DNA from: Candidatus Heimdallarchaeum endolithica
GTDB lineage: Archaea; Asgardarchaeota; Heimdallarchaeia; Heimdallarchaeales; Heimdallarchaeaceae
Assembly (NCBI GenBank): GCA_021513715.1
Contig: CP084167.1
Coordinates: 864,001-928,000 of the forward strand
DNA length: 64,000 bases
Reading direction: 5' to 3'
Below the pieces are notes generated by a model. It worked only from the letters and a program-made list of their open reading frames with translations. It was not told where the DNA came from and made no database searches. The position numbers and the translations under genes are program-made. Shown here in pieces: positions 1 to 64,000 of this stretch (positions within the stretch are counted from its first letter, which is position 1; each line of letters opens with the position of its first letter).

Positions 1-232
1 AACCATTTGTTATTTCATTCAGAACCCCGTCTCCACTAACAGAGATAATTTTATTGAATCCCTCATTAACAGCTTTGATTACAAGATCTTCAGCTTGAAA
101 AGGTCCTGAAGTAAAGTCAACAGCATAGTCGATAGAGTATTCATTAATTATTTTTTCAGCAATTTCCCACTTATTAATGCACTTTCCTAAACCTGCATTA
201 GGATTTACAATAAATTTGTACTTGTCACCCAT
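1..232 (-). CDS. Diacylglycerol kinase (YegS/DAGK) family lipid kinase, 5' part (runs off window)
   Basis: Manual translation from ATG at 232: MGDKYKFIVNPNAGLG...IISVSGDGVLNEITNG, containing the NPxAG and GDGxxxE DAGK motifs. Confidence 0.85.
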   Translation of the reverse strand, partial: MGDKYKFIVNPNAGLGKCINKWEIAEKIINEYSIDYAVDFTSGPFQAEDLVIKAVNEGFNKIISVSGDGVLNEITNG

Positions 233-345
233 TATTGAAAAAGAAACAGACTTAATTATAAGTTTAATGGCACTATTAAACATATAACTGTTTTTTTTTG
301 TTAATTTATTCTAAAAGATACTATACTTGTTTTTTTCTTTAATAA

Positions 346-1347
346 AGCATGTCCAAAAATTCTTTTTCACCAACTAAACGGTCCGAAGGAGTAAAAGGTA
401 GTTGTAACAGAGAAGAGAACTGTACAAGGTAGAGAGGATGGTGGAGGGTAAACGATCAAGGATTGGGGGAAGAGAGAGTTTAAGGAGACCAAAGACGTGT
501 TCAATACTACTACGATACTCGGGATGATGATTACGACGATACAGACCAGGGTAGAGACGATGAGCTTGAACTATTGGTCCGAGGGGAGGAGGAGAGGGAT
601 AACGAGCATTACTTTTTGGGGGAATAACAGGGAAAAAGGAATGTTGGCTAAGAAGTCCAACGATATTTTCTGTCCAGTAGGCACAGTCTCCATAAAATCG
701 CAAGAAAGGTCTCAAGAGTGCAGAAGGAAGTTTCTGCCAGAGTAAACCGAAGACTTTACTATCGTGAGTGTTACTAGCAGAATGAGCGAGAGAGACTATA
801 GCTCGAGAGGGTAAACCAACTATAAGGTGTATCTTCCAGAAAAGTTTAGAGGTTTTCTTTAGTGTCCCTCTTGACCATTTGAGAAAACGCCAAACAGAAG
901 CTTGACGGATTTTAAACCCTGAACTATCCACTGCCATAGCTTTCAAGCCTTTTTTCCTCACTATTTCCCTACCTAAATCTATTATCCACTGCTCTAAGAT
1001 TTTACTTTCTGTCGCTCTCCACACTGCATGAAAAGTAGATTTAGAAGGAATCTTCTTCATCCACCCCTCTTCTATCAAAAAATCGCATAAAGACAACTTT
1101 TCCTCTAACTTCCTCCAAGCTATCCCTTCTATTCTAGCAATGATTGCTAAAGCCAGTATCACCCATCTTTCTGCTATTCTCTTTCTCCCTCTCTTGCTTT
1201 CTCTCGGTTCCTCTTTCACCAGTTTCTTAAGGAAAGGTTCATTAATGATTATGAATTCTCTTGCTTTGTGGGGGTCTATGATCTGAAAGAAATTCATACT
1301 TCCGACATAAACCCCCACATTAATAAAAATTAATTTTTGGACATGCT
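346..1347 (-). mobile_element. IS5-family (ISH1-like) insertion sequence, copy 1, 1002 bp
   Basis: Terminal inverted repeats AGCATGTCCAAAAATT (346-361) / AATTTTTGGACATGCT (1332-1347); near-identical to 17673-18674; flanks TTTAATAA / TTGAATAT are not a perfect duplication. Confidence 0.9.
374..1318 (-). CDS. DDE transposase (IS5 family)
   Basis: AVDSSG, WKIHL, HD, GDxAY and RSSIEHVF motifs of IS5/DDE_Tnp_1 transposases. Confidence 0.9.
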   Translation of the reverse strand: MGVYVGSMNFFQIIDPHKAREFIIINEPFLKKLVKEEPRESKRGRKRIAERWVILALAIIARIEGIAWRKLEEKLSLCDFLIEEGWMKKIPSKSTFHAVWRATESKILEQWIIDLGREIVRKKGLKAMAVDSSGFKIRQASVWRFLKWSRGTLKKTSKLFWKIHLIVGLPSRAIVSLAHSASNTHDSKVFGLLWQKLPSALLRPFLRFYGDCAYWTENIVGLLSQHSFFPVIPPKSNARYPSPPPLGPIVQAHRLYPGLYRRNHHPEYRSSIEHVFGLLKLSLPPILDRLPSTILSTLYSSLLCYNYLLLLRTV

Positions 1348-1371
1348 TTGAATATAAAGAAATTCAAGATT

Positions 1372-1893
1372 TTATTTAACAGTACCTTTTTCTAGAAGGG
1401 TTTCAAAATCCTCTTTATTCTTCTTTTTCTCTTCTAACTCTTCAACATATTTTTTTCCAACTTTCGAGGGCTTCTTATCTTCTTTTACATTTTTTATGAA
1501 AACAAAAACTGAAGCTAATTGAAATAGAATAGTTACTCCTACAACTATCCATTTTAATAAATCTCTATATTGATCACTCAATTCGGTAAAGAATAAGATG
1601 TAAATCGCAATTGGAAGATAAAAAACTGAAACTACTAAAATAGGAACTCCAAAAATTGAATACACAAGTTCATTCCAAATATAAGCGAAAGTTGATCCTT
1701 TTCCAGTTGAAGTTATGAAATTAATTAGTTTATAAGTAAGAACCATAAAAGAAATTATTCCTATAACTGCTACTAAAACAATTCTTATTGTGTTCCCTCC
1801 TGCTATAAAGAGTGTGAATGAAACAACAAGAGCAAGTATTAAAAGAATTAATTTATCTCTTTTTCTTTTTTTAGCAGAATTATAACTTATCAT
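1372..1893 (-). CDS. Hypothetical membrane protein (about 4 TM)
   Basis: 173-aa ORF with four hydrophobic segments and a charged C-tail. Confidence 0.7.
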   Translation of the reverse strand: MISYNSAKKRKRDKLILLILALVVSFTLFIAGGNTIRIVLVAVIGIISFMVLTYKLINFITSTGKGSTFAYIWNELVYSIFGVPILVVSVFYLPIAIYILFFTELSDQYRDLLKWIVVGVTILFQLASVFVFIKNVKEDKKPSKVGKKYVEELEEKKKNKEDFETLLEKGTVK

Positions 1894-2095
1894 TGCAACA
1901 AATCAAATGCTTTTTTTTTTAATTTAAACTTATCTTTTCAAAGTTGATTCTTTTCAACAGTTTAAGATTAATAATAAACATACATTTTTTTCCGACAATA
2001 ATATTGACGTATTACAATTACTTTAAAAACTAATTTCTAGAATATATTTTTAGCCGACAAAAATGCTGTCAATAAAATACAGGTGACATTTAAAA

Positions 2096-2317
2096 ATGAA
2101 GTTAGAAAATGGTTTATTCTTTGTATTGGATGCTGGTGAAGATAAATACATCTTTACTAAGCGAAAGGAAGCTATCGCCAAAATAAAAGAAGTAGTAAAA
2201 AATGGTGGTGGGCAAGAAACTAAGTTATTAGCAATAGATTGTCAAAATGATAAGTGGGCAATCACACAGGTTCCTTGGCAGGAAATAGCCTTTGAACTAA
2301 TTAAAGAAGAGAAATAA
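2096..2317 (+). CDS. Small hypothetical protein upstream of parB
   Basis: 73-aa ORF preceded by SD-like AGGTGA (2081-2086). Confidence 0.7.
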   Translation: MKLENGLFFVLDAGEDKYIFTKRKEAIAKIKEVVKNGGGQETKLLAIDCQNDKWAITQVPWQEIAFELIKEEK

Positions 2318-2330
2318 AAGAGATAGCATA

Positions 2331-2363
2331 TTTTGTCATGTGTTCCAACAGGAGATGACAAAA
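2331..2363. promoter_or_regulatory. Inverted repeat in the parB leader (candidate operator, parS-like site or RBS-sequestering hairpin)
   Basis: TTTTGTCAT (2331-2339) ... ATGACAAAA (2355-2363) with inner TGTT/AACA; encloses SD-like AGGAG (2350-2354). Confidence 0.45.
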
Positions 2364-2364
2364 A

Positions 2365-3447
2365 TTGGAAATTGCAGAAATAGAAATAAAGAAAATTACT
2401 CCTAGTCCATTCCAACCTCGAGAAACTTTTGATAAAGAGGCTTTAGAAGAACTTGCAGAATCAATAAATGAATTTGACTTGTTAAATCCCATTTTAGTTA
2501 GGAAAACAGGAGAAGATTCTTATCAAATAATAGCAGGAGAACGTAGATGGAGAGCGGCTCAATTTGCGGGTTTAAAAAAGATCTCTGCGATTATAAAAGA
2601 TATAGACGAGGATAGACAAAAAATCGAATCACTCATTGAAAACGTTCACCGTCGAGATTTATTAATGATTGAAAAAGGGAGAGGAGTTTTAGAGATTTTT
2701 AGAGCTTATGGTTTTCACTTATCACCAAAAAATCTTGCTAACTTAATTAATAGTATAGAGCGAAAGAAATCTAAAAACATTGCCTTGATTCCCACTGAAG
2801 AACAGATAGAAAACATTATCAAGAAGATACATGTGAAACCTAATACTATTAGATTGTGGTTAGAAGCTGCTTCTGTCAATCCTGAAATCATAGAAGAAGA
2901 ATTAAAGAAGCCTGACGATGAGAGGATTCCAGAAAGAATTTTATCAAGATTAAGCACTATTCAAGATGATGAACTTCAAAAGAAAGCTTATTCTAAAATA
3001 ATTGACCTGAATTTGAATAAAGATGAAGCTTCTAAATTCGTTTCTACTATCAAAAAACTTCCAAAAGAAGAACAAGAAGCTGTTTTAACTAAGGGAGTCC
3101 CAGTTGAAATAATAGGAAACAAAGAGACAGGATTCTCAATTGAAGTTCCAAAAGAAAAAATTGAGGAAGTAAAGAAAACAATTGAAGTAAAGAAGAGTGC
3201 AGAAGTTTTACTTTCTCCTATAAAAGAGGAAAGACAAAGACATAGAAAGAATGTTGTTGCCCACCAGAAACTTCTTGAGCTTTTAGACGACTTATTCTGC
3301 CCCTTTACTGGTCAAAAAGCTTCCACTCACCTAAGATGGATTTCAGACCCAAAAAAAACCTTAGAAGAAGCTTTAGAACAAGCTAAAAAGAATCTTGAAG
3401 ATGCAGAAAAGAGAGAAAAAGCTGACCCTAGATTCATCGAAGACTAA
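2365..3447 (+). CDS. parB: ParB/RepB/Spo0J family protein (orphan, no parA in window)
   Basis: PFQPRETFD, LAESI, LLNPILVR, IIAGERRWRA (arginine patch) and SLIENVHR motifs. Confidence 0.9.
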   Translation: MEIAEIEIKKITPSPFQPRETFDKEALEELAESINEFDLLNPILVRKTGEDSYQIIAGERRWRAAQFAGLKKISAIIKDIDEDRQKIESLIENVHRRDLLMIEKGRGVLEIFRAYGFHLSPKNLANLINSIERKKSKNIALIPTEEQIENIIKKIHVKPNTIRLWLEAASVNPEIIEEELKKPDDERIPERILSRLSTIQDDELQKKAYSKIIDLNLNKDEASKFVSTIKKLPKEEQEAVLTKGVPVEIIGNKETGFSIEVPKEKIEEVKKTIEVKKSAEVLLSPIKEERQRHRKNVVAHQKLLELLDDLFCPFTGQKASTHLRWISDPKKTLEEALEQAKKNLEDAEKREKADPRFIED

Positions 3448-3460
3448 TCTTTCTCTTTTT

Positions 3461-4558
3461 TTAAGGAATGATTTCAGTCGTATTATTGTATTTAGGATAA
3501 TTCAAATCCTCTTTTCTTATGATTCCATTTTCTATTAATTTTTCCACATCTGGTTTTATTTTTTTCAATTCAAAGATAAGATGCTTTACTGTTCCACAGA
3601 CTTTAGCAAAACCTTCCTCTCCCCATAATTTTGTTTTGTTTGCAAAAAGACACCTTCCTCCACATAAATCATAAACTTCACAAGTTAAACATGGATCTTC
3701 AATTAATACAGAGTTGAAAACATCAGTTGGTTTATTATCTTTTATATTCCCTACAACTGAAAATTCATATTCTGGAGGAAGGGGACAAACAGTTATCACT
3801 CCATCGGTTCTTATGGCAAAACTTGTTAATCCAGCTTGACAAGGTAGAGTAGTTTTTTTATTGTTTAAAATGTTCCAAAAAACACCTAAAAAAGGAACTA
3901 TTCCTAGTATTTTTCCTTTTTGCATCTCTTCTAACCAATAGTTAACCAACTTTGTTATTCCATTATTGTAATTTATTATCCAATCATCTAAATTTTGCCA
4001 CCGAGTATGATCTATATCATCCCATAATACATCAAGTTGCCAATGGACATGATCAAACCCTAGTTCTCTGTCATTTAATAAGAAATACACATCACGAAAA
4101 ATATCTGCTGATTCAGAAACAGCCATTCTAGCGATTAAATCGCCTTTAAACCCTTTTTCTTTGATAATCCCTATATTTTCCTTTATCTTATCAAAAACAC
4201 CCTTTCCTCTATTTGCATCGGTAATATCTTTATCGCCATCTATTGATATTAAAATGGTTGAAAATCTCACTAAATATTCTGTTGGTAATTTATCTAAAAA
4301 CCAGCCATTGGTTTGTATAGTGTAATGTTCTGCGTCTATTTCATTCATTACTTCTTTTATCAGTTTTAAGTTAAGTAATGGTTCCCCACCATAAAAAGCA
4401 ATTGTAGGATTAGGATCTTGAGAAAGAAATTCCTTTAACTGCTTGAGATCCCAATTAGCATTAACAGGTAAATCAGGGTGAGGTTCATTTTGACAATACT
4501 GACAGTAGAAATTACACCTATTTGTAGTGACTAAAAACCAGTTCATTCTTACTTTCAC
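3461..4558 (-). CDS. Radical SAM/SPASM domain protein (AF0577/TIGR04084-like)
   Basis: CNFYCQYC, FYGGEPL, SPASM cysteines (CLTCEVYDLCGGRC) and C-terminal TEIIP. Confidence 0.85.
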   Translation of the reverse strand: MKVRMNWFLVTTNRCNFYCQYCQNEPHPDLPVNANWDLKQLKEFLSQDPNPTIAFYGGEPLLNLKLIKEVMNEIDAEHYTIQTNGWFLDKLPTEYLVRFSTILISIDGDKDITDANRGKGVFDKIKENIGIIKEKGFKGDLIARMAVSESADIFRDVYFLLNDRELGFDHVHWQLDVLWDDIDHTRWQNLDDWIINYNNGITKLVNYWLEEMQKGKILGIVPFLGVFWNILNNKKTTLPCQAGLTSFAIRTDGVITVCPLPPEYEFSVVGNIKDNKPTDVFNSVLIEDPCLTCEVYDLCGGRCLFANKTKLWGEEGFAKVCGTVKHLIFELKKIKPDVEKLIENGIIRKEDLNYPKYNNTTEIIP

Positions 4559-4713
4559 TTGAAAAAATTTCTAGATATTTAAAAGTGCTTTTAATAGGTC
4601 ACTCCTACATATTACCCACATATTATCATAGATTAAGTTATCAAAGAAAATAAATTGATTTAGGATTTGAACCTTCAAAATTAGAGGTTGATCTAAACTT
4701 AAAAGGATAATAT

Positions 4714-5694
4714 GTGATGCGTTTGAAAATAATCATTACAACAGAAACTGGTGAACTACTTTTTTCATACGATTCTTTTACTGAAAATAGAAAGTATGAT
4801 AATGTGCTAATTACAGGATTAATTTCTGCTATTGTAGTTTTATCTAATGAAGTAGTTAGTTCATTTCCCCGCGAAATCGAATTTGAAGGGAAAATCCTCT
4901 ATTTTTACAGAGAAAATGAATTTATTGCAGCTTTACTTGCAGATATAGAATCTCCGTTTAATGGAAGCATTCTACCTATTATCCTAGGTGTATTTAAGGA
5001 AGTTCAAGAAAAATATAGTTTTCCAACTCACAAAGCAATGAGATATGACAGAGAGATTGCACATGCAGTAAAAGATTGCTTAGCCATGTATTTAGCAAAC
5101 ATGCAAAAGAAAATGGTTAAATTACTGGATGACACAGATGTAGCTGACTATAATTCAATTATTAAGGTAAAAGCTGTAGCTAAAGACTTTTTGAAAGATT
5201 CTTCCCAATTTTTACCTATTGATCTAATTTGCAGGATGATTCCTGATGGAATGGAAAAAATTCTTTATGGTTTAGTTGTAGGTATTCCTATTGTAATTTC
5301 AGGTAATAAAGATATTGTGGAGCAACTAATAAACAGCTTAAGAATGCTCTGCCCTACAAGAATATTGAAAATAAAATATTGGTCTGATAAATATGTTTCA
5401 GGATACGACATTATTGGTACAAATGATGCTAGATTGTTAAAACCCTCTCTTTATCAACTATACATAAATGTTAATGATGGAATAGTTTTAGGTGGAAAAT
5501 CTACACAATACTTTAAAGATATAGAATGCCAAATTTGTAATCTTAATACAATAGAAGCTTTTAATTTTATAAGAAGTGAACTAAATTGGATCTTCAAAGC
5601 ATTTGAAGAGCTAAAAATAGATGTTTTTTCCAAAAAATCACTACCGTTAGAAAAACAATTGATTTTGTTTGAACTTTTAAAGAGATTACATTAA
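4714..5694 (+). CDS. Longin-like N-domain plus DENN-like domain protein (eukaryotic-signature-like)
   Basis: N-terminal ITTETGELLFS...LITGLISAI longin pattern; LVVGIPIVISG...LINSLRMLCP resembles cDENN; assigned by pattern recognition. Confidence 0.55.
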   Translation: MMRLKIIITTETGELLFSYDSFTENRKYDNVLITGLISAIVVLSNEVVSSFPREIEFEGKILYFYRENEFIAALLADIESPFNGSILPIILGVFKEVQEKYSFPTHKAMRYDREIAHAVKDCLAMYLANMQKKMVKLLDDTDVADYNSIIKVKAVAKDFLKDSSQFLPIDLICRMIPDGMEKILYGLVVGIPIVISGNKDIVEQLINSLRMLCPTRILKIKYWSDKYVSGYDIIGTNDARLLKPSLYQLYINVNDGIVLGGKSTQYFKDIECQICNLNTIEAFNFIRSELNWIFKAFEELKIDVFSKKSLPLEKQLILFELLKRLH

Positions 5695-5754
5695 AAATAG
5701 GATTGACGAAAAAACTATTAATAACCATTTTTAATTTAGACTAAACGTTAAATT

Positions 5755-6063
5755 GTGATGATTGTGGAGAGAAAGTCCAAAGAGACAATAAAAAAATGGA
5801 TCTCAAGTTTAGATATAAGGAAGTTTAGCTTTAGAGGTAAACTGATAATAATCATCTCATTTCTACTAATTAGTTTTGCAATCATAATTAACTACATCAA
5901 TAATTTTCAAGGAAAGATCGTAAAATATTCTATATGGATTCTATTTGGATGGTTTTTTTTGATAATAATTTTCTATATTTCGATTAAACTGCTTTCTTTC
6001 ACAGTTTTAAGGAATAAACAACAAAAATTAAAAGAAGAAATAGAAAGTGATAATCTTGATTAG
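5755..6063 (+). CDS. Small 2-TM membrane protein
   Basis: Two hydrophobic helices; overlaps next gene. Confidence 0.65.
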   Translation: MMIVERKSKETIKKWISSLDIRKFSFRGKLIIIISFLLISFAIIINYINNFQGKIVKYSIWILFGWFFLIIIFYISIKLLSFTVLRNKQQKLKEEIESDNLD

Positions 6064-6376
6064 AGTAAAAATCAAACCAAAAATTGCTCATGTTATTTTT
6101 GAAATTTTAGCCTTACTTATTACAATTGGAGGGTCACTTTATATTGCTTCTATTGCTAACAAAGTTGTCTTATGGATTTTTGAGACACTAATCGTCATTG
6201 TTCTACTTTATTTTGGAGGAAAAAGTATTTACAGTAAAATGAAACCATTCTACGTTTCAGCTCCTTTAAGAGAAGATATGATAAAAAATCAAGAAGATAA
6301 AAAAGGAATTATATCAGAGCCTACAAAAAGAGGGTTAAAGAATGAAGACAAAGAAATTCAAAAACATGACGAATAA
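6047..6376 (+). CDS. Small 2-TM membrane protein
   Basis: Two hydrophobic helices and a charged tail. Confidence 0.65.
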   Translation: MIILIRVKIKPKIAHVIFEILALLITIGGSLYIASIANKVVLWIFETLIVIVLLYFGGKSIYSKMKPFYVSAPLREDMIKNQEDKKGIISEPTKRGLKNEDKEIQKHDE

Positions 6377-6596
6377 AGAATTTTCAAGAGTTTATGCTAC
6401 AATTTTTCTTATCATAATCTGCTTTCCTGTTGTTTTTATATCACAAAAATTCATTGTTCCTCTTTTAGGAAATTACGAAACCATATATTGGATAGGTTTG
6501 TTTTTAGTATTATCTTTTACTTTTCCTCTATTAATTCTGATATTTTCTAAAGCTTTGCCTAATAAAAAAGGAGAATTAAGTAATTCCCGACAATAA
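6342..6596 (+). CDS. Small 2-TM membrane protein
   Basis: Two hydrophobic helices; start may be the second Met (MTNKEF). Confidence 0.65.
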   Translation: MKTKKFKNMTNKEFSRVYATIFLIIICFPVVFISQKFIVPLLGNYETIYWIGLFLVLSFTFPLLILIFSKALPNKKGELSNSRQ

Positions 6597-6659
6597 CTCC
6601 AGAACAATGATTGGTGTAAGACACACGTTTATATACCATAATAAAGATACATTCAAAAG

Positions 6660-6878
6660 ATGACTGAAAGAATTATTCCTTTAATTTCTCTTTGTAAACA
6701 AGAAAAGATATCTATTTCACTACTTCTTTCTTCTTTAAGACTAATAGAAAAAGGTTTGATTAGAAAACAGTCTGAACTTAATGAATATCTGAAAAGAAGA
6801 GCAAAATATGAACCTCAAATCTTAAAGGATATTGAAAAAGTAGAAAGGTTAATTGTTGAAAACAACATAATAAAATAA
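6660..6878 (+). CDS. Small helical hypothetical protein
   Basis: 72-aa ORF with host-like codon usage and a TATA-like TTTATATA upstream. Confidence 0.6.
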   Translation: MTERIIPLISLCKQEKISISLLLSSLRLIEKGLIRKQSELNEYLKRRAKYEPQILKDIEKVERLIVENNIIK

Positions 6879-6884
6879 TTTACA

Positions 6885-8261
6885 CTATTTTATTATTTTC
6901 TTTCTTTTGGCATATTGTATTAACATTTTTATGGCATAAGCTGCTTCTCTAGGGTTCAAAAATATAGGACTACTCTCTTTTTTAGCTATTTTCTTTGGTT
7001 CATTTAGCAAATTACCACTCATGAAGATAGGGATTATAGGTTTCTTTCTTCCTGTTTCATTCCACGCTTTAATAACTCCTTCATAATGTTCAGATGTTGT
7101 CATTCCCAAAAATGTGGGTATTACTGCTATAGGAACAACAATGTCAATATCTGGATCTTCAAGCATAGCTTTTGTTACCTCATAATACTCTTTTCCTGAT
7201 GCTCCTGCTATCATATCTAGAGGGTTTACTTTTTTAACTAATGGAATCAAAAAAGGATTAATTTTCTCTTTAAATTCTTCAGTAAATGGAGCAAGTTTTA
7301 AGCCAAAATCATCAGCAAAGTCACTGAACATCACTGCACTTCCTCCACTATTTGTAAGTACTCCTATTTTTTCTCCTTTAGGCAAGGGAAGAAATGAAAA
7401 AGCTTTAATTGCAGCGATATAATCTGAGATGCTTTCACACATTATTGCGCCTGCTTGTTTAACTGCTGTTTTTAGAGAACTATAGTCTGTTGCCATAGAA
7501 CCAGTATGACTTGAAGCAGCACCCATTCCTGTAGCAGTTCTTCCTCCTTTAAGGACTACAACAGGTTTGTCCTTTGCTACCTCATGTAATTCTTCATAAA
7601 ATACTCTCCCATCTACAACATTTTCAAGATATATAGTAACAACTTTTGTATTTTCATCTTCTTTATAGAACCTTAATACATCTGTTAGATTTATATCAGC
7701 CATATTTCCTAAATTAGCAAATTTAGAAAAACCTAGTCCTTGCCAAACCATTTCGTACAAAACTATTGCTCCCACTGAACCAGACTGTGTAATCATACTT
7801 ACATTTCCTTTTGGAGGAGTCTGAATGAAAGAAGCATTCATTCCGATATCAACATTCTGTATTCCAACACAGTTAGGGCCAATTAACCTTATTCCTTTCT
7901 CTTTCAATTTTTGTGACAACTGCTCTTGCACTTTTCTTCCTTCTTCATTAATTTCAGCAAAGCCAGCAGTTACTATTATTATCCGCTTAACCTTCTTTTC
8001 TATACATTCATCAACAACAGAAGGAACAATCTTTGCAGGAACTAGTAAAATTGCTAGATCTATCTCATCAGGTATTTCTAGCACTGATTTATAAGCTTTT
8101 AAACCACCTATAGTTTCAGCTTTAGGATGGACAGGATATAATTTTGCAGCTAGATCTTTATTGTCCATTAAGTTAGCTGTTACAGCATGCCCAAACTTTT
8201 TTTCATTATCTGTCGCACCAATAATTGCAATAGAATCTGGATAGAAGAACTTCCTAGTCAT
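6885..8261 (-). CDS. Acetate/acyl-CoA ligase (ADP-forming) alpha subunit
   Basis: SIAIIGA, GPNCVG, QSGS, ASSHTGS (phospho-His), TNSGG and NPLD motifs. Confidence 0.9.
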   Translation of the reverse strand: MTRKFFYPDSIAIIGATDNEKKFGHAVTANLMDNKDLAAKLYPVHPKAETIGGLKAYKSVLEIPDEIDLAILLVPAKIVPSVVDECIEKKVKRIIIVTAGFAEINEEGRKVQEQLSQKLKEKGIRLIGPNCVGIQNVDIGMNASFIQTPPKGNVSMITQSGSVGAIVLYEMVWQGLGFSKFANLGNMADINLTDVLRFYKEDENTKVVTIYLENVVDGRVFYEELHEVAKDKPVVVLKGGRTATGMGAASSHTGSMATDYSSLKTAVKQAGAIMCESISDYIAAIKAFSFLPLPKGEKIGVLTNSGGSAVMFSDFADDFGLKLAPFTEEFKEKINPFLIPLVKKVNPLDMIAGASGKEYYEVTKAMLEDPDIDIVVPIAVIPTFLGMTTSEHYEGVIKAWNETGRKKPIIPIFMSGNLLNEPKKIAKKESSPIFLNPREAAYAIKMLIQYAKRKKIIK

Positions 8262-8355
8262 TGCTCTTTTTAGAAATTGTGTCCTTTTAATTTTTTCTTA
8301 ATCAACAAAAAAGATAATCAGTAAGTATTATTTTTAATCAGTACTTATCTATTTT

Positions 8356-9318
8356 CTATTTATTTCTATATCCATACTCAATTACGCATTTTTCAGGGTC
8401 TAAGTTTAAAACACTTAAAGTAAATTTTTCAATTACATCATAATTTGAATCATCTTTATCTGTAAGATCAGTAATAATATCCAATACTCTTCTTGCTTCT
8501 TCATGACTTTCGTCAGCCTTTATAACCAATCCTAAAATATGAGATCTTGAAGAACGAAGAATAAACTTATGTTTTTTTGACATTATAAATTGAATAGTAT
8601 TGCTTTCATTGAAAGTTTTTTTGGCAAAACTTTGTATTGCTGAAAGAAAACCTGAATAAAGAGATATCCTATCTGAAAGTTTCTTCTTCGAGATACTTAA
8701 AATAGGCAATCCATCCCTGTCTGCAAGTAGAAAAGACTCAGGAGTTACTTTTCTTTTTTGGACAAGTTTAGACAACTGATTTTGTAACCAATATAGGACA
8801 GAGTCAAAATTTTCTCCTGTTTGCATACTAGTTTTAAAAAATTGAAAAGATGCATTAGGAATTGTAGCGAGGTTGTATATTTCTACTATGTTAATTATTT
8901 CCTCCAGATTCATACTATTTTCTAAATCTGCCTTATTACACAAAAATAGAATTAAAAATTCATCTCCTTTATCTTTTAACTTAATTGATTTCCAAAATTC
9001 TTTTTTTGCTTCAAGCAGTGATTGTCTATCTGATGAATCAATAATAAAAATTATCCCATAAGCCAACTTAATATAATTTTCCCAGATAGTTTTCCTAAAA
9101 ACTTCTTGCCCTCCTAAATCAAAAATATTTACTTTTAGATCAAATAGTTTGTATTGTTCTAATTGAACTCCCATAGTGGGTTTAGGACTTGTAAATTTCC
9201 CAGTGAGAACTCTGTTAACGAAGGTTGTTTTTCCAGCATTAGGTAAACCTAAAATTACTAGAGGAATGCCTTTTTTCTCAAAAGAAAGTAGTTTTTCAGA
9301 TATTTTCTTCTTATTCAA
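8356..9318 (-). CDS. Arf/Sar-like small GTPase fused to a C-terminal longin/roadblock-like domain
   Basis: G1 GLPNAGKT, G2 PTMG, G3 DLGGQ, G4 NKAD; C-terminal LLADRDGLPILS...LYSGFLSAIQSF. Confidence 0.85.
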   Translation of the reverse strand: MNKKKISEKLLSFEKKGIPLVILGLPNAGKTTFVNRVLTGKFTSPKPTMGVQLEQYKLFDLKVNIFDLGGQEVFRKTIWENYIKLAYGIIFIIDSSDRQSLLEAKKEFWKSIKLKDKGDEFLILFLCNKADLENSMNLEEIINIVEIYNLATIPNASFQFFKTSMQTGENFDSVLYWLQNQLSKLVQKRKVTPESFLLADRDGLPILSISKKKLSDRISLYSGFLSAIQSFAKKTFNESNTIQFIMSKKHKFILRSSRSHILGLVIKADESHEEARRVLDIITDLTDKDDSNYDVIEKFTLSVLNLDPEKCVIEYGYRNK

Positions 9319-9500
9319 TTTCGTTTAAACATGTTAGAATTAATTAATAAATATATTGATATTAATAATGATATAAGATAATTCTAAACAAAAAGACGGA
9401 ACATAACAAAAAATTTAGGATTGTGTTTACAAGAAACTAATGATTACAGCATATCTTTTTTATATTCAAAGAATATTTTGAAGCTAGGTAGGTGAAATAA

Positions 9501-10445
9501 TTGACAAAAAGGATTTTAGTAACGGGTAGTTATGGACAAATAGGTCAAGTTCTTGTCCCTGCTCTAATGGACAGATATGGAAAAGAAAATATTATTGCTA
9601 CAGGAAGAAAAAAGATTCCTTCAGTTTTTAAAGAAAAAGACGTTCATTATCATCGATTAGACGTCAGAGACTTAACACAAATGCAAACTCTTCTAGTCGA
9701 ACATGATATCGATATTTTAATTCATAATGCATCTGTTCTTTCTGCCACTGGAGAAAAAAATCCTCAACTTGCACATTCAATTAATTTTGAAGGCTTTTAT
9801 AACGCTTTAGAAGCCACAAGAATGTTAAATTTAGAACAACTATTTGCTCCAAGTTCTATTGCAGCATTTGGTCCATCTACACCTAGAGAAAACACACCCA
9901 ATGATGTTATCACTCGACCAACAACAATATATGGAATAAGTAAAGTCTATATTGAGCTAATGGGAGAGTATTATCATCAAAAATATGGATTAGATTTTAG
10001 ATCTCTTCGTTACCCTGGAGTAATTTCTCCTGAAGAACCTGGAGGTGGAACAACAGATTGGGCAATTTGGATTTTCTGGGAGGCTTTACGCAATAAGAAA
10101 TACACTTGCTTCTTGAAAGAAGATACATCTCTTCCAATGATGTATATGCCAGACTGTATTAAATCAACAATTGATCTTATAGAAGCAGATAATTCGAAAC
10201 TGGAACACCGTTCATTTAATGTTACAGCATTTAGTTTAGCGCCTAAAGATTTAGTTGGGCCTATAAAAGAAGCTATTCCAGAGTTTGAGATTGCTTATGA
10301 GCCTGATTTCAGACAACAAATTGCAGAATCTTGGCCAGCTTCAATTGATGATAGTGTAGCTAGAAAAGAGTGGGGATGGAAACCAGACTACGATATTCCT
10401 GCAATGACAAAAGATATGTTAGAAAAAATTTCTAAAATGATTTAA
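9501..10445 (+). CDS. SDR-type L-threonine 3-dehydrogenase / NAD-dependent epimerase family
   Basis: TGSYGQIG, LSATGE, PSSIAAFG, YGISK and GGGTTD motifs. Confidence 0.85.
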   Translation: MTKRILVTGSYGQIGQVLVPALMDRYGKENIIATGRKKIPSVFKEKDVHYHRLDVRDLTQMQTLLVEHDIDILIHNASVLSATGEKNPQLAHSINFEGFYNALEATRMLNLEQLFAPSSIAAFGPSTPRENTPNDVITRPTTIYGISKVYIELMGEYYHQKYGLDFRSLRYPGVISPEEPGGGTTDWAIWIFWEALRNKKYTCFLKEDTSLPMMYMPDCIKSTIDLIEADNSKLEHRSFNVTAFSLAPKDLVGPIKEAIPEFEIAYEPDFRQQIAESWPASIDDSVARKEWGWKPDYDIPAMTKDMLEKISKMI

Positions 10446-10585
10446 TTTTTTGCAATAACATGTAAAACTCCACATTAAATTTTTTTCCATTTTTTATAGT
10501 TTAGGACTTTTTTCACCAACTATTTACTTGAAAAATCTCTTCTTTAAGAAAAATTAAAAAGGAGAAAACAAATGAACGGAATGGA

Positions 10586-12022
10586 ATGAAAATAATGAAA
10601 GAAGGATTAACTTTTGATGATGTTCTTCTTATTCCTAAACGCTCTTCTGTCCGTTCTAGACGAGAAATAGATACATCAACACAATTGTCTAGGAATATCA
10701 AGTTGAATATCCCAATAGTTAGTGCAAATATGGATACAGTTACAGAGAGTGCAATGGCTATTGTAATGGCACAACAAGGAGGAATAGGAATTATTCATAG
10801 GTTCATGCCTATTGTTGAACAAGTAAATGAAGTTAACAAAGTCAAACGAGCTGAAATGATAAGAATAGACAATCCTTATTGTTTAAAACCTGAAACCTCA
10901 TTACAAGAAGCAAAGGAGTTCATGAAGGAAAAAGGTATTTCAGGGTTGCTTATTACAGATAATAATAACATTTTACAGGGAATTCTTACTTCTCGAGATA
11001 TTAAATTTACTGAAAATGAAAATGTTTTAGTTAAAGAACTAATGTCTAAAGATCTAATTACAGCTAAACCAGATATTTCAATAGAAGAAGCAAAAAACAT
11101 TCTAAAGAAGAATAGAATTGAAAAGCTTCCTCTTGTTGATGAAAAAGGAGTAGTAAGAGGTTTAATAACAGCTACAGATATCATTAAAGCTAAAATATTA
11201 CCAAAAGCAAGCAAAGACTCTAAAGGAAGATTAAGAGTAGGTGCAGCTATAGGAGTGGTAGGTGATTACTTAGAAAGAGCAGAAGCTCTTTACAATGCTG
11301 GAGCTGATGTTCTGGTTTTAGATATTGCACATGGTCACTCTGATTTAGCAATAAATGCAATCAAAAAAATTAGGAAAAATCTTGGAGATATAGAACTAAT
11401 CGCGGGAAATGTTGCTACAGCAGAAGGAGCGAAGGACCTAATTGAAGCAGGGAGTGATGGAATTAAAACTGGAGTTGGTCCTGGTTCAATCTGTATCACA
11501 AGAGTAGTTGCTGGAGCTGGTGTCCCACAACTTACTGCTATTATGGAAACATCTAAAGTTGCTAAAGAGTTTGGTGTACCTGTTATTGCAGATGGGGGGA
11601 TAAGAACTTCAGGAGATATAACTAAAGCTATAGCAGCAGGGGCACAAACAGTTATGATTGGAAGCTTACTTGCAGGAACAGAAGAGAGTCCAGGAGCTGC
11701 TATTCTAAGACAAGGTAGGCGATACAAAGTAGTTAGGGGTATGGCATCTCTTGGAGCTACTTTAGGGAGAGAAGCAAAAGAGAAGAAAGGAAGTTTTGAT
11801 GAATTTGATTTAGGTTCTGTTGTCCCTGAAGGAGTAGAAGCAATGGTCCCATATCGTGGCTCAGCTGTAGATGTGTTGAATCAATTAGTTGGTGGATTTA
11901 GAAGTGGAGTAAGTTATTGTGGAGCTACCTCAATTCAGGAAATGCAAGAGAAAGCTGAATTCATAAAAATAACTTCTGCAGGAAGAAAAGAATCAACATC
12001 TCATGATGTAGAATTAATATAA
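10586..12022 (+). CDS. guaB: IMP dehydrogenase with CBS pair
   Basis: [17 protein letters not shown], catalytic [15 protein letters not shown] and PEGVE motifs. Confidence 0.97.
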
Positions 12023-12103
12023 AATTGAAATTTTTTAAACACTGTTTTAATATTTTTTTTAAAAAAATATTTATAAAGATTTATTTTACGATAGTCTTAA
12101 CTA

Positions 12104-13543
12104 ATGAATAGTGTTGATGGGGTAAGTCTGGTAATTGGTGATATTTGTAAAAAGAATATTCGTTTTTTATTAGAAAAAAGGAATAATTCTCTTTTACCTT
12201 ATAGCCCACATTGCTTCTCAACAATTCTAGCTGACTTTACAGACAAAGATAAGCAATTATTTGAAAAAGTAAAGAAAAGATATGGGTTAATTACTATCGA
12301 TATGTTGTATCGATTAGTAGGATTAAGGATTCTGATTGAAAAAAGGCTCATTAGCATCCATAGGAAAGGAGAAGAAGAAATAGATGATACTTATAAAAGG
12401 ATACAAAAAATAGATCAATTCCAATTATGTTTATTTCTTCATTCAATGCATGAGTGTGGAGAATATTCATTTTTTTCTGAAAAAAGAAATAAAAGAACAA
12501 TAATTAAACAATATTTCTTTACTCCTCCTTATTCTGTAAAAATAAGAAAAAGAAACACTAGATGGTTTAATTTTAGTAAAATAGCTAAAAAGATAGAAAA
12601 TCCAAAAATTTGTTTTAACCCCCTTTCAAACCTTTTTCTTGAAACTTTCTTCAACAGAAAAAAAAATTTATTTGAAACTATCAAGTGTTTGGAAAATAAA
12701 GAAGAAAATGCAAAAATTAATTCAGATTTATGGCTTTTTAAGCATAAATCACCCATCATTCCTCCAGGCAACTATATTAACACTTTTGTGATTGGTAATC
12801 AACATAAGTACATTATTGATCCTGCTGCAGATAGCAAAAAAGAAATGATTAAATCTGGTTTTCTAGATTTTCTAGAAAAAAACATTAACGAAATAGATGG
12901 TATATTACTTACACATTCACATATAGATCATTGTAACCAGATAGACTTTATTAACCAAAGATATAGCATTCCTGTTTTTAGTTCAATGAAAACAGCCATT
13001 AAATTATCAGAGAATACAAACTTTAAAATTGATGGTTATTTAGAAGATGATCAACTTATCTATTTAGGAGATTTTCCTTTTTCAGAAAAAAAATGGAAAC
13101 TAAAAGTTATCAATCTTAATGGGCATACAAAAGGGTCTATCGGCTTTTTAGACACCAATCGCAGATATTTATTTAGTGGAGATTTTATTTTTGAGGATAG
13201 ACAAACTCTAGTAGATCCTTACTATGGTTCTTTAGAAGATTTAAGAAAAAACATCAAAAAATTACTTAAACTGAATATCACTTTTATTCATCCTGCACAT
13301 GGAGATATATTTAAGTTTAACAAATTATGGGCTAAAAAAAATCTTTTACTCCTGGATAATCAAGAAGAGAAAATAAAAGAAGGTTTGAGAAATGGTTATT
13401 CCTCAATTGCTGAAATAACAAAATATGTTTTTTCTGATAATTTCGATCATGCTGGAAAATTACTCACTCTTGCACATATTCAATATCTTGAAGAAAAAAA
13501 CATTGTTAATAAAAGAGGAGAAGACTATTTTTTAAATAAGTAA
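12104..13543 (+). CDS. Metallo-beta-lactamase fold hydrolase (LACTB2-like) with long N-terminal extension
   Basis: THSHIDH, GHT, FSGD and PAHG motifs; C-terminal winged-helix-like segment. Confidence 0.8.
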   Translation: MNSVDGVSLVIGDICKKNIRFLLEKRNNSLLPYSPHCFSTILADFTDKDKQLFEKVKKRYGLITIDMLYRLVGLRILIEKRLISIHRKGEEEIDDTYKRIQKIDQFQLCLFLHSMHECGEYSFFSEKRNKRTIIKQYFFTPPYSVKIRKRNTRWFNFSKIAKKIENPKICFNPLSNLFLETFFNRKKNLFETIKCLENKEENAKINSDLWLFKHKSPIIPPGNYINTFVIGNQHKYIIDPAADSKKEMIKSGFLDFLEKNINEIDGILLTHSHIDHCNQIDFINQRYSIPVFSSMKTAIKLSENTNFKIDGYLEDDQLIYLGDFPFSEKKWKLKVINLNGHTKGSIGFLDTNRRYLFSGDFIFEDRQTLVDPYYGSLEDLRKNIKKLLKLNITFIHPAHGDIFKFNKLWAKKNLLLLDNQEEKIKEGLRNGYSSIAEITKYVFSDNFDHAGKLLTLAHIQYLEEKNIVNKRGEDYFLNK

Positions 13544-13599
13544 TTTTATTCATATATTTTAAGGATTAAGTTTTTAAAATATTTTTTTAACGTAAAAAT

Positions 13600-15042
13600 A
13601 TGACTGTTAATGTTCTCACAGATAAATGTGAAATTTCCAAATGTAATACTGAGTGTATAGAAGTTTGTCCTCAGAACAAAAAAGACATTACAGCTATTAA
13701 GATTGAACAGAATAAAGCTAGGATAATTCACAAAAATTGTATTGAATGTCTGTTATGTATTCAATATTGTCCTCTTAAAGCAATAGAAATTCAGAAAACT
13801 AAAGAAAAAGAAGTAAAAAATAAAAGAAGAAAAAAAAACAAAGAGAAGTCAAAATATTCTCTTTTCGAAATTGATGAAAAGATATTTCAACCTATGAGTG
13901 AAAAAAGAACTATTTTTGCTAGAGTTATGTGGGATGATACTTTTGAAGGTTATCAGAAGGGTATATTTGAAGGTGCAAAAAACAAAATACCTCTAAATTT
14001 AGATGGATATTCTGAGATCGAACATGCTGCTATTTCTGGTGCATGGGCAGTTGATGGTATAATTGGAATGTTTGAAAGAGAGCAATTAGCAAAAATGAAC
14101 GAAGAACCAAAGAACGTTGGTGACAGTAGAGGAGTTGAAAAAAAGAAAGATTTACTTAATCCTGAACAAAGTGCTAAAACAAAACGAACTTTAGAAAATA
14201 ACCCTTCAGAGTTAACTTCTTGGGTAAAAAAAGTAGCCATGTTTTATGGAGCAGATCTAGTAGGAATCACACCAATCGATCTCAAATGGATTTACACTGA
14301 AGATAGACAAGGAAATCCTTTGAACCTTCCTGAAGGATTAACAAATGTAATTGTTTTTGCTGTAGAAATGGATATTGATGCAATTAACACAGCTCCGAAA
14401 TATCCTAGCGGAATTGCCACTGGTCTAGGCTATTCTAAAATGGCTTTTATTCGCACTTTACTTACATTTTTTATTAGAAGAATGGGTTATAAAGCTATTC
14501 CTGCTGGGAATAATATTGCTCTTTCAGTCCCACTTGCTGTAGAAGCTGGACTTGGAGGATATGGAAGGCATGGATTACTTATTACAAAAAAATTTGGTCC
14601 AAGAGTAAGAATAGCAAAAGTATTAACTGATATGCCTTTAATTCCAGACAAACCAGATTATAAATTTGTAAAAGCAGTTGAACGTTTTTGTAAAACATGT
14701 AAAACTTGCGCTAAAAAATGTCCAAGTAACTCAATTCCTTTTGATAAAGAACCAAGTTTTGACATTCAAAGTAAAGTAAGTAACAATCCAGGAATTAAAA
14801 AGTGGTATGTAAATGTTGAAACTTGCTATATGTTTTGGACAGAAAATGGATGTGATTGCAGCAGATGTATATCTGATTGTGAATATAATCATGTATATAC
14901 TCTTCCCCATAAAATTGTTAATTGGATTGTAATGAATCTTCCCTTTCTCAATCCTATTTGGCCATTAATGGGAAAACTACTTGGCTATGGAGGAAACAAA
15001 TCAGCAAAGAAGTTCTGGAAGAAAATAAAAGTTTCACCCTAA
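13600..15042 (+). CDS. Reductive dehalogenase-like (cobalamin/Fe-S) protein with N-terminal ferredoxin domain
   Basis: GADLVGI, PLAVEAGLG..GRHGLLIT.KFGPRVR, TDMPL.PDKP, FCKTCKTCAKKCP and CSRCISDC; N-terminal Cys clusters (CIECLLCIQYCP). Confidence 0.85.
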   Translation: MTVNVLTDKCEISKCNTECIEVCPQNKKDITAIKIEQNKARIIHKNCIECLLCIQYCPLKAIEIQKTKEKEVKNKRRKKNKEKSKYSLFEIDEKIFQPMSEKRTIFARVMWDDTFEGYQKGIFEGAKNKIPLNLDGYSEIEHAAISGAWAVDGIIGMFEREQLAKMNEEPKNVGDSRGVEKKKDLLNPEQSAKTKRTLENNPSELTSWVKKVAMFYGADLVGITPIDLKWIYTEDRQGNPLNLPEGLTNVIVFAVEMDIDAINTAPKYPSGIATGLGYSKMAFIRTLLTFFIRRMGYKAIPAGNNIALSVPLAVEAGLGGYGRHGLLITKKFGPRVRIAKVLTDMPLIPDKPDYKFVKAVERFCKTCKTCAKKCPSNSIPFDKEPSFDIQSKVSNNPGIKKWYVNVETCYMFWTENGCDCSRCISDCEYNHVYTLPHKIVNWIVMNLPFLNPIWPLMGKLLGYGGNKSAKKFWKKIKVSP

Positions 15043-15108
15043 TTTCATCATCTTTTATCCTTTTTTTCTCTATATTGCTTCATCTTTCCTTATCTATTTT
15101 TTTATTTC

Positions 15109-15975
15109 CTATTTTTCAATGAAAGAATCAAGACTTATTTGTCCTTCATATTTATCTCTTAAAGGTTTGATTGGTGAAAAACCTTTTTTTTCAAATTCTT
15201 TAGTTAATTTTTTAGCTGTTGGTGGAGCAAATCCTGTCAAGTGATTATTTACATAAATAAAACATATATCCTTATCTTTATCTTTTGAAAAATAGTAAGA
15301 AACAAGTTCTGCTATATCTTTAAGGAAGTTAGATCTATCTAGGATCACTTTACCTTCCTCAATATTAACGTCCCAAGAACCTATTAGTCTCAAATAGAAG
15401 TAATTTACTTCAACTTGATCAATTATTTTAAACTTAATATAAGGAAGAAAAGAACTTACAATTCCTACTTTAAAACTATTCAACAATTCAAAGATATCGT
15501 TTGAAAACCAATTTTCATCTCTAAATTCAATTGTTAATTTAAACTGTTTCAATGGAAAGTTCTCTAGAAAGGTTTCCAAATTTTTTACTGTTTTTTTATC
15601 TTTCTTAAAACTAGGTGAGAACTGTAGAACTAGAGGACCTAAATTTTTCTCTAAAGGTTTTATTGCTTCAAGAAATTGATTAAGTTCTTCTTGAGTTTGA
15701 GAAACATTTTCTGCTTGGGAAATCGTTTTCGGTAATTTAGCAGTAATAATAAATCCTTCAGGCAAACTTTTAGCCCATCTTTGTACTGTTTCTTTACTAG
15801 GAATAGAATAATAAGTTGAATTAATTTCTACTGTAGGAAATTGTGTAACATAATATGAAAGAAGTTTATCTTGGGAAATTGAAGGAGGATAAAAACCACC
15901 TTTCTTAGACATCCAACTATTGTAGTTAAAACCTGTACATCCTACATAAATTTTCTTTGTTTCCATTATTTTCAA
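15109..15975 (-). CDS. DUF72 family protein
   Basis: VGCTGF.Y..W, FY P, TVEINSTYY, LQFSPSF, IEFR and NNH motifs. Confidence 0.9.
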   Translation of the reverse strand: MKIMETKKIYVGCTGFNYNSWMSKKGGFYPPSISQDKLLSYYVTQFPTVEINSTYYSIPSKETVQRWAKSLPEGFIITAKLPKTISQAENVSQTQEELNQFLEAIKPLEKNLGPLVLQFSPSFKKDKKTVKNLETFLENFPLKQFKLTIEFRDENWFSNDIFELLNSFKVGIVSSFLPYIKFKIIDQVEVNYFYLRLIGSWDVNIEEGKVILDRSNFLKDIAELVSYYFSKDKDKDICFIYVNNHLTGFAPPTAKKLTKEFEKKGFSPIKPLRDKYEGQISLDSFIEK

Positions 15976-16142
15976 TAGTAATTTAGACTTTTTTATTAAA
16001 ATACCTTTGTGAAGATTTTTATGTCAAAGGGTTTTTGAAAAATCGATGAACCTTTACTAGACTTTTTCTAATTAACCTCTACATTGTATTGCGGATGAAA
16101 CTACCAATATTGATTTAAAAAAGGACACTTATTGTAAATTGC

Positions 16143-16200
16143 CCTAGTACCCCAAGTAAAAACTAGGAAATAGGGGGTTTATGGTTTTCTCCCCCTATTT
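16143..16200. other. Two abutting stem-loops in the intergenic region upstream of lat
   Basis: CCTAGT/ACTAGG (16143-16167) and AAATAGGGGG/CCCCCTATTT (16168-16200). Confidence 0.5.
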
Positions 16201-16331
16201 ATCTTCTTCTTCAGAAATTAATTTATTATTGATTACCTATTTTTTTTGTCGAATATAAGTTTTCAGAGTATATACAAAAAAATTGATATAGAAAAGACCA
16301 TATCTTTGGTAGAATATTAGGAGGAATAGGT

Positions 16332-17645
16332 TTGACAGCATTAGATATTTTAAAAAAGCACATGCTTGTAGATGGTTATCCTATTGTGTTAGATTTACAA
16401 AAAAGCGAAGGTTGCCACATTTATGACAAAATTTCAGGAAAAAGATATCTTGATTTCTTTTCTTTCTTTGCATCTGCACCTTTAGGAATGAATCATCCTA
16501 AACTTACTACTAAGGAATTTAAAGATAAATTAGCTTATGTAGCAGTAAATAAACCGAGTAATAGCGATTTTTATACAGATGAACTTGCAGAGTTTGTAGA
16601 CACTTTGGAGAAAATAGGTATGCCAGACTTTTTACCAAATTTGTTTTTAATTAGTGGAGGAGCTCTCGCAGTTGAAAATGCACTTAAAGCAGCATTTGAT
16701 TGGAAGGTTAGGAAAAATTTCTCTAAAGGTATTAAAGAAGAAAAAGGACATCAAATTATTCATTTTAAAGAAGCTTTTCATGGAAGAACAGGATATACTC
16801 TATCATTGACTAATACTTTTGATCCTAGGAAATATATTTATTTTCCAAGATTCAATTGGCCTAGAGTTTTAAATCCTAAAATCACTTTTCCATTAGAAAA
16901 GAACATTGATGAAGTTAAACATGCAGAAGAACAGAGCCTTAGTGAAATAAGAGAAGCGATTTCTTCAAACAAGGATGATATTGCAGGAATTATAATTGAA
17001 CCTATACAAGGTGAAGGAGGAGATAATCATTTTAGACCAGAATTTTTCCATGAACTACGAAAAATTGCAGATGAAGAAGAAATTATTTTGATTTATGATG
17101 AAGTCCAAACAGGTGTAGGATTAACAGGAAAATTCTGGGCTTTTGAGCATTTTGGAGAAAAAGGAAAACCTGACATTATTAGTTTTGGTAAGAAAATGCA
17201 AGTCTGCGGAATAATGGCTTCTGACAGGATAAAAGAAGTAGAAAATAATGTTTTCGAAGAGTCAAGCCGCATCAATAGCACATGGGGTGGAAACTTAATA
17301 GATATTGTTAGAGCAACAAAGTACTTAGAAGTGATAAAAGAAGAAAATCTTGTTGAAAATGCTTCTAAACAAGGAGAATACATATTGAAATTACTAACAG
17401 AGATTCAAGAAAAATATCCTGATAAAATAAATAATGTTAGAGGAAAAGGTCTTATGATAGCTTTTGATTTACCAAATAGTGAAATTAGAGACAAACTTAA
17501 GAACATTGCATTTGATAAAGAATTAATAATCCTTCCATCTGGATCTAAATCTATTCGTTTCAGACCCCCACTTATCATTAACCAAGAGATTATTGATGAA
17601 GTATTTTCTATTCTAGAAGAATCAATAAAAGAAGTACAAATTTAA
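16332..17645 (+). CDS. lat: L-lysine 6-aminotransferase
   Basis: KPSNSD, GALAVENALKAAFDWK, AFHGRTGY, EPIQGEGGD, DEVQTG, FGKK and SSRINSTWGG; SD AGGAGG upstream. Confidence 0.93.
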   Translation: MTALDILKKHMLVDGYPIVLDLQKSEGCHIYDKISGKRYLDFFSFFASAPLGMNHPKLTTKEFKDKLAYVAVNKPSNSDFYTDELAEFVDTLEKIGMPDFLPNLFLISGGALAVENALKAAFDWKVRKNFSKGIKEEKGHQIIHFKEAFHGRTGYTLSLTNTFDPRKYIYFPRFNWPRVLNPKITFPLEKNIDEVKHAEEQSLSEIREAISSNKDDIAGIIIEPIQGEGGDNHFRPEFFHELRKIADEEEIILIYDEVQTGVGLTGKFWAFEHFGEKGKPDIISFGKKMQVCGIMASDRIKEVENNVFEESSRINSTWGGNLIDIVRATKYLEVIKEENLVENASKQGEYILKLLTEIQEKYPDKINNVRGKGLMIAFDLPNSEIRDKLKNIAFDKELIILPSGSKSIRFRPPLIINQEIIDEVFSILEESIKEVQI

Positions 17646-17672
17646 TTATTTCTTCTATTTTTTTTAGTCTAA

Positions 17673-18674
17673 AGCATGTCCAAAAATTCTTTTTCACCTA
17701 CTAAACGGTCCGAAGGAGTAAAAGGTAGTTGTAACAGAGAAGAGAACTGTACAAGGTAGAGAGGATGGTGGAGGGTAAACGATCAAGGATTGGGGGAAGA
17801 GAGAGTTTAAGGAGACCAAAGACGTGTTCAATACTACTACGATACTCGGGATGATGATTACGACGATACAGACCAGGGTAGAGACGATGAGCTTGAACTA
17901 TTGGTCCGAGGGGAGGAGGAGAGGGATAACGAGCATTACTTTTTGGGGGAATAACAGGAAAAAAGGAATGTTGGCTAAGAAGTCCCACGATATTTTCTGT
18001 CCAGTAGGCACAGTCTCCATAAAATCGCAAGAAAGGTCTCAAGAGTGCAGAAGGAAGTTTCTGCCAGAGTAAACCGAAGACTTTACTATCATGAGTGTTA
18101 CTAGCAGAATGAGCGAGAGAGACTATAGCTCGAGAGGGTAAACCAACTATAAGGTGTATCTTCCAGAAAAGTTTAGAGGTTTTCTTTAGTGTCCCTCTTG
18201 ACCATTTGAGAAAACGCCAAACAGAAGCTTGACGGATTTTAAACCCTGAACTATCCACTGCCATAGCTTTCAAGCCTTTTTTCCTCACTATTTCCCTACC
18301 TAAATCTATTATCCACTGCTCTAAGATTTTACTTTCTGTCGCTCTCCACACTGCATGAAAAGTAGATTTAGAAGGAATCTTCTTCATCCACCCCTCTTCT
18401 ATCAAAAAATCGCATAAAGACAACTTTTCCTCTAACTTCCTCCAAGCTATCCCTTCTATTCTAGCAATGATTGCTAAAGCCAGTATCACCCATCTTTCTG
18501 CTATTCTCTTTCTCCCTCTCTTGCTTTCTCTCGGTTCCTCTTTCACCAGTTTCTTAAGGAAAGGTTCATTAATGATTATGAATTCTCTTGCTTTGTGGGG
18601 GTCTATGATCTGAAAGAAATTCATACTTCCGACATAAACCCCCACATTAATAAAAATTAATTTTTGGACATGCT
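17673..18674 (-). mobile_element. IS5-family (ISH1-like) insertion sequence, copy 2, with 8-bp target site duplication TAGTCTAA
   Basis: Same TIRs as copy 1; TAGTCTAA at 17665-17672 and 18675-18682. Confidence 0.93.
17701..18645 (-). CDS. DDE transposase (IS5 family), protein identical to 374..1318
   Basis: Identical translation. Confidence 0.9.
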   Translation of the reverse strand: MGVYVGSMNFFQIIDPHKAREFIIINEPFLKKLVKEEPRESKRGRKRIAERWVILALAIIARIEGIAWRKLEEKLSLCDFLIEEGWMKKIPSKSTFHAVWRATESKILEQWIIDLGREIVRKKGLKAMAVDSSGFKIRQASVWRFLKWSRGTLKKTSKLFWKIHLIVGLPSRAIVSLAHSASNTHDSKVFGLLWQKLPSALLRPFLRFYGDCAYWTENIVGLLSQHSFFPVIPPKSNARYPSPPPLGPIVQAHRLYPGLYRRNHHPEYRSSIEHVFGLLKLSLPPILDRLPSTILSTLYSSLLCYNYLLLLRTV

Positions 18675-18871
18675 TAGTCTAATTAATAATTAACTTCTTA
18701 AAATTAGTCATTTAAATAGTATTAATTACGTTTCTTTGATGTTTTTTGGTAAGATAGGTTCTTGTTATATAATAAAAGTATTATATTGGTCAACTGTTTT
18801 ACTAAGTATTTTGCGGTATTGTTAAAAAGGGTGAGAGGAAAACAGCTTATCAAAAAAAAAAGGTAAAAAAA

Positions 18872-19768
18872 ATGCCATTAGTAGAATGTGTTCCTAATTT
18901 TTCAGAAGGAAGAAGAAAGGAAGTTGTAGACAAAATTGTCGAAGAAATACTAAAAAGTGGAAAAATCACTTTACTTGATTCAAGAATGGATCCAGACCAT
19001 AATCGTGCAGTAGTAACTTTTATCGGAGAACCTCAAGAATGTTTCAAAGCGGCTTTTGCAGGTTGTAAAAAAGCTTCAGAGCTTATTGATATGGACCAAC
19101 ATGCAGGAGAACACAACCGCTTTGGTGCTACAGATGTGATTCCCTTTATCCCTATCAGTGACATTACTATTGAAGAGTGTGCTGAACTTGCTGATAAACT
19201 TGCCAAGAAAATTGGAGAGGAATTAAATATTCCTACTTATCTTTATGGTGCAGCAGCAAAAAGACCAGAACGTGAGGTTCTTCAGAAGTATAGAACAAAA
19301 TCATTTCAATATGAACAACTTAAAGAAGAAATAGCAACAAATCCTCTGTATGAACCTGATTATGGTCCTAAAGAAGTTCCAAAGGCTGGAGCAACTAATG
19401 TAGGCGCAAGAGAGTTTTTAATAGCTTATAATGTTTATCTTGATACTAATGACAAAGAAATTGCAGCAAAGATTTCAAGAGCAATCCGTTTTAGTGGAGG
19501 AGGATTAAGGTATATCCAAGCAGGTCCCATGGAGATTAAAGAGAGAAATTGTGTCCAAGTAAGTATGAATATAACAAATTACAAAGGAACGCCTATTCAT
19601 TGTGTTTTGGATATGATTAGAAGAGAAGCAGCTCAATATGGAGTAAGTGTTACTGAAACTGAGGTTTATGGTATGATTCCATTGGATGCTTTGCTTGATG
19701 CTGCAATATATTATCTTCAACTGCACAACTTTGATAAACAACAAATAATAGAAAAAAGAATAGAATAA
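18872..19768 (+). CDS. Glutamate formiminotransferase
   Basis: LVECVPNFSEGR, DHNRAV, GATDVIPF and QVSMNITNY motifs. Confidence 0.93.
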   Translation: MPLVECVPNFSEGRRKEVVDKIVEEILKSGKITLLDSRMDPDHNRAVVTFIGEPQECFKAAFAGCKKASELIDMDQHAGEHNRFGATDVIPFIPISDITIEECAELADKLAKKIGEELNIPTYLYGAAAKRPEREVLQKYRTKSFQYEQLKEEIATNPLYEPDYGPKEVPKAGATNVGAREFLIAYNVYLDTNDKEIAAKISRAIRFSGGGLRYIQAGPMEIKERNCVQVSMNITNYKGTPIHCVLDMIRREAAQYGVSVTETEVYGMIPLDALLDAAIYYLQLHNFDKQQIIEKRIE

Positions 19769-19771
19769 AAG

Positions 19772-20422
19772 GTGAAAAGAATGGTAGAAGAATTGCTAAT
19801 TAACAAAAAAATAGTAGATTTTTTGGATGAACTTGCTTCAGATAGCCCTGCTCCTGGAGGAGGTTCAGCAGCTTGTATTGCTGGAGCAATGGGTGCGTCC
19901 CTAGGATCAATGGTTGCAAGACTAACCATTGGTAAGAAGGGATATGAAGAAGTAGAAGATTTTTTCAAAGAGAAACTAAAAAAAACAGAAGAACTAAGAA
20001 AAGACTTGACTAATCTAGTAGATAAAGATGCTAATGCTTTCACTGGAGTAATAGAAGCTTTCAAGATGCCAAAAGAAACAGAAGAACAAAAAGCTGCTCG
20101 TTCTGCAAAAATTCTTGAAGAATATAAAAAAGCAGCTGAAGTCCCAATGTTAACTTGTAAAAAATGTAGAGAAGTCATCGACTTACTAGTAGAGATGGGT
20201 ACTAAAGGAAATAAAAATGCTCTTTCTGATATTGCTGTAGGAGCTCTCTGTGCACTAACTGGTCTTCGTTCTGCAGCACACAATGTAGAAATTAATCTCG
20301 GTTACATAAAAACAAAAGATGCAGAATATGCAGATAAGATGTACAAGGAGCTAGAAGAGCTCTTAGAAGGAATAGAAGAAAAAGTTAACAAACTTGATGA
20401 TGACGTAAGAGCTACTTTCTAG
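19772..20422 (+). CDS. Formiminotetrahydrofolate cyclodeaminase / methenyl-THF cyclohydrolase
   Basis: LASDSPAPGGGSAA, GNKNALSD and NVEINL motifs. Confidence 0.93.
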   Translation: MKRMVEELLINKKIVDFLDELASDSPAPGGGSAACIAGAMGASLGSMVARLTIGKKGYEEVEDFFKEKLKKTEELRKDLTNLVDKDANAFTGVIEAFKMPKETEEQKAARSAKILEEYKKAAEVPMLTCKKCREVIDLLVEMGTKGNKNALSDIAVGALCALTGLRSAAHNVEINLGYIKTKDAEYADKMYKELEELLEGIEEKVNKLDDDVRATF

Positions 20423-20463
20423 TTTTCTTTTTTTTTAGAAGATAGTTTTAATTAAGAAAAAAT

Positions 20464-21054
20464 ATGTTTTTAAGTACATCTTTATCCTTTTTTTTGATGA
20501 GAAAATCTCTTAATTATGAACTAATCAAGTCTGAACTAATTCCTTTAGATGCACCTATTGAAGAAATTCCAGGACTTAAACTTGGTACTGTTCTTATTCC
20601 TATTTTCCCAAACAGCAACCAAATAATGTTTACAAAAAGATCAAACAAAATGAAAAATCATCCTGGACAGATATCTTTTCCTGGAGGAGCTGTTGAAGAG
20701 GGAGAAACAATTATAGAAGCTTGTCTTAGAGAAACAAATGAAGAAGTAGGAATCATTAATAAAAAAATTAAACTTTTGGGTAGATTACCCCCACTCAAAA
20801 CAAGTAGTAATTTTTTTGTTTACCCAATTGTTGGTTTAGTTGAAAGTGACGTAAAAATAAAAATCAATCCTGATGAAGTAGAAAAAGTATTTTTTGTACA
20901 AATAGAAGAGTTGCTTGACGATAATAACAAAATTGTTGAAACAGAATTAAATATTAGCAAAACCTACTACTTAGCAGGAAATTATACAATTTGGGGAGTA
21001 ACAGCACAGATACTTGAAGAGCTATTTTCAAAAATAAATGAATTAGAGAACTAA
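20464..21054 (+). CDS. Nudix hydrolase, CoA pyrophosphatase type
   Basis: HPGQISFPGG, Nudix box RETNEEVG and IWGVTA. Confidence 0.9.
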   Translation: MFLSTSLSFFLMRKSLNYELIKSELIPLDAPIEEIPGLKLGTVLIPIFPNSNQIMFTKRSNKMKNHPGQISFPGGAVEEGETIIEACLRETNEEVGIINKKIKLLGRLPPLKTSSNFFVYPIVGLVESDVKIKINPDEVEKVFFVQIEELLDDNNKIVETELNISKTYYLAGNYTIWGVTAQILEELFSKINELEN

Positions 21055-21064
21055 TTGGTTAGTT

Positions 21065-22213
21065 CTATATTTTTAGTTCTCTAACTGTAGTCTTAAATCT
21101 AACATTTCTCTTTTCTAGTTCAGTCATTAAAATCTTGAATATATCATGATTTTCGCCTATTAGTTCTGGAGGAACAAGTGTTTTTGGGGAATATTTTCCT
21201 TTAACTACTAAGTTAGCAATAATGGAACAAGTAAAACCAGTAGTTCTTGCCATAGAAATAATTTTTTCTTTTTTATCATATCTATCCAATAAATAATATC
21301 TATATTGGATTATCTTGTTTTCATTTTTTCCTTCAACTTCTATTTCCATGATAGTGTAATCTTCTTCTCCTGGTCTTAGTTTCCATTCCTTAAAAAGCAG
21401 TTTACTTGTTAAATCTATAGGTTTTATATCTACTCCATCAACATTTATTTTTTCCTTACTGAAAAATCCAGTTTCACGTAGAATCCTTATTTTCTCAATA
21501 TGACCAGGGTATCTCAAAGTTTTTTCTTTTAAGTTCGGAATGTGATTCATCGTCTTTAGAAGAGTTCGTAAACCATCAGTGTTAAAAGCTTCTAGTGTCC
21601 CCATTCCTTCAAATTCTAACAATTCTGCATCTGATAAAGCAGGTTTTACAACTAATTTTCCATTTTCAACAAACCTAGCTGGACGAGTGTATTCCTCAAT
21701 AACATCTATAGGTGAAAAAGGAGCTTTATATTCATAAGGCCAAGTTCTAATTACAGGAAGTCCTCCAACATAACAAAGAAAAGAGTTAACATTTTCCATT
21801 ATACTATTAATATAACCCAAAATTATGTTACTTAACCCAGGAGCAACTCCACAGTCAACTACAGCTGTCACTCCTTTCTCTTTTGCTAATTCTGATAAAG
21901 AAAATGGATCTTCATCAAAGAACGATATATCGACAATATCTTTTCCTTCTTCTATTACAGTTTTTAGTGTTTGATAACCCATAAAACCAGGAACAGCTCC
22001 AACAACCAAGTCAAAATCAGAAATTATTTTTCTCAAATTATCAGTGTTGGATAAATCAGCTCTAATTACTTGAATATTGAAATTGTTTTGAAGAAAATTT
22101 AAAGCTTCTTGATTAATATCTAAAACAGTAACTTCAATTTCAGGATCTTTTACTAAATCTCTCGCAATAACATTTCCTACTAATCCTGCGCCTAATACAA
22201 TTACTTTCTTCAT
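21065..22213 (-). CDS. Saccharopine dehydrogenase family / lysine 6-dehydrogenase
   Basis: LGAGLVG, DCGVAPGLSN, VGGLP, EAFNTDGL, TLRYPGH and MARTTG motifs. Confidence 0.88.
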   Translation of the reverse strand: MKKVIVLGAGLVGNVIARDLVKDPEIEVTVLDINQEALNFLQNNFNIQVIRADLSNTDNLRKIISDFDLVVGAVPGFMGYQTLKTVIEEGKDIVDISFFDEDPFSLSELAKEKGVTAVVDCGVAPGLSNIILGYINSIMENVNSFLCYVGGLPVIRTWPYEYKAPFSPIDVIEEYTRPARFVENGKLVVKPALSDAELLEFEGMGTLEAFNTDGLRTLLKTMNHIPNLKEKTLRYPGHIEKIRILRETGFFSKEKINVDGVDIKPIDLTSKLLFKEWKLRPGEEDYTIMEIEVEGKNENKIIQYRYYLLDRYDKKEKIISMARTTGFTCSIIANLVVKGKYSPKTLVPPELIGENHDIFKILMTELEKRNVRFKTTVRELKI

Positions 22214-22352
22214 TAGTCACACCTATTTGAAATTATATAGCTCTCTTTTTAACTTTTAACCTTAAAATTTAAACTAGATCCCTAAAAAAATCGTATAAAA
22301 AGTATAAAAAGAAAGAAAAATGAGGAAAAGAAAGGAACAAAATAGATATCAA

Positions 22353-23834
22353 CTAAGTTTTATCTGATTTAGTGTCTTCTTGAACTTTATCTGATTTAGT
22401 GTCTTCTTGAACTTTATCTGATTTAGTGTCTTCTTGAACTTTATCTGATTTAGTGTCTTCTTGAACTTTATCTGATTTAGTGTCTTCTTGAACTTTATCT
22501 GATTTAGTGTCTTCTTGAACTTTATCTGATTTAGTGTCTTCTTGAACTTTATCTGATTTAGTGTCTTCTTGAACTTTATCTGATTTAGTGTCTTCACCGT
22601 CTTCTTCTTTACTTTCTTTTTCTTTAAATACTAGTTGTAACATCAGCGGTGTCAGGAGAACTGTAACAAATACAAGCAATATAACTACTGTAAATATGTT
22701 TTCATCAAAGATCTCATTTTCTAGTCCTATTCCAGCTATGACCAATAGTATTTCAGCTCGAGGAGTTATCCCAGTTGCAATACGTAGTGCTGATTTTGAA
22801 GAAAATCCTGTTAATTTTGAACCTAGAAAAGCTCCTATTCCCTTCGATAAGATTGCAAAAGGAATTACTAACCATATTCCCCAAGGGAATACATAATTAG
22901 CGCTTCCTAGTTGAGTGAGATCTATTTGGAAATTGGAACCTACTGAGAAGAAGAATAATGGAATAAACACTCCTTCTCCAAATTTTGTAATTGTTCCTTT
23001 AACTTCACCCACTATTATCCTATCTTGCTGAATTGCTATTCCCAGAAGAAAGGCCATTACTGCCCCTGAAAAGTGAAGTTGTTCAGCAAAATAAGCTAAT
23101 AAAGAAATCAGACCAAATACAATCCCTAGTGTAAAGTTGTTTGTTCGAGAGCGGGTGAAAATGTTAAAACGATATTCCATCCAGTTTAAGAACTTGGGTA
23201 AAAGAACTACCACTACCAAAATGAATATTGCTAAAAAACCTAAATCTTTTAGAATAATTAATGCAATATTTCCTTCTTCTGTATTAAATAAAGCACTTGC
23301 CAAAATTAATACAAGTATTAATGCTAGAAAATCATCTAAAACTGCTATAGAAAGTAATGTCTGACCCTCTTCAGAACCAAGTTTCTTCAAATCAGATAGA
23401 GATCTAACTGTAACACCTATTGAAGTTGCAGTGAATAAAGTACCAAAAAATATTGCAAACCGTACATCTCTTTCTAGAAAGATAAATGCAGTAAGAAAAC
23501 CACCTATTAAAGCCAAAGAAACTTCAGTAATTGATATAGTAATACTTCTTTTTCCAGTTTTTAATAATGACTTTACATTTATTTCCATCCCAACAATAAA
23601 CAGCAACAAAATTATACCGATTTGACTAAAAGAACGTAGTGATGCCCTATCCATAAATAGATCATTGATATTGGATAAACCTAAAATTGAAAATAAAGGA
23701 CCTCCAAACATAATTCCAGCGAATAACTCGCCAAGTATAGCTGAGAGTTTTAGTCGCTCGAAAATTTCTCCGAAAATCCTTGCAGCAAGAATTGCTACAC
23801 CAATATATAAAAGCAAAGATATGGCTTCATTCAT
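22353..23834 (-). CDS. CPA2-type cation:proton antiporter with C-terminal tandem-repeat tail
   Basis: About 12 TM; ATSIGV, AVLDD, PLFF and PRAE motifs; (EDTKSDKVQ)n tail. Confidence 0.9.
   Translation of the reverse strand: MNEAISLLLYIGVAILAARIFGEIFERLKLSAILGELFAGIMFGGPLFSILGLSNINDLFMDRASLRSFSQIGIILLLFIVGMEINVKSLLKTGKRSITISITEVSLALIGGFLTAFIFLERDVRFAIFFGTLFTATSIGVTVRSLSDLKKLGSEEGQTLLSIAVLDDFLALILVLILASALFNTEEGNIALIILKDLGFLAIFILVVVVLLPKFLNWMEYRFNIFTRSRTNNFTLGIVFGLISLLAYFAEQLHFSGAVMAFLLGIAIQQDRIIVGEVKGTITKFGEGVFIPLFFFSVGSNFQIDLTQLGSANYVFPWGIWLVIPFAILSKGIGAFLGSKLTGFSSKSALRIATGITPRAEILLVIAGIGLENEIFDENIFTVVILLVFVTVLLTPLMLQLVFKEKESKEEDGEDTKSDKVQEDTKSDKVQEDTKSDKVQEDTKSDKVQEDTKSDKVQEDTKSDKVQEDTKSDKVQEDTKSDKVQEDTKSDKT
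22359..22595. repeat. Perfect 27-bp tandem repeat, about 8.8 copies, in frame in the antiporter
   Basis: Unit TTTATCTGATTTAGTGTCTTCTTGAAC, 8 full copies plus 21 bp, no spacers. Confidence 0.98.
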
Positions 23835-24363
23835 TTAAAATATCACCTTCACAAGACAAACTTCCATCATTTTGTTCCTTGTATTCTAACCATTTATCTT
23901 TAACAAAGTTTAGAATGTCAATGAAAAGAATTACACCTTTAACTTCACTTTTTTTATCTTTAGCTCTTGGAAGGACGTTTGTAGAGTATTTTAGCATTAA
24001 TTCAGCTACATCTTCTAATTTTAGATCATCATAAACTATAGGTAATTTTTTATCTACAATTTCATCTGCAGTTGCATTTTCAAAATACAGTGCTTGAAAA
24101 AAGGGATCACGCAAATCTGAATGGACAGGATTAAACAACTTTAGGAAATTTTTTGGGGTTAACAAACCAAGAAATTTGCCTTTTTCATCTTTTATAATAA
24201 TAACTGGGCTATCATAATCAAAGAAGCAACTAAATAGTTTGTCACAAGAGATTGATGAAGATAATTCAGGTACTTTCTTCTTTGGTATCTCTAAAACACT
24301 GATACTTCTCATATTTGTTAAAAAATCTTCTAATGAACCAGTCATGCAAAGGTTTGTTAACAA
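23827..24363 (-). CDS. CBS-domain protein, co-transcribed with the antiporter
   Basis: CBS pair pattern (GKFLGLLT, LEDVAELM, VKGVI); overlaps antiporter start. Confidence 0.75.
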   Translation of the reverse strand: MLTNLCMTGSLEDFLTNMRSISVLEIPKKKVPELSSSISCDKLFSCFFDYDSPVIIIKDEKGKFLGLLTPKNFLKLFNPVHSDLRDPFFQALYFENATADEIVDKKLPIVYDDLKLEDVAELMLKYSTNVLPRAKDKKSEVKGVILFIDILNFVKDKWLEYKEQNDGSLSCEGDILNE

Positions 24364-24411
24364 ACCAATAATTAAACTTTATTCTTTGTAAAAAAATAAA
24401 AGAATGATTTT

Positions 24412-25233
24412 TTAAAATAGAAAAGGTATTAGCGCTTTCCTATTTTTAGGATACTCATTGAATTTTTCTTTATACCATTCATGATGAGCACGGGCTCTAG
24501 GTGCTAAGTTGAAAAAAGTCCACAAAGCAAAAACTAATCCTGGAACAGACCAAGTTAATATTGCCCATCCTATCCATTCCATTATTTCTCCCAAGTAGTT
24601 TGGCGAAGAGACAAACTTAAACATCCCACCATAAGGTATTTTATATCCATCTTTTGCTCCTTTTTCTCTTAAGTTACGTAAAATGTAATCAGATTGCTTG
24701 TTAATAAAAAATCCTGCAATAAAAATTATAGTCCCAACAATAAATTGTGGAGAACTAAACCATGAAAATGTATAAAGATTCTCTGATACAAGATAAAAAA
24801 GCCATATTCCTTGAATATATGTATTAAAAAGATTAAATGTTACCCCAAAGAGCATGATTAACATAGGCATCTTTTTCCTTCCTCTCAATGTCCAGGGATA
24901 AATAAGAGCTCTATGAATATAGTGTATTTCAAATAGAGCAATAAAAGCGATGAAGACAGGGTCACTTATTCTATCACTTCCAAAAAAGTAAATAGCCATC
25001 AGTAATGCAGAAGGGAATTCCATCAGAAACCATGCTAGTCTATCATCTAAAGTTGGCCCCCAACCTTTTCTTCTATGACGTCCATAGGGCGCAGTAATGA
25101 AAAACAATAGGATAAAGATTGAAACACCCAACCCTAAAAAGACATACATAACAGCTTTGAAATAGATTGGGTTACCAAACACAGAAAGAATAGATTCCAT
25201 AATTGAAGATAGTAATGACATTAAACTTTTCAA
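24412..25233 (-). CDS. Steroid 5-alpha-reductase (SRD5A-like) family
   Basis: APYGRH, WFLME, HY..R, YKIP.GG.F..VS.PNY.GE..EW and YPK.RKALIPF motifs. Confidence 0.9.
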   Translation of the reverse strand: MKSLMSLLSSIMESILSVFGNPIYFKAVMYVFLGLGVSIFILLFFITAPYGRHRRKGWGPTLDDRLAWFLMEFPSALLMAIYFFGSDRISDPVFIAFIALFEIHYIHRALIYPWTLRGRKKMPMLIMLFGVTFNLFNTYIQGIWLFYLVSENLYTFSWFSSPQFIVGTIIFIAGFFINKQSDYILRNLREKGAKDGYKIPYGGMFKFVSSPNYLGEIMEWIGWAILTWSVPGLVFALWTFFNLAPRARAHHEWYKEKFNEYPKNRKALIPFLF

Positions 25234-25283
25234 AAAGTAGCTTCTATTTAAATTTTATTTAAAAGAAGAAAGAAATAAAAAGA

Positions 25284-26771
25284 TTAGGACAATTTGTTCA
25301 TATTTTCTGCAATACTTCGTATAACACCCCATATAACATTTACACTTTCGATTTCTACTTTTTCATCTGGAGAGTGAGGAGAGATAATTGTTGGTCCAAT
25401 GGAAGTTACTTGCAAATTAGGGTCTAAAGCTAAAAATAGGCTACATTCTAATCCTGCATGGATAGCTTCAAGTTTTACCTTTTTCTTATACACTTGTTCA
25501 TAAAGCTCTTTTACAAGCTTCAAGAATGGAGAGTTAAGGTCAGGCTCCCAGCCAGGATAAGCTTTTTCTTGAGTAATATTAGCTTTTACTTTTTCACCTA
25601 TTTTCCTTAGTTTAAGTCTTACTTCTTCTAGTTCTTTCATCACTGAACTTCTTGTAGAAATATAAATTTTAACTTGCTTTTCTCCTGTTTTTACAACTGC
25701 GAGATTACTAGAAGTTTGAACTAAATCATTTATTTCTTTATTATATGAAATAACTCCATGTTGGACCTCATCTAAAACATAAATCACATTATTAGTTGAT
25801 TCTTCAGTAAATATTTTTTCCGCTTTGTCTTTTTCAAACATCTCAAACTTGAAGTTAGGTTCATATTCTCTAATTTCATGAGAATTTTTTCTTAACCACT
25901 CTTTCAAAGCTTTCTTCGCTTCTTTTTCATTTTCCTTAAGAATTGCCAAACGAACTGTGCAGTCTCTAGGAATTGCATTATGAGCTGTTCCCCCTTCAAT
26001 ACTTACAAGATGAAATGGTTTTATTTCAAGTTCACTAAATTTATCCCTTAAGAAGTTTAAGGCAGAAATAGCAACTTTAATTGCATTAGCCCTAGGTAAA
26101 TGAATATCTACTCCTGAATGTCCACCTTGAAGACCAGAAATAGCAAAACGAATCTCTATCCAATCTTCAAGATTAGCTATATTTTCAAGTTCTATTGGAA
26201 CATCTATTTGCGTTCCTCCTCCCCCAGCACTACTTATTGTTATTTTACCTAAATCTTCAGAATCAACATTAAGTAAATATTTTCCAGTGAAAAAACCTCT
26301 CTTTACATTAAAAGCTCCTGTCAATCCTGTTTCCTCATCAACAGTAATGAGTAATTCGAGTTTGCCATGTTTTATGTTTTCATCTAAAAAAAGAGCTAAA
26401 CCCATTGCTAAACCTATACCATTGTCAGCACCTAGAGAGGTTCCTTGTGAATAAACATATGTTTCATTGAAGGTTACAGGAATCGGATCTTCTTCACAAT
26501 TGAAATTTGGATCATTTGCTTGACATACCATGTCCATATGAGCCTGAATTACAAGAGTAGGGTAGTTTTCACATCCTTCACTTGCTTCTTTTGTCAACAG
26601 AATATTTCCTGTTTCATCTTCCTTAAATTGAACATTATTCTTTTTAGCCCAATTTTTAATCCATTCTCTAATTTTCTCTTCTTTTTTTGAAGGTCGAGGG
26701 ACTTGAGTTATTTCATAAAAAATTTTCCATACTTGCTCGGGTTGTAATTCAGATAATTTATTTGAAGTCAT
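25284..26771 (-). CDS. pepD: Aminoacyl-histidine (beta-Ala-His) dipeptidase, M20C
   Basis: PRPS, QAHMDMV, LGADNGIG, DEETG, GGHSG and IHAGLEC motifs. Confidence 0.93.
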   Translation of the reverse strand: MTSNKLSELQPEQVWKIFYEITQVPRPSKKEEKIREWIKNWAKKNNVQFKEDETGNILLTKEASEGCENYPTLVIQAHMDMVCQANDPNFNCEEDPIPVTFNETYVYSQGTSLGADNGIGLAMGLALFLDENIKHGKLELLITVDEETGLTGAFNVKRGFFTGKYLLNVDSEDLGKITISSAGGGGTQIDVPIELENIANLEDWIEIRFAISGLQGGHSGVDIHLPRANAIKVAISALNFLRDKFSELEIKPFHLVSIEGGTAHNAIPRDCTVRLAILKENEKEAKKALKEWLRKNSHEIREYEPNFKFEMFEKDKAEKIFTEESTNNVIYVLDEVQHGVISYNKEINDLVQTSSNLAVVKTGEKQVKIYISTRSSVMKELEEVRLKLRKIGEKVKANITQEKAYPGWEPDLNSPFLKLVKELYEQVYKKKVKLEAIHAGLECSLFLALDPNLQVTSIGPTIISPHSPDEKVEIESVNVIWGVIRSIAENMNKLS

Positions 26772-26848
26772 TTATGGTCTTTTAAACATTCTTAAGATAA
26801 TGATAAAAATGTTTTTGAAAAACAATATTTATTATTTTCAAAATCTTA

Positions 26849-27535
26849 CTAAAAAGAATAATTAATCATATTTTTCAAGAAATTTTCTAACACTATGCGA
26901 CTTACAATCCGATAAGAGGGGTCATAATTCATCCTAAAAAGAGGTGAGTGTGATATAAGAGGAAGATCTAAGCACTCCTCATATTTCTTGAATTGAAAGG
27001 AAAGATCTGATAATGCCTTTTTTAGTGCTCTTTTTTCATTCTTTTTTGTTGTTAATATTCCTTCATCATAGAGTTTACAAATTAGGTTCCAACTTGAGAA
27101 AAAAATAGAGAGATTTGCAGGAGTATTCTTTAAACTTTCTTCCATTAATTTCCACAAATGAGAAGAAGATAAACCAATTTCTTCTTTCCAAACTCGCAAG
27201 TTCAATCTCCCAAACATAGTTTTTTCATTCAATAGTTCAAACAGTTCTTCATCTTCTCTTTTTTTAGTACAAACGTCCAATTCTTGTTCTAGATAGATTT
27301 TTACTCCCTCTAGACCTGAAATTTTCTTTAAGTGTACCCACCCACAACTTCCTTGATAGATAAATTTGTACAAATCTCCCCAAGTTTGTACTGAATATTT
27401 TTTTAGATAGGTTAAAAGAGAAAAAGGAATCTTTTCAGTTAATATTCGCCCAAAATCTGTGAAAAGGCGGAAATAATGCAATTTTTGATAAGAATTTTCC
27501 TCATTCATTTTCCTCAGAATGTTAGTTGATGCCAC
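26849..27535 (-). CDS. Hypothetical protein
   Basis: 228 aa with DLYKFIYQ...H and HS..FR..Y.PSYRI conserved-looking blocks; overlaps the DsrE gene. Confidence 0.65.
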   Translation of the reverse strand: MASTNILRKMNEENSYQKLHYFRLFTDFGRILTEKIPFSLLTYLKKYSVQTWGDLYKFIYQGSCGWVHLKKISGLEGVKIYLEQELDVCTKKREDEELFELLNEKTMFGRLNLRVWKEEIGLSSSHLWKLMEESLKNTPANLSIFFSSWNLICKLYDEGILTTKKNEKRALKKALSDLSFQFKKYEECLDLPLISHSPLFRMNYDPSYRIVSRIVLENFLKNMINYSF

Positions 27536-27849
27536 CCTTCTTTAAGCATTTCAGTAACTAATGTACCAACATTCTTTACTTCCACGCCTAATTTTTCTAA
27601 TTTTTCGCTTACACCAAAATCATCACTACAAGCTTTACAAGCAATTACTTCTACACCCGCATTCAACAAACTTATTACATATTCTTGAAAATTTTTATCT
27701 TCAGCAGCTTTTTTTTCTGTAGGGCCCCAAAGTATAACACGAACTTCTTCCATCCATTTATGCTTTTTTGCATTAATGGCATAAGGAAAACTGGCTTCTT
27801 GGTGAATTATAACATCTCCACTTGTCAGAATTAAAAAAACTTTATTCAT
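27514..27849 (-). CDS. DsrE/DsrF-like protein
   Basis: W.EEVRVILWGP and GVEVIACKAC motifs. Confidence 0.85.
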   Translation of the reverse strand: MNKVFLILTSGDVIIHQEASFPYAINAKKHKWMEEVRVILWGPTEKKAAEDKNFQEYVISLLNAGVEVIACKACSDDFGVSEKLEKLGVEVKNVGTLVTEMLKEGWHQLTF

Positions 27850-27926
27850 ACAAAAATCTTTGAACCTAACTTTTATTCTTTTTCAAAGATACAAATACAT
27901 TAGTTCTAGTTTTTGTTTGCATTTCT

Positions 27927-29018
27927 CTATTCTTTAACGCTTTCTAATATTATTTTAGTCAATTCTTCAGCTCTTAAACTTTCTATTTTATTTTCTTCAA
28001 TTTTGTAAAAACTTTCTATCTTTTGCTTTACTAATGTGTGTGATAATTCAGTTCCGACGAGAGCTTCTTCTAATTCTGAAAGATTAAAAGGGTTCTTAGT
28101 AAAGAAGTCTCCTGTTATTGCTATATCAACTATTTTATTATTTTCAATTTGAAAATAGAGAGATAAAAGTCCTCCTTTAGTTTTTACTTCTTTAAAGAAA
28201 CATCTTACTCCTGACTTTATCTTAAGAGAGATTAAATCTTTATGTCTTCTTTCTACATAATTCATCCATTCTCCAGTCTGACAATATTGATTTAACTTTT
28301 GCATCTCATTTTTTTCTAACTCTGTTAATGGACCTATTTCAAGGTTTATTCCTAGAATATCCTCAAACTCTTTCTTAAAATTGTAAATCATATCTAGTTT
28401 ATCAGGAATATAACCTAGAAAATACTTTATACTTCCTATTCTTTCTTCTAATGTCTTAGCTATTTTATCTCTAAATTTCTCATCAGGTACTTCTAGTATT
28501 CTAGACATTTCTTTTACAGGAAAATCAAGAATAAAGTTTCCTACTAAGACTGTTGAACTTTCTATTGCACTCGCTCCATTTCCACTAATCTTTTTATTTA
28601 GAGCAACTATATCATTTAATGGTTGGTATTTTGCTGGAATACCTAAATATCTATAGGTAGAAACAACTGGTTGTAAAAAATGCTCGAACAACTCTTTAAC
28701 AGAAAAAGGATAACTATTCTTATCAAAAACTAGTTGATAGAATAGTTGATTTTGATCTAAATATACTGCTCCTCCTCCTGTTATTCTTCTGATTAAAGGA
28801 ATGCTCATTTCTGTAATTTTATCTATATCAACTACTAGATCTCTAACTTGATGTATACCTATAGAAACATATGGTTTTTTTGGCCAAGTGAGTATAAGAG
28901 TATTAGGAGAGTTAAGTTTAGACTTAACCTTAGCTATTGCATGGTAAATTGTTTGGGTATCAAGAGGGGGGAGATCTGGTAAAACAATTAATCTCCAATT
29001 GTCTTTCATTTTAATCAA
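27927..29018 (-). CDS. Lipoate:protein ligase (LplAB type)
   Basis: RRITGGGAVYLD, PLNDI, KKISGNG; C-terminal KTKGG...ITGDFF domain. Confidence 0.9.
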   Translation of the reverse strand: MIKMKDNWRLIVLPDLPPLDTQTIYHAIAKVKSKLNSPNTLILTWPKKPYVSIGIHQVRDLVVDIDKITEMSIPLIRRITGGGAVYLDQNQLFYQLVFDKNSYPFSVKELFEHFLQPVVSTYRYLGIPAKYQPLNDIVALNKKISGNGASAIESSTVLVGNFILDFPVKEMSRILEVPDEKFRDKIAKTLEERIGSIKYFLGYIPDKLDMIYNFKKEFEDILGINLEIGPLTELEKNEMQKLNQYCQTGEWMNYVERRHKDLISLKIKSGVRCFFKEVKTKGGLLSLYFQIENNKIVDIAITGDFFTKNPFNLSELEEALVGTELSHTLVKQKIESFYKIEENKIESLRAEELTKIILESVKE

Positions 29019-29021
29019 TGT

Positions 29022-29717
29022 TTAGCTTACTTTTACAAGTGACCATGATATTTCATTGGATAGGAATAAGATGGGAAACTCATTTACATCGATTAAAATC
29101 ACTCTCCCGAAACTAATTTTATAGTTTCCATCTGTTTTTTCTATGTTTGCATTAAAATTCACTGTGATTATATATTTTAATTGTACTCCTCTACTGTCTA
29201 TTTCGCCCATAATGTTATTGATAGACGGATATTGACCTGTAGCAAAAGTAGAATATGCATCTGTTTCAATATCTAACTTAACAAACATAAAAGTGCTTGA
29301 ACCGTTTAATGTAGCATTATATTCTGAATAAAAGGTGTCTGTATTGTTATCCCACAAACTGATTCTCATTGTTAAATTAAAGATGTGAATATTCTTTTTG
29401 AATCCTCCATAATTTTGAGTATCTACTGTTGCGAGGAAGTTTTCTTCTTCTTTAATAAGATCTGTGAGATTATTTATGTAACTTAGTTCAGGAAGAGCAC
29501 CAAGAGAAGACCAATAGCTTGAACTTCCATTTATCTTAGCAGTATCATTTAATATTATTGCACTTCTTCCGTCTTGAACTGCATCTATAATATTTATTTC
29601 AGAATAAAATTGCTCAGGAGTGGGAGGAACAGTGCTATAATGTATCAATATAATTGGTAAACCTAGTAGGAGAAAACCCAAAACAATTATGAAAAAGTTG
29701 AAACTTGAGTTACTCAT
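29022..29717 (-). CDS. Membrane-anchored or secreted hypothetical protein
   Basis: N-terminal TM; many N-x-S/T sequons. Confidence 0.7.
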   Translation of the reverse strand: MSNSSFNFFIIVLGFLLLGLPIILIHYSTVPPTPEQFYSEINIIDAVQDGRSAIILNDTAKINGSSSYWSSLGALPELSYINNLTDLIKEEENFLATVDTQNYGGFKKNIHIFNLTMRISLWDNNTDTFYSEYNATLNGSSTFMFVKLDIETDAYSTFATGQYPSINNIMGEIDSRGVQLKYIITVNFNANIEKTDGNYKISFGRVILIDVNEFPILFLSNEISWSLVKVS

Positions 29718-29794
29718 AAATAGTATAAGAATCTTATAGTTAAAAAATCTTATCTTTCAAAAAACTATAAAAAATTATGAAAAGAGAGAGTAGT

Positions 29795-31066
29795 TTAGTT
29801 TACTCTCTTTCTTACCTTTGACATAATAAGATTAACAGTAAAAACAACAACAAACAAAGCGAGAGTCCCCATAAAATAATAAACTGAGGGGTTTTTAATG
29901 AAAGTATAGATACCAAAATATGCATTTGTCCACCTAAAACCATCTTTAGAAAAGTAGAAAGCTATTTCTCGTGTTTGTTTATTAGACTCTACACTTGGTC
30001 CTTGTTCTGCTGCAACCACTACATTATCTCTAAATGTTGTAACTGAAGGAACTCGTTCATAATATCCATCGTGATAAGGTGATGATATGTTATGAAATTC
30101 GAGAGTTTCTTGTTTTGATAAATCTTCTATCCAAAATCCCCATAGAAACATCTCATAGCGATGAGCCTTATTAATAGTTGTATTGCTAATATCTTGAGCA
30201 ACAACATAGAAACCATCATTCCATCTTGTTATTGATGGATATAGATAACCCACATTCTGAGCTACAACTTCAGTCAAGTTTGCATCAGTCAAGTCTAATT
30301 GAAAAGGTGCTCCTACAGATATACCTGAACTAAAAGAACTGCCATCTACTGTTGTTGTTATTTTAACAAGATTATTTTCAGTATAAGCAACATATAAGAG
30401 ATTATTATATGCATATAAATTAAAGTCACTTCCCAAACTAATAGAAAGTGAGGTTACATCTGTACTATTTTCGAAAGTTTGTAAATTATAACGAACCATT
30501 TTTGTGAAAATTCTAGTTTGTACTATTACTTTTACCTCATAACTAAAGAATAACACTAACTCGTCATTGAGAACAGCAGAATCAAACCATACAAAATCCT
30601 TACTAAAAGCTGTAGAATTACCTAATACAACATAATTGCTCCAAGTTTTTCCATCGTCATCAGAATACTGCAAGAAGAAATATGTAAAATCAGTATCATT
30701 TCGTTCTATTGCAAAAACAAGCATAGTTCGTCCATTATAGTAGAAAGCATCAATTTTTTGGACCTTAAAGAGAGTTTTATTGATCACAAATTTCGTTGGA
30801 GTAATTAATACTTCCTCTGTATCATGAGTCTTAAATTCTGTTACAGTTAAATAACAAGGCCTTGCGTAAATTTCTGAGCTCACGTCTCTCCCTGAATCTT
30901 CCCCTATTTTATTATAAATTAACAAATATTGTTCAGGGGAAGTTTCAATAAAATGAGGACTTTTTTCGTGATAAAGGATTTTTGCTTTGGCTACATAAGG
31001 ATTAAATGCGTTAAGAAGTATAACGAATATTGAAAATAAAACAATTTTTTTCACTGCTCTTCTCAT
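29795..31066 (-). CDS. Surface protein with BNR/Asp-box beta-propeller (sialidase-like) and C-terminal TM anchor
   Basis: Signal peptide, YSDDDGKTWS and FSKDGFRW Asp-boxes, C-terminal TM plus basic tail. Confidence 0.75.
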   Translation of the reverse strand: MRRAVKKIVLFSIFVILLNAFNPYVAKAKILYHEKSPHFIETSPEQYLLIYNKIGEDSGRDVSSEIYARPCYLTVTEFKTHDTEEVLITPTKFVINKTLFKVQKIDAFYYNGRTMLVFAIERNDTDFTYFFLQYSDDDGKTWSNYVVLGNSTAFSKDFVWFDSAVLNDELVLFFSYEVKVIVQTRIFTKMVRYNLQTFENSTDVTSLSISLGSDFNLYAYNNLLYVAYTENNLVKITTTVDGSSFSSGISVGAPFQLDLTDANLTEVVAQNVGYLYPSITRWNDGFYVVAQDISNTTINKAHRYEMFLWGFWIEDLSKQETLEFHNISSPYHDGYYERVPSVTTFRDNVVVAAEQGPSVESNKQTREIAFYFSKDGFRWTNAYFGIYTFIKNPSVYYFMGTLALFVVVFTVNLIMSKVRKRVN

Positions 31067-41397: not shown

Positions 41398-42141
41398 ATG
41401 AATATTAATCCTTATATCATAGCCCATCGGGGTTTTTCTGGTAAATACCCTGAAAATACTATTCTAGCGATTAACAATTCAATTGGAAAAGCGGATATTG
41501 TTGAATTTGATGTTCAGATTACAAAAGATAAATATGTAGTACTATTTCATGATGAAACAACAAAGAGGATTTTTCCTGAGAGTAGAGAAAAGAGGATTCA
41601 AGAAATACAATATCATGAACTAGAAAAATTAAATGCTAGTAATTGGTTTTCATCAAAGATAGAAAAACAGATTATTCCAAAGCTTGAAGACGTAATAAAA
41701 AAAATAAATAACAAGATTTCAATCATAATCGAACTAAAAAATAAAGGTGAAAAAGAAGAGAAAGTAGAACTAGCTACTAAAGTGATAAATATTTTGGATG
41801 ATAACAAAGTCTCTCTAAAAAAAGGATATCTGTCAGTACGAGATGTAGAAATGCTTAAAATTATTCACTCTCTTTCTTCTAAATATAAAATAGGTTTAAT
41901 GCAGAAAAATAGAAAACCAGAAGAGTTTATAGAACTAGTTGAAAAAAATAACATTGAATTTGCACAAATTAGATGGAAAAATTGGTCTGAAAGTAATTGG
42001 CAAGATCTCTTATCCCTTAAAACCAAAGTCACTGCTTTTTATGCAGATGAAGAAGAGGAATATAATTTTTTAATTAAAAAGCAAGTTTATGGTATTTTTA
42101 CTAACTTTCCTGATAGGTTAAGAAAAAAATTATATGAGTAA
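41398..42141 (+). CDS. Glycerophosphodiester phosphodiesterase
   Basis: IAHRG....PENT, VEFDV, FHD, IELK and GIFTNFP motifs. Confidence 0.92.
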   Translation: MNINPYIIAHRGFSGKYPENTILAINNSIGKADIVEFDVQITKDKYVVLFHDETTKRIFPESREKRIQEIQYHELEKLNASNWFSSKIEKQIIPKLEDVIKKINNKISIIIELKNKGEKEEKVELATKVINILDDNKVSLKKGYLSVRDVEMLKIIHSLSSKYKIGLMQKNRKPEEFIELVEKNNIEFAQIRWKNWSESNWQDLLSLKTKVTAFYADEEEEYNFLIKKQVYGIFTNFPDRLRKKLYE

Positions 42142-42144
42142 TTT

Positions 42145-42891
42145 TTAGTTCTTCTTTCCTACAGCAGCTGCATAAATAATAAATTGATCCTTTCCATCAA
42201 TATTTAGTAACTTATTTAGTTCATCATCGTGAAAAGCACCTATAGCACAAGTTCCACAATTTATGTTTTCTGATGCAAGATAAATATTCTGACAAACATG
42301 TCCTGCATCTAAGAATAGATATCGATAACCTCTTTCTCCATATCTCCACACCATTCTATAAGTAATAGCTACCCAAAAGAACGTCACTGCACTGTTTTTT
42401 ACCATACTTTGGTTATATGAAGCTTTTGTAAACTTTTCAGAAAGATTTTCAGAATTATCAATAAACAACAAACTATGCTTTGAAGCAATATATCTATAGA
42501 GTCCAGGTTCTAGATTTTTAACATTATTAACCAACAAAAAAGTTTCAAAAGCATGCCTTGCACCAGCTGAAGGAACAGTTCTTAGAGTATAAGTTTGCCT
42601 CATAAATTCTTTTATTCCCTGGGAAGACCATAGAAGCCAACTAAGCTCTAACAAACTTATTGGAGTAGAGGAATATTTTCTAAGCGATTTTCTACTTGCA
42701 ATACACTCTTCTAAAGAAATTTTAGGGATATCGCTAAAATCTTTACTTAACTTTATTAATTCAGCATTTTTATCCCATGGTAGTTCTAAAGGAGGAGAAG
42801 GAGCCCCTTTACCTTGATCACTTCGAGAAAGATATTTATATTTAGTTTTTTCGACAAACTCTCTACCAATATTTTTGCCAGTCATAATCAT
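42145..42891 (-). CDS. SagB/ThcOx-family nitroreductase
   Basis: RKSLRKY, RTVPSAGARH, DAGHVCQN and CAIGAF motifs. Confidence 0.9.
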   Translation of the reverse strand: MIMTGKNIGREFVEKTKYKYLSRSDQGKGAPSPPLELPWDKNAELIKLSKDFSDIPKISLEECIASRKSLRKYSSTPISLLELSWLLWSSQGIKEFMRQTYTLRTVPSAGARHAFETFLLVNNVKNLEPGLYRYIASKHSLLFIDNSENLSEKFTKASYNQSMVKNSAVTFFWVAITYRMVWRYGERGYRYLFLDAGHVCQNIYLASENINCGTCAIGAFHDDELNKLLNIDGKDQFIIYAAAVGKKN

Positions 42892-42980
42892 ACTTAAGTA
42901 ATAAGATTATTAAAATTGTTCCTTTTAAAGGTGCATTATTACTTTAAAAAACTTAAAAAAGCTTTAAAATAATTTCACAT

Positions 42981-43595
42981 GTGACACAAAGGAACTATAA
43001 AATAGTACTTATTGGAAACGCCCTTGTAGGAAAAACTGCTATAGTCACACGCTTTGCCAAGGATTATTTTGAACAAAATTACTTACGGACACTAGTAATT
43101 AATTACTACATAAAGACTCAAATAATAAATAATGTTGAAGTTAAAATGATTATCACTGATACAGCTGGACAGGAAGCTTTTCAACGTCTCAGGAGTTCAT
43201 ATTATAAGGGAGCTAGAGGAGCGATAATTGTTTACTCAATTAACGACCGTCACAGCTTTGGACAAGTTGAATACTGGAAAAATGAGATGTTCAAAACTTT
43301 AAACGAACTTCCAATAATAATTGTAGGAAACAAAATCGATTTATTAGAACAAAGAAAAGTATCCACCAGTGAGGGGCGTCTATTAGCCAAAAAATTAGGT
43401 TGTTTATTCATTGAATCATCTGCCAAAACAGGAGAAAACATAAATGAAATCTTTAAAATGATAGTAAAAGATATACTAAGAAAAGATGATTTAATCTCTA
43501 CAAATGGAGAAAAAGAAGATATTCAAGTAGATAAAGAAGAAGAACAAAAACCAGTAAATGAAGAAGAAATAGAAAATAAACAACAAGAACAATAA
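42981..43595 (+). CDS. Rab-like small GTPase
   Basis: GNALVGKT, DTAGQE, YYKGA, GNKID, ESSAK; acidic tail with no terminal Cys. Confidence 0.92.
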   Translation: MTQRNYKIVLIGNALVGKTAIVTRFAKDYFEQNYLRTLVINYYIKTQIINNVEVKMIITDTAGQEAFQRLRSSYYKGARGAIIVYSINDRHSFGQVEYWKNEMFKTLNELPIIIVGNKIDLLEQRKVSTSEGRLLAKKLGCLFIESSAKTGENINEIFKMIVKDILRKDDLISTNGEKEDIQVDKEEEQKPVNEEEIENKQQEQ

Positions 43596-43659
43596 GAAGA
43601 ATTAAAAATCTAAAAAATAATTTGAAAAAGAAAGTTTAATCAAAAGAAGGTTTCTACTA

Positions 43660-44424
43660 ATGCAAGAAGTAGTTTTCTTTACCTACTACCAATATATCTT
43701 TTTATCAATAGGCATTGTTGCATTTTTTCTACTACTTAAGGTAACAGCGCCTTATGGAAAACACTTTTCAGAAAAATTTGGCCCTTCAATTAAAGGATCT
43801 TGGGCATGGCTGATAATGGAGTCACCAGCTGCGATTACTACAACAATTCTTCTTTTACTTTCAATAGATAATCTGTCACTCGTTCCTGTCCTTTTGGTTT
43901 GTATTTTTTGTGTTCATTACTACCCCAGAGATTTCATTTACCCCTTTTGGGCAAGAAGAGAAGCTAAAACTCCTTTAATTATCATGTGCTCTGCCATATT
44001 CTTCAACATAAGCAATGCTTACTTACAAACTAGATGGTTACTTAAATTTGCTCCAGAAGATAAATATACTATTGCTTGGCTTTACTCTCCACAATTTATT
44101 ATAGGAAGCTTACTTTTTATTTTAGGATTTATTTTCAATCGAAAAGCAGAAATTACTTTGCGTAAACTAAGAAAAAAAGGAGAAAAAAGCTATAAAATAC
44201 CTCAGGGAGGAATGTTTGAATTTATTTCATGCCCTAATTACTTTTTTGAAATTATTGAATGGATAGGTTGGGCAATATTAACTTGGTCTGTTCCAGGGTT
44301 GGTGTTTATAATATGGACTATTGCTAACCTTGGCCCAAGAGCAATAAGCACACATAAATGGTACAAAAAGAATTTTCCTAATTACCCAAAATCAAGAAAA
44401 GCGCTTATTCCATTTATTTGTTGA
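43660..44424 (+). CDS. Steroid 5-alpha-reductase (SRD5A-like) family, second paralogue
   Basis: APYGKH, WLIMESP, YKIP.GG.F..ISCPNY..EIIEW and YPKSRKALIPF motifs. Confidence 0.9.
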   Translation: MQEVVFFTYYQYIFLSIGIVAFFLLLKVTAPYGKHFSEKFGPSIKGSWAWLIMESPAAITTTILLLLSIDNLSLVPVLLVCIFCVHYYPRDFIYPFWARREAKTPLIIMCSAIFFNISNAYLQTRWLLKFAPEDKYTIAWLYSPQFIIGSLLFILGFIFNRKAEITLRKLRKKGEKSYKIPQGGMFEFISCPNYFFEIIEWIGWAILTWSVPGLVFIIWTIANLGPRAISTHKWYKKNFPNYPKSRKALIPFIC

Positions 44425-44494
44425 AGATTTCTTGTAGATAAAAATTAAAGAGTTTAGGAAAAGATTTTTTATTTAGTAAAGTTACATTTATTTT

Positions 44495-45411
44495 ATGAAA
44501 AGAATAACAAAAGTCTTTTTTTCGGTTAGTTTTCTCTTGCTAATCACTATTATGACCTTTAGTCAATATTCTAAAGGTTTATACTCTTCTGAATTGAAGA
44601 ATAATTCACTATATACTTGGAATGTCCAAACTCTTGAAAAGGTAGGAACTTATACTACTCCTTACCTAACTATTGGTGATGTTGGACTAAAACAAGGTGA
44701 TGTCATAAAATTACGCTTAACAAATGACACAGATGAAGTAGCTAATGGTTCAGTGGCCAATTTATGGGGAAAAGAAACAATATATGGTTTGACCTTTTTA
44801 TTAATGATGAATTTGTGACAAATGACTCTAATGTACCATTATTTGACTTAGATTGGATGGGAATTTCCAGAATATATATGGATTGGGCTAATCAGTATGA
44901 TTTTTATTGGGTTCTACCAGTAAAATTTACTAATCAAACAGGAACTTATGAATTCTTTGAAGTTACACATAGCCTTTTCAACAACCTAAAACAAAGCCAG
45001 AAATTAACACAAGAATACCATGGCTATTATAGCAATATCAGTTGGAACTTAAAACAGATATCAAAATTATCAAACTTGACTTGGTCGCTAGTTGTTTCAT
45101 GGACTTACAAAGAAAAAACAGAAGACAGAACATCACCTGATTGGACTAATATAAATCTTGAAGAAACTATTAACACAGAATTTAGGTTTAATAGAAAAAC
45201 AGGATTATTAGTCTATTTATCATATAAATATAGTCTAAAACAAAATGAAAAATCTGAAGGTGTTGAAACTGACGAAAATGAAAGTTTAGATCTGTTGATA
45301 ACAAGCAACGAGTTACCCACAAAAGCTTCTTCCAACTTTCTATTATTTATGATAGCAATTTTTACAGTAGCAAGTATTAAAATAGTCTATAAAAAACGCC
45401 AGAAAAAATAG
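44495..45411 (+). pseudogene. Surface protein (signal peptide plus C-terminal TM anchor) split by a -1 frameshift
   Basis: ORF 44495..44818 carries the signal peptide; ORF 44764..45411 in the -1 frame carries the TM anchor; junction at G GGA AAA (44767-44773). Confidence 0.7.
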
Positions 45412-45480
45412 TAAATATCCTCTTTCTCTCTTTTTCATTTTTCAAAAAAGTTTATTAGTTTAAAAGAAATGTGATTATTA

Positions 45481-45846
45481 ATGAGTTCCAGCAATTTAAA
45501 TGAAAGATATATTGATTTAGAACAAATTTGCAATGAATACGATATTAGGCTTTTTAAACCTCTTAGTTGGATTTTGATCTTGAACCTTCAACTGATACCT
45601 GAAGAAGATATTCAAAATGACCCAAAACTAAAATTCTCCTATGCTTTGCTTGAAGATAACAAAGAAGAAGCTTTAAAAATCGCAAATGAATTAAAAGAAA
45701 AAGACACAACAATCTCTAAATTCTTTCAACAACTATTGGAATTTGACCCAGGACTAAAAACAACTCTAGAAATAAGTAAAAAATTCTTTGATTTTTCAAA
45801 AAGAAGAATTGAATTTATTAGAGAACATGGTATCAAAGCTTACTAA
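45481..45846 (+). CDS. Hypothetical protein
   Basis: 121-aa helical ORF. Confidence 0.65.
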   Translation: MSSSNLNERYIDLEQICNEYDIRLFKPLSWILILNLQLIPEEDIQNDPKLKFSYALLEDNKEEALKIANELKEKDTTISKFFQQLLEFDPGLKTTLEISKKFFDFSKRRIEFIREHGIKAY

Positions 45847-45867
45847 TTTCTTCTTATTTTTCCAATT

Positions 45868-46182
45868 TCAATAGATAGTTTCTCTCATCCACTCCAAATA
45901 TTCTTCAGAAGAATATATTATTGGTAGAGCTATAATCTCTGGTATTTCGTAAGTATGTTGTTTCTTTATCTCTTCAACAATTATCGGAAATTTGTCAGAA
46001 AAAGTTTTAGCAATCACTAAATACTCTTCTGCTACTTCAATGTTCCCTTTCCACCAATATTTTGAATGTATTTTCGAAATCTGAACGCAGACTACAAGTT
46101 TTTCTTCAAGAAGAAATTTACTTAACCTTTCTGCTTCTTCTTTACTATCAATACTCACATGCAAATGTATTGGTTCATTCAT
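45868..46182 (-). CDS. cutA: Divalent-cation tolerance protein CutA
   Basis: LVVCVQ, SKYWWKG, E, KT, HTYEIPEI and YLEW motifs. Confidence 0.92.
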   Translation of the reverse strand: MNEPIHLHVSIDSKEEAERLSKFLLEEKLVVCVQISKIHSKYWWKGNIEVAEEYLVIAKTFSDKFPIIVEEIKKQHTYEIPEIIALPIIYSSEEYLEWMRETIY

Positions 46183-46270
46183 TGTTTTTTTTTCTCTTTT
46201 TCTCTTTTTAAGTGTATAGGCAAATAGACATATCGAAATATTTAGATACGTAAGTGTTTTTGTTGTAATT

Positions 46271-47596
46271 ATGATTTGGGAAAAGATTCTAGAGATGCTA
46301 GAAAATGGATGGTTAAGTTTACTGGACTACATCTCTTTTCATGTTTTGCTATGTTTAATTCCTGCTTTTTTTATCGCAGGAGCAATGACAGTTTTTATTC
46401 CAAAAAGAGCTATTTTAAAGTATATAGGAAAAGATTCAAAGAAAATAATAGCTTATCCTGCAGCAGCAATAGTTGGTCTTCTTATAGCAGTTTGTTCTTG
46501 TACAGTTTTACCTATTTTTGCAGGAATAAAAAAGAAAGGAGCAGGATTAGGACCCGCAATTACTTTTCTTTTTGCTGCACCAGCTGTAAATATTCTTGCT
46601 TTGGTTTATACTGGGGGCATGATAGGTGCAGATATAGCTATTGCAAGAGCAGTTCTAGCACTATTTTTTTCGATATTAATAGGATATCTAATGGAGTTAC
46701 TTTTTGAACGAAAAAAAGGAGAAATTAAAGAAGATATAAAAGACGAAGATCAATCAAATGAAAAAAGAAAGAAGGAAAAAAAACTTGATTGGAAAGGAAT
46801 CATTAATTTTACTTTAGGAATTCTGGGAATACTCGCAGGAATATTACTTTTAATATTAGACAAAAATTTGTTGAGTTCTATTGGAGTAAACAAACCTTTC
46901 ATTTTTCAATCAATAATATGGATAACTGGATTAGGAATTTTAGTAATCTTTTCTTTTTCTTCTACAAATAAGGAATTGTCATTATTTCTATTTCTAATTT
47001 ATTCTTTATTTACTGGAACCTCTCAAATAACATTCTTTTCTTCTTATTATGGATTAGGAAAAACTACTCTCTCACCTTCTTTTCTCAATATGATAATGAA
47101 AGGAGCTTTAACTCTTATAGTTGCAACATTTATTATTTTCCATACATTCAAGAATTTTGAAAAAGAAGAGAGAAATGAGTGGATGAAAGAAACTTGGTCT
47201 TTTTTCAAATCCATCTTTCCTTTAATTGTTATAGGAGTATTTTTAGCTGGAATGCTAGAGGTAATAATTCCTGAAAAATGGGTACAAACTGTGGTTGGGA
47301 GAAACAGTTTGCTTGGTAATTTTACTGGCGTAATGTTTGGAGTTTTTATGTATTTTCCAACACTAATGGAAGTACCTATAGCAAAAATGTTTCTTAATTT
47401 AGGAATGTCTAGAGGAGTTTTATTGGCCTATTTACTTGCAGATCCTGAACTAAGCATCCAATCGATCTTAGTTACTAGAAAATATCTTGGAGATAAGAAG
47501 AATCTTGTTTATGTCATTTTAGTGATTATTTTTTGTACCATAGCAGGTCTTATTTTTGGAATTGTAGTAAGTAAAGAACCAATATATTGGTATTAG
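46271..47596 (+). CDS. ArsP/DUF318-type permease
   Basis: HVLLCLIPAFFIAG, AVCSCTVLP.F.G, FLFAAPAVN and MYFPTL.EVP motifs. Confidence 0.88.
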   Translation: MIWEKILEMLENGWLSLLDYISFHVLLCLIPAFFIAGAMTVFIPKRAILKYIGKDSKKIIAYPAAAIVGLLIAVCSCTVLPIFAGIKKKGAGLGPAITFLFAAPAVNILALVYTGGMIGADIAIARAVLALFFSILIGYLMELLFERKKGEIKEDIKDEDQSNEKRKKEKKLDWKGIINFTLGILGILAGILLLILDKNLLSSIGVNKPFIFQSIIWITGLGILVIFSFSSTNKELSLFLFLIYSLFTGTSQITFFSSYYGLGKTTLSPSFLNMIMKGALTLIVATFIIFHTFKNFEKEERNEWMKETWSFFKSIFPLIVIGVFLAGMLEVIIPEKWVQTVVGRNSLLGNFTGVMFGVFMYFPTLMEVPIAKMFLNLGMSRGVLLAYLLADPELSIQSILVTRKYLGDKKNLVYVILVIIFCTIAGLIFGIVVSKEPIYWY

Positions 47597-47607
47597 GAGG
47601 TGAAAAA

Positions 47608-47853
47608 ATGAGTGAAAAAAAGAAAATCAAGGTTTTAGGAGCAGGATGTAAGAAATGTAAAAAACAGTTAGAGTATGTTCAACATGCTCTAAGGAAAAAA
47701 AACAAAGAAAATGAATATGAGATAGAATATGTTACAGATCCAGATAAAATAGCAGAAGAAGGAATTTTTTTAACACCTGCACTAATAATTGGTGACAAAG
47801 TTATAAGTGAAGGCAAAATAGTAAGCGAAAATAAACTTGAAAAGATGCTATAA
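47608..47853 (+). CDS. Small thioredoxin-like (redox-active disulfide) protein
   Basis: IKVLGAGCKKC, TPALII; SD GGAGGTGA at 47596-47603 supports the ATG at 47608. Confidence 0.88.
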   Translation: MSEKKKIKVLGAGCKKCKKQLEYVQHALRKKNKENEYEIEYVTDPDKIAEEGIFLTPALIIGDKVISEGKIVSENKLEKML

Positions 47854-47911
47854 AAGCTATATCTCTTTTTTAATTTTTTTACAAAATTTTTGAATTTAGA
47901 AACTTAATCCT

Positions 47912-48712
47912 TTATTCCAGAGCTGCTAACAGTTTATCTTTGTCTTCAGAAGCAATAAAAATCATTGAATTTATATAATCTGTCAAAATTTCTTTTTCAG
48001 TTTCTGTAGGTTTAAAGTTTTGCGCTTGAGTTAAAATGAATATTAACTCTGTTGCCTGTTCTGGATAATGATCAAACAAGTAGATAATACTATTAAATGG
48101 AATGAGATTCAATAATGTTGAACAAAGGTGTCTTACTTCACGTTCAATTTTTTGTGCTAGAGGCTTTAAAATTGAATAGAACTCTCTAAGTTGAAAAGTG
48201 ATGAACTCATAATATGTAGAACCAAATGGGAATCTTTGTTCATGAAGGCTTAAAGCTATATATAAATATACATTTATATAATATTGAATTTTTAGTACTA
48301 TTGTTAAGTTTGTATCTGACCTTGGAGTAAAATACAACTGATAGTTTTTAAAATTCTCAGAGAACTCATTAATTTCTGACACTATATCTTGTGAAAGAAC
48401 TCCTTCTTCATTCTCAATTAATTCTTTAAAAATCGAAAGATATAATTTAGATAAGAAGAATAAAATTGTCTGCATATCCATTTTTTTTTCTTCTATTATC
48501 TTCTTTGCCGTTAAAGAAAAAACAACTAGCTTTTCTATTGGAGTTTCTAATTCTTTTTGTTCTTGGCTAAAGGATGCATTAGGTAATGAAAATAAGGTTT
48601 CTTCAAATTCTCCATTCTCTATTTTTTCTTCAGAATCCTTAGATATTAGTTGAAAAAAAGAGTGGATTGGGAGATATATTCTTATTTTCTCACGTAAAGA
48701 GTGTGAATACAT
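47912..48712 (-). CDS. Helical hypothetical protein
   Basis: 266-aa ORF, 8 bp downstream of the TPR gene. Confidence 0.65.
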   Translation of the reverse strand: MYSHSLREKIRIYLPIHSFFQLISKDSEEKIENGEFEETLFSLPNASFSQEQKELETPIEKLVVFSLTAKKIIEEKKMDMQTILFFLSKLYLSIFKELIENEEGVLSQDIVSEINEFSENFKNYQLYFTPRSDTNLTIVLKIQYYINVYLYIALSLHEQRFPFGSTYYEFITFQLREFYSILKPLAQKIEREVRHLCSTLLNLIPFNSIIYLFDHYPEQATELIFILTQAQNFKPTETEKEILTDYINSMIFIASEDKDKLLAALE

Positions 48713-48720
48713 TCTTACAC

Positions 48721-50037
48721 CTACAAATTAAAATGATGGAATAAGTCTAGAAAATTACCTATCATTTCAGAATAAGCAAGTTCGCCATGCTCTATCATCC
48801 ATTGATAAATTTCTTCAATTCCTTGTAAAAGAGATTTAACATTTGTATTTAAATTCAATTGAGTAATTTGATAGGATAAATAGAAGAATTTAGTCATTTT
48901 TGCTTTTACAATATCTCCATAATTTTCAAAAATATCCATTATTCTTTTCATTTCTTCTTCAATATCTAGATCTTCTAACTCCTTATCTATATCAAAGTTC
49001 ATCAAAATTCCGGAAAAGTCTCTCAACATTGACCTTGACTTATTTTGTATTAAAGCAGGTAGAAAAATAAAAGAAGTTAGGGCTTCTTCATATTCTAAGT
49101 TTTCAGAAATAAAATAGTGCTTTGCTTTCATATAATAATGTGTAGCATCTTTAAATTGCCCTACAGTTTGATTTAATCCAGCTAGTAACCTATAAAGTTT
49201 TGAAGCTAAATCATAATTCTCTATACTTTCAACTGTAGATAATAGTCGCTCTCCCTTTTCTATAGCTTCTTCAGGATTTATCTGTTCTGCACGTAATTCA
49301 AGTTCTATCCTATAAGCGTTCAGAGCTAAAGGTTGAATATCTTCAGGACCGTATTTCTGTATATAGGAATCTATATATTCAACAGTAGTTGAAGGTTCTT
49401 CAGTAAATTGAGAAAGAATAATTTTTTTCTCGAATGCAGACCTTTCAAAGGGCGTTTCTTCAAAATACTTGAGAGCTTTATCTAATTTAGAAAAAGCAGT
49501 CATCACATCTCCTTTTTCAGCATCAATTTGAGCTTCTAAAACGTTTAATTCATGATAATATACTTCGTTTCCAAATTCTTTTGCTTTATCCTTAAGTGTA
49601 GATATAAGTTCCTTGGCTTCATCAAGATTGTGATAAATAATCATTATTTGAGCTCTTAATTGCCAATATCTGAAATATGTCTGGATATTGGCTCTTACAT
49701 CTATGTCTTCTTGCTCTATAGAGTCTAACCATTCTAAACCCAAAGTATACTCTCCATACAAAATGTATGTCGCTGCTAACTCTATTACTGCTTCTATATT
49801 TTCTTGAAGAAGTAATTGATCTCTGGTTTGAAAATAAAGATCTTCTAATATTTCAATAGCTTCTTTCTTTCTTCCAACCAGAGAAAGACATCTAGCAATT
49901 TTTATTTTGATTCTTCTTTCTTCTTCCTCCATCCCTTTTGTGAAAAAGATTGTATGAGCTTTTAAATAATAGTGTAAAGCTTGTTTAAATTTATATTTAG
50001 TAAAAAGTTCATCGCCTTTATCTCTTTCAAAGCTCAT
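48721..50037 (-). CDS. TPR-like repeat protein
   Basis: GDELF.KYKFKQALHYY.KA and similar repeats. Confidence 0.75.
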   Translation of the reverse strand: MSFERDKGDELFTKYKFKQALHYYLKAHTIFFTKGMEEEERRIKIKIARCLSLVGRKKEAIEILEDLYFQTRDQLLLQENIEAVIELAATYILYGEYTLGLEWLDSIEQEDIDVRANIQTYFRYWQLRAQIMIIYHNLDEAKELISTLKDKAKEFGNEVYYHELNVLEAQIDAEKGDVMTAFSKLDKALKYFEETPFERSAFEKKIILSQFTEEPSTTVEYIDSYIQKYGPEDIQPLALNAYRIELELRAEQINPEEAIEKGERLLSTVESIENYDLASKLYRLLAGLNQTVGQFKDATHYYMKAKHYFISENLEYEEALTSFIFLPALIQNKSRSMLRDFSGILMNFDIDKELEDLDIEEEMKRIMDIFENYGDIVKAKMTKFFYLSYQITQLNLNTNVKSLLQGIEEIYQWMIEHGELAYSEMIGNFLDLFHHFNL

Positions 50038-50144
50038 TTAATGCCCTCTATAACTTCAATAATAAATGAAGATAGAAATATATAAACTTGAAGATAATGC
50101 AAAAAAGAATGAGAAGAAAAAAAATAGAACTAAAAAAAAGAAGA

Positions 50145-51575
50145 TTACTCTAATATATTATTTATTTTAAATAATTCCATAACATCTTTAATTTTCTTAT
50201 CCTGATCAATGTTCATATCATTTGTTTCAAGTTCTAAAGATAAAAGCAATTCTGTGGATTTATTACATACAATTCTAATAGTTTCAAGATTAAATTCTTT
50301 AATATTACTAGTATCCCATACATAAGTAATTAACACATTATTTGAATCGTATTCTACTTGCTTCATTACAATTTCTTCATTTTCCAAGAAAGCTTCTAGT
50401 TTAGTCATGTTAATCTTTTTGTTAATATTCAAGGTAATAATGAAATCCCTTAATGCTTTTTTCTCCATTCTTGATTTACTTATCCGTAGATAAACTACTA
50501 AAATCACCCAAGCAACAATACTGGAAAAGAATAAGATCAAGGTAGCTTTCTGATCTTTGTCCAGAGGTAACTTATTAACAATTGAGTTGTAAATAGTTTG
50601 ATCAGAAGATATTTCTCCTATTGCAAAAGCTACAATCTCAAGAATAATTGAACCAGCTAGAATTAGTTCAATCATATCTATCGCTTCACTTGTTCTTGTA
50701 TTTGCTTGTAGAACTTGATTCATAGACTTTGTATTTTGGGTCATTGTTTTATTCATTTTTCTCATTTGCAACTCAGAAAGGGTATTTATGTGATCTCTTT
50801 TTCCTTCCAACTCTGTAAGCAATCCTCTAATTACTTTAGAACTTTCATTTACTCTGTTTTTTATGGTTTCTAATCCATTTTCAATCTCTAAGAAAGCATA
50901 ATCAGATATTCTATCAAAGTTAACTATTAGTTGTTCACAAGAATCTTGTAAAAACTCTTTTACTTGTCCTAAAACGCTAATTGTACTTGATAGAATAGTT
51001 ATCTCTTCTTGCACTTTATTTAAAGCATCAGTGTTTCCTTTTACAGCCATATCAACTAACTTCTGAATTTCATTAGTTTGATCATAAAGTTCCCATACAC
51101 GAGACATGAAACTATCAATAAATATTGTTATTCCTTCTTTGATACCATAATAAATAGAGTAATATTCCAATTCTTTTGTAAATTCCTGTGGTATAAGTAT
51201 AGCTCCTCTATTCCCAAGAAAATAAATTGAATCATTTTCTGAAAAAACACTAAACCCTTCTCCAATTATTTGACTTATTTCAATTTCGCAATCTTCACCA
51301 TCTAAATAGTCTTTTACATCTTCAAACTTCTTATTAATATCTTCTCCAACGATAAGAATAGTTTTAGGTCTATACATTGGATTGCCAAAAATAATTTTGA
51401 TGAAGTTTCTCTGGAACTCAGTAAGAAGAGAGTCTATTACTTGTGAAGAATCTTGTGAAAGATCAGCAATAACTCTAGAAAGCTTATCTAAAGACATAAA
51501 ACTGTTCTTTCCATTTATTTCTTTCAGATCTAAAGAATAAATTATAAAACCTAACTTTGAAATAAATACAGCCAT
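50145..51575 (-). CDS. Coiled-coil plus 2-TM protein, CorA-like architecture without the GMN motif
   Basis: Long helical bundle, two TM segments, C-terminal soluble domain. Confidence 0.6.
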   Translation of the reverse strand: MAVFISKLGFIIYSLDLKEINGKNSFMSLDKLSRVIADLSQDSSQVIDSLLTEFQRNFIKIIFGNPMYRPKTILIVGEDINKKFEDVKDYLDGEDCEIEISQIIGEGFSVFSENDSIYFLGNRGAILIPQEFTKELEYYSIYYGIKEGITIFIDSFMSRVWELYDQTNEIQKLVDMAVKGNTDALNKVQEEITILSSTISVLGQVKEFLQDSCEQLIVNFDRISDYAFLEIENGLETIKNRVNESSKVIRGLLTELEGKRDHINTLSELQMRKMNKTMTQNTKSMNQVLQANTRTSEAIDMIELILAGSIILEIVAFAIGEISSDQTIYNSIVNKLPLDKDQKATLILFFSSIVAWVILVVYLRISKSRMEKKALRDFIITLNINKKINMTKLEAFLENEEIVMKQVEYDSNNVLITYVWDTSNIKEFNLETIRIVCNKSTELLLSLELETNDMNIDQDKKIKDVMELFKINNILE

Positions 51576-51584
51576 TTCTTCAAT

Positions 51585-51890
51585 CTAAACTATTCCCTCT
51601 TCTTCAGGGAAATCAATTACAGCTTCAAGATTAACATATTTGTTAATGTCATAATCTTTCACAGTAACTTTCGTATATTTTCCTTCTGTAAAAAAAGAAG
51701 GAGAATCAGGGTCAGAATCAATTAATCCTGTAAGTAGAGTCTTGGATGAGCTTTTTTCTATATCTAATTTCTTATTAAGTTCTCTCAATTGATTACTGTC
51801 AAAAGGTAACCATTCGATTACAAATATTTTAGGATTTTTTATAAAAAGAATCTCACTTAATTCATCTTTAATATTATCAGTCTTTTCCAT
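51585..51890 (-). CDS. Hypothetical protein
   Basis: 101 aa, tightly linked in a 3-gene operon; SD GAGGTGA upstream. Confidence 0.6.
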   Translation of the reverse strand: MEKTDNIKDELSEILFIKNPKIFVIEWLPFDSNQLRELNKKLDIEKSSSKTLLTGLIDSDPDSPSFFTEGKYTKVTVKDYDINKYVNLEAVIDFPEEEGIV

Positions 51891-51894
51891 TTTT

Positions 51895-52500
51895 TCACCT
51901 CACCAACTTATCTGAAACTCTAATAAAATAGGGTTTAGAAACATAAGACACATCTTCGCTCTCTAAAAAATCAATATCTGTGTCAGATTCATCACAGATA
52001 GGGCAATCCATCTTAATAATAGGTTTTTCACCAAGTTTCATGTAAAATTTCAAATGAGTCTTACAGTTTTTACAATAAAATAGATTCTTAACTTCCTCTT
52101 TTACATCTTCTGGAATCTGTTTTAGTAAATGCTGCCCTTGAGGTGTAATTCTATATGCTGTTACGAAACCATGCTTTGCAGTACTTAGTCTGATCTTTTC
52201 CAGAATGTCTAACTCTCTTAAATCTTCTATATCATCCACACCTTCATAACTAATATTACAACTATAACAACTTCTACCAAAAAATTGAACAGAAGTTGGA
52301 GCATAATCATAAGTTTTGTATGACCCCTTTATAATCTGGTAATAAATTACAGCAAGTAAAGGTAATTCTTTAATCCAAATTCGCTTTCCATTTTGAATAA
52401 ACGAATCATCATCTGTTCCAGAAACCCACTTTAACAGATAATCTATTGTGTACAATAATAATTGTTGATCTCTAGTTAATTTTTTAATTTCGACATCCAT
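51895..52500 (-). CDS. Winged-helix-like protein with C-terminal zinc ribbon
   Basis: YDYAP, DLRE..IL, AYRIT..G (wHTH wing); CKNC...CPIC. Confidence 0.65.
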   Translation of the reverse strand: MDVEIKKLTRDQQLLLYTIDYLLKWVSGTDDDSFIQNGKRIWIKELPLLAVIYYQIIKGSYKTYDYAPTSVQFFGRSCYSCNISYEGVDDIEDLRELDILEKIRLSTAKHGFVTAYRITPQGQHLLKQIPEDVKEEVKNLFYCKNCKTHLKFYMKLGEKPIIKMDCPICDESDTDIDFLESEDVSYVSKPYFIRVSDKLVR

Positions 52501-52628
52501 TTTTAGCTAGTCTAATGAAGCATTAAGCCTATAAAATGTTTTGGTGGATTTTTCTACAAAACTTCAGAACAGCAAGTTTCAGTATTTTAATAGACAGAAT
52601 TACAAATTAGTACAAAATTAATAGGAAA

Positions 52629-52982
52629 TTAAAAAAAATGGAGATTATCTGAACGAAATGGCTTTCCAATAAAGACAATCCCTGCAAATAAACAAGAAGC
52701 AATTTCCAAAAGTGAGATAATTCTAAAATAGATATCACTTGCTCCTAAAGCATCTCCAAATACAAATTGGCTAGTATCTCTAAAATATGAGATATACAGA
52801 TTGAAAGCTAAAATATAGAGAAGTGTTTCACCAATAATGATTAAATCAAGTAGTAAACCTGTATTTTTTGTATCTCTTATTACACTTATAACATATGATA
52901 AGCAGCTAGTAACTAAAAAGAGATTCCTTTTCTTGCTTTGGTGCAATTTGTGTTTGAATCTTTGATTTTTCTTGAATGTCAA
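52629..52982 (-). CDS. Small membrane protein (3 TM)
   Basis: Three hydrophobic segments. Confidence 0.5.
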   Translation of the reverse strand: MTFKKNQRFKHKLHQSKKRNLFLVTSCLSYVISVIRDTKNTGLLLDLIIIGETLLYILAFNLYISYFRDTSQFVFGDALGASDIYFRIISLLEIASCLFAGIVFIGKPFRSDNLHFF

Positions 52983-53223
52983 AGTCCTTTTCTATTGATA
53001 TAAAAAACACAATAAAGGTCTTTATTAAACAATAAATTTGTTAACAATAAAAAATTTGTGGAAAAAAATGCGATTTACTAGTTCTACTCTTATGTTTCTT
53101 TTAACATACTTGAAAGTAAGATTTAGAAACAATATTTTTTGAAAAATGTGATAGTACAACTCTTTTCAGTTAATTTTATAATACAGTGTTTCTCTTTCCT
53201 TTATGCACTTTTGAGTTGATAAT

Positions 53224-54723
53224 ATGAAACTAAACCTTAACAAACTTCAAAGAAAAGAAAATGGTCAAGTTCGAATCGGTGTTCTAATAAGTGGAACAGG
53301 AATAGGAGTATTTATGGCTTCACTTGACGCTACTGTTGCAGTAATTCTACTTGAACTAATCAGAGCAGATTTCAATGTTAGCCCAAATAGAATTCAGTGG
53401 GTTGTTTTAAGCTATTTATTAGTAATGATGGCGTTTACTATTATTGCTGGAGATCTAGGTGACAAAATAAGCAATAAACATATTTTTCAATTAGGGATGT
53501 TTATTTTTGCTATAGGTTCTTTTCTTTGTTTTCTTTCGCATAGTTTAATGTTTTTAATTTTTGCTAGAGCTATTCAGTCTTTAGGAGCTACGGGGATGAT
53601 AGCTAATGGTATTGCTCTAGTTACACGTTTTACAACGAGAAATAATAGAGGAAAAGCAATGGGATTAAGTAACCTAATAATTTCTGTTTCTGTTATTTCA
53701 GGCCCTTTGCTTGGTGCTTTAATAACTCATTATTATAGTTGGAGAGTAGTCTTTCTAATTAATGTCCCTATAGGTTTAGTTGGACTGATTTGGGGACAAT
53801 TTGCAATTCCAGAGACACCTTCATTAAAAAAAGAAAAAAAAGCAGATTATATAGGATCTTTATCTTTTGCTTTGTTTTTGACTTTATTCATGTTAAGTTT
53901 AAGTTTATTTGTTGAAGAAATAGTTCCTAACTCACAAACTTATGCAATAATAAGTCTTGTTGGGAGTGTCATTTTTTTCCCAATCTTTATCTGGTGGGAA
54001 AGGAGACATAATAATCCCCTAATCGACCTAAAATTGTTAAAAAATAGAAAGATAGGTTTTGGATTAATAACAGCAGTGATGAAGCATCAAGGTTACATAA
54101 TCATACTTTATCATCTTAATATTTACCTCCAAGCAATACATATTGCAGCAAGAATAGATAATATTGAGCTTCCTTCAATAATTGTTGTAGGATTAATTAT
54201 TTCTGGTTTGCCTGTAGGAATGGCAATAATGGCTGTAATTTCAGGGTATCTTTCAGATAAAATAGATGCGCGATATTTATGTACAGCTGCTATTTTGGGC
54301 GTTGTGTTAATGCTAATTTTGTTGTTTATTTTCTTATCAGTTAATGCACCTATATGGTTCTATGTAATCGTTACCACTGTAATAGGAGTTTGTATAGGGT
54401 TATTTCAATCACCAAACATAAATTCAGTCATGTCTGCAGCACCAAAAGATAAAGTAGGGGTAATTAGTGGTCTTCATGGATTAACAACCAGTATTGGAAT
54501 AAGTTTAGGAACAGCTATTTCTACAGCAGTATTAACCTTAGGAGGAACAATCATAGCAAGTAGTAAAGGAATACAAGTGGGCAATATTGTAGACACCCCA
54601 GAAGTCTACGTTCTTGCTCTTCGTTGGATGTTCCTATTTTTTGCAGTAATAACATCTTTTGGTGCAGTTATTTCATATCTTCGGGGGCCAGAAAATAGAG
54701 ATAAGGAAGATAAGGAAAAATAG
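53224..54723 (+). CDS. MFS transporter, DHA2 (EmrB/QacA-like)
   Basis: FMASLDAT, GDLGDK, ARAIQ, GP.LG, FLINVPIG; 14 TM. Confidence 0.92.
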   Translation: MKLNLNKLQRKENGQVRIGVLISGTGIGVFMASLDATVAVILLELIRADFNVSPNRIQWVVLSYLLVMMAFTIIAGDLGDKISNKHIFQLGMFIFAIGSFLCFLSHSLMFLIFARAIQSLGATGMIANGIALVTRFTTRNNRGKAMGLSNLIISVSVISGPLLGALITHYYSWRVVFLINVPIGLVGLIWGQFAIPETPSLKKEKKADYIGSLSFALFLTLFMLSLSLFVEEIVPNSQTYAIISLVGSVIFFPIFIWWERRHNNPLIDLKLLKNRKIGFGLITAVMKHQGYIIILYHLNIYLQAIHIAARIDNIELPSIIVVGLIISGLPVGMAIMAVISGYLSDKIDARYLCTAAILGVVLMLILLFIFLSVNAPIWFYVIVTTVIGVCIGLFQSPNINSVMSAAPKDKVGVISGLHGLTTSIGISLGTAISTAVLTLGGTIIASSKGIQVGNIVDTPEVYVLALRWMFLFFAVITSFGAVISYLRGPENRDKEDKEK

Positions 54724-54812
54724 TTAAAGTCGATATTTGAAAAACTTTTAAACAGTTGAAAAAAATTAATAAATATTGATAAACCAATGAAAAAATAAAT
54801 AAAAAGTGTAAT

Positions 54813-55283
54813 TTGATGAGAGGGGTATTTCTTGCTTTAGAAAAAGAGAACAAGTTTGAGTATTATTTCAAACCAGAAAAAATCATAGATGAGATAAAAT
54901 GGACAGAGTTAAAGATTCAACAATTACATGAACAAGGAATGAATAATGAATTTTTTTCTATAAGTTTTCACAATTATCAAATAGCAGGACAGTTTTTTAC
55001 TTTAAAAAATAATAAAAGCAAGAAGCATTTAATTGGTTTTTTATTAAATGAAAATACAAATCCGATATTGTATAGAAGTCTAATAAACTCTCTTATCTCA
55101 TTTGTTAATTCATTAATAATAACAAACGAAGATGCTATTTTTGAAGAAATATTAGAAGATTTAACTAAACTAATAGAAAAACAATGTACAACAATTACTG
55201 TAAATAACCACAAGAAGAAACTATGTATTGAAAACAAAAAAACACTTTATGAAACATTAAGAGAGAATTTGTGGGCTTTTTAA
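54813..55283 (+). CDS. Hypothetical protein, possible longin/uDENN-like fold
   Basis: Beta-alpha-beta pattern with KKHLIGFLLNENTNP..YR..I; weak assignment. Confidence 0.45.
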   Translation: MMRGVFLALEKENKFEYYFKPEKIIDEIKWTELKIQQLHEQGMNNEFFSISFHNYQIAGQFFTLKNNKSKKHLIGFLLNENTNPILYRSLINSLISFVNSLIITNEDAIFEEILEDLTKLIEKQCTTITVNNHKKKLCIENKKTLYETLRENLWAF

Positions 55284-55343
55284 TTACTTCAATGATCAGT
55301 CAAGAAAGTATAGAAAAATGGATATAGGAAAAAGCTTACTAAT

Positions 55344-57149
55344 GTGTTTAAAAAATCATTTTATATGAGTGAAAACGTTATTAAATGGAATCTGAAAGAT
55401 TTTTTTGATTCAATAGATGATCCACAAATAGAAAAAACAATATCAGAAATAGAAGAAAAACTAGATGATTTTGTAAAGAGAGCTAAAGGAAACTTACAAA
55501 AAATTGAACCTAAAAAACTAAAAGAATTTTTTAAAGAATATGAAGAAATAAATGAAAAAAGTTTCTATCTATCAGTTTATTCATATCTTGTATATTCAAC
55601 CAACTCAATTAATGAAGAAGTAAAATCATTTTATGCCAAAATAGATGAATTTACAAGCAAAGTTTCTGAAAAAACACTTTTCTTTGAACTTGAACTAAAC
55701 ACTATTTCTGATGAAGATTTTAAAAAACTGGTTGAAGCTCCTGAACTTAAAGAATATAAACACTTTTTAGAATTTAATAGGTTACAAAAACCTCACCAAC
55801 TCTCTGAAAAAGAAGAGCAGATCATTATTATGAAGGATCTTGTGGGCTCAAAGGCGTTCAATAAATTATACACTGAAATTGTCTCTAGGTTCAGTTTCCA
55901 ATTTGAATTAGATGGAGAAATAAAAACATTAACAGGACCACAGCTTATTTCCTTACTTCAACATAAAGACAGAGAAGTAAGAAAAAGAGCTTTACTTACT
56001 TATGTTGAAGCTTATAAGAACAACGAACTTGTTCTGACTCATATATATAACAACGTAATCAAGGATTTTGATCTAGAAACAAAAAAACGTAACTATGAAA
56101 AACCTGTTCAACTCAGAAATCTAGAAAATGAAGTAGAAGATGAGATAGTAGAAGCACTAGAAAAAGCTACAACAGAAAGCTACAAACCTTTAGTAGAGCG
56201 CTATTACAACCTAAAAAAGAATATTCTAGGTTACGATGATTTGCATATGTATGACATTTATGCTCCTGTAGGAAATATAAATAAAAAATATGAATACGAA
56301 GAAGCAATAGAAATAATAAAACAAGCAACAGAAAACTTTGATCCAGAGTTTAAAGAAATTGTTGAAAATATGGTCAAAAAAGGACACATAGACCTCACTC
56401 CAAGAAAAGGTAAAGAAGGAGGAGCTTATTGTCATTATGGAAAACTAAAGAATTATCCATTTGTTTTCGTAAACTATACAAAAACTATTGATTCTGTTTT
56501 AACACTAGCACATGAGCTTGGACATGCAATACACTTTTACTACACATTAAAAAACCAAAATTATGTAAATATTTTTCCAACAATACCTATGGCAGAAATA
56601 GCTTCAGTCTTCTGCGAGATAATGACTTTTGATTATCTAATTAACCAAGATCTAACAAAAGAAGAAAAAATAGCTTTACTATGTACCCATCTAGAAGGGA
56701 ATTTTGCAACATCTCACAGACAAAACGCGTTTTATAGATTCGAAAAACAAATACATGAACTAATGAGCAAGAAACTCCCAAGCACAAAAGACTATGTAGA
56801 CATTTTCACAAATGAAATGCAGCTAATGTTTGGGAATGCAGTAGAAAAAATAAAAGAAGAATATTCGCATTACGCTTTCGTAGTAAATCATTTCTTGCAC
56901 ACACCTTTCTATGTCTATGCATATAATATGTCTAATCTAATGGTAATAGCTCTATATCAACTATATCTAGAAAAAGGAAAAGAATACTTTATTCCAAGAT
57001 ACAAAAAATTACTTTCATCAGGAGGATCAACAACACCACAAGAAATGCTAAAACAATTCGATATAGACCTGAAAGACGCTGAATTCTGGAAAAAAGGATT
57101 AAAGTATTTAGAAAATAAAATAGATGAATTAGAAAAACTAATTCAATAA
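55344..57149 (+). CDS. pepF: Oligoendopeptidase F (M3B)
   Basis: WNL, GKEGGAYC, TLAHELGHAIH, AEIAS.F.E and HF...FYVYAY motifs. Confidence 0.92.
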   Translation: MFKKSFYMSENVIKWNLKDFFDSIDDPQIEKTISEIEEKLDDFVKRAKGNLQKIEPKKLKEFFKEYEEINEKSFYLSVYSYLVYSTNSINEEVKSFYAKIDEFTSKVSEKTLFFELELNTISDEDFKKLVEAPELKEYKHFLEFNRLQKPHQLSEKEEQIIIMKDLVGSKAFNKLYTEIVSRFSFQFELDGEIKTLTGPQLISLLQHKDREVRKRALLTYVEAYKNNELVLTHIYNNVIKDFDLETKKRNYEKPVQLRNLENEVEDEIVEALEKATTESYKPLVERYYNLKKNILGYDDLHMYDIYAPVGNINKKYEYEEAIEIIKQATENFDPEFKEIVENMVKKGHIDLTPRKGKEGGAYCHYGKLKNYPFVFVNYTKTIDSVLTLAHELGHAIHFYYTLKNQNYVNIFPTIPMAEIASVFCEIMTFDYLINQDLTKEEKIALLCTHLEGNFATSHRQNAFYRFEKQIHELMSKKLPSTKDYVDIFTNEMQLMFGNAVEKIKEEYSHYAFVVNHFLHTPFYVYAYNMSNLMVIALYQLYLEKGKEYFIPRYKKLLSSGGSTTPQEMLKQFDIDLKDAEFWKKGLKYLENKIDELEKLIQ

Positions 57150-57515
57150 CTCACTTTTTTTATTGAAAAATCTAACTTTTGTACTATTTTTTCTTTTTAT
57201 TGCAAAGGCTTTTTTGAGTTATATTCTTCTAATAAGGGGTTCTATACAAAAAGCTACCACCTTTACGGCAGTGGAAAAAAGGTAAGCTTCCAGTGGAATA
57301 GCACTAAAAATAATACGCTTTTTAAATGCTTTTTCCAGCAAAGAACAATAATATCTAAAAGTAAATTAAAAATCATAAATGCTGTTTATTCAATTATTTT
57401 GCTTTTATCCATTTTTGACCATTTATAATAAAAAATCAAGATATATCTAAAGGGTCTAATTCTAACAAAGAAGACCTCTTTCAATAAATAATTTTGGATT
57501 TTTTCAATTTTTAAC

Positions 57516-58478
57516 TTATTCATATTTTTCCTTTTTGCTTTTCTTAATTTGCCAAAATATTCTATTATTATATTCAACACGTTTTATTTTCTCTTTTTTC
57601 TCCATTTGCAAAAGTAAATCCATAATCTCATTCTTTGATACATTAGGGAATAGTGTAAATATTTGATCCTCTCTTAATGGATGCCTTTGTGTAATTTCTA
57701 AGATTATTTTTTCTGGTGAAGAATTTTTATCTATGTTTTCTACTAATAATTGATCATAGTGAGCAATACTTTCAGCATTTAGTATTCTTAATGCTTCTTG
57801 TAGTCTTTCTGTTAGTGGAATTTTCACCCATTTCTCTGCAGGTGGTCTTATAGGGACATTAATGAATATTTTATCTGGTTGAATTTTATCAAAAATTCTT
57901 TTTAGAACTTTTAATGTATTATCATCATCATTAAGATCTTTGACAAGCATTAGTTCCAACCATAGTTGACCTGAAAAAATTTTTCTAAACTTAATCATAC
58001 CTTCTGTTATTTTATCTAAGTCAAGTTCTTTTCTAGGTCGATTAATTCTTTTAAATAGCTCTTTGTTTGGAGCATCTAAAGTAGGTAAAACAAAATCTGC
58101 TTTACTAATTTCTTTTCTCACTTCTGCTTCACATAATAAAGCTCCATTAGTAATAACTGCAATAGGTATTTGACTAATCTTCTTAAGTTCACTTATTAGT
58201 TCTCCTAATCCCTTGTATAGAGTGGGTTCACCGTCTCCCACTATTGTTATAACATCAATGTCTAATTTTTCTAGAAGAGCTCTTCTTACTTCATCAACTA
58301 TATCTAATACAGGATAGAACATCTTTCTTGTATTGGTATAATTTGTTGTTCTCCCTAATTGACAGTAAACACAGCTAAAGTTACAAGTTTTTGATGGAAT
58401 AGGGCTGATTCCCAATGAACGCCCTAATCTTCTAGAAGGAACAGGTCCGAAAACATATTTATATTCTTGCTTACTCAT
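57516..58478 (-). CDS. Radical SAM Fe-S oxidoreductase (COG0731-like)
   Basis: FGPVPSRRLGRSLGI, CNFSCVYC, GEPTL and RPPAE motifs. Confidence 0.88.
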   Translation of the reverse strand: MSKQEYKYVFGPVPSRRLGRSLGISPIPSKTCNFSCVYCQLGRTTNYTNTRKMFYPVLDIVDEVRRALLEKLDIDVITIVGDGEPTLYKGLGELISELKKISQIPIAVITNGALLCEAEVRKEISKADFVLPTLDAPNKELFKRINRPRKELDLDKITEGMIKFRKIFSGQLWLELMLVKDLNDDDNTLKVLKRIFDKIQPDKIFINVPIRPPAEKWVKIPLTERLQEALRILNAESIAHYDQLLVENIDKNSSPEKIILEITQRHPLREDQIFTLFPNVSKNEIMDLLLQMEKKEKIKRVEYNNRIFWQIKKSKKEKYE

Positions 58479-58810
58479 TAATTATTAAATCTTAAATTTA
58501 TTAATATCTCTTTATGTATAACAAAAAACATCTTTCGCATTTTTGATTATCGAAAGGTCCTTTCAATTCCCTCTGTATTACAAATATTTACACTAGCAAT
58601 ACTTTTGAGATTTTTCTCACTTGTTTTGAATATTATTTCTCTTTTCTAAATCTTTTTTTTTATTTTTTTAATATCTGAATAAATATCAGATTATTTACAG
58701 AAAAAAAATTTTTTAATGGTCTTATTTTATTAGGAATTGGCGTTCTTTTTTGTAGTAAAAAAACAAATAAAACACTAATATTTAAAGTATCATGGAAAAA
58801 GGTTAGTTAA

Positions 58811-59344
58811 ATGACAAAAACAATTAATACTTGCAAGATTGTTATTGTTGGCGATAAAGGAGTGGGAAAAACATCACTAGTCCATAGCCTAGTCGGGAAA
58901 GAAAAAATAATTAAAATTACTCCTGGGGTGAAAATAGAAAATATGCTAGTAGATTTAGGTGAAAATATTACTGCAGACGTTGTTTTCTGGAATTTAGAAG
59001 AAGATCCTCATTTTAGATTTTTTCAACAAGATGTTCTAGAATGTCCAAATATTGTCTTATTAGTATATGATCTAAACAACTTTAGTTCTTTATTACACTT
59101 AGAAAATGAATGTTTTCCAATGTTTGAGAAAAATGACACATTAAAAAAATCTACACCGATTCTGATTGGTAATAAAATTGATCTAGGACAATCAATAAAT
59201 GATAAGGTAATAGAAGATTTTATACAAAAATATGGAATTCCATCTTTCAAAATTTCTGTTAAAGAAAAAATCAACATTGAAGAAGTAGCTAACGCAACAA
59301 TTGAGATAGTAAAGTCTTATTATAAGAAGAAAAAACAAAGTTAA
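58811..59344 (+). CDS. Rab/Roc-like small GTPase with degenerate G3
   Basis: GDKGVGKT and GNKID are present, but WNLEED replaces WDxxG. Confidence 0.8.
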   Translation: MTKTINTCKIVIVGDKGVGKTSLVHSLVGKEKIIKITPGVKIENMLVDLGENITADVVFWNLEEDPHFRFFQQDVLECPNIVLLVYDLNNFSSLLHLENECFPMFEKNDTLKKSTPILIGNKIDLGQSINDKVIEDFIQKYGIPSFKISVKEKINIEEVANATIEIVKSYYKKKKQS

Positions 59345-59908
59345 CTAATTGATTTATTGTCAAACATTGTTTAGTCATTCATTTCATATTTTATAGCAAT
59401 ATTGATTTTTATTTGAGTATTTTTCTGTATAGGATCATAGTTTCCTTGAGCCATTGCTATAATAAATTATAGAGAAATAGTTTATTCAATAATAATAGTT
59501 TGTTCATCAGCACCTTTCTTTTCAATTTCACATATTTTTTTAACTATAGTAAAGATGAATGTCTAAAAAAAAATTTGGGACAAATTAAAAGAAAGTAACT
59601 ATTTTGGATATTTTTTCTTGTTTTTTTGTAATTTATTTATTATAGCTTCTTCTAAATTTATTCCTAGGATTTCAGAAAGAGCGAATAAATATATTGCCAC
59701 ATCTGCAAGCTCGTCAGATAAATTATTCTTATATTGCTCACTAGTTAATTCGTTAAATATTTCTTCATCTGTTTTCCACTGAAAAAGCTCAAAAAGTTCT
59801 GCTAACTCTATTGAAATAGATAAAGACAGATTCTTTGGTGTGTGATATTTTTTCCAATCTCTCTCGTCTGTGACTTCTCCCACCTCTGAAGAGGGTGGGC
59901 TTCTCGAT

Positions 59909-61120
59909 TTATGTTGGACATACATTTGTTGACCTCCATATCGACGGTACAGCCACTGCACCAATACTCTTCGACAAGTTGTTGTCTTGGAGATACTTTT
60001 TCAGGATGTTTCGTGCCCCGTTCTGGTCTGCGTTCAATGTTGTATTACAGTTTTTGCAGACGTATAGGCCACGGTGTTTCCTATTGCTTTTACGTTTTGT
60101 TCCACACACACTACAAGTTTGGCTTGTATATTGTTCGCTCACCTTTTCTACCCGTATGCCAGACAACCGTGCCTTATGGGTTATCTGTTTGGTGAGTTTG
60201 TTGAACGACCAACTGTGTAGTTTCTGTCCAGATTTCTTGTTCCAATGTTTTCCTTTCCTGATGTTCTTTATGTCTCCTATCACTATTGTTCCAACCTTGT
60301 TCTTTTTTGCCTCCTCCACCACACTCTTTGATGTAGTATGGAGTATCTGGTTTACCTGTTGCTTCTTCTTTCTATGCATCCGCCCTATCGCTTTACTGGT
60401 TTTCTTTCCGTGTTGTTCCATCGTTGCTCGTTGAACACGTGCTATTTCCTTATTGAAATAGTGTTGGACTGCCAATGCTTGTCCACCACTATATATCGTG
60501 GAGTTCCCATTGGTATCAACGGTTGTTGCGAGATTAACTATACCCAAGTCCACCCCCATAATTCCATCATCGCTTGTATAAGGTGGCTCTTCTACTTCAT
60601 ATACAACATGAACCATCCATTTCCCATCTCGACATAGGATGGTTGCCATCTTCGCTATACCTTCTATCTCCCTCCATAGTGTTAGTTTGAACTGGAGTTT
60701 CTTTATGCCTGTCTCTTTACGATATTTTCTACTCATACTGAACCTTATAGTGTCACCATCCAGTTTGAATTGTTGGTAGAATATCAATGGCGACAACTTT
60801 TCCTTGGGTCTGAACCCCGGGGGGTGTGCTTTATCATCGGTTTTACGCAGTCTATACCAACTATTATATGCTTCTTGAAGTTCCTTACAAACTCGTTGAG
60901 CCGTCTGGCTTGGTAACAGTTGATACCAATGGTTCTTCCGCAGTAACTTTTTCTGTTCATACCAACTTGGTATCTCCCCTGTCTCCTTCCATGCCTTCCT
61001 CCGCTTATAATTATCTGTGTTATACAACTTGGTAGCATAAAACCCCAAATCACATAGTGTTGTTTCTTGTTTGGGTGTTGGATATATTCGATACTTGATA
61101 CACTGCTTCAAATATATCAC
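59909..61120 (-). CDS. tnpB: RNA-guided endonuclease TnpB (rearranged RuvC-II type)
   Basis: KYRIYPT, RuvC-I GVDLG, IVIGD, VSEQYTSQTCSVC, CKNC and RuvC-III NADQNGARNI motifs. Confidence 0.93.
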   Translation of the reverse strand: MIYLKQCIKYRIYPTPKQETTLCDLGFYATKLYNTDNYKRRKAWKETGEIPSWYEQKKLLRKNHWYQLLPSQTAQRVCKELQEAYNSWYRLRKTDDKAHPPGFRPKEKLSPLIFYQQFKLDGDTIRFSMSRKYRKETGIKKLQFKLTLWREIEGIAKMATILCRDGKWMVHVVYEVEEPPYTSDDGIMGVDLGIVNLATTVDTNGNSTIYSGGQALAVQHYFNKEIARVQRATMEQHGKKTSKAIGRMHRKKKQQVNQILHTTSKSVVEEAKKNKVGTIVIGDIKNIRKGKHWNKKSGQKLHSWSFNKLTKQITHKARLSGIRVEKVSEQYTSQTCSVCGTKRKSNRKHRGLYVCKNCNTTLNADQNGARNILKKYLQDNNLSKSIGAVAVPSIWRSTNVCPT

Positions 61121-61888
61121 ACTCCCTTCTGTTCTTCAATATATTTCTGAATGGTCTTATCCAATACGTGACCGTGAGTTGATATAAAATATCTCCATGT
61201 CCATAGTGTTGGCAATCGTGTAGTCAGTTCTTTGAACTCTCTACGAAGTTCGTGTGAAGTATAGCCCTTTATCTTGCCAATTATCTTATTCGGCGTTAAT
61301 TCAGGGTCGCCCTGTATGAATAGATGAACATGGTCTGGCATAACCTCCAATGTAATAACCTTGCAACCCATCATCTCTGCTCTCTCATATACCAATTCTT
61401 TCAACCTATCTGCCACATCTCCAACCAATACCTTCCTACGATATTTAGGGCACCATACAAAATGGTATCCTATGAAATGGACGTTTGTGAGGTTCGCATC
61501 ATATCCCGATGAGTCGAAATTTTAATTAATTTCTTCAGGACTCTACCCAATCAGTCAACAAATATGTCGTAATTTTGAAGACTGGTTTAAGAGAACATGA
61601 AAGACACAGTCTTAATTTAGTTCTCTAATGGGTTCATCTCCTGATCCAGGGCACTCATAATTCCCACAGGGAAGACCGGGTGTCGTAGGAATGAAACCTA
61701 CGTCTTTAAGCATCTAGCTCAAGACAAATAATCAATGAGAATTGAGTATATTAAGATCACTGAAAAGTTGTGACGCTCACCAATATCTTGCATTCTTTAT
61801 TATTGAAATGTGATTCTGATTGTTATTGGTTTAATAACTCCTCTAACTAAAAATTTAGCTTTTTACGTAAAAAAGAATTCTATGGCAT
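61117..61888 (-). pseudogene. tnpA: IS200-type Y1 transposase TnpA interrupted at codon 2-3 by a 376-bp insert
   Basis: Removing 61505-61883 yields 130 aa: MPYDANLTNVHFIGYHFVWCPKYRRKVL...DHVHL...KG..S...LW...YIEEQ. Confidence 0.88.
61505..61880. mobile_element. 376-bp non-coding, TIR-less structured insertion flanked by TAT direct repeats
   Basis: TAT at 61502-61504 and 61881-61883; no ORF of 60 aa or more; many stem-loops; excision restores tnpA exactly. Confidence 0.8.
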
Positions 61889-62046
61889 ATTATAGTATAT
61901 GGTTCCCACCCCATATAAGTGGTTCTATCTCGCTCTCATCCCACGACTAAAGCCGTGGGGTTTCCCGCTCTCGTCTCTAAATTCCACGATTATTTTAGTC
62001 AACTCTTCAATATTTGTCAATTTAATCAAAATAAAAAAGAGAAGGG

Positions 62047-63129
62047 TTAGATAATTTTTTCTATCCAACCATATTTATCTGGTTTTTCTCCTGTTTGTAT
62101 TCCTATTAACTCGTCATAAAGGTGTTGAGTGATTTTACCTATCTCAAAGTTGTTTATTTGATAAGTTTTACCTTTGTAGAACAATTCACCTACAGGAGAG
62201 ATCGAAGCCGCTGTCCCCATACCAAAAGCTTCAGTACATTCTCCATTTTCTATTTGTTCTAGAAGTTTCCTTAACTCTATTTTTGTTTCTTTAATTTTGT
62301 ATCCAAGATCTTTAGCTAGTTGTATTACTGATTTTCTTGTTATTCCATGTAAAATAGTTCCATCAAGTTCAGGAGTAAGAATTTCTTCGTTTACAACAAA
62401 GGCAATATTATTTGTTCCTACCTCTTCTACATACTTTCTTTCAATAGAATCGAGCCATAATACTTGGCTATAACCTTGTTTCTTGGCTATCTCTGTCTCA
62501 GATAGTGTTCCAGCATAATTTCCTCCTGTTTTTGCTTCTCCTGTTCCTCCTGGAGCTGCACGAATGTGTTGGCTAGCAACATAAATTTTCGTTGGATTAA
62601 ATCCTGCCTTAAAGTATGGACCAACTGGAGATAGAATAATGTAGAAATAAAATTCGGCACTACTATGTAATCCTATTGCTGGCTCTGTTGCGATCATAGT
62701 AGGACGGATATAAAGCGACGTTCCTTTTTCTTTTGGAACCCACTCCTTGTCTAATATTATTAATTCCTTAATTGCTTTAACGAATAATTCTTCATCAACA
62801 GTAGGCATACACATTCTTTCAGCAGAACGATTGAACCTTTTAGCGTTCTCATATGGACGAAAGAGGTTTATACTTCCATTTTGAGAATAGAACGCTTTCA
62901 TTCCTTCAAAAATTTCCTGACCATAATGAAATACTGCACATGCAGGATCAAGAGTAAACGGTTGATAAGGTATAATTTGAGGTTGACCCCATTCTCCATC
63001 TTGATATTTCATTAAAAACATGTGGTCAGTGAAAAATCTACCAAAAGGTAAATGATGCATATCTTTTGGCTTTTCTTTTAATTGTTCTGGGGTGCATTTA
63101 TTGATGATTATATCCATTGTGAGCCACAA
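62047..63129 (-). CDS. ilvE: Branched-chain amino acid aminotransferase
   Basis: FTDHM, HYGQEIFEGMKA, LYIRP, AKTGGNY, EEVGT, GITR and GTAA motifs. Confidence 0.95.
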   Translation of the reverse strand: MWLTMDIIINKCTPEQLKEKPKDMHHLPFGRFFTDHMFLMKYQDGEWGQPQIIPYQPFTLDPACAVFHYGQEIFEGMKAFYSQNGSINLFRPYENAKRFNRSAERMCMPTVDEELFVKAIKELIILDKEWVPKEKGTSLYIRPTMIATEPAIGLHSSAEFYFYIILSPVGPYFKAGFNPTKIYVASQHIRAAPGGTGEAKTGGNYAGTLSETEIAKKQGYSQVLWLDSIERKYVEEVGTNNIAFVVNEEILTPELDGTILHGITRKSVIQLAKDLGYKIKETKIELRKLLEQIENGECTEAFGMGTAASISPVGELFYKGKTYQINNFEIGKITQHLYDELIGIQTGEKPDKYGWIEKII

Positions 63130-63224
63130 TAGAAGTAATTACTTAAAAGTCTTTATGTTAGAAAAAGAATTTAATATAAACAATTAAAGGTTTAACAAAC
63201 AAAAAATAGAGAAAAAATAAAAAA

Positions 63225-64000
63225 TTAGGAAATTGAAGATTCCCTAACTATGCATATAATAGGAGAATTAATTATAGAATATTCTTCTAGCGAAGAATTT
63301 TGGACATTTGCAAAAACAAAAGATAAACTTGTTCCAACAGAGAACGAGGAATTAACTTTTCCAACTATTGAGAAGATACCTGTAGAATTTATTACTACTC
63401 TTGAATAGTTTTCTTCAGTCTGGGTAATCGAAATCTGTGAATTTAGTTCAGTTGAATTTACAGAATAAATGTAGCTGAATGAATCGAAATAGCCATTATT
63501 GTTTGAGTCATATATCAGACTATTAAAGATGATAATGTTAATATCAAATTCTTCAGGAATATTTGTATAGGAGGAGCTTATGTTCATTACACAAGAAAAA
63601 GTACCATTAGTGAAAATATCCATTTGTTCAACAGTAATGGTCGAATTAGCTTCCCAATGGGGATAGAATATTTTTCCCCCATCAAATAAATTGTTGCTAC
63701 TGATTGATGAAAGAAAGGAAATAAGTGGAAAAGGAATACAAATTAGTAATATAAGTAGAGATGTAAAAAAAACTTTTTTAGCAGATGGAGAGAGTTTAAA
63801 ACTTTTTTTGGTTATTTGTTCAGTAATTTTTTTGATCAGTAGAAAACTTTTTGCCTTTTTATTTTTCCAATATTTAAGTACTTCAAATAGAATAAGAGGA
63901 AGATAGAATAAAAGAAATATGACAAAAAGAGCTTTTTCAAGAGTGAAAGGAATATAATCTGTTGAAGGTATTGAAATACCAAAAAGTATGATTGTAGTTT
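63225..64000 (-). CDS. Membrane-anchored protein, 3' part (frame stays open to the window end)
   Basis: No stop in frame from 63623 to 64000; adds TM segments (ALFVIFLLFYLPLILF, VFFTSLLILLICIPFPLI) ahead of an Asn/Ser-rich domain. Confidence 0.7.
   Translation of the reverse strand, partial: TTIILFGISIPSTDYIPFTLEKALFVIFLLFYLPLILFEVLKYWKNKKAKSFLLIKKITEQITKKSFKLSPSAKKVFFTSLLILLICIPFPLISFLSSISSNNLFDGGKIFYPHWEANSTITVEQMDIFTNGTFSCVMNISSSYTNIPEEFDINIIIFNSLIYDSNNNGYFDSFSYIYSVNSTELNSQISITQTEENYSRVVINSTGIFSIVGKVNSSFSVGTSLSFVFANVQNSSLEEYSIINSPIICIVRESSIS

Follow-up and report, generated by a model that had tools for sequence, protein, structure and literature searches.

The question raised by this locus is why an IS605 element begins with the same nine nucleotides that open the guide of its own TnpB. 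The element is 2107 bp long, carries tnpA and tnpB, and lies inside a MazG-like gene in the window, that is, the whole 64,000-nucleotide stretch of Candidatus Heimdallarchaeum endolithica DNA analysed here. All its features are on the minus strand. The left side reads TTTAG (61981-61977), AGACGAGAG (61976-61968) and then CGGGAAAC; the right side reads TCAC (59873-59870), AGACGAGAG (59869-59861) and then AGATTGG. TTTAG is host DNA and serves as the left cleavage motif of TnpA and as the predicted TAM of TnpB. The right host flank (59850-59869) is the predicted guide, its position being taken from the published model (10.1101/2023.03.14.532601), and its first nine nucleotides are those that recur at the left junction. 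A sequence-only reading had proposed these boundaries, the direct repeat and the TAM. The boundaries and the repeat were reproduced, and TTTAG as the predicted TAM agrees with the left ends of relatives and with guide-target covariation.

Both ends of the element were placed independently of the repeat. In relatives with 55-70% TnpB identity the right end is TCAC and the left end follows TTTAG or TTAG; by this comparison the right end of our element is precise. The left end contains the candidate guide tetranucleotide AAAC (61960-61963), analogous to the AAAG/TTAC pair of IS608 (PMC5934647), and a subterminal hairpin (61940-61959) identified by folding and pattern match and conserved in relatives. 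In 40 of 45 related left ends the AAA-X guide and the target tetramer have complementary last bases, a rule familiar from IS608 (PMC5934647), and therefore AAAC specifies TTAG in this element. Since it does, the left copy of the nine-mer is inside the element. The element stands 3' of the tetramer that matches its left guide, has subterminal hairpins and lacks terminal inverted repeats. The element first entered the MazG-like gene canonically, after TTTAG. The covariation of AAA-X with TTA-X' spans all four bases (40/45; L023-L043, L314-L351, L381, L401), and the family of covarying ends is widespread in archaea and viruses.

The interrupted gene encodes a MazG-like nucleotide pyrophosphohydrolase. 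Its 5' part (61977-62029) was delimited from intact alleles, and its 3' part (59599-59869; Pfam PF12643) is 97% identical to the same-genus genome G001. Intact alleles (P0126, P0129) encode 107 amino acids. Empty alleles in G001 (L002) and in L310 contain a single nine-mer, in frame, within the MazG-like gene; the filled allele is thus a true duplication of nine nucleotides. The 3' part is in frame with start codons inside the right end of the element (59599-59964), and the resulting ORFs of 108-121 amino acids are annotated by databases. One filled allele of the sister background described below (L058) has an 18-nucleotide deletion in the 3' part of the gene, which suggests decay.

The simplest explanation for a direct repeat is target site duplication, and the sequence-only reading had listed a TSD-like repeat among its possibilities. 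The repeat does flank the element exactly as a 9-bp TSD would. However, about 30 family members with both ends available show no match of at least 5 nucleotides between left end and right flank and have no TSD, and no repeat was found in about 60 haloarchaeal-type elements (62 pairs), among them a multicopy family with constant left ends. Across both sets, then, none of about 90 other elements has the repeat; this rejects a TSD and refutes that proposal at the level of the family. Moreover, the left copy replaces the start of the left end and is not added to it. Copies do not bring a fixed-length duplication of their own, as they would in a TSD-forming (DDE-type) system. This explanation retains scarcely any probability, and the nine-nucleotide duplication of this copy is read as secondary.

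These comparisons rest on related and other elements of the IS605 type. A search for further copies of the element itself, which the same reading had wanted to align, was fruitless in this genome and in 60 relatives, where the nearest other TnpBs are 70% identical; some 90 related or other IS605-type elements were compared, and none carries the repeat. Matching between 161 right ends and their own left ends does not exceed that with shuffled partners, and further archaeal and viral loci show no excess of left-end/flank matches either. A search of viral sequences for the left-end motif yielded chance hits only. A match of 22 or more nucleotides at L289 (G531:C1:2806530-2808830) was rejected, as it lies on an N-gapped scaffold with filled and empty copies of the site; this scaffold may reflect allele heterogeneity of that sample or misassembly. 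In two haloarchaeal-type elements, L116 and L143, the left-end region is tandemly duplicated over about 44 and 96 bp, respectively. The genome also contains about 19 TnpB-like elements (450-525 amino acids; for example C1:1138724-1140559, 133386-135237, 709111-710904 and 2688066-2689558). Terminal inverted repeats and CAT(G) mark their ends; they contain no transposase and are not of the IS200/IS605 type. As a different type of element, they could not be used as controls.

A second possibility is chance: the element may natively start with this nine-mer and have landed on a matching site. The first 4-5 nucleotides of the family left end are hypervariable, 7 of the 9 target nucleotides agree with the left-end consensus, and the case was picked out of a very large scan. 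However, apart from this site, none of the 17,098 TTTAG sites of the genome matches the guide over 7 or more nucleotides, and the Markov expectation of the nine-mer is 1.2e-6 per site. Over the 42,684 archaeal IS200/IS605 elements (PMC13343696) our arithmetic gives about 0.05 expected chance cases, or 0.16 with equal base frequencies. A native origin would also require an unusual base at position -4, counted back from CGGG. In 50 related left ends this base is T (40), C (5) or G (5) and never A, while the element has A, as does the target. Thus chance is very unlikely, and the left end looks overwritten up to the common GAG, since the A at -4 is present in the target and in none of the 50 relatives. 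The nine nucleotides at 61968-61976, putatively host-derived by their identity to the right flank and by the -4 base, end in GAG, a triplet also present in the presumed native left end. Linker length and first base were considered as further diagnostics and dropped: linkers in the wider family are 8-12 nucleotides long and 4 of 43 start with A. An initial A and a nine-nucleotide linker are both native within the family, and the diagnostic features are the -4 base and the full match only.

The tnpA gene (61117-61888) encodes a Y1 HUH transposase (PF01797, 2e-28) with the HUH and tyrosine motifs. A 370-bp MITE (61512-61881), flanked by a CAT duplication (61509-61884), breaks it after codon 2, and the gene reads through 132 amino acids once the MITE and one CAT are removed. 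This is the only tnpA of the genome; no tnpA at all was found in G001, so that neither circular genome yielded an intact TnpA. The MITE is multicopy: the genome has some 20 related copies, of which about 16 are full and several partial, and G001 has it too. It has a structured core, and its ends resemble those of the TnpB elements bounded by terminal inverted repeats in this genome. A putative archaeal TATA-like box (61913-61919) lies about 30 nucleotides before the tnpA start codon, and relatives have TTTATA or TTATA in the same place. A sigma-70 promoter scan was set aside, as it tells little about an archaeal host.

The tnpB gene (59909-61120), downstream of tnpA, is open and encodes 403 amino acids with matches to PF01385, PF07282 and PF12323 and to TnpB and Cas12f structures in the PDB. 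The RuvC residues D191 and D365 and a C4 zinc finger are present, glycine stands in place of the RuvC-II glutamate, and an alternative glutamate, E329, is found, as expected for the known class with a rearranged RuvC-II motif (PMC10691335). The alternative glutamate motif occurs in 99 of 119 homologues. By its motifs, the catalytic set of TnpB is complete and rearranged. An alignment also predicts an omega-RNA scaffold with the right end (59870-60035, the 5' limit being approximate), including a right hairpin (59879-59899) and the terminal TCAC. Compensatory changes are seen in 19 of its 31 predicted pairs; an Rfam search gave no match for this RNA.

Four other assemblies, L058, L059, L063 and L062 (right part), have this element at the same site, again with this MITE and this left end. 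Their flanks differ by about 1% from G001; from the window they differ by 6.3% on the left and by 1.8-2.4% on the right. The element in these sister-background alleles differs from that of the window at 8-9 of 2107 nucleotides (0.4%). At four-fold degenerate sites, tnpB has 1 difference in 150, compared with 24 in 128 in the neighbouring aminotransferase gene. Published genomes of the genus, Ca. Heimdallarchaeum aukensis and Ca. H. endolithica, have an average nucleotide identity of 88% (PMC8813620). Markers of the host lineage are kept up to -12 on the left of the junction and +28 on the right. At base -9 every filled allele has G, as do empty alleles of the window type, whereas both G001-type empty alleles have A; this base travelled with the element, and the co-conversion marker is a single SNP. 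Read most simply, these data mean that gene conversion over a very short tract carried the element from the window lineage to the sister background; the direction is indicated by that one SNP. Assembly chimerism seems unlikely, given four samples, private SNPs in the element and only 17-20 nucleotides in common at the left junction. In L063 (GCA_054384295.1) the already broken tnpA has a further 52-bp deletion. In a lineage close to the window, four empty alleles (L308, L309, L311 and L312) have G instead of A at guide position +1, the first base after TTTAG, and the change is synonymous. These alleles would mismatch the TnpB seed and may be resistant, or the change may be a coincidence.

The occurrence of one site in two backgrounds could also follow from biased target choice by TnpA, with extended similarity between left end and target leading to repeated independent insertions in both species. 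Some precedent exists in IS608, whose left end and target share a +1 base preference and which can be retargeted by extended pairing (PMC5934647). However, the known retargeting depends on complementarity upstream of the tetramer, not on identity downstream of it (PMC5934647), and the match here is one of identity. About 90 elements show no excess of such matches, tnpA is broken in both backgrounds with no other TnpA found in either circular genome, and transposition cannot move the flanking base -9 together with the element. Homology-biased target choice, also raised by the sequence-only reading, is accordingly unsupported, and we assign it a very small probability. The pattern suggests that this copy spreads by homing rather than by jumping.

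We consider it probable that the first nine nucleotides of the left end were overwritten by the target during homing repair, and that the same copy later homed into the sister background. Neither this origin nor the presence of the copy in a second species figured in the sequence-only reading. The canonical insertion of an ordinary IS605 element came first. An empty allele would afterwards have been cut by TnpB, guided by the right flank. Such a cut falls downstream of the TAM and would leave surplus target sequence on the left broken end only, on the 3' strand. In the archaeal SisTnpB1 the non-target strand is cut 15-18 nucleotides from the TAM (10.1101/2023.03.06.531077). Repair of such a cut predicts the left-only polarity and left scars of up to that length. 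The left 3' tail, incompletely trimmed, may have paired with the left end of the element at the common GAG and primed copying of the element, a pairing that the AGA.G.GAG likeness of the target to the family consensus would assist. The native first 9-10 or so nucleotides would thereby be replaced by nine nucleotides of the target, giving a left-only duplication with the guide, the hairpin and the right end intact. The copy with the broken tnpA would then have been copied into the same site of the sister-species background with very short co-conversion, again presumably after a TnpB cut. That TnpB can restore its element through recombination is established (10.1101/2023.03.14.532601).

The main rival to this scenario is a scar of the same kind made without TnpB: the filled and empty alleles may have undergone gene conversion or template switching during replication, or a TnpA integration at one end only may have been repaired, with a crossover at the GAG microhomology. 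It would suffice that both alleles met in one cell, the resemblance of target and consensus left end (7/9) would help, and the enzyme that made the break cannot be read from sequence alone. However, by itself such an event leaves the left-only polarity unexplained, as well as the gain by a second species of a gene-disrupting 2.1-kb insert with host markers only 12 and 28 nucleotides away. We regard it as unlikely, and overwriting in the repair of an RNA-guided cut as the most likely origin of the left end. About 90 paired ends and 161 right ends yielded no second scar, so that scarring must be rare or limited to a lineage.

The repeated nine nucleotides create a partial self-target. Of 16 guide positions, 1-9 and 11 find a match at the left junction; on paper, as had been noticed from the sequence, there is a TAM and nine matching nucleotides, followed by one match in the next seven positions. 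Binding of TnpB to its own left junction is plausible by analogy with published systems. TldR repressors function with a seed of about 6 nucleotides and 9-nucleotide guides (10.1101/2023.11.30.569447), and a dead TnpB needs little of a seed match to bind TAM sites. Editing by the Sulfolobus TnpB7 takes 13-14 bp (PMC11043419), and nine nucleotides should therefore allow binding with little cutting. SisTnpB1 tolerates blocks of mismatches beyond +10; still, efficient cutting of the left junction appears unlikely from these precedents.

One possibility is that such binding was selected as autoregulation, TnpB on its own left end repressing the element. However, the match exists at one site only and would be lost upon transposition as the guide changes, tnpA is already broken, and TnpB retains a nuclease-type active site. 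The closeness to the tnpA promoter, on which the sequence-only reading had built, holds in part: the TATA-like box lies about 43 nucleotides past the 16-nucleotide protospacer without overlap, and tnpA itself is interrupted by the MITE. Binding without cutting thus survives as a plausible side effect, while an autoregulatory function is unsupported and, in our estimate, highly improbable. Under the preferred homing-repair origin the partial self-target would be a by-product of the scar, and the locus reveals no new regulatory system.

Laboratory work has demonstrated TnpB homing; its role in nature is mostly inferred. This locus is a natural record of a transposase-broken element at one site in two species: the limits of conversion are tight, filled alleles occur alongside empty ones, and the place of the left-only scar would be set by the position of the TnpB cut. 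A literature search of incomplete coverage found no paper on overwriting or scars of left ends or on natural cross-species homing by TnpB. If the scenario is true, such scars are a countable genomic signature of TnpB activity, and short direct repeats at the ends of IS605 elements should not be taken for TSDs. A wider form of it is more doubtful and is offered tentatively: IS605 elements that lack TnpA may spread between archaeal species by TnpB homing only, imprecise repair may time and again rewrite the linker of the left end with target sequence so that its hypervariability partly records past targets, and newly scarred copies may titrate or bind their own TnpB.

The element is an IS605-group member, and it would work in the manner of published homing by TnpB. 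It shares with IS608, ISDra2 and ISGst (PMC5934647, 10.1101/2023.03.14.532601) a Y1 TnpA together with TnpB, subterminal hairpins, pairing of the left guide with the target tetramer, a TCAC right end, a predicted right-end omega-RNA and insertion 3' of an AT-rich motif. It differs from them in the nine-nucleotide duplication in place of the start of the left end, the tnpA broken by a MITE and the rearranged RuvC-II. In the latter it resembles, by its motifs, TnpBs of the RIIr-5 type (PMC10691335), which have glycine for the RuvC-II glutamate and an alternative glutamate before the zinc finger. As with TldR (10.1101/2023.11.30.569447), a TAM and a short seed beside a promoter could be bound. 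However, TldRs are nuclease-dead and their guide and target are fixed and conserved, whereas this TnpB has the full catalytic set, its RuvC is not inactivated, and the match is a single-site accident, relatives occupying unrelated sites without a self-match.

A further likeness is to restorative TnpB homing and plasmid gene drives (10.1101/2023.03.14.532601; 10.1101/2025.02.20.638934; review PMC13565253). Here, too, a predicted structured right-end RNA is followed by a guide derived from the flank, and the RuvC triad appears to be present; the guide matches the empty site beside the predicted TAM, recombination would copy the element into the empty allele, and TnpA seems dispensable. However, the published experiments dealt with sister chromatids or plasmids in the laboratory, whereas the present pattern comes from natural populations and crosses a species boundary; its co-conversion tract can be measured, and its left junction is imprecise.

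Follow-up and report, generated by a model that had tools for sequence, protein, structure and literature searches.

A probable omegaRNA-only mini-transposon of TnpB ancestry interrupts the tnpA of an IS605 element in Candidatus Heimdallarchaeum endolithica

Introduction

Among described mobile elements, the stand-alone omegaRNAs and omegaRNA-bearing PATEs of IS200/IS605 (PMC10691335; bioRxiv 10.1101/2023.03.14.532601) are the nearest counterparts of the locus reported here, being gene-less, multicopy sequences composed of ends and a guide-RNA scaffold that need both TnpB and a transposase in trans. In other TnpB systems cleavage and repair retain the copy, and PATEs often encode omegaRNAs used in trans (bioRxiv 2023.03.14.532601). 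The omegaRNA of the ISDra2 TnpB (PMC10097598) derives from the tnpB 3′ end and the right end, spans ~220–250 nt, and contains a pseudoknot of an internal segment with the last scaffold bases. IS607 elements (PMC6188088; bioRxiv 10.1101/2023.11.20.567912) have a 2-bp core in their ends and target, short motifs repeated near the ends, and TnpB as cargo; serine recombinases use a 2-bp core inside inverted half-sites (PMC6188088). In the Cas1H-Asgard aCas1-TnpB group (PMC10691335), Thorarchaeota TnpBs are paired with a giant Cas1-like protein. Lastly, IS110/IS1111 elements (PMC11208160) combine a short core and subterminal repeats with a structured non-coding RNA, and their bridge RNA requires loops matching both target and donor (PMC11208160).

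Each of these systems has traits in common with an insert of a few hundred base pairs in Candidatus Heimdallarchaeum endolithica (genome G000, hereafter the host), whose replicon is a single contig of 3,326,783 bp (31% GC); two circular Heimdallarchaeum genomes, of 3.32 and 3.08 Mb, have been described (PMC8813620). The window is the whole stretch of 64,000 nt that was analysed (contig CP084167.1, positions 864,001–928,000), and five-digit coordinates without a genome or locus label refer to it. Compared with the IS200/IS605 omegaRNA PATEs, the insert (below, the mini) has symmetric inverted ends, AT at both junctions, and a palindromic target, in a host without an intact Y1 TnpA. In contrast to the ISDra2 omegaRNA, the mini region has no Rfam match, and in the TnpB clade to which the mini is related the usual RuvC-II position is occupied by G, while an invariant E directly precedes the zinc finger. 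That clade includes the Thorarchaeota TnpBs of the Cas1H-Asgard group, and both end in ACTCA.

Results

Insertion site, copies and ends

As originally predicted, the tnpA of an IS605 element is interrupted by a segment without ORFs, and deletion of 61505–61883 reproduced the in-frame TnpA of 130 aa. The predicted boundaries were 6 bp off, as the alignment of copies puts ATG at both ends and the body at 61511–61881 (Table 1). Removal of 61512–61884 yields a TnpA of 132 aa with the start MPSGYDANLTNVH, every residue of which is in register with a homologue that begins MTRGYQEELTCVH. The TAT/ATA repeat of 3 nt that had been taken to bound the segment is a chance feature of this single site. Because the mini sits in codon 2–3 of tnpA and no start in frame is left, the transposase of this IS605 has probably been lost; tnpA is the sole Y1 gene of the host genome. 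The interrupted IS605 (59861–61981) has GC-rich hairpins at 61940–61959 and 59879–59899. It is single-copy and lacks a close tnpA relative in the family genomes searched, which suggests a recent acquisition. Removal of the insert by splicing is unlikely because copies occur in both orientations relative to host genes, and an Rfam scan of the region gave no meaningful match and no intron family.

Table 1. Features of the mini and of the interrupted IS605 (window coordinates).
Feature	Position	Strand	Evidence
Mini-transposon body, 371 bp: left end, AT-rich spacer with promoter, predicted omegaRNA scaffold, right end	61511..61881	(-)	alignment of 18 genomic copies; frame restoration
AT core at left junction; target side GCC-AT, predicted TAM end	61882..61883	(-)	orthologous empty sites with single AT
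AT core at right junction, also the final two scaffold bases of the RNA	61509..61510	(-)	copy alignment, empty sites
Left end with subterminal TTTTACGTAA block (palindrome of the original prediction, 61860-61873)	61858..61881	(-)	same block and distance from AT in the host's family-A tnpB elements
Right end: subterminal hairpin and block of the inverted repeat, in this copy decayed to TTTTAATTAA	61516..61533	(-)	
Interrupted IS200/IS605 Y1 tnpA	61117..61888	(-)	132 aa without insert; PF01797 1e-38
tnpB of the interrupted IS605	59909..61120	(-)	403 aa; ~30% identical to the mini's parent clade (distant)
TATA-like box ~28 nt upstream of RNA start (putative promoter)	61747..61755	(-)	position kept in four divergent copies
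Predicted omegaRNA scaffold, 218 nt	61509..61726	(-)	HMM, CM, z -3.71
ATGAGT bulge, predicted pseudoknot with terminal ACTCAT (61509-61514)	61653..61658	(-)	97% paired across 29 sequences
Core-stem 5′ arm TCAGGA, pairs with TCCTGA 61535-61540	61639..61644	(-)	11 compensatory cells across genera, 0/500 shuffles; kinship inflates the test
Predicted guide, tnpA codons 3–9	61489..61508	(-)	by analogy with TnpB rules
Relic of last tnpB codons (TGTCTTGAGC; V-L-S frame in relatives)	61717..61726	(-)	10/10 match to tnpB 3′ ends of G043, G014

The mini is multicopy, as the copy search proposed with the original prediction showed: the host has 18 full copies (74–100% identical) beside several fragments, and ~10 copies occur in H. 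aukensis. Identity of the window copy to the main group is 85–87%, indicating that it is old or belongs to a side lineage; other copies are 99–100% alike. Partial copies were considered as possible longer parents and were rejected, being truncated minis with unrelated neighbours.

Terminal inverted repeats, said at first to be lacking, are present as imperfect inverted ends, identical at 15/24 positions in a young copy and decayed to 8/24 in the older window copy, with the 10-bp TTTTACGTAA block lying ~8 bp inside the AT. The terminal base varies, being G or A on the left and C or G on the right. Six filled sites of H. aukensis, two of them minis, correspond to orthologous empty sites with one AT in the host. 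Across 33 elements the target was C-AT-G, with C in 32/33 and G at +1 in 25/33 (p 1.6e-14); this target is palindromic, and beyond the four bases the targets differ. The mini is a dispersed mobile element whose inverted ends are imperfect, whose core is a 2-bp AT, and which inserts at C-AT-G. At one H. aukensis locus (L030; 2602597–2604279) a family-C tnpB element has inserted at CATG inside the pseudoknot bulge of a mini.

Predicted RNA and promoter

All of the stems named in the original prediction, and its perfect 14-bp palindrome (61860–61873), were found at the positions given. The interleaved AGAGAAC/GTTCTCT and AAGACTG/CAGTCTT stems, proposed as a pseudoknot or switch, exist as well, but they are mutually exclusive in the consensus fold, which uses AGAGAAC/GTTCTCT together with a shorter AGAC/GTCT hairpin. 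The pseudoknot that is supported differs, joining 61653–58 with 61509–14, and it changes jointly in family A of the host's TnpB elements (ATGATT/AATCAT) at nearly the same distance. Its placement at the 3′ terminus of the scaffold agrees with the architecture known for omegaRNAs from the solved ISDra2 structure (PMC10097598). Folding of the 218-nt 3′ part gave z -3.71 (0/200 shuffles as good); for the whole insert, z was -1.98 (minus strand) and -3.47 (plus strand). For the three most divergent copies the RNA part is 88–90% conserved versus 54–82% for the 5′ part, and paired columns vary less (p 6e-4), though higher GC could partly account for the conservation. Covariation among the minis alone is weak (13 pair-keeping versus 16 pair-breaking alleles; covariation term 0). 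The most conserved block across genera is a GA-rich internal loop by the core stem (61631–61640 with 61540–61554), which may resemble a kink-turn. A TATA sequence at similar spacing is present in minis of the relatives G002 and G017; a sigma-70 promoter scan was set aside as inapplicable to archaea.

Descent from tnpB elements

The 3′ 218 nt of the minus strand and the non-coding right ends of tnpB elements from related genera are homologous; the 3′ regions of those elements have conserved blocks in common with the mini and the same terminal ACTCAT. An HMM based on 24 such regions, all from tnpB elements of other genera (2/24 initially picked up through a weak match to the mini) returned 18 matches in 3.3 Mb, all of them minis, with E 6.5e-6 for the window copy. 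In the reverse direction, a covariance model of the minis recovered tnpB 3′ ends (E 1e-15 to 1e-11) and stand-alone minis in 13 relatives. The minis of G002, G016, G017, and G043 join a left end and TATA to the last tnpB codons, the RNA, and the right end; they are simple deletions of tnpB, and the RNA part of the window copy opens with the same 10 nt. By sequence homology, the 218 nt at the 3′ end trace back to a tnpB element's right end. Taken together, the homology to tnpB right ends, the codon relic, the TATA-like box, the covarying core stem, the terminal pseudoknot, and the tnpB-deletion minis of relatives argue that the window insert is very probably a non-autonomous, omegaRNA-only derivative of a Heimdallarchaeaceae TnpB transposon.

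The original prediction had read the insert as a bridge-RNA-only IS110/IS1111 mini-element. Its general idea holds, namely a non-autonomous mini made of ends and a guide-type RNA, mobilised in trans, with a short core, and the mini resembles IS1111 superficially in having a 2-bp core and inverted repeats near its ends; an AT core common to ends and target is a trait non-specific to IS110. The bridge-RNA identity itself is unsupported and extremely improbable. Neither a DEDD nor a Transposase_20 gene was found in the host genome, and the search for a DEDD parent with the same ends was likewise negative in five relatives with the same RNA, leaving six genomes without a DEDD gene. An internal hexamer that could pair with the end of the element itself, as a bridge RNA might show, is accounted for by the pseudoknot, and tnpB elements whose left ends differ retain it as well. 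Internal matches to the target flanks of each copy spanned 4–10 nt at scattered places, no longer than random 11-mers give, and the element is constant while its targets vary beyond four bases. The mini thus differs from IS110/IS1111 (PMC11208160) in having neither a DEDD recombinase nor target- or donor-binding loops, and in the TnpB origin of its RNA.

Returning to the omegaRNA reading, the host has ~12 elements of 1.85 kb with the same end motif that encode only a 486-aa TnpB (family A), and this resident family has the same architecture with a diverged scaffold sequence. Same-clade TnpBs of the host have intact-looking RuvC motifs, and their scaffolds differ in sequence from that of the mini. 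Searches with the HMM and the covariance model found no tnpB with the mini scaffold sequence in either complete Heimdallarchaeum genome, for which reason the minis may be orphans. The RNA motif was unmatched in viral contigs, and a metagenome scan gave only seven close tnpB loci. The host also has a second family of minis without ORFs, ~350 bp long, with TTTTGTACA at the ends and a matching 445-aa TnpB family (G000 238536, 396405, 699974, 2204201, and others).

By analogy with other TnpB systems, the TATA box would drive a transcript through the scaffold into the right flank, where host sequence beyond the right end would serve as the guide. TnpB made elsewhere would bind this RNA and cut empty alleles bearing a CAT-ending TAM and the guide sequence, after which repair would restore the copy. 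For the window copy the guide would fall within tnpA, so intact alleles of the broken element would be targeted, which is probably incidental. Elsewhere in the host genome, none of the predicted guides matched a CAT-preceded target perfectly over 12 nt.

A mini of the same origin could by now be a dead relic, a MITE whose RNA has no cognate TnpB and whose structure is kept by descent only. The absence of a scaffold-bearing tnpB from two complete genomes, the weak within-family covariation, and the decayed right-end block of the window copy favour this alternative, but conservation is higher in the RNA part and the stems than in the spacer, the TATA spacing is kept in copies only 75–80% alike, and independent minis in four relatives keep the promoter and the whole RNA. 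On balance, a dead relic seems rather unlikely.

Candidate mobilising enzymes

Four TnpB families of the host (26–55% identical to family A where measurable) and the second mini family have the same end type as the mini, and no transposase is carried by any of them. Clustering of neighbouring genes at ~94 family-A/B and 48 family-C/D loci revealed no transposase that recurs beside Heimdallarchaeaceae tnpBs. In a genome scan for other genes between mini-type ends, the plausible pairs among the matches listed enclosed only tnpB or nothing, and the remaining long end pairs, likewise among the matches listed, looked like chance pairings.

The symmetry of the ends around a 2-bp core would be accommodated by double-stranded recombination across AT, the likeliest enzyme being either of two short serine recombinases that are encoded on the chromosome and would act in trans, a tentative reading given somewhat less than an even chance. 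Both are stand-alone proteins of the host, 240 and 249 aa long (G000 316728–317450 and 405348–406097; L009:4232–4951), which begin with the catalytic domain and have no N-terminal HTH. They are present in 28/30 family genomes and 0/52 others, with ~75% identity across genera. A copy of an IS6-like transposase in the host (G000 141.9–142.6 kb; L240) has an internal inversion with AT at both junctions, a single event that counts toward a serine recombinase with modest weight. Against this model, neither recombinase lies inside any element, and two genomes outside the family have ACTCAT-ending elements with no recombinase homologue found there. The host genome has a single tyrosine recombinase (integrase), so the serine recombinases could possibly also serve a chromosomal role, e.g. 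dimer resolution.

The junction data are fitted equally well by an ordinary PATE moved by a Y1 (HUH) TnpA, in which the left AT would be the TAM end and the right AT the end of an element motif, with no core exchange. Right ends that finish TCAT after a hairpin, D-lineage relatives that insert after TGAT, and known omegaRNA-bearing PATEs (bioRxiv 2023.03.14.532601) would suit this alternative. On the other side, H. aukensis has no Y1 gene and the sole Y1 of the host is broken and has different, GC-rich hairpin ends, yet some copies are 99–100% alike despite there being no intact Y1; a matching intact gene could have been lost. Symmetric inverted ends and a preference for G downstream of the junction, here 25/33, are not expected of the Y1 family. 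A Y1 enzyme is regarded as improbable.

A DDE transposase that duplicates 2 bp (AT) on insertion, on the model of those DDE-linked TnpB groups that have inverted ends, is equally improbable. In its favour, such ends have been reported where TnpB is associated with a DDE enzyme (PMC10691335) and the target is palindromic, but no IS630 domain was found in five genomes, the four host DDE families inspected have unrelated ends, and the terminal base of the mini is not conserved. An ordinary MITE or PATE with a DDE or Y1 parent had been named as the contrary case in the original prediction; the parent is a TnpB element, which comes close to that description except for the mobilising enzyme, for which Y1 and DDE are minor candidates.

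IS607 was rejected as the mobiliser, since the host has no MerR-HTH serine TnpA, the core is AT and not GG, and the IS607 elements of relatives have other ends; the mini further differs from IS607 in having its repeats equidistant from both ends. In those IS607 elements (L209–L218) the MerR-HTH TnpA is paired with a long second ORF. The aCas1 of the Cas1H-Asgard group was rejected as well, since it occurs in 0/31 family genomes (the host and 30 others) but is encoded in Thorarchaeota and in three genomes from a different family; the minis also lack an internal hypervariable spacer, in contrast to Cas1H-Asgard elements. In Thorarchaeota, tnpB faces a protein of 1,400–1,900 aa with a Cas1-like N-terminus, which is the described Cas1H-Asgard group. 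Such giant proteins lie head-to-head with tnpB at L185:4576–9708, L193:3817–9303, L199:1–4779, and ~30 other loci (Thorarchaeota and G032); their Cas1-like domain has an invariant E, H, and D, the proteins also have a PD-(D/E)XK-like motif, and their long remaining part is unannotated. tRNA-like sequences adjoin several of these loci.

Overall, a serine recombinase is given the largest share of belief, short of an even chance, Y1 and DDE enzymes each receive a small and similar share, and what is left goes to an enzyme that was not seen.

Discussion

Gene-less omegaRNA minis are already known; this family is unusual in the symmetry of its ends, and the searches yielded no enzyme that is shown to move it. 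The ends and target of the mini fit neither Y1, IS607, nor aCas1, and no examined element encodes a transposase. The mini adds nothing to bridge-RNA biology, and it supplies the Asgard TnpB clade with a defined scaffold, a guess at the TAM (ending CAT), and 18 natural guides.

A broader proposal, doubtful at present, is that a family-wide set of TnpB transposons and omegaRNA-only minis never carries its own transposase, and that unrelated TnpB lineages with symmetric att-like ends and an AT core would be moved by a conserved chromosomal short serine recombinase specific to the Heimdallarchaeaceae (a resolvase with a truncated recombinase domain), with the RNA pseudoknot constraining the right end. 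If the serine recombinase were confirmed in this role, it would represent a compact enzyme for DNA insertion at CATG, and the elements would be RNA-guided selfish elements that rely on a gene of their hosts, which are closely related to eukaryotes.
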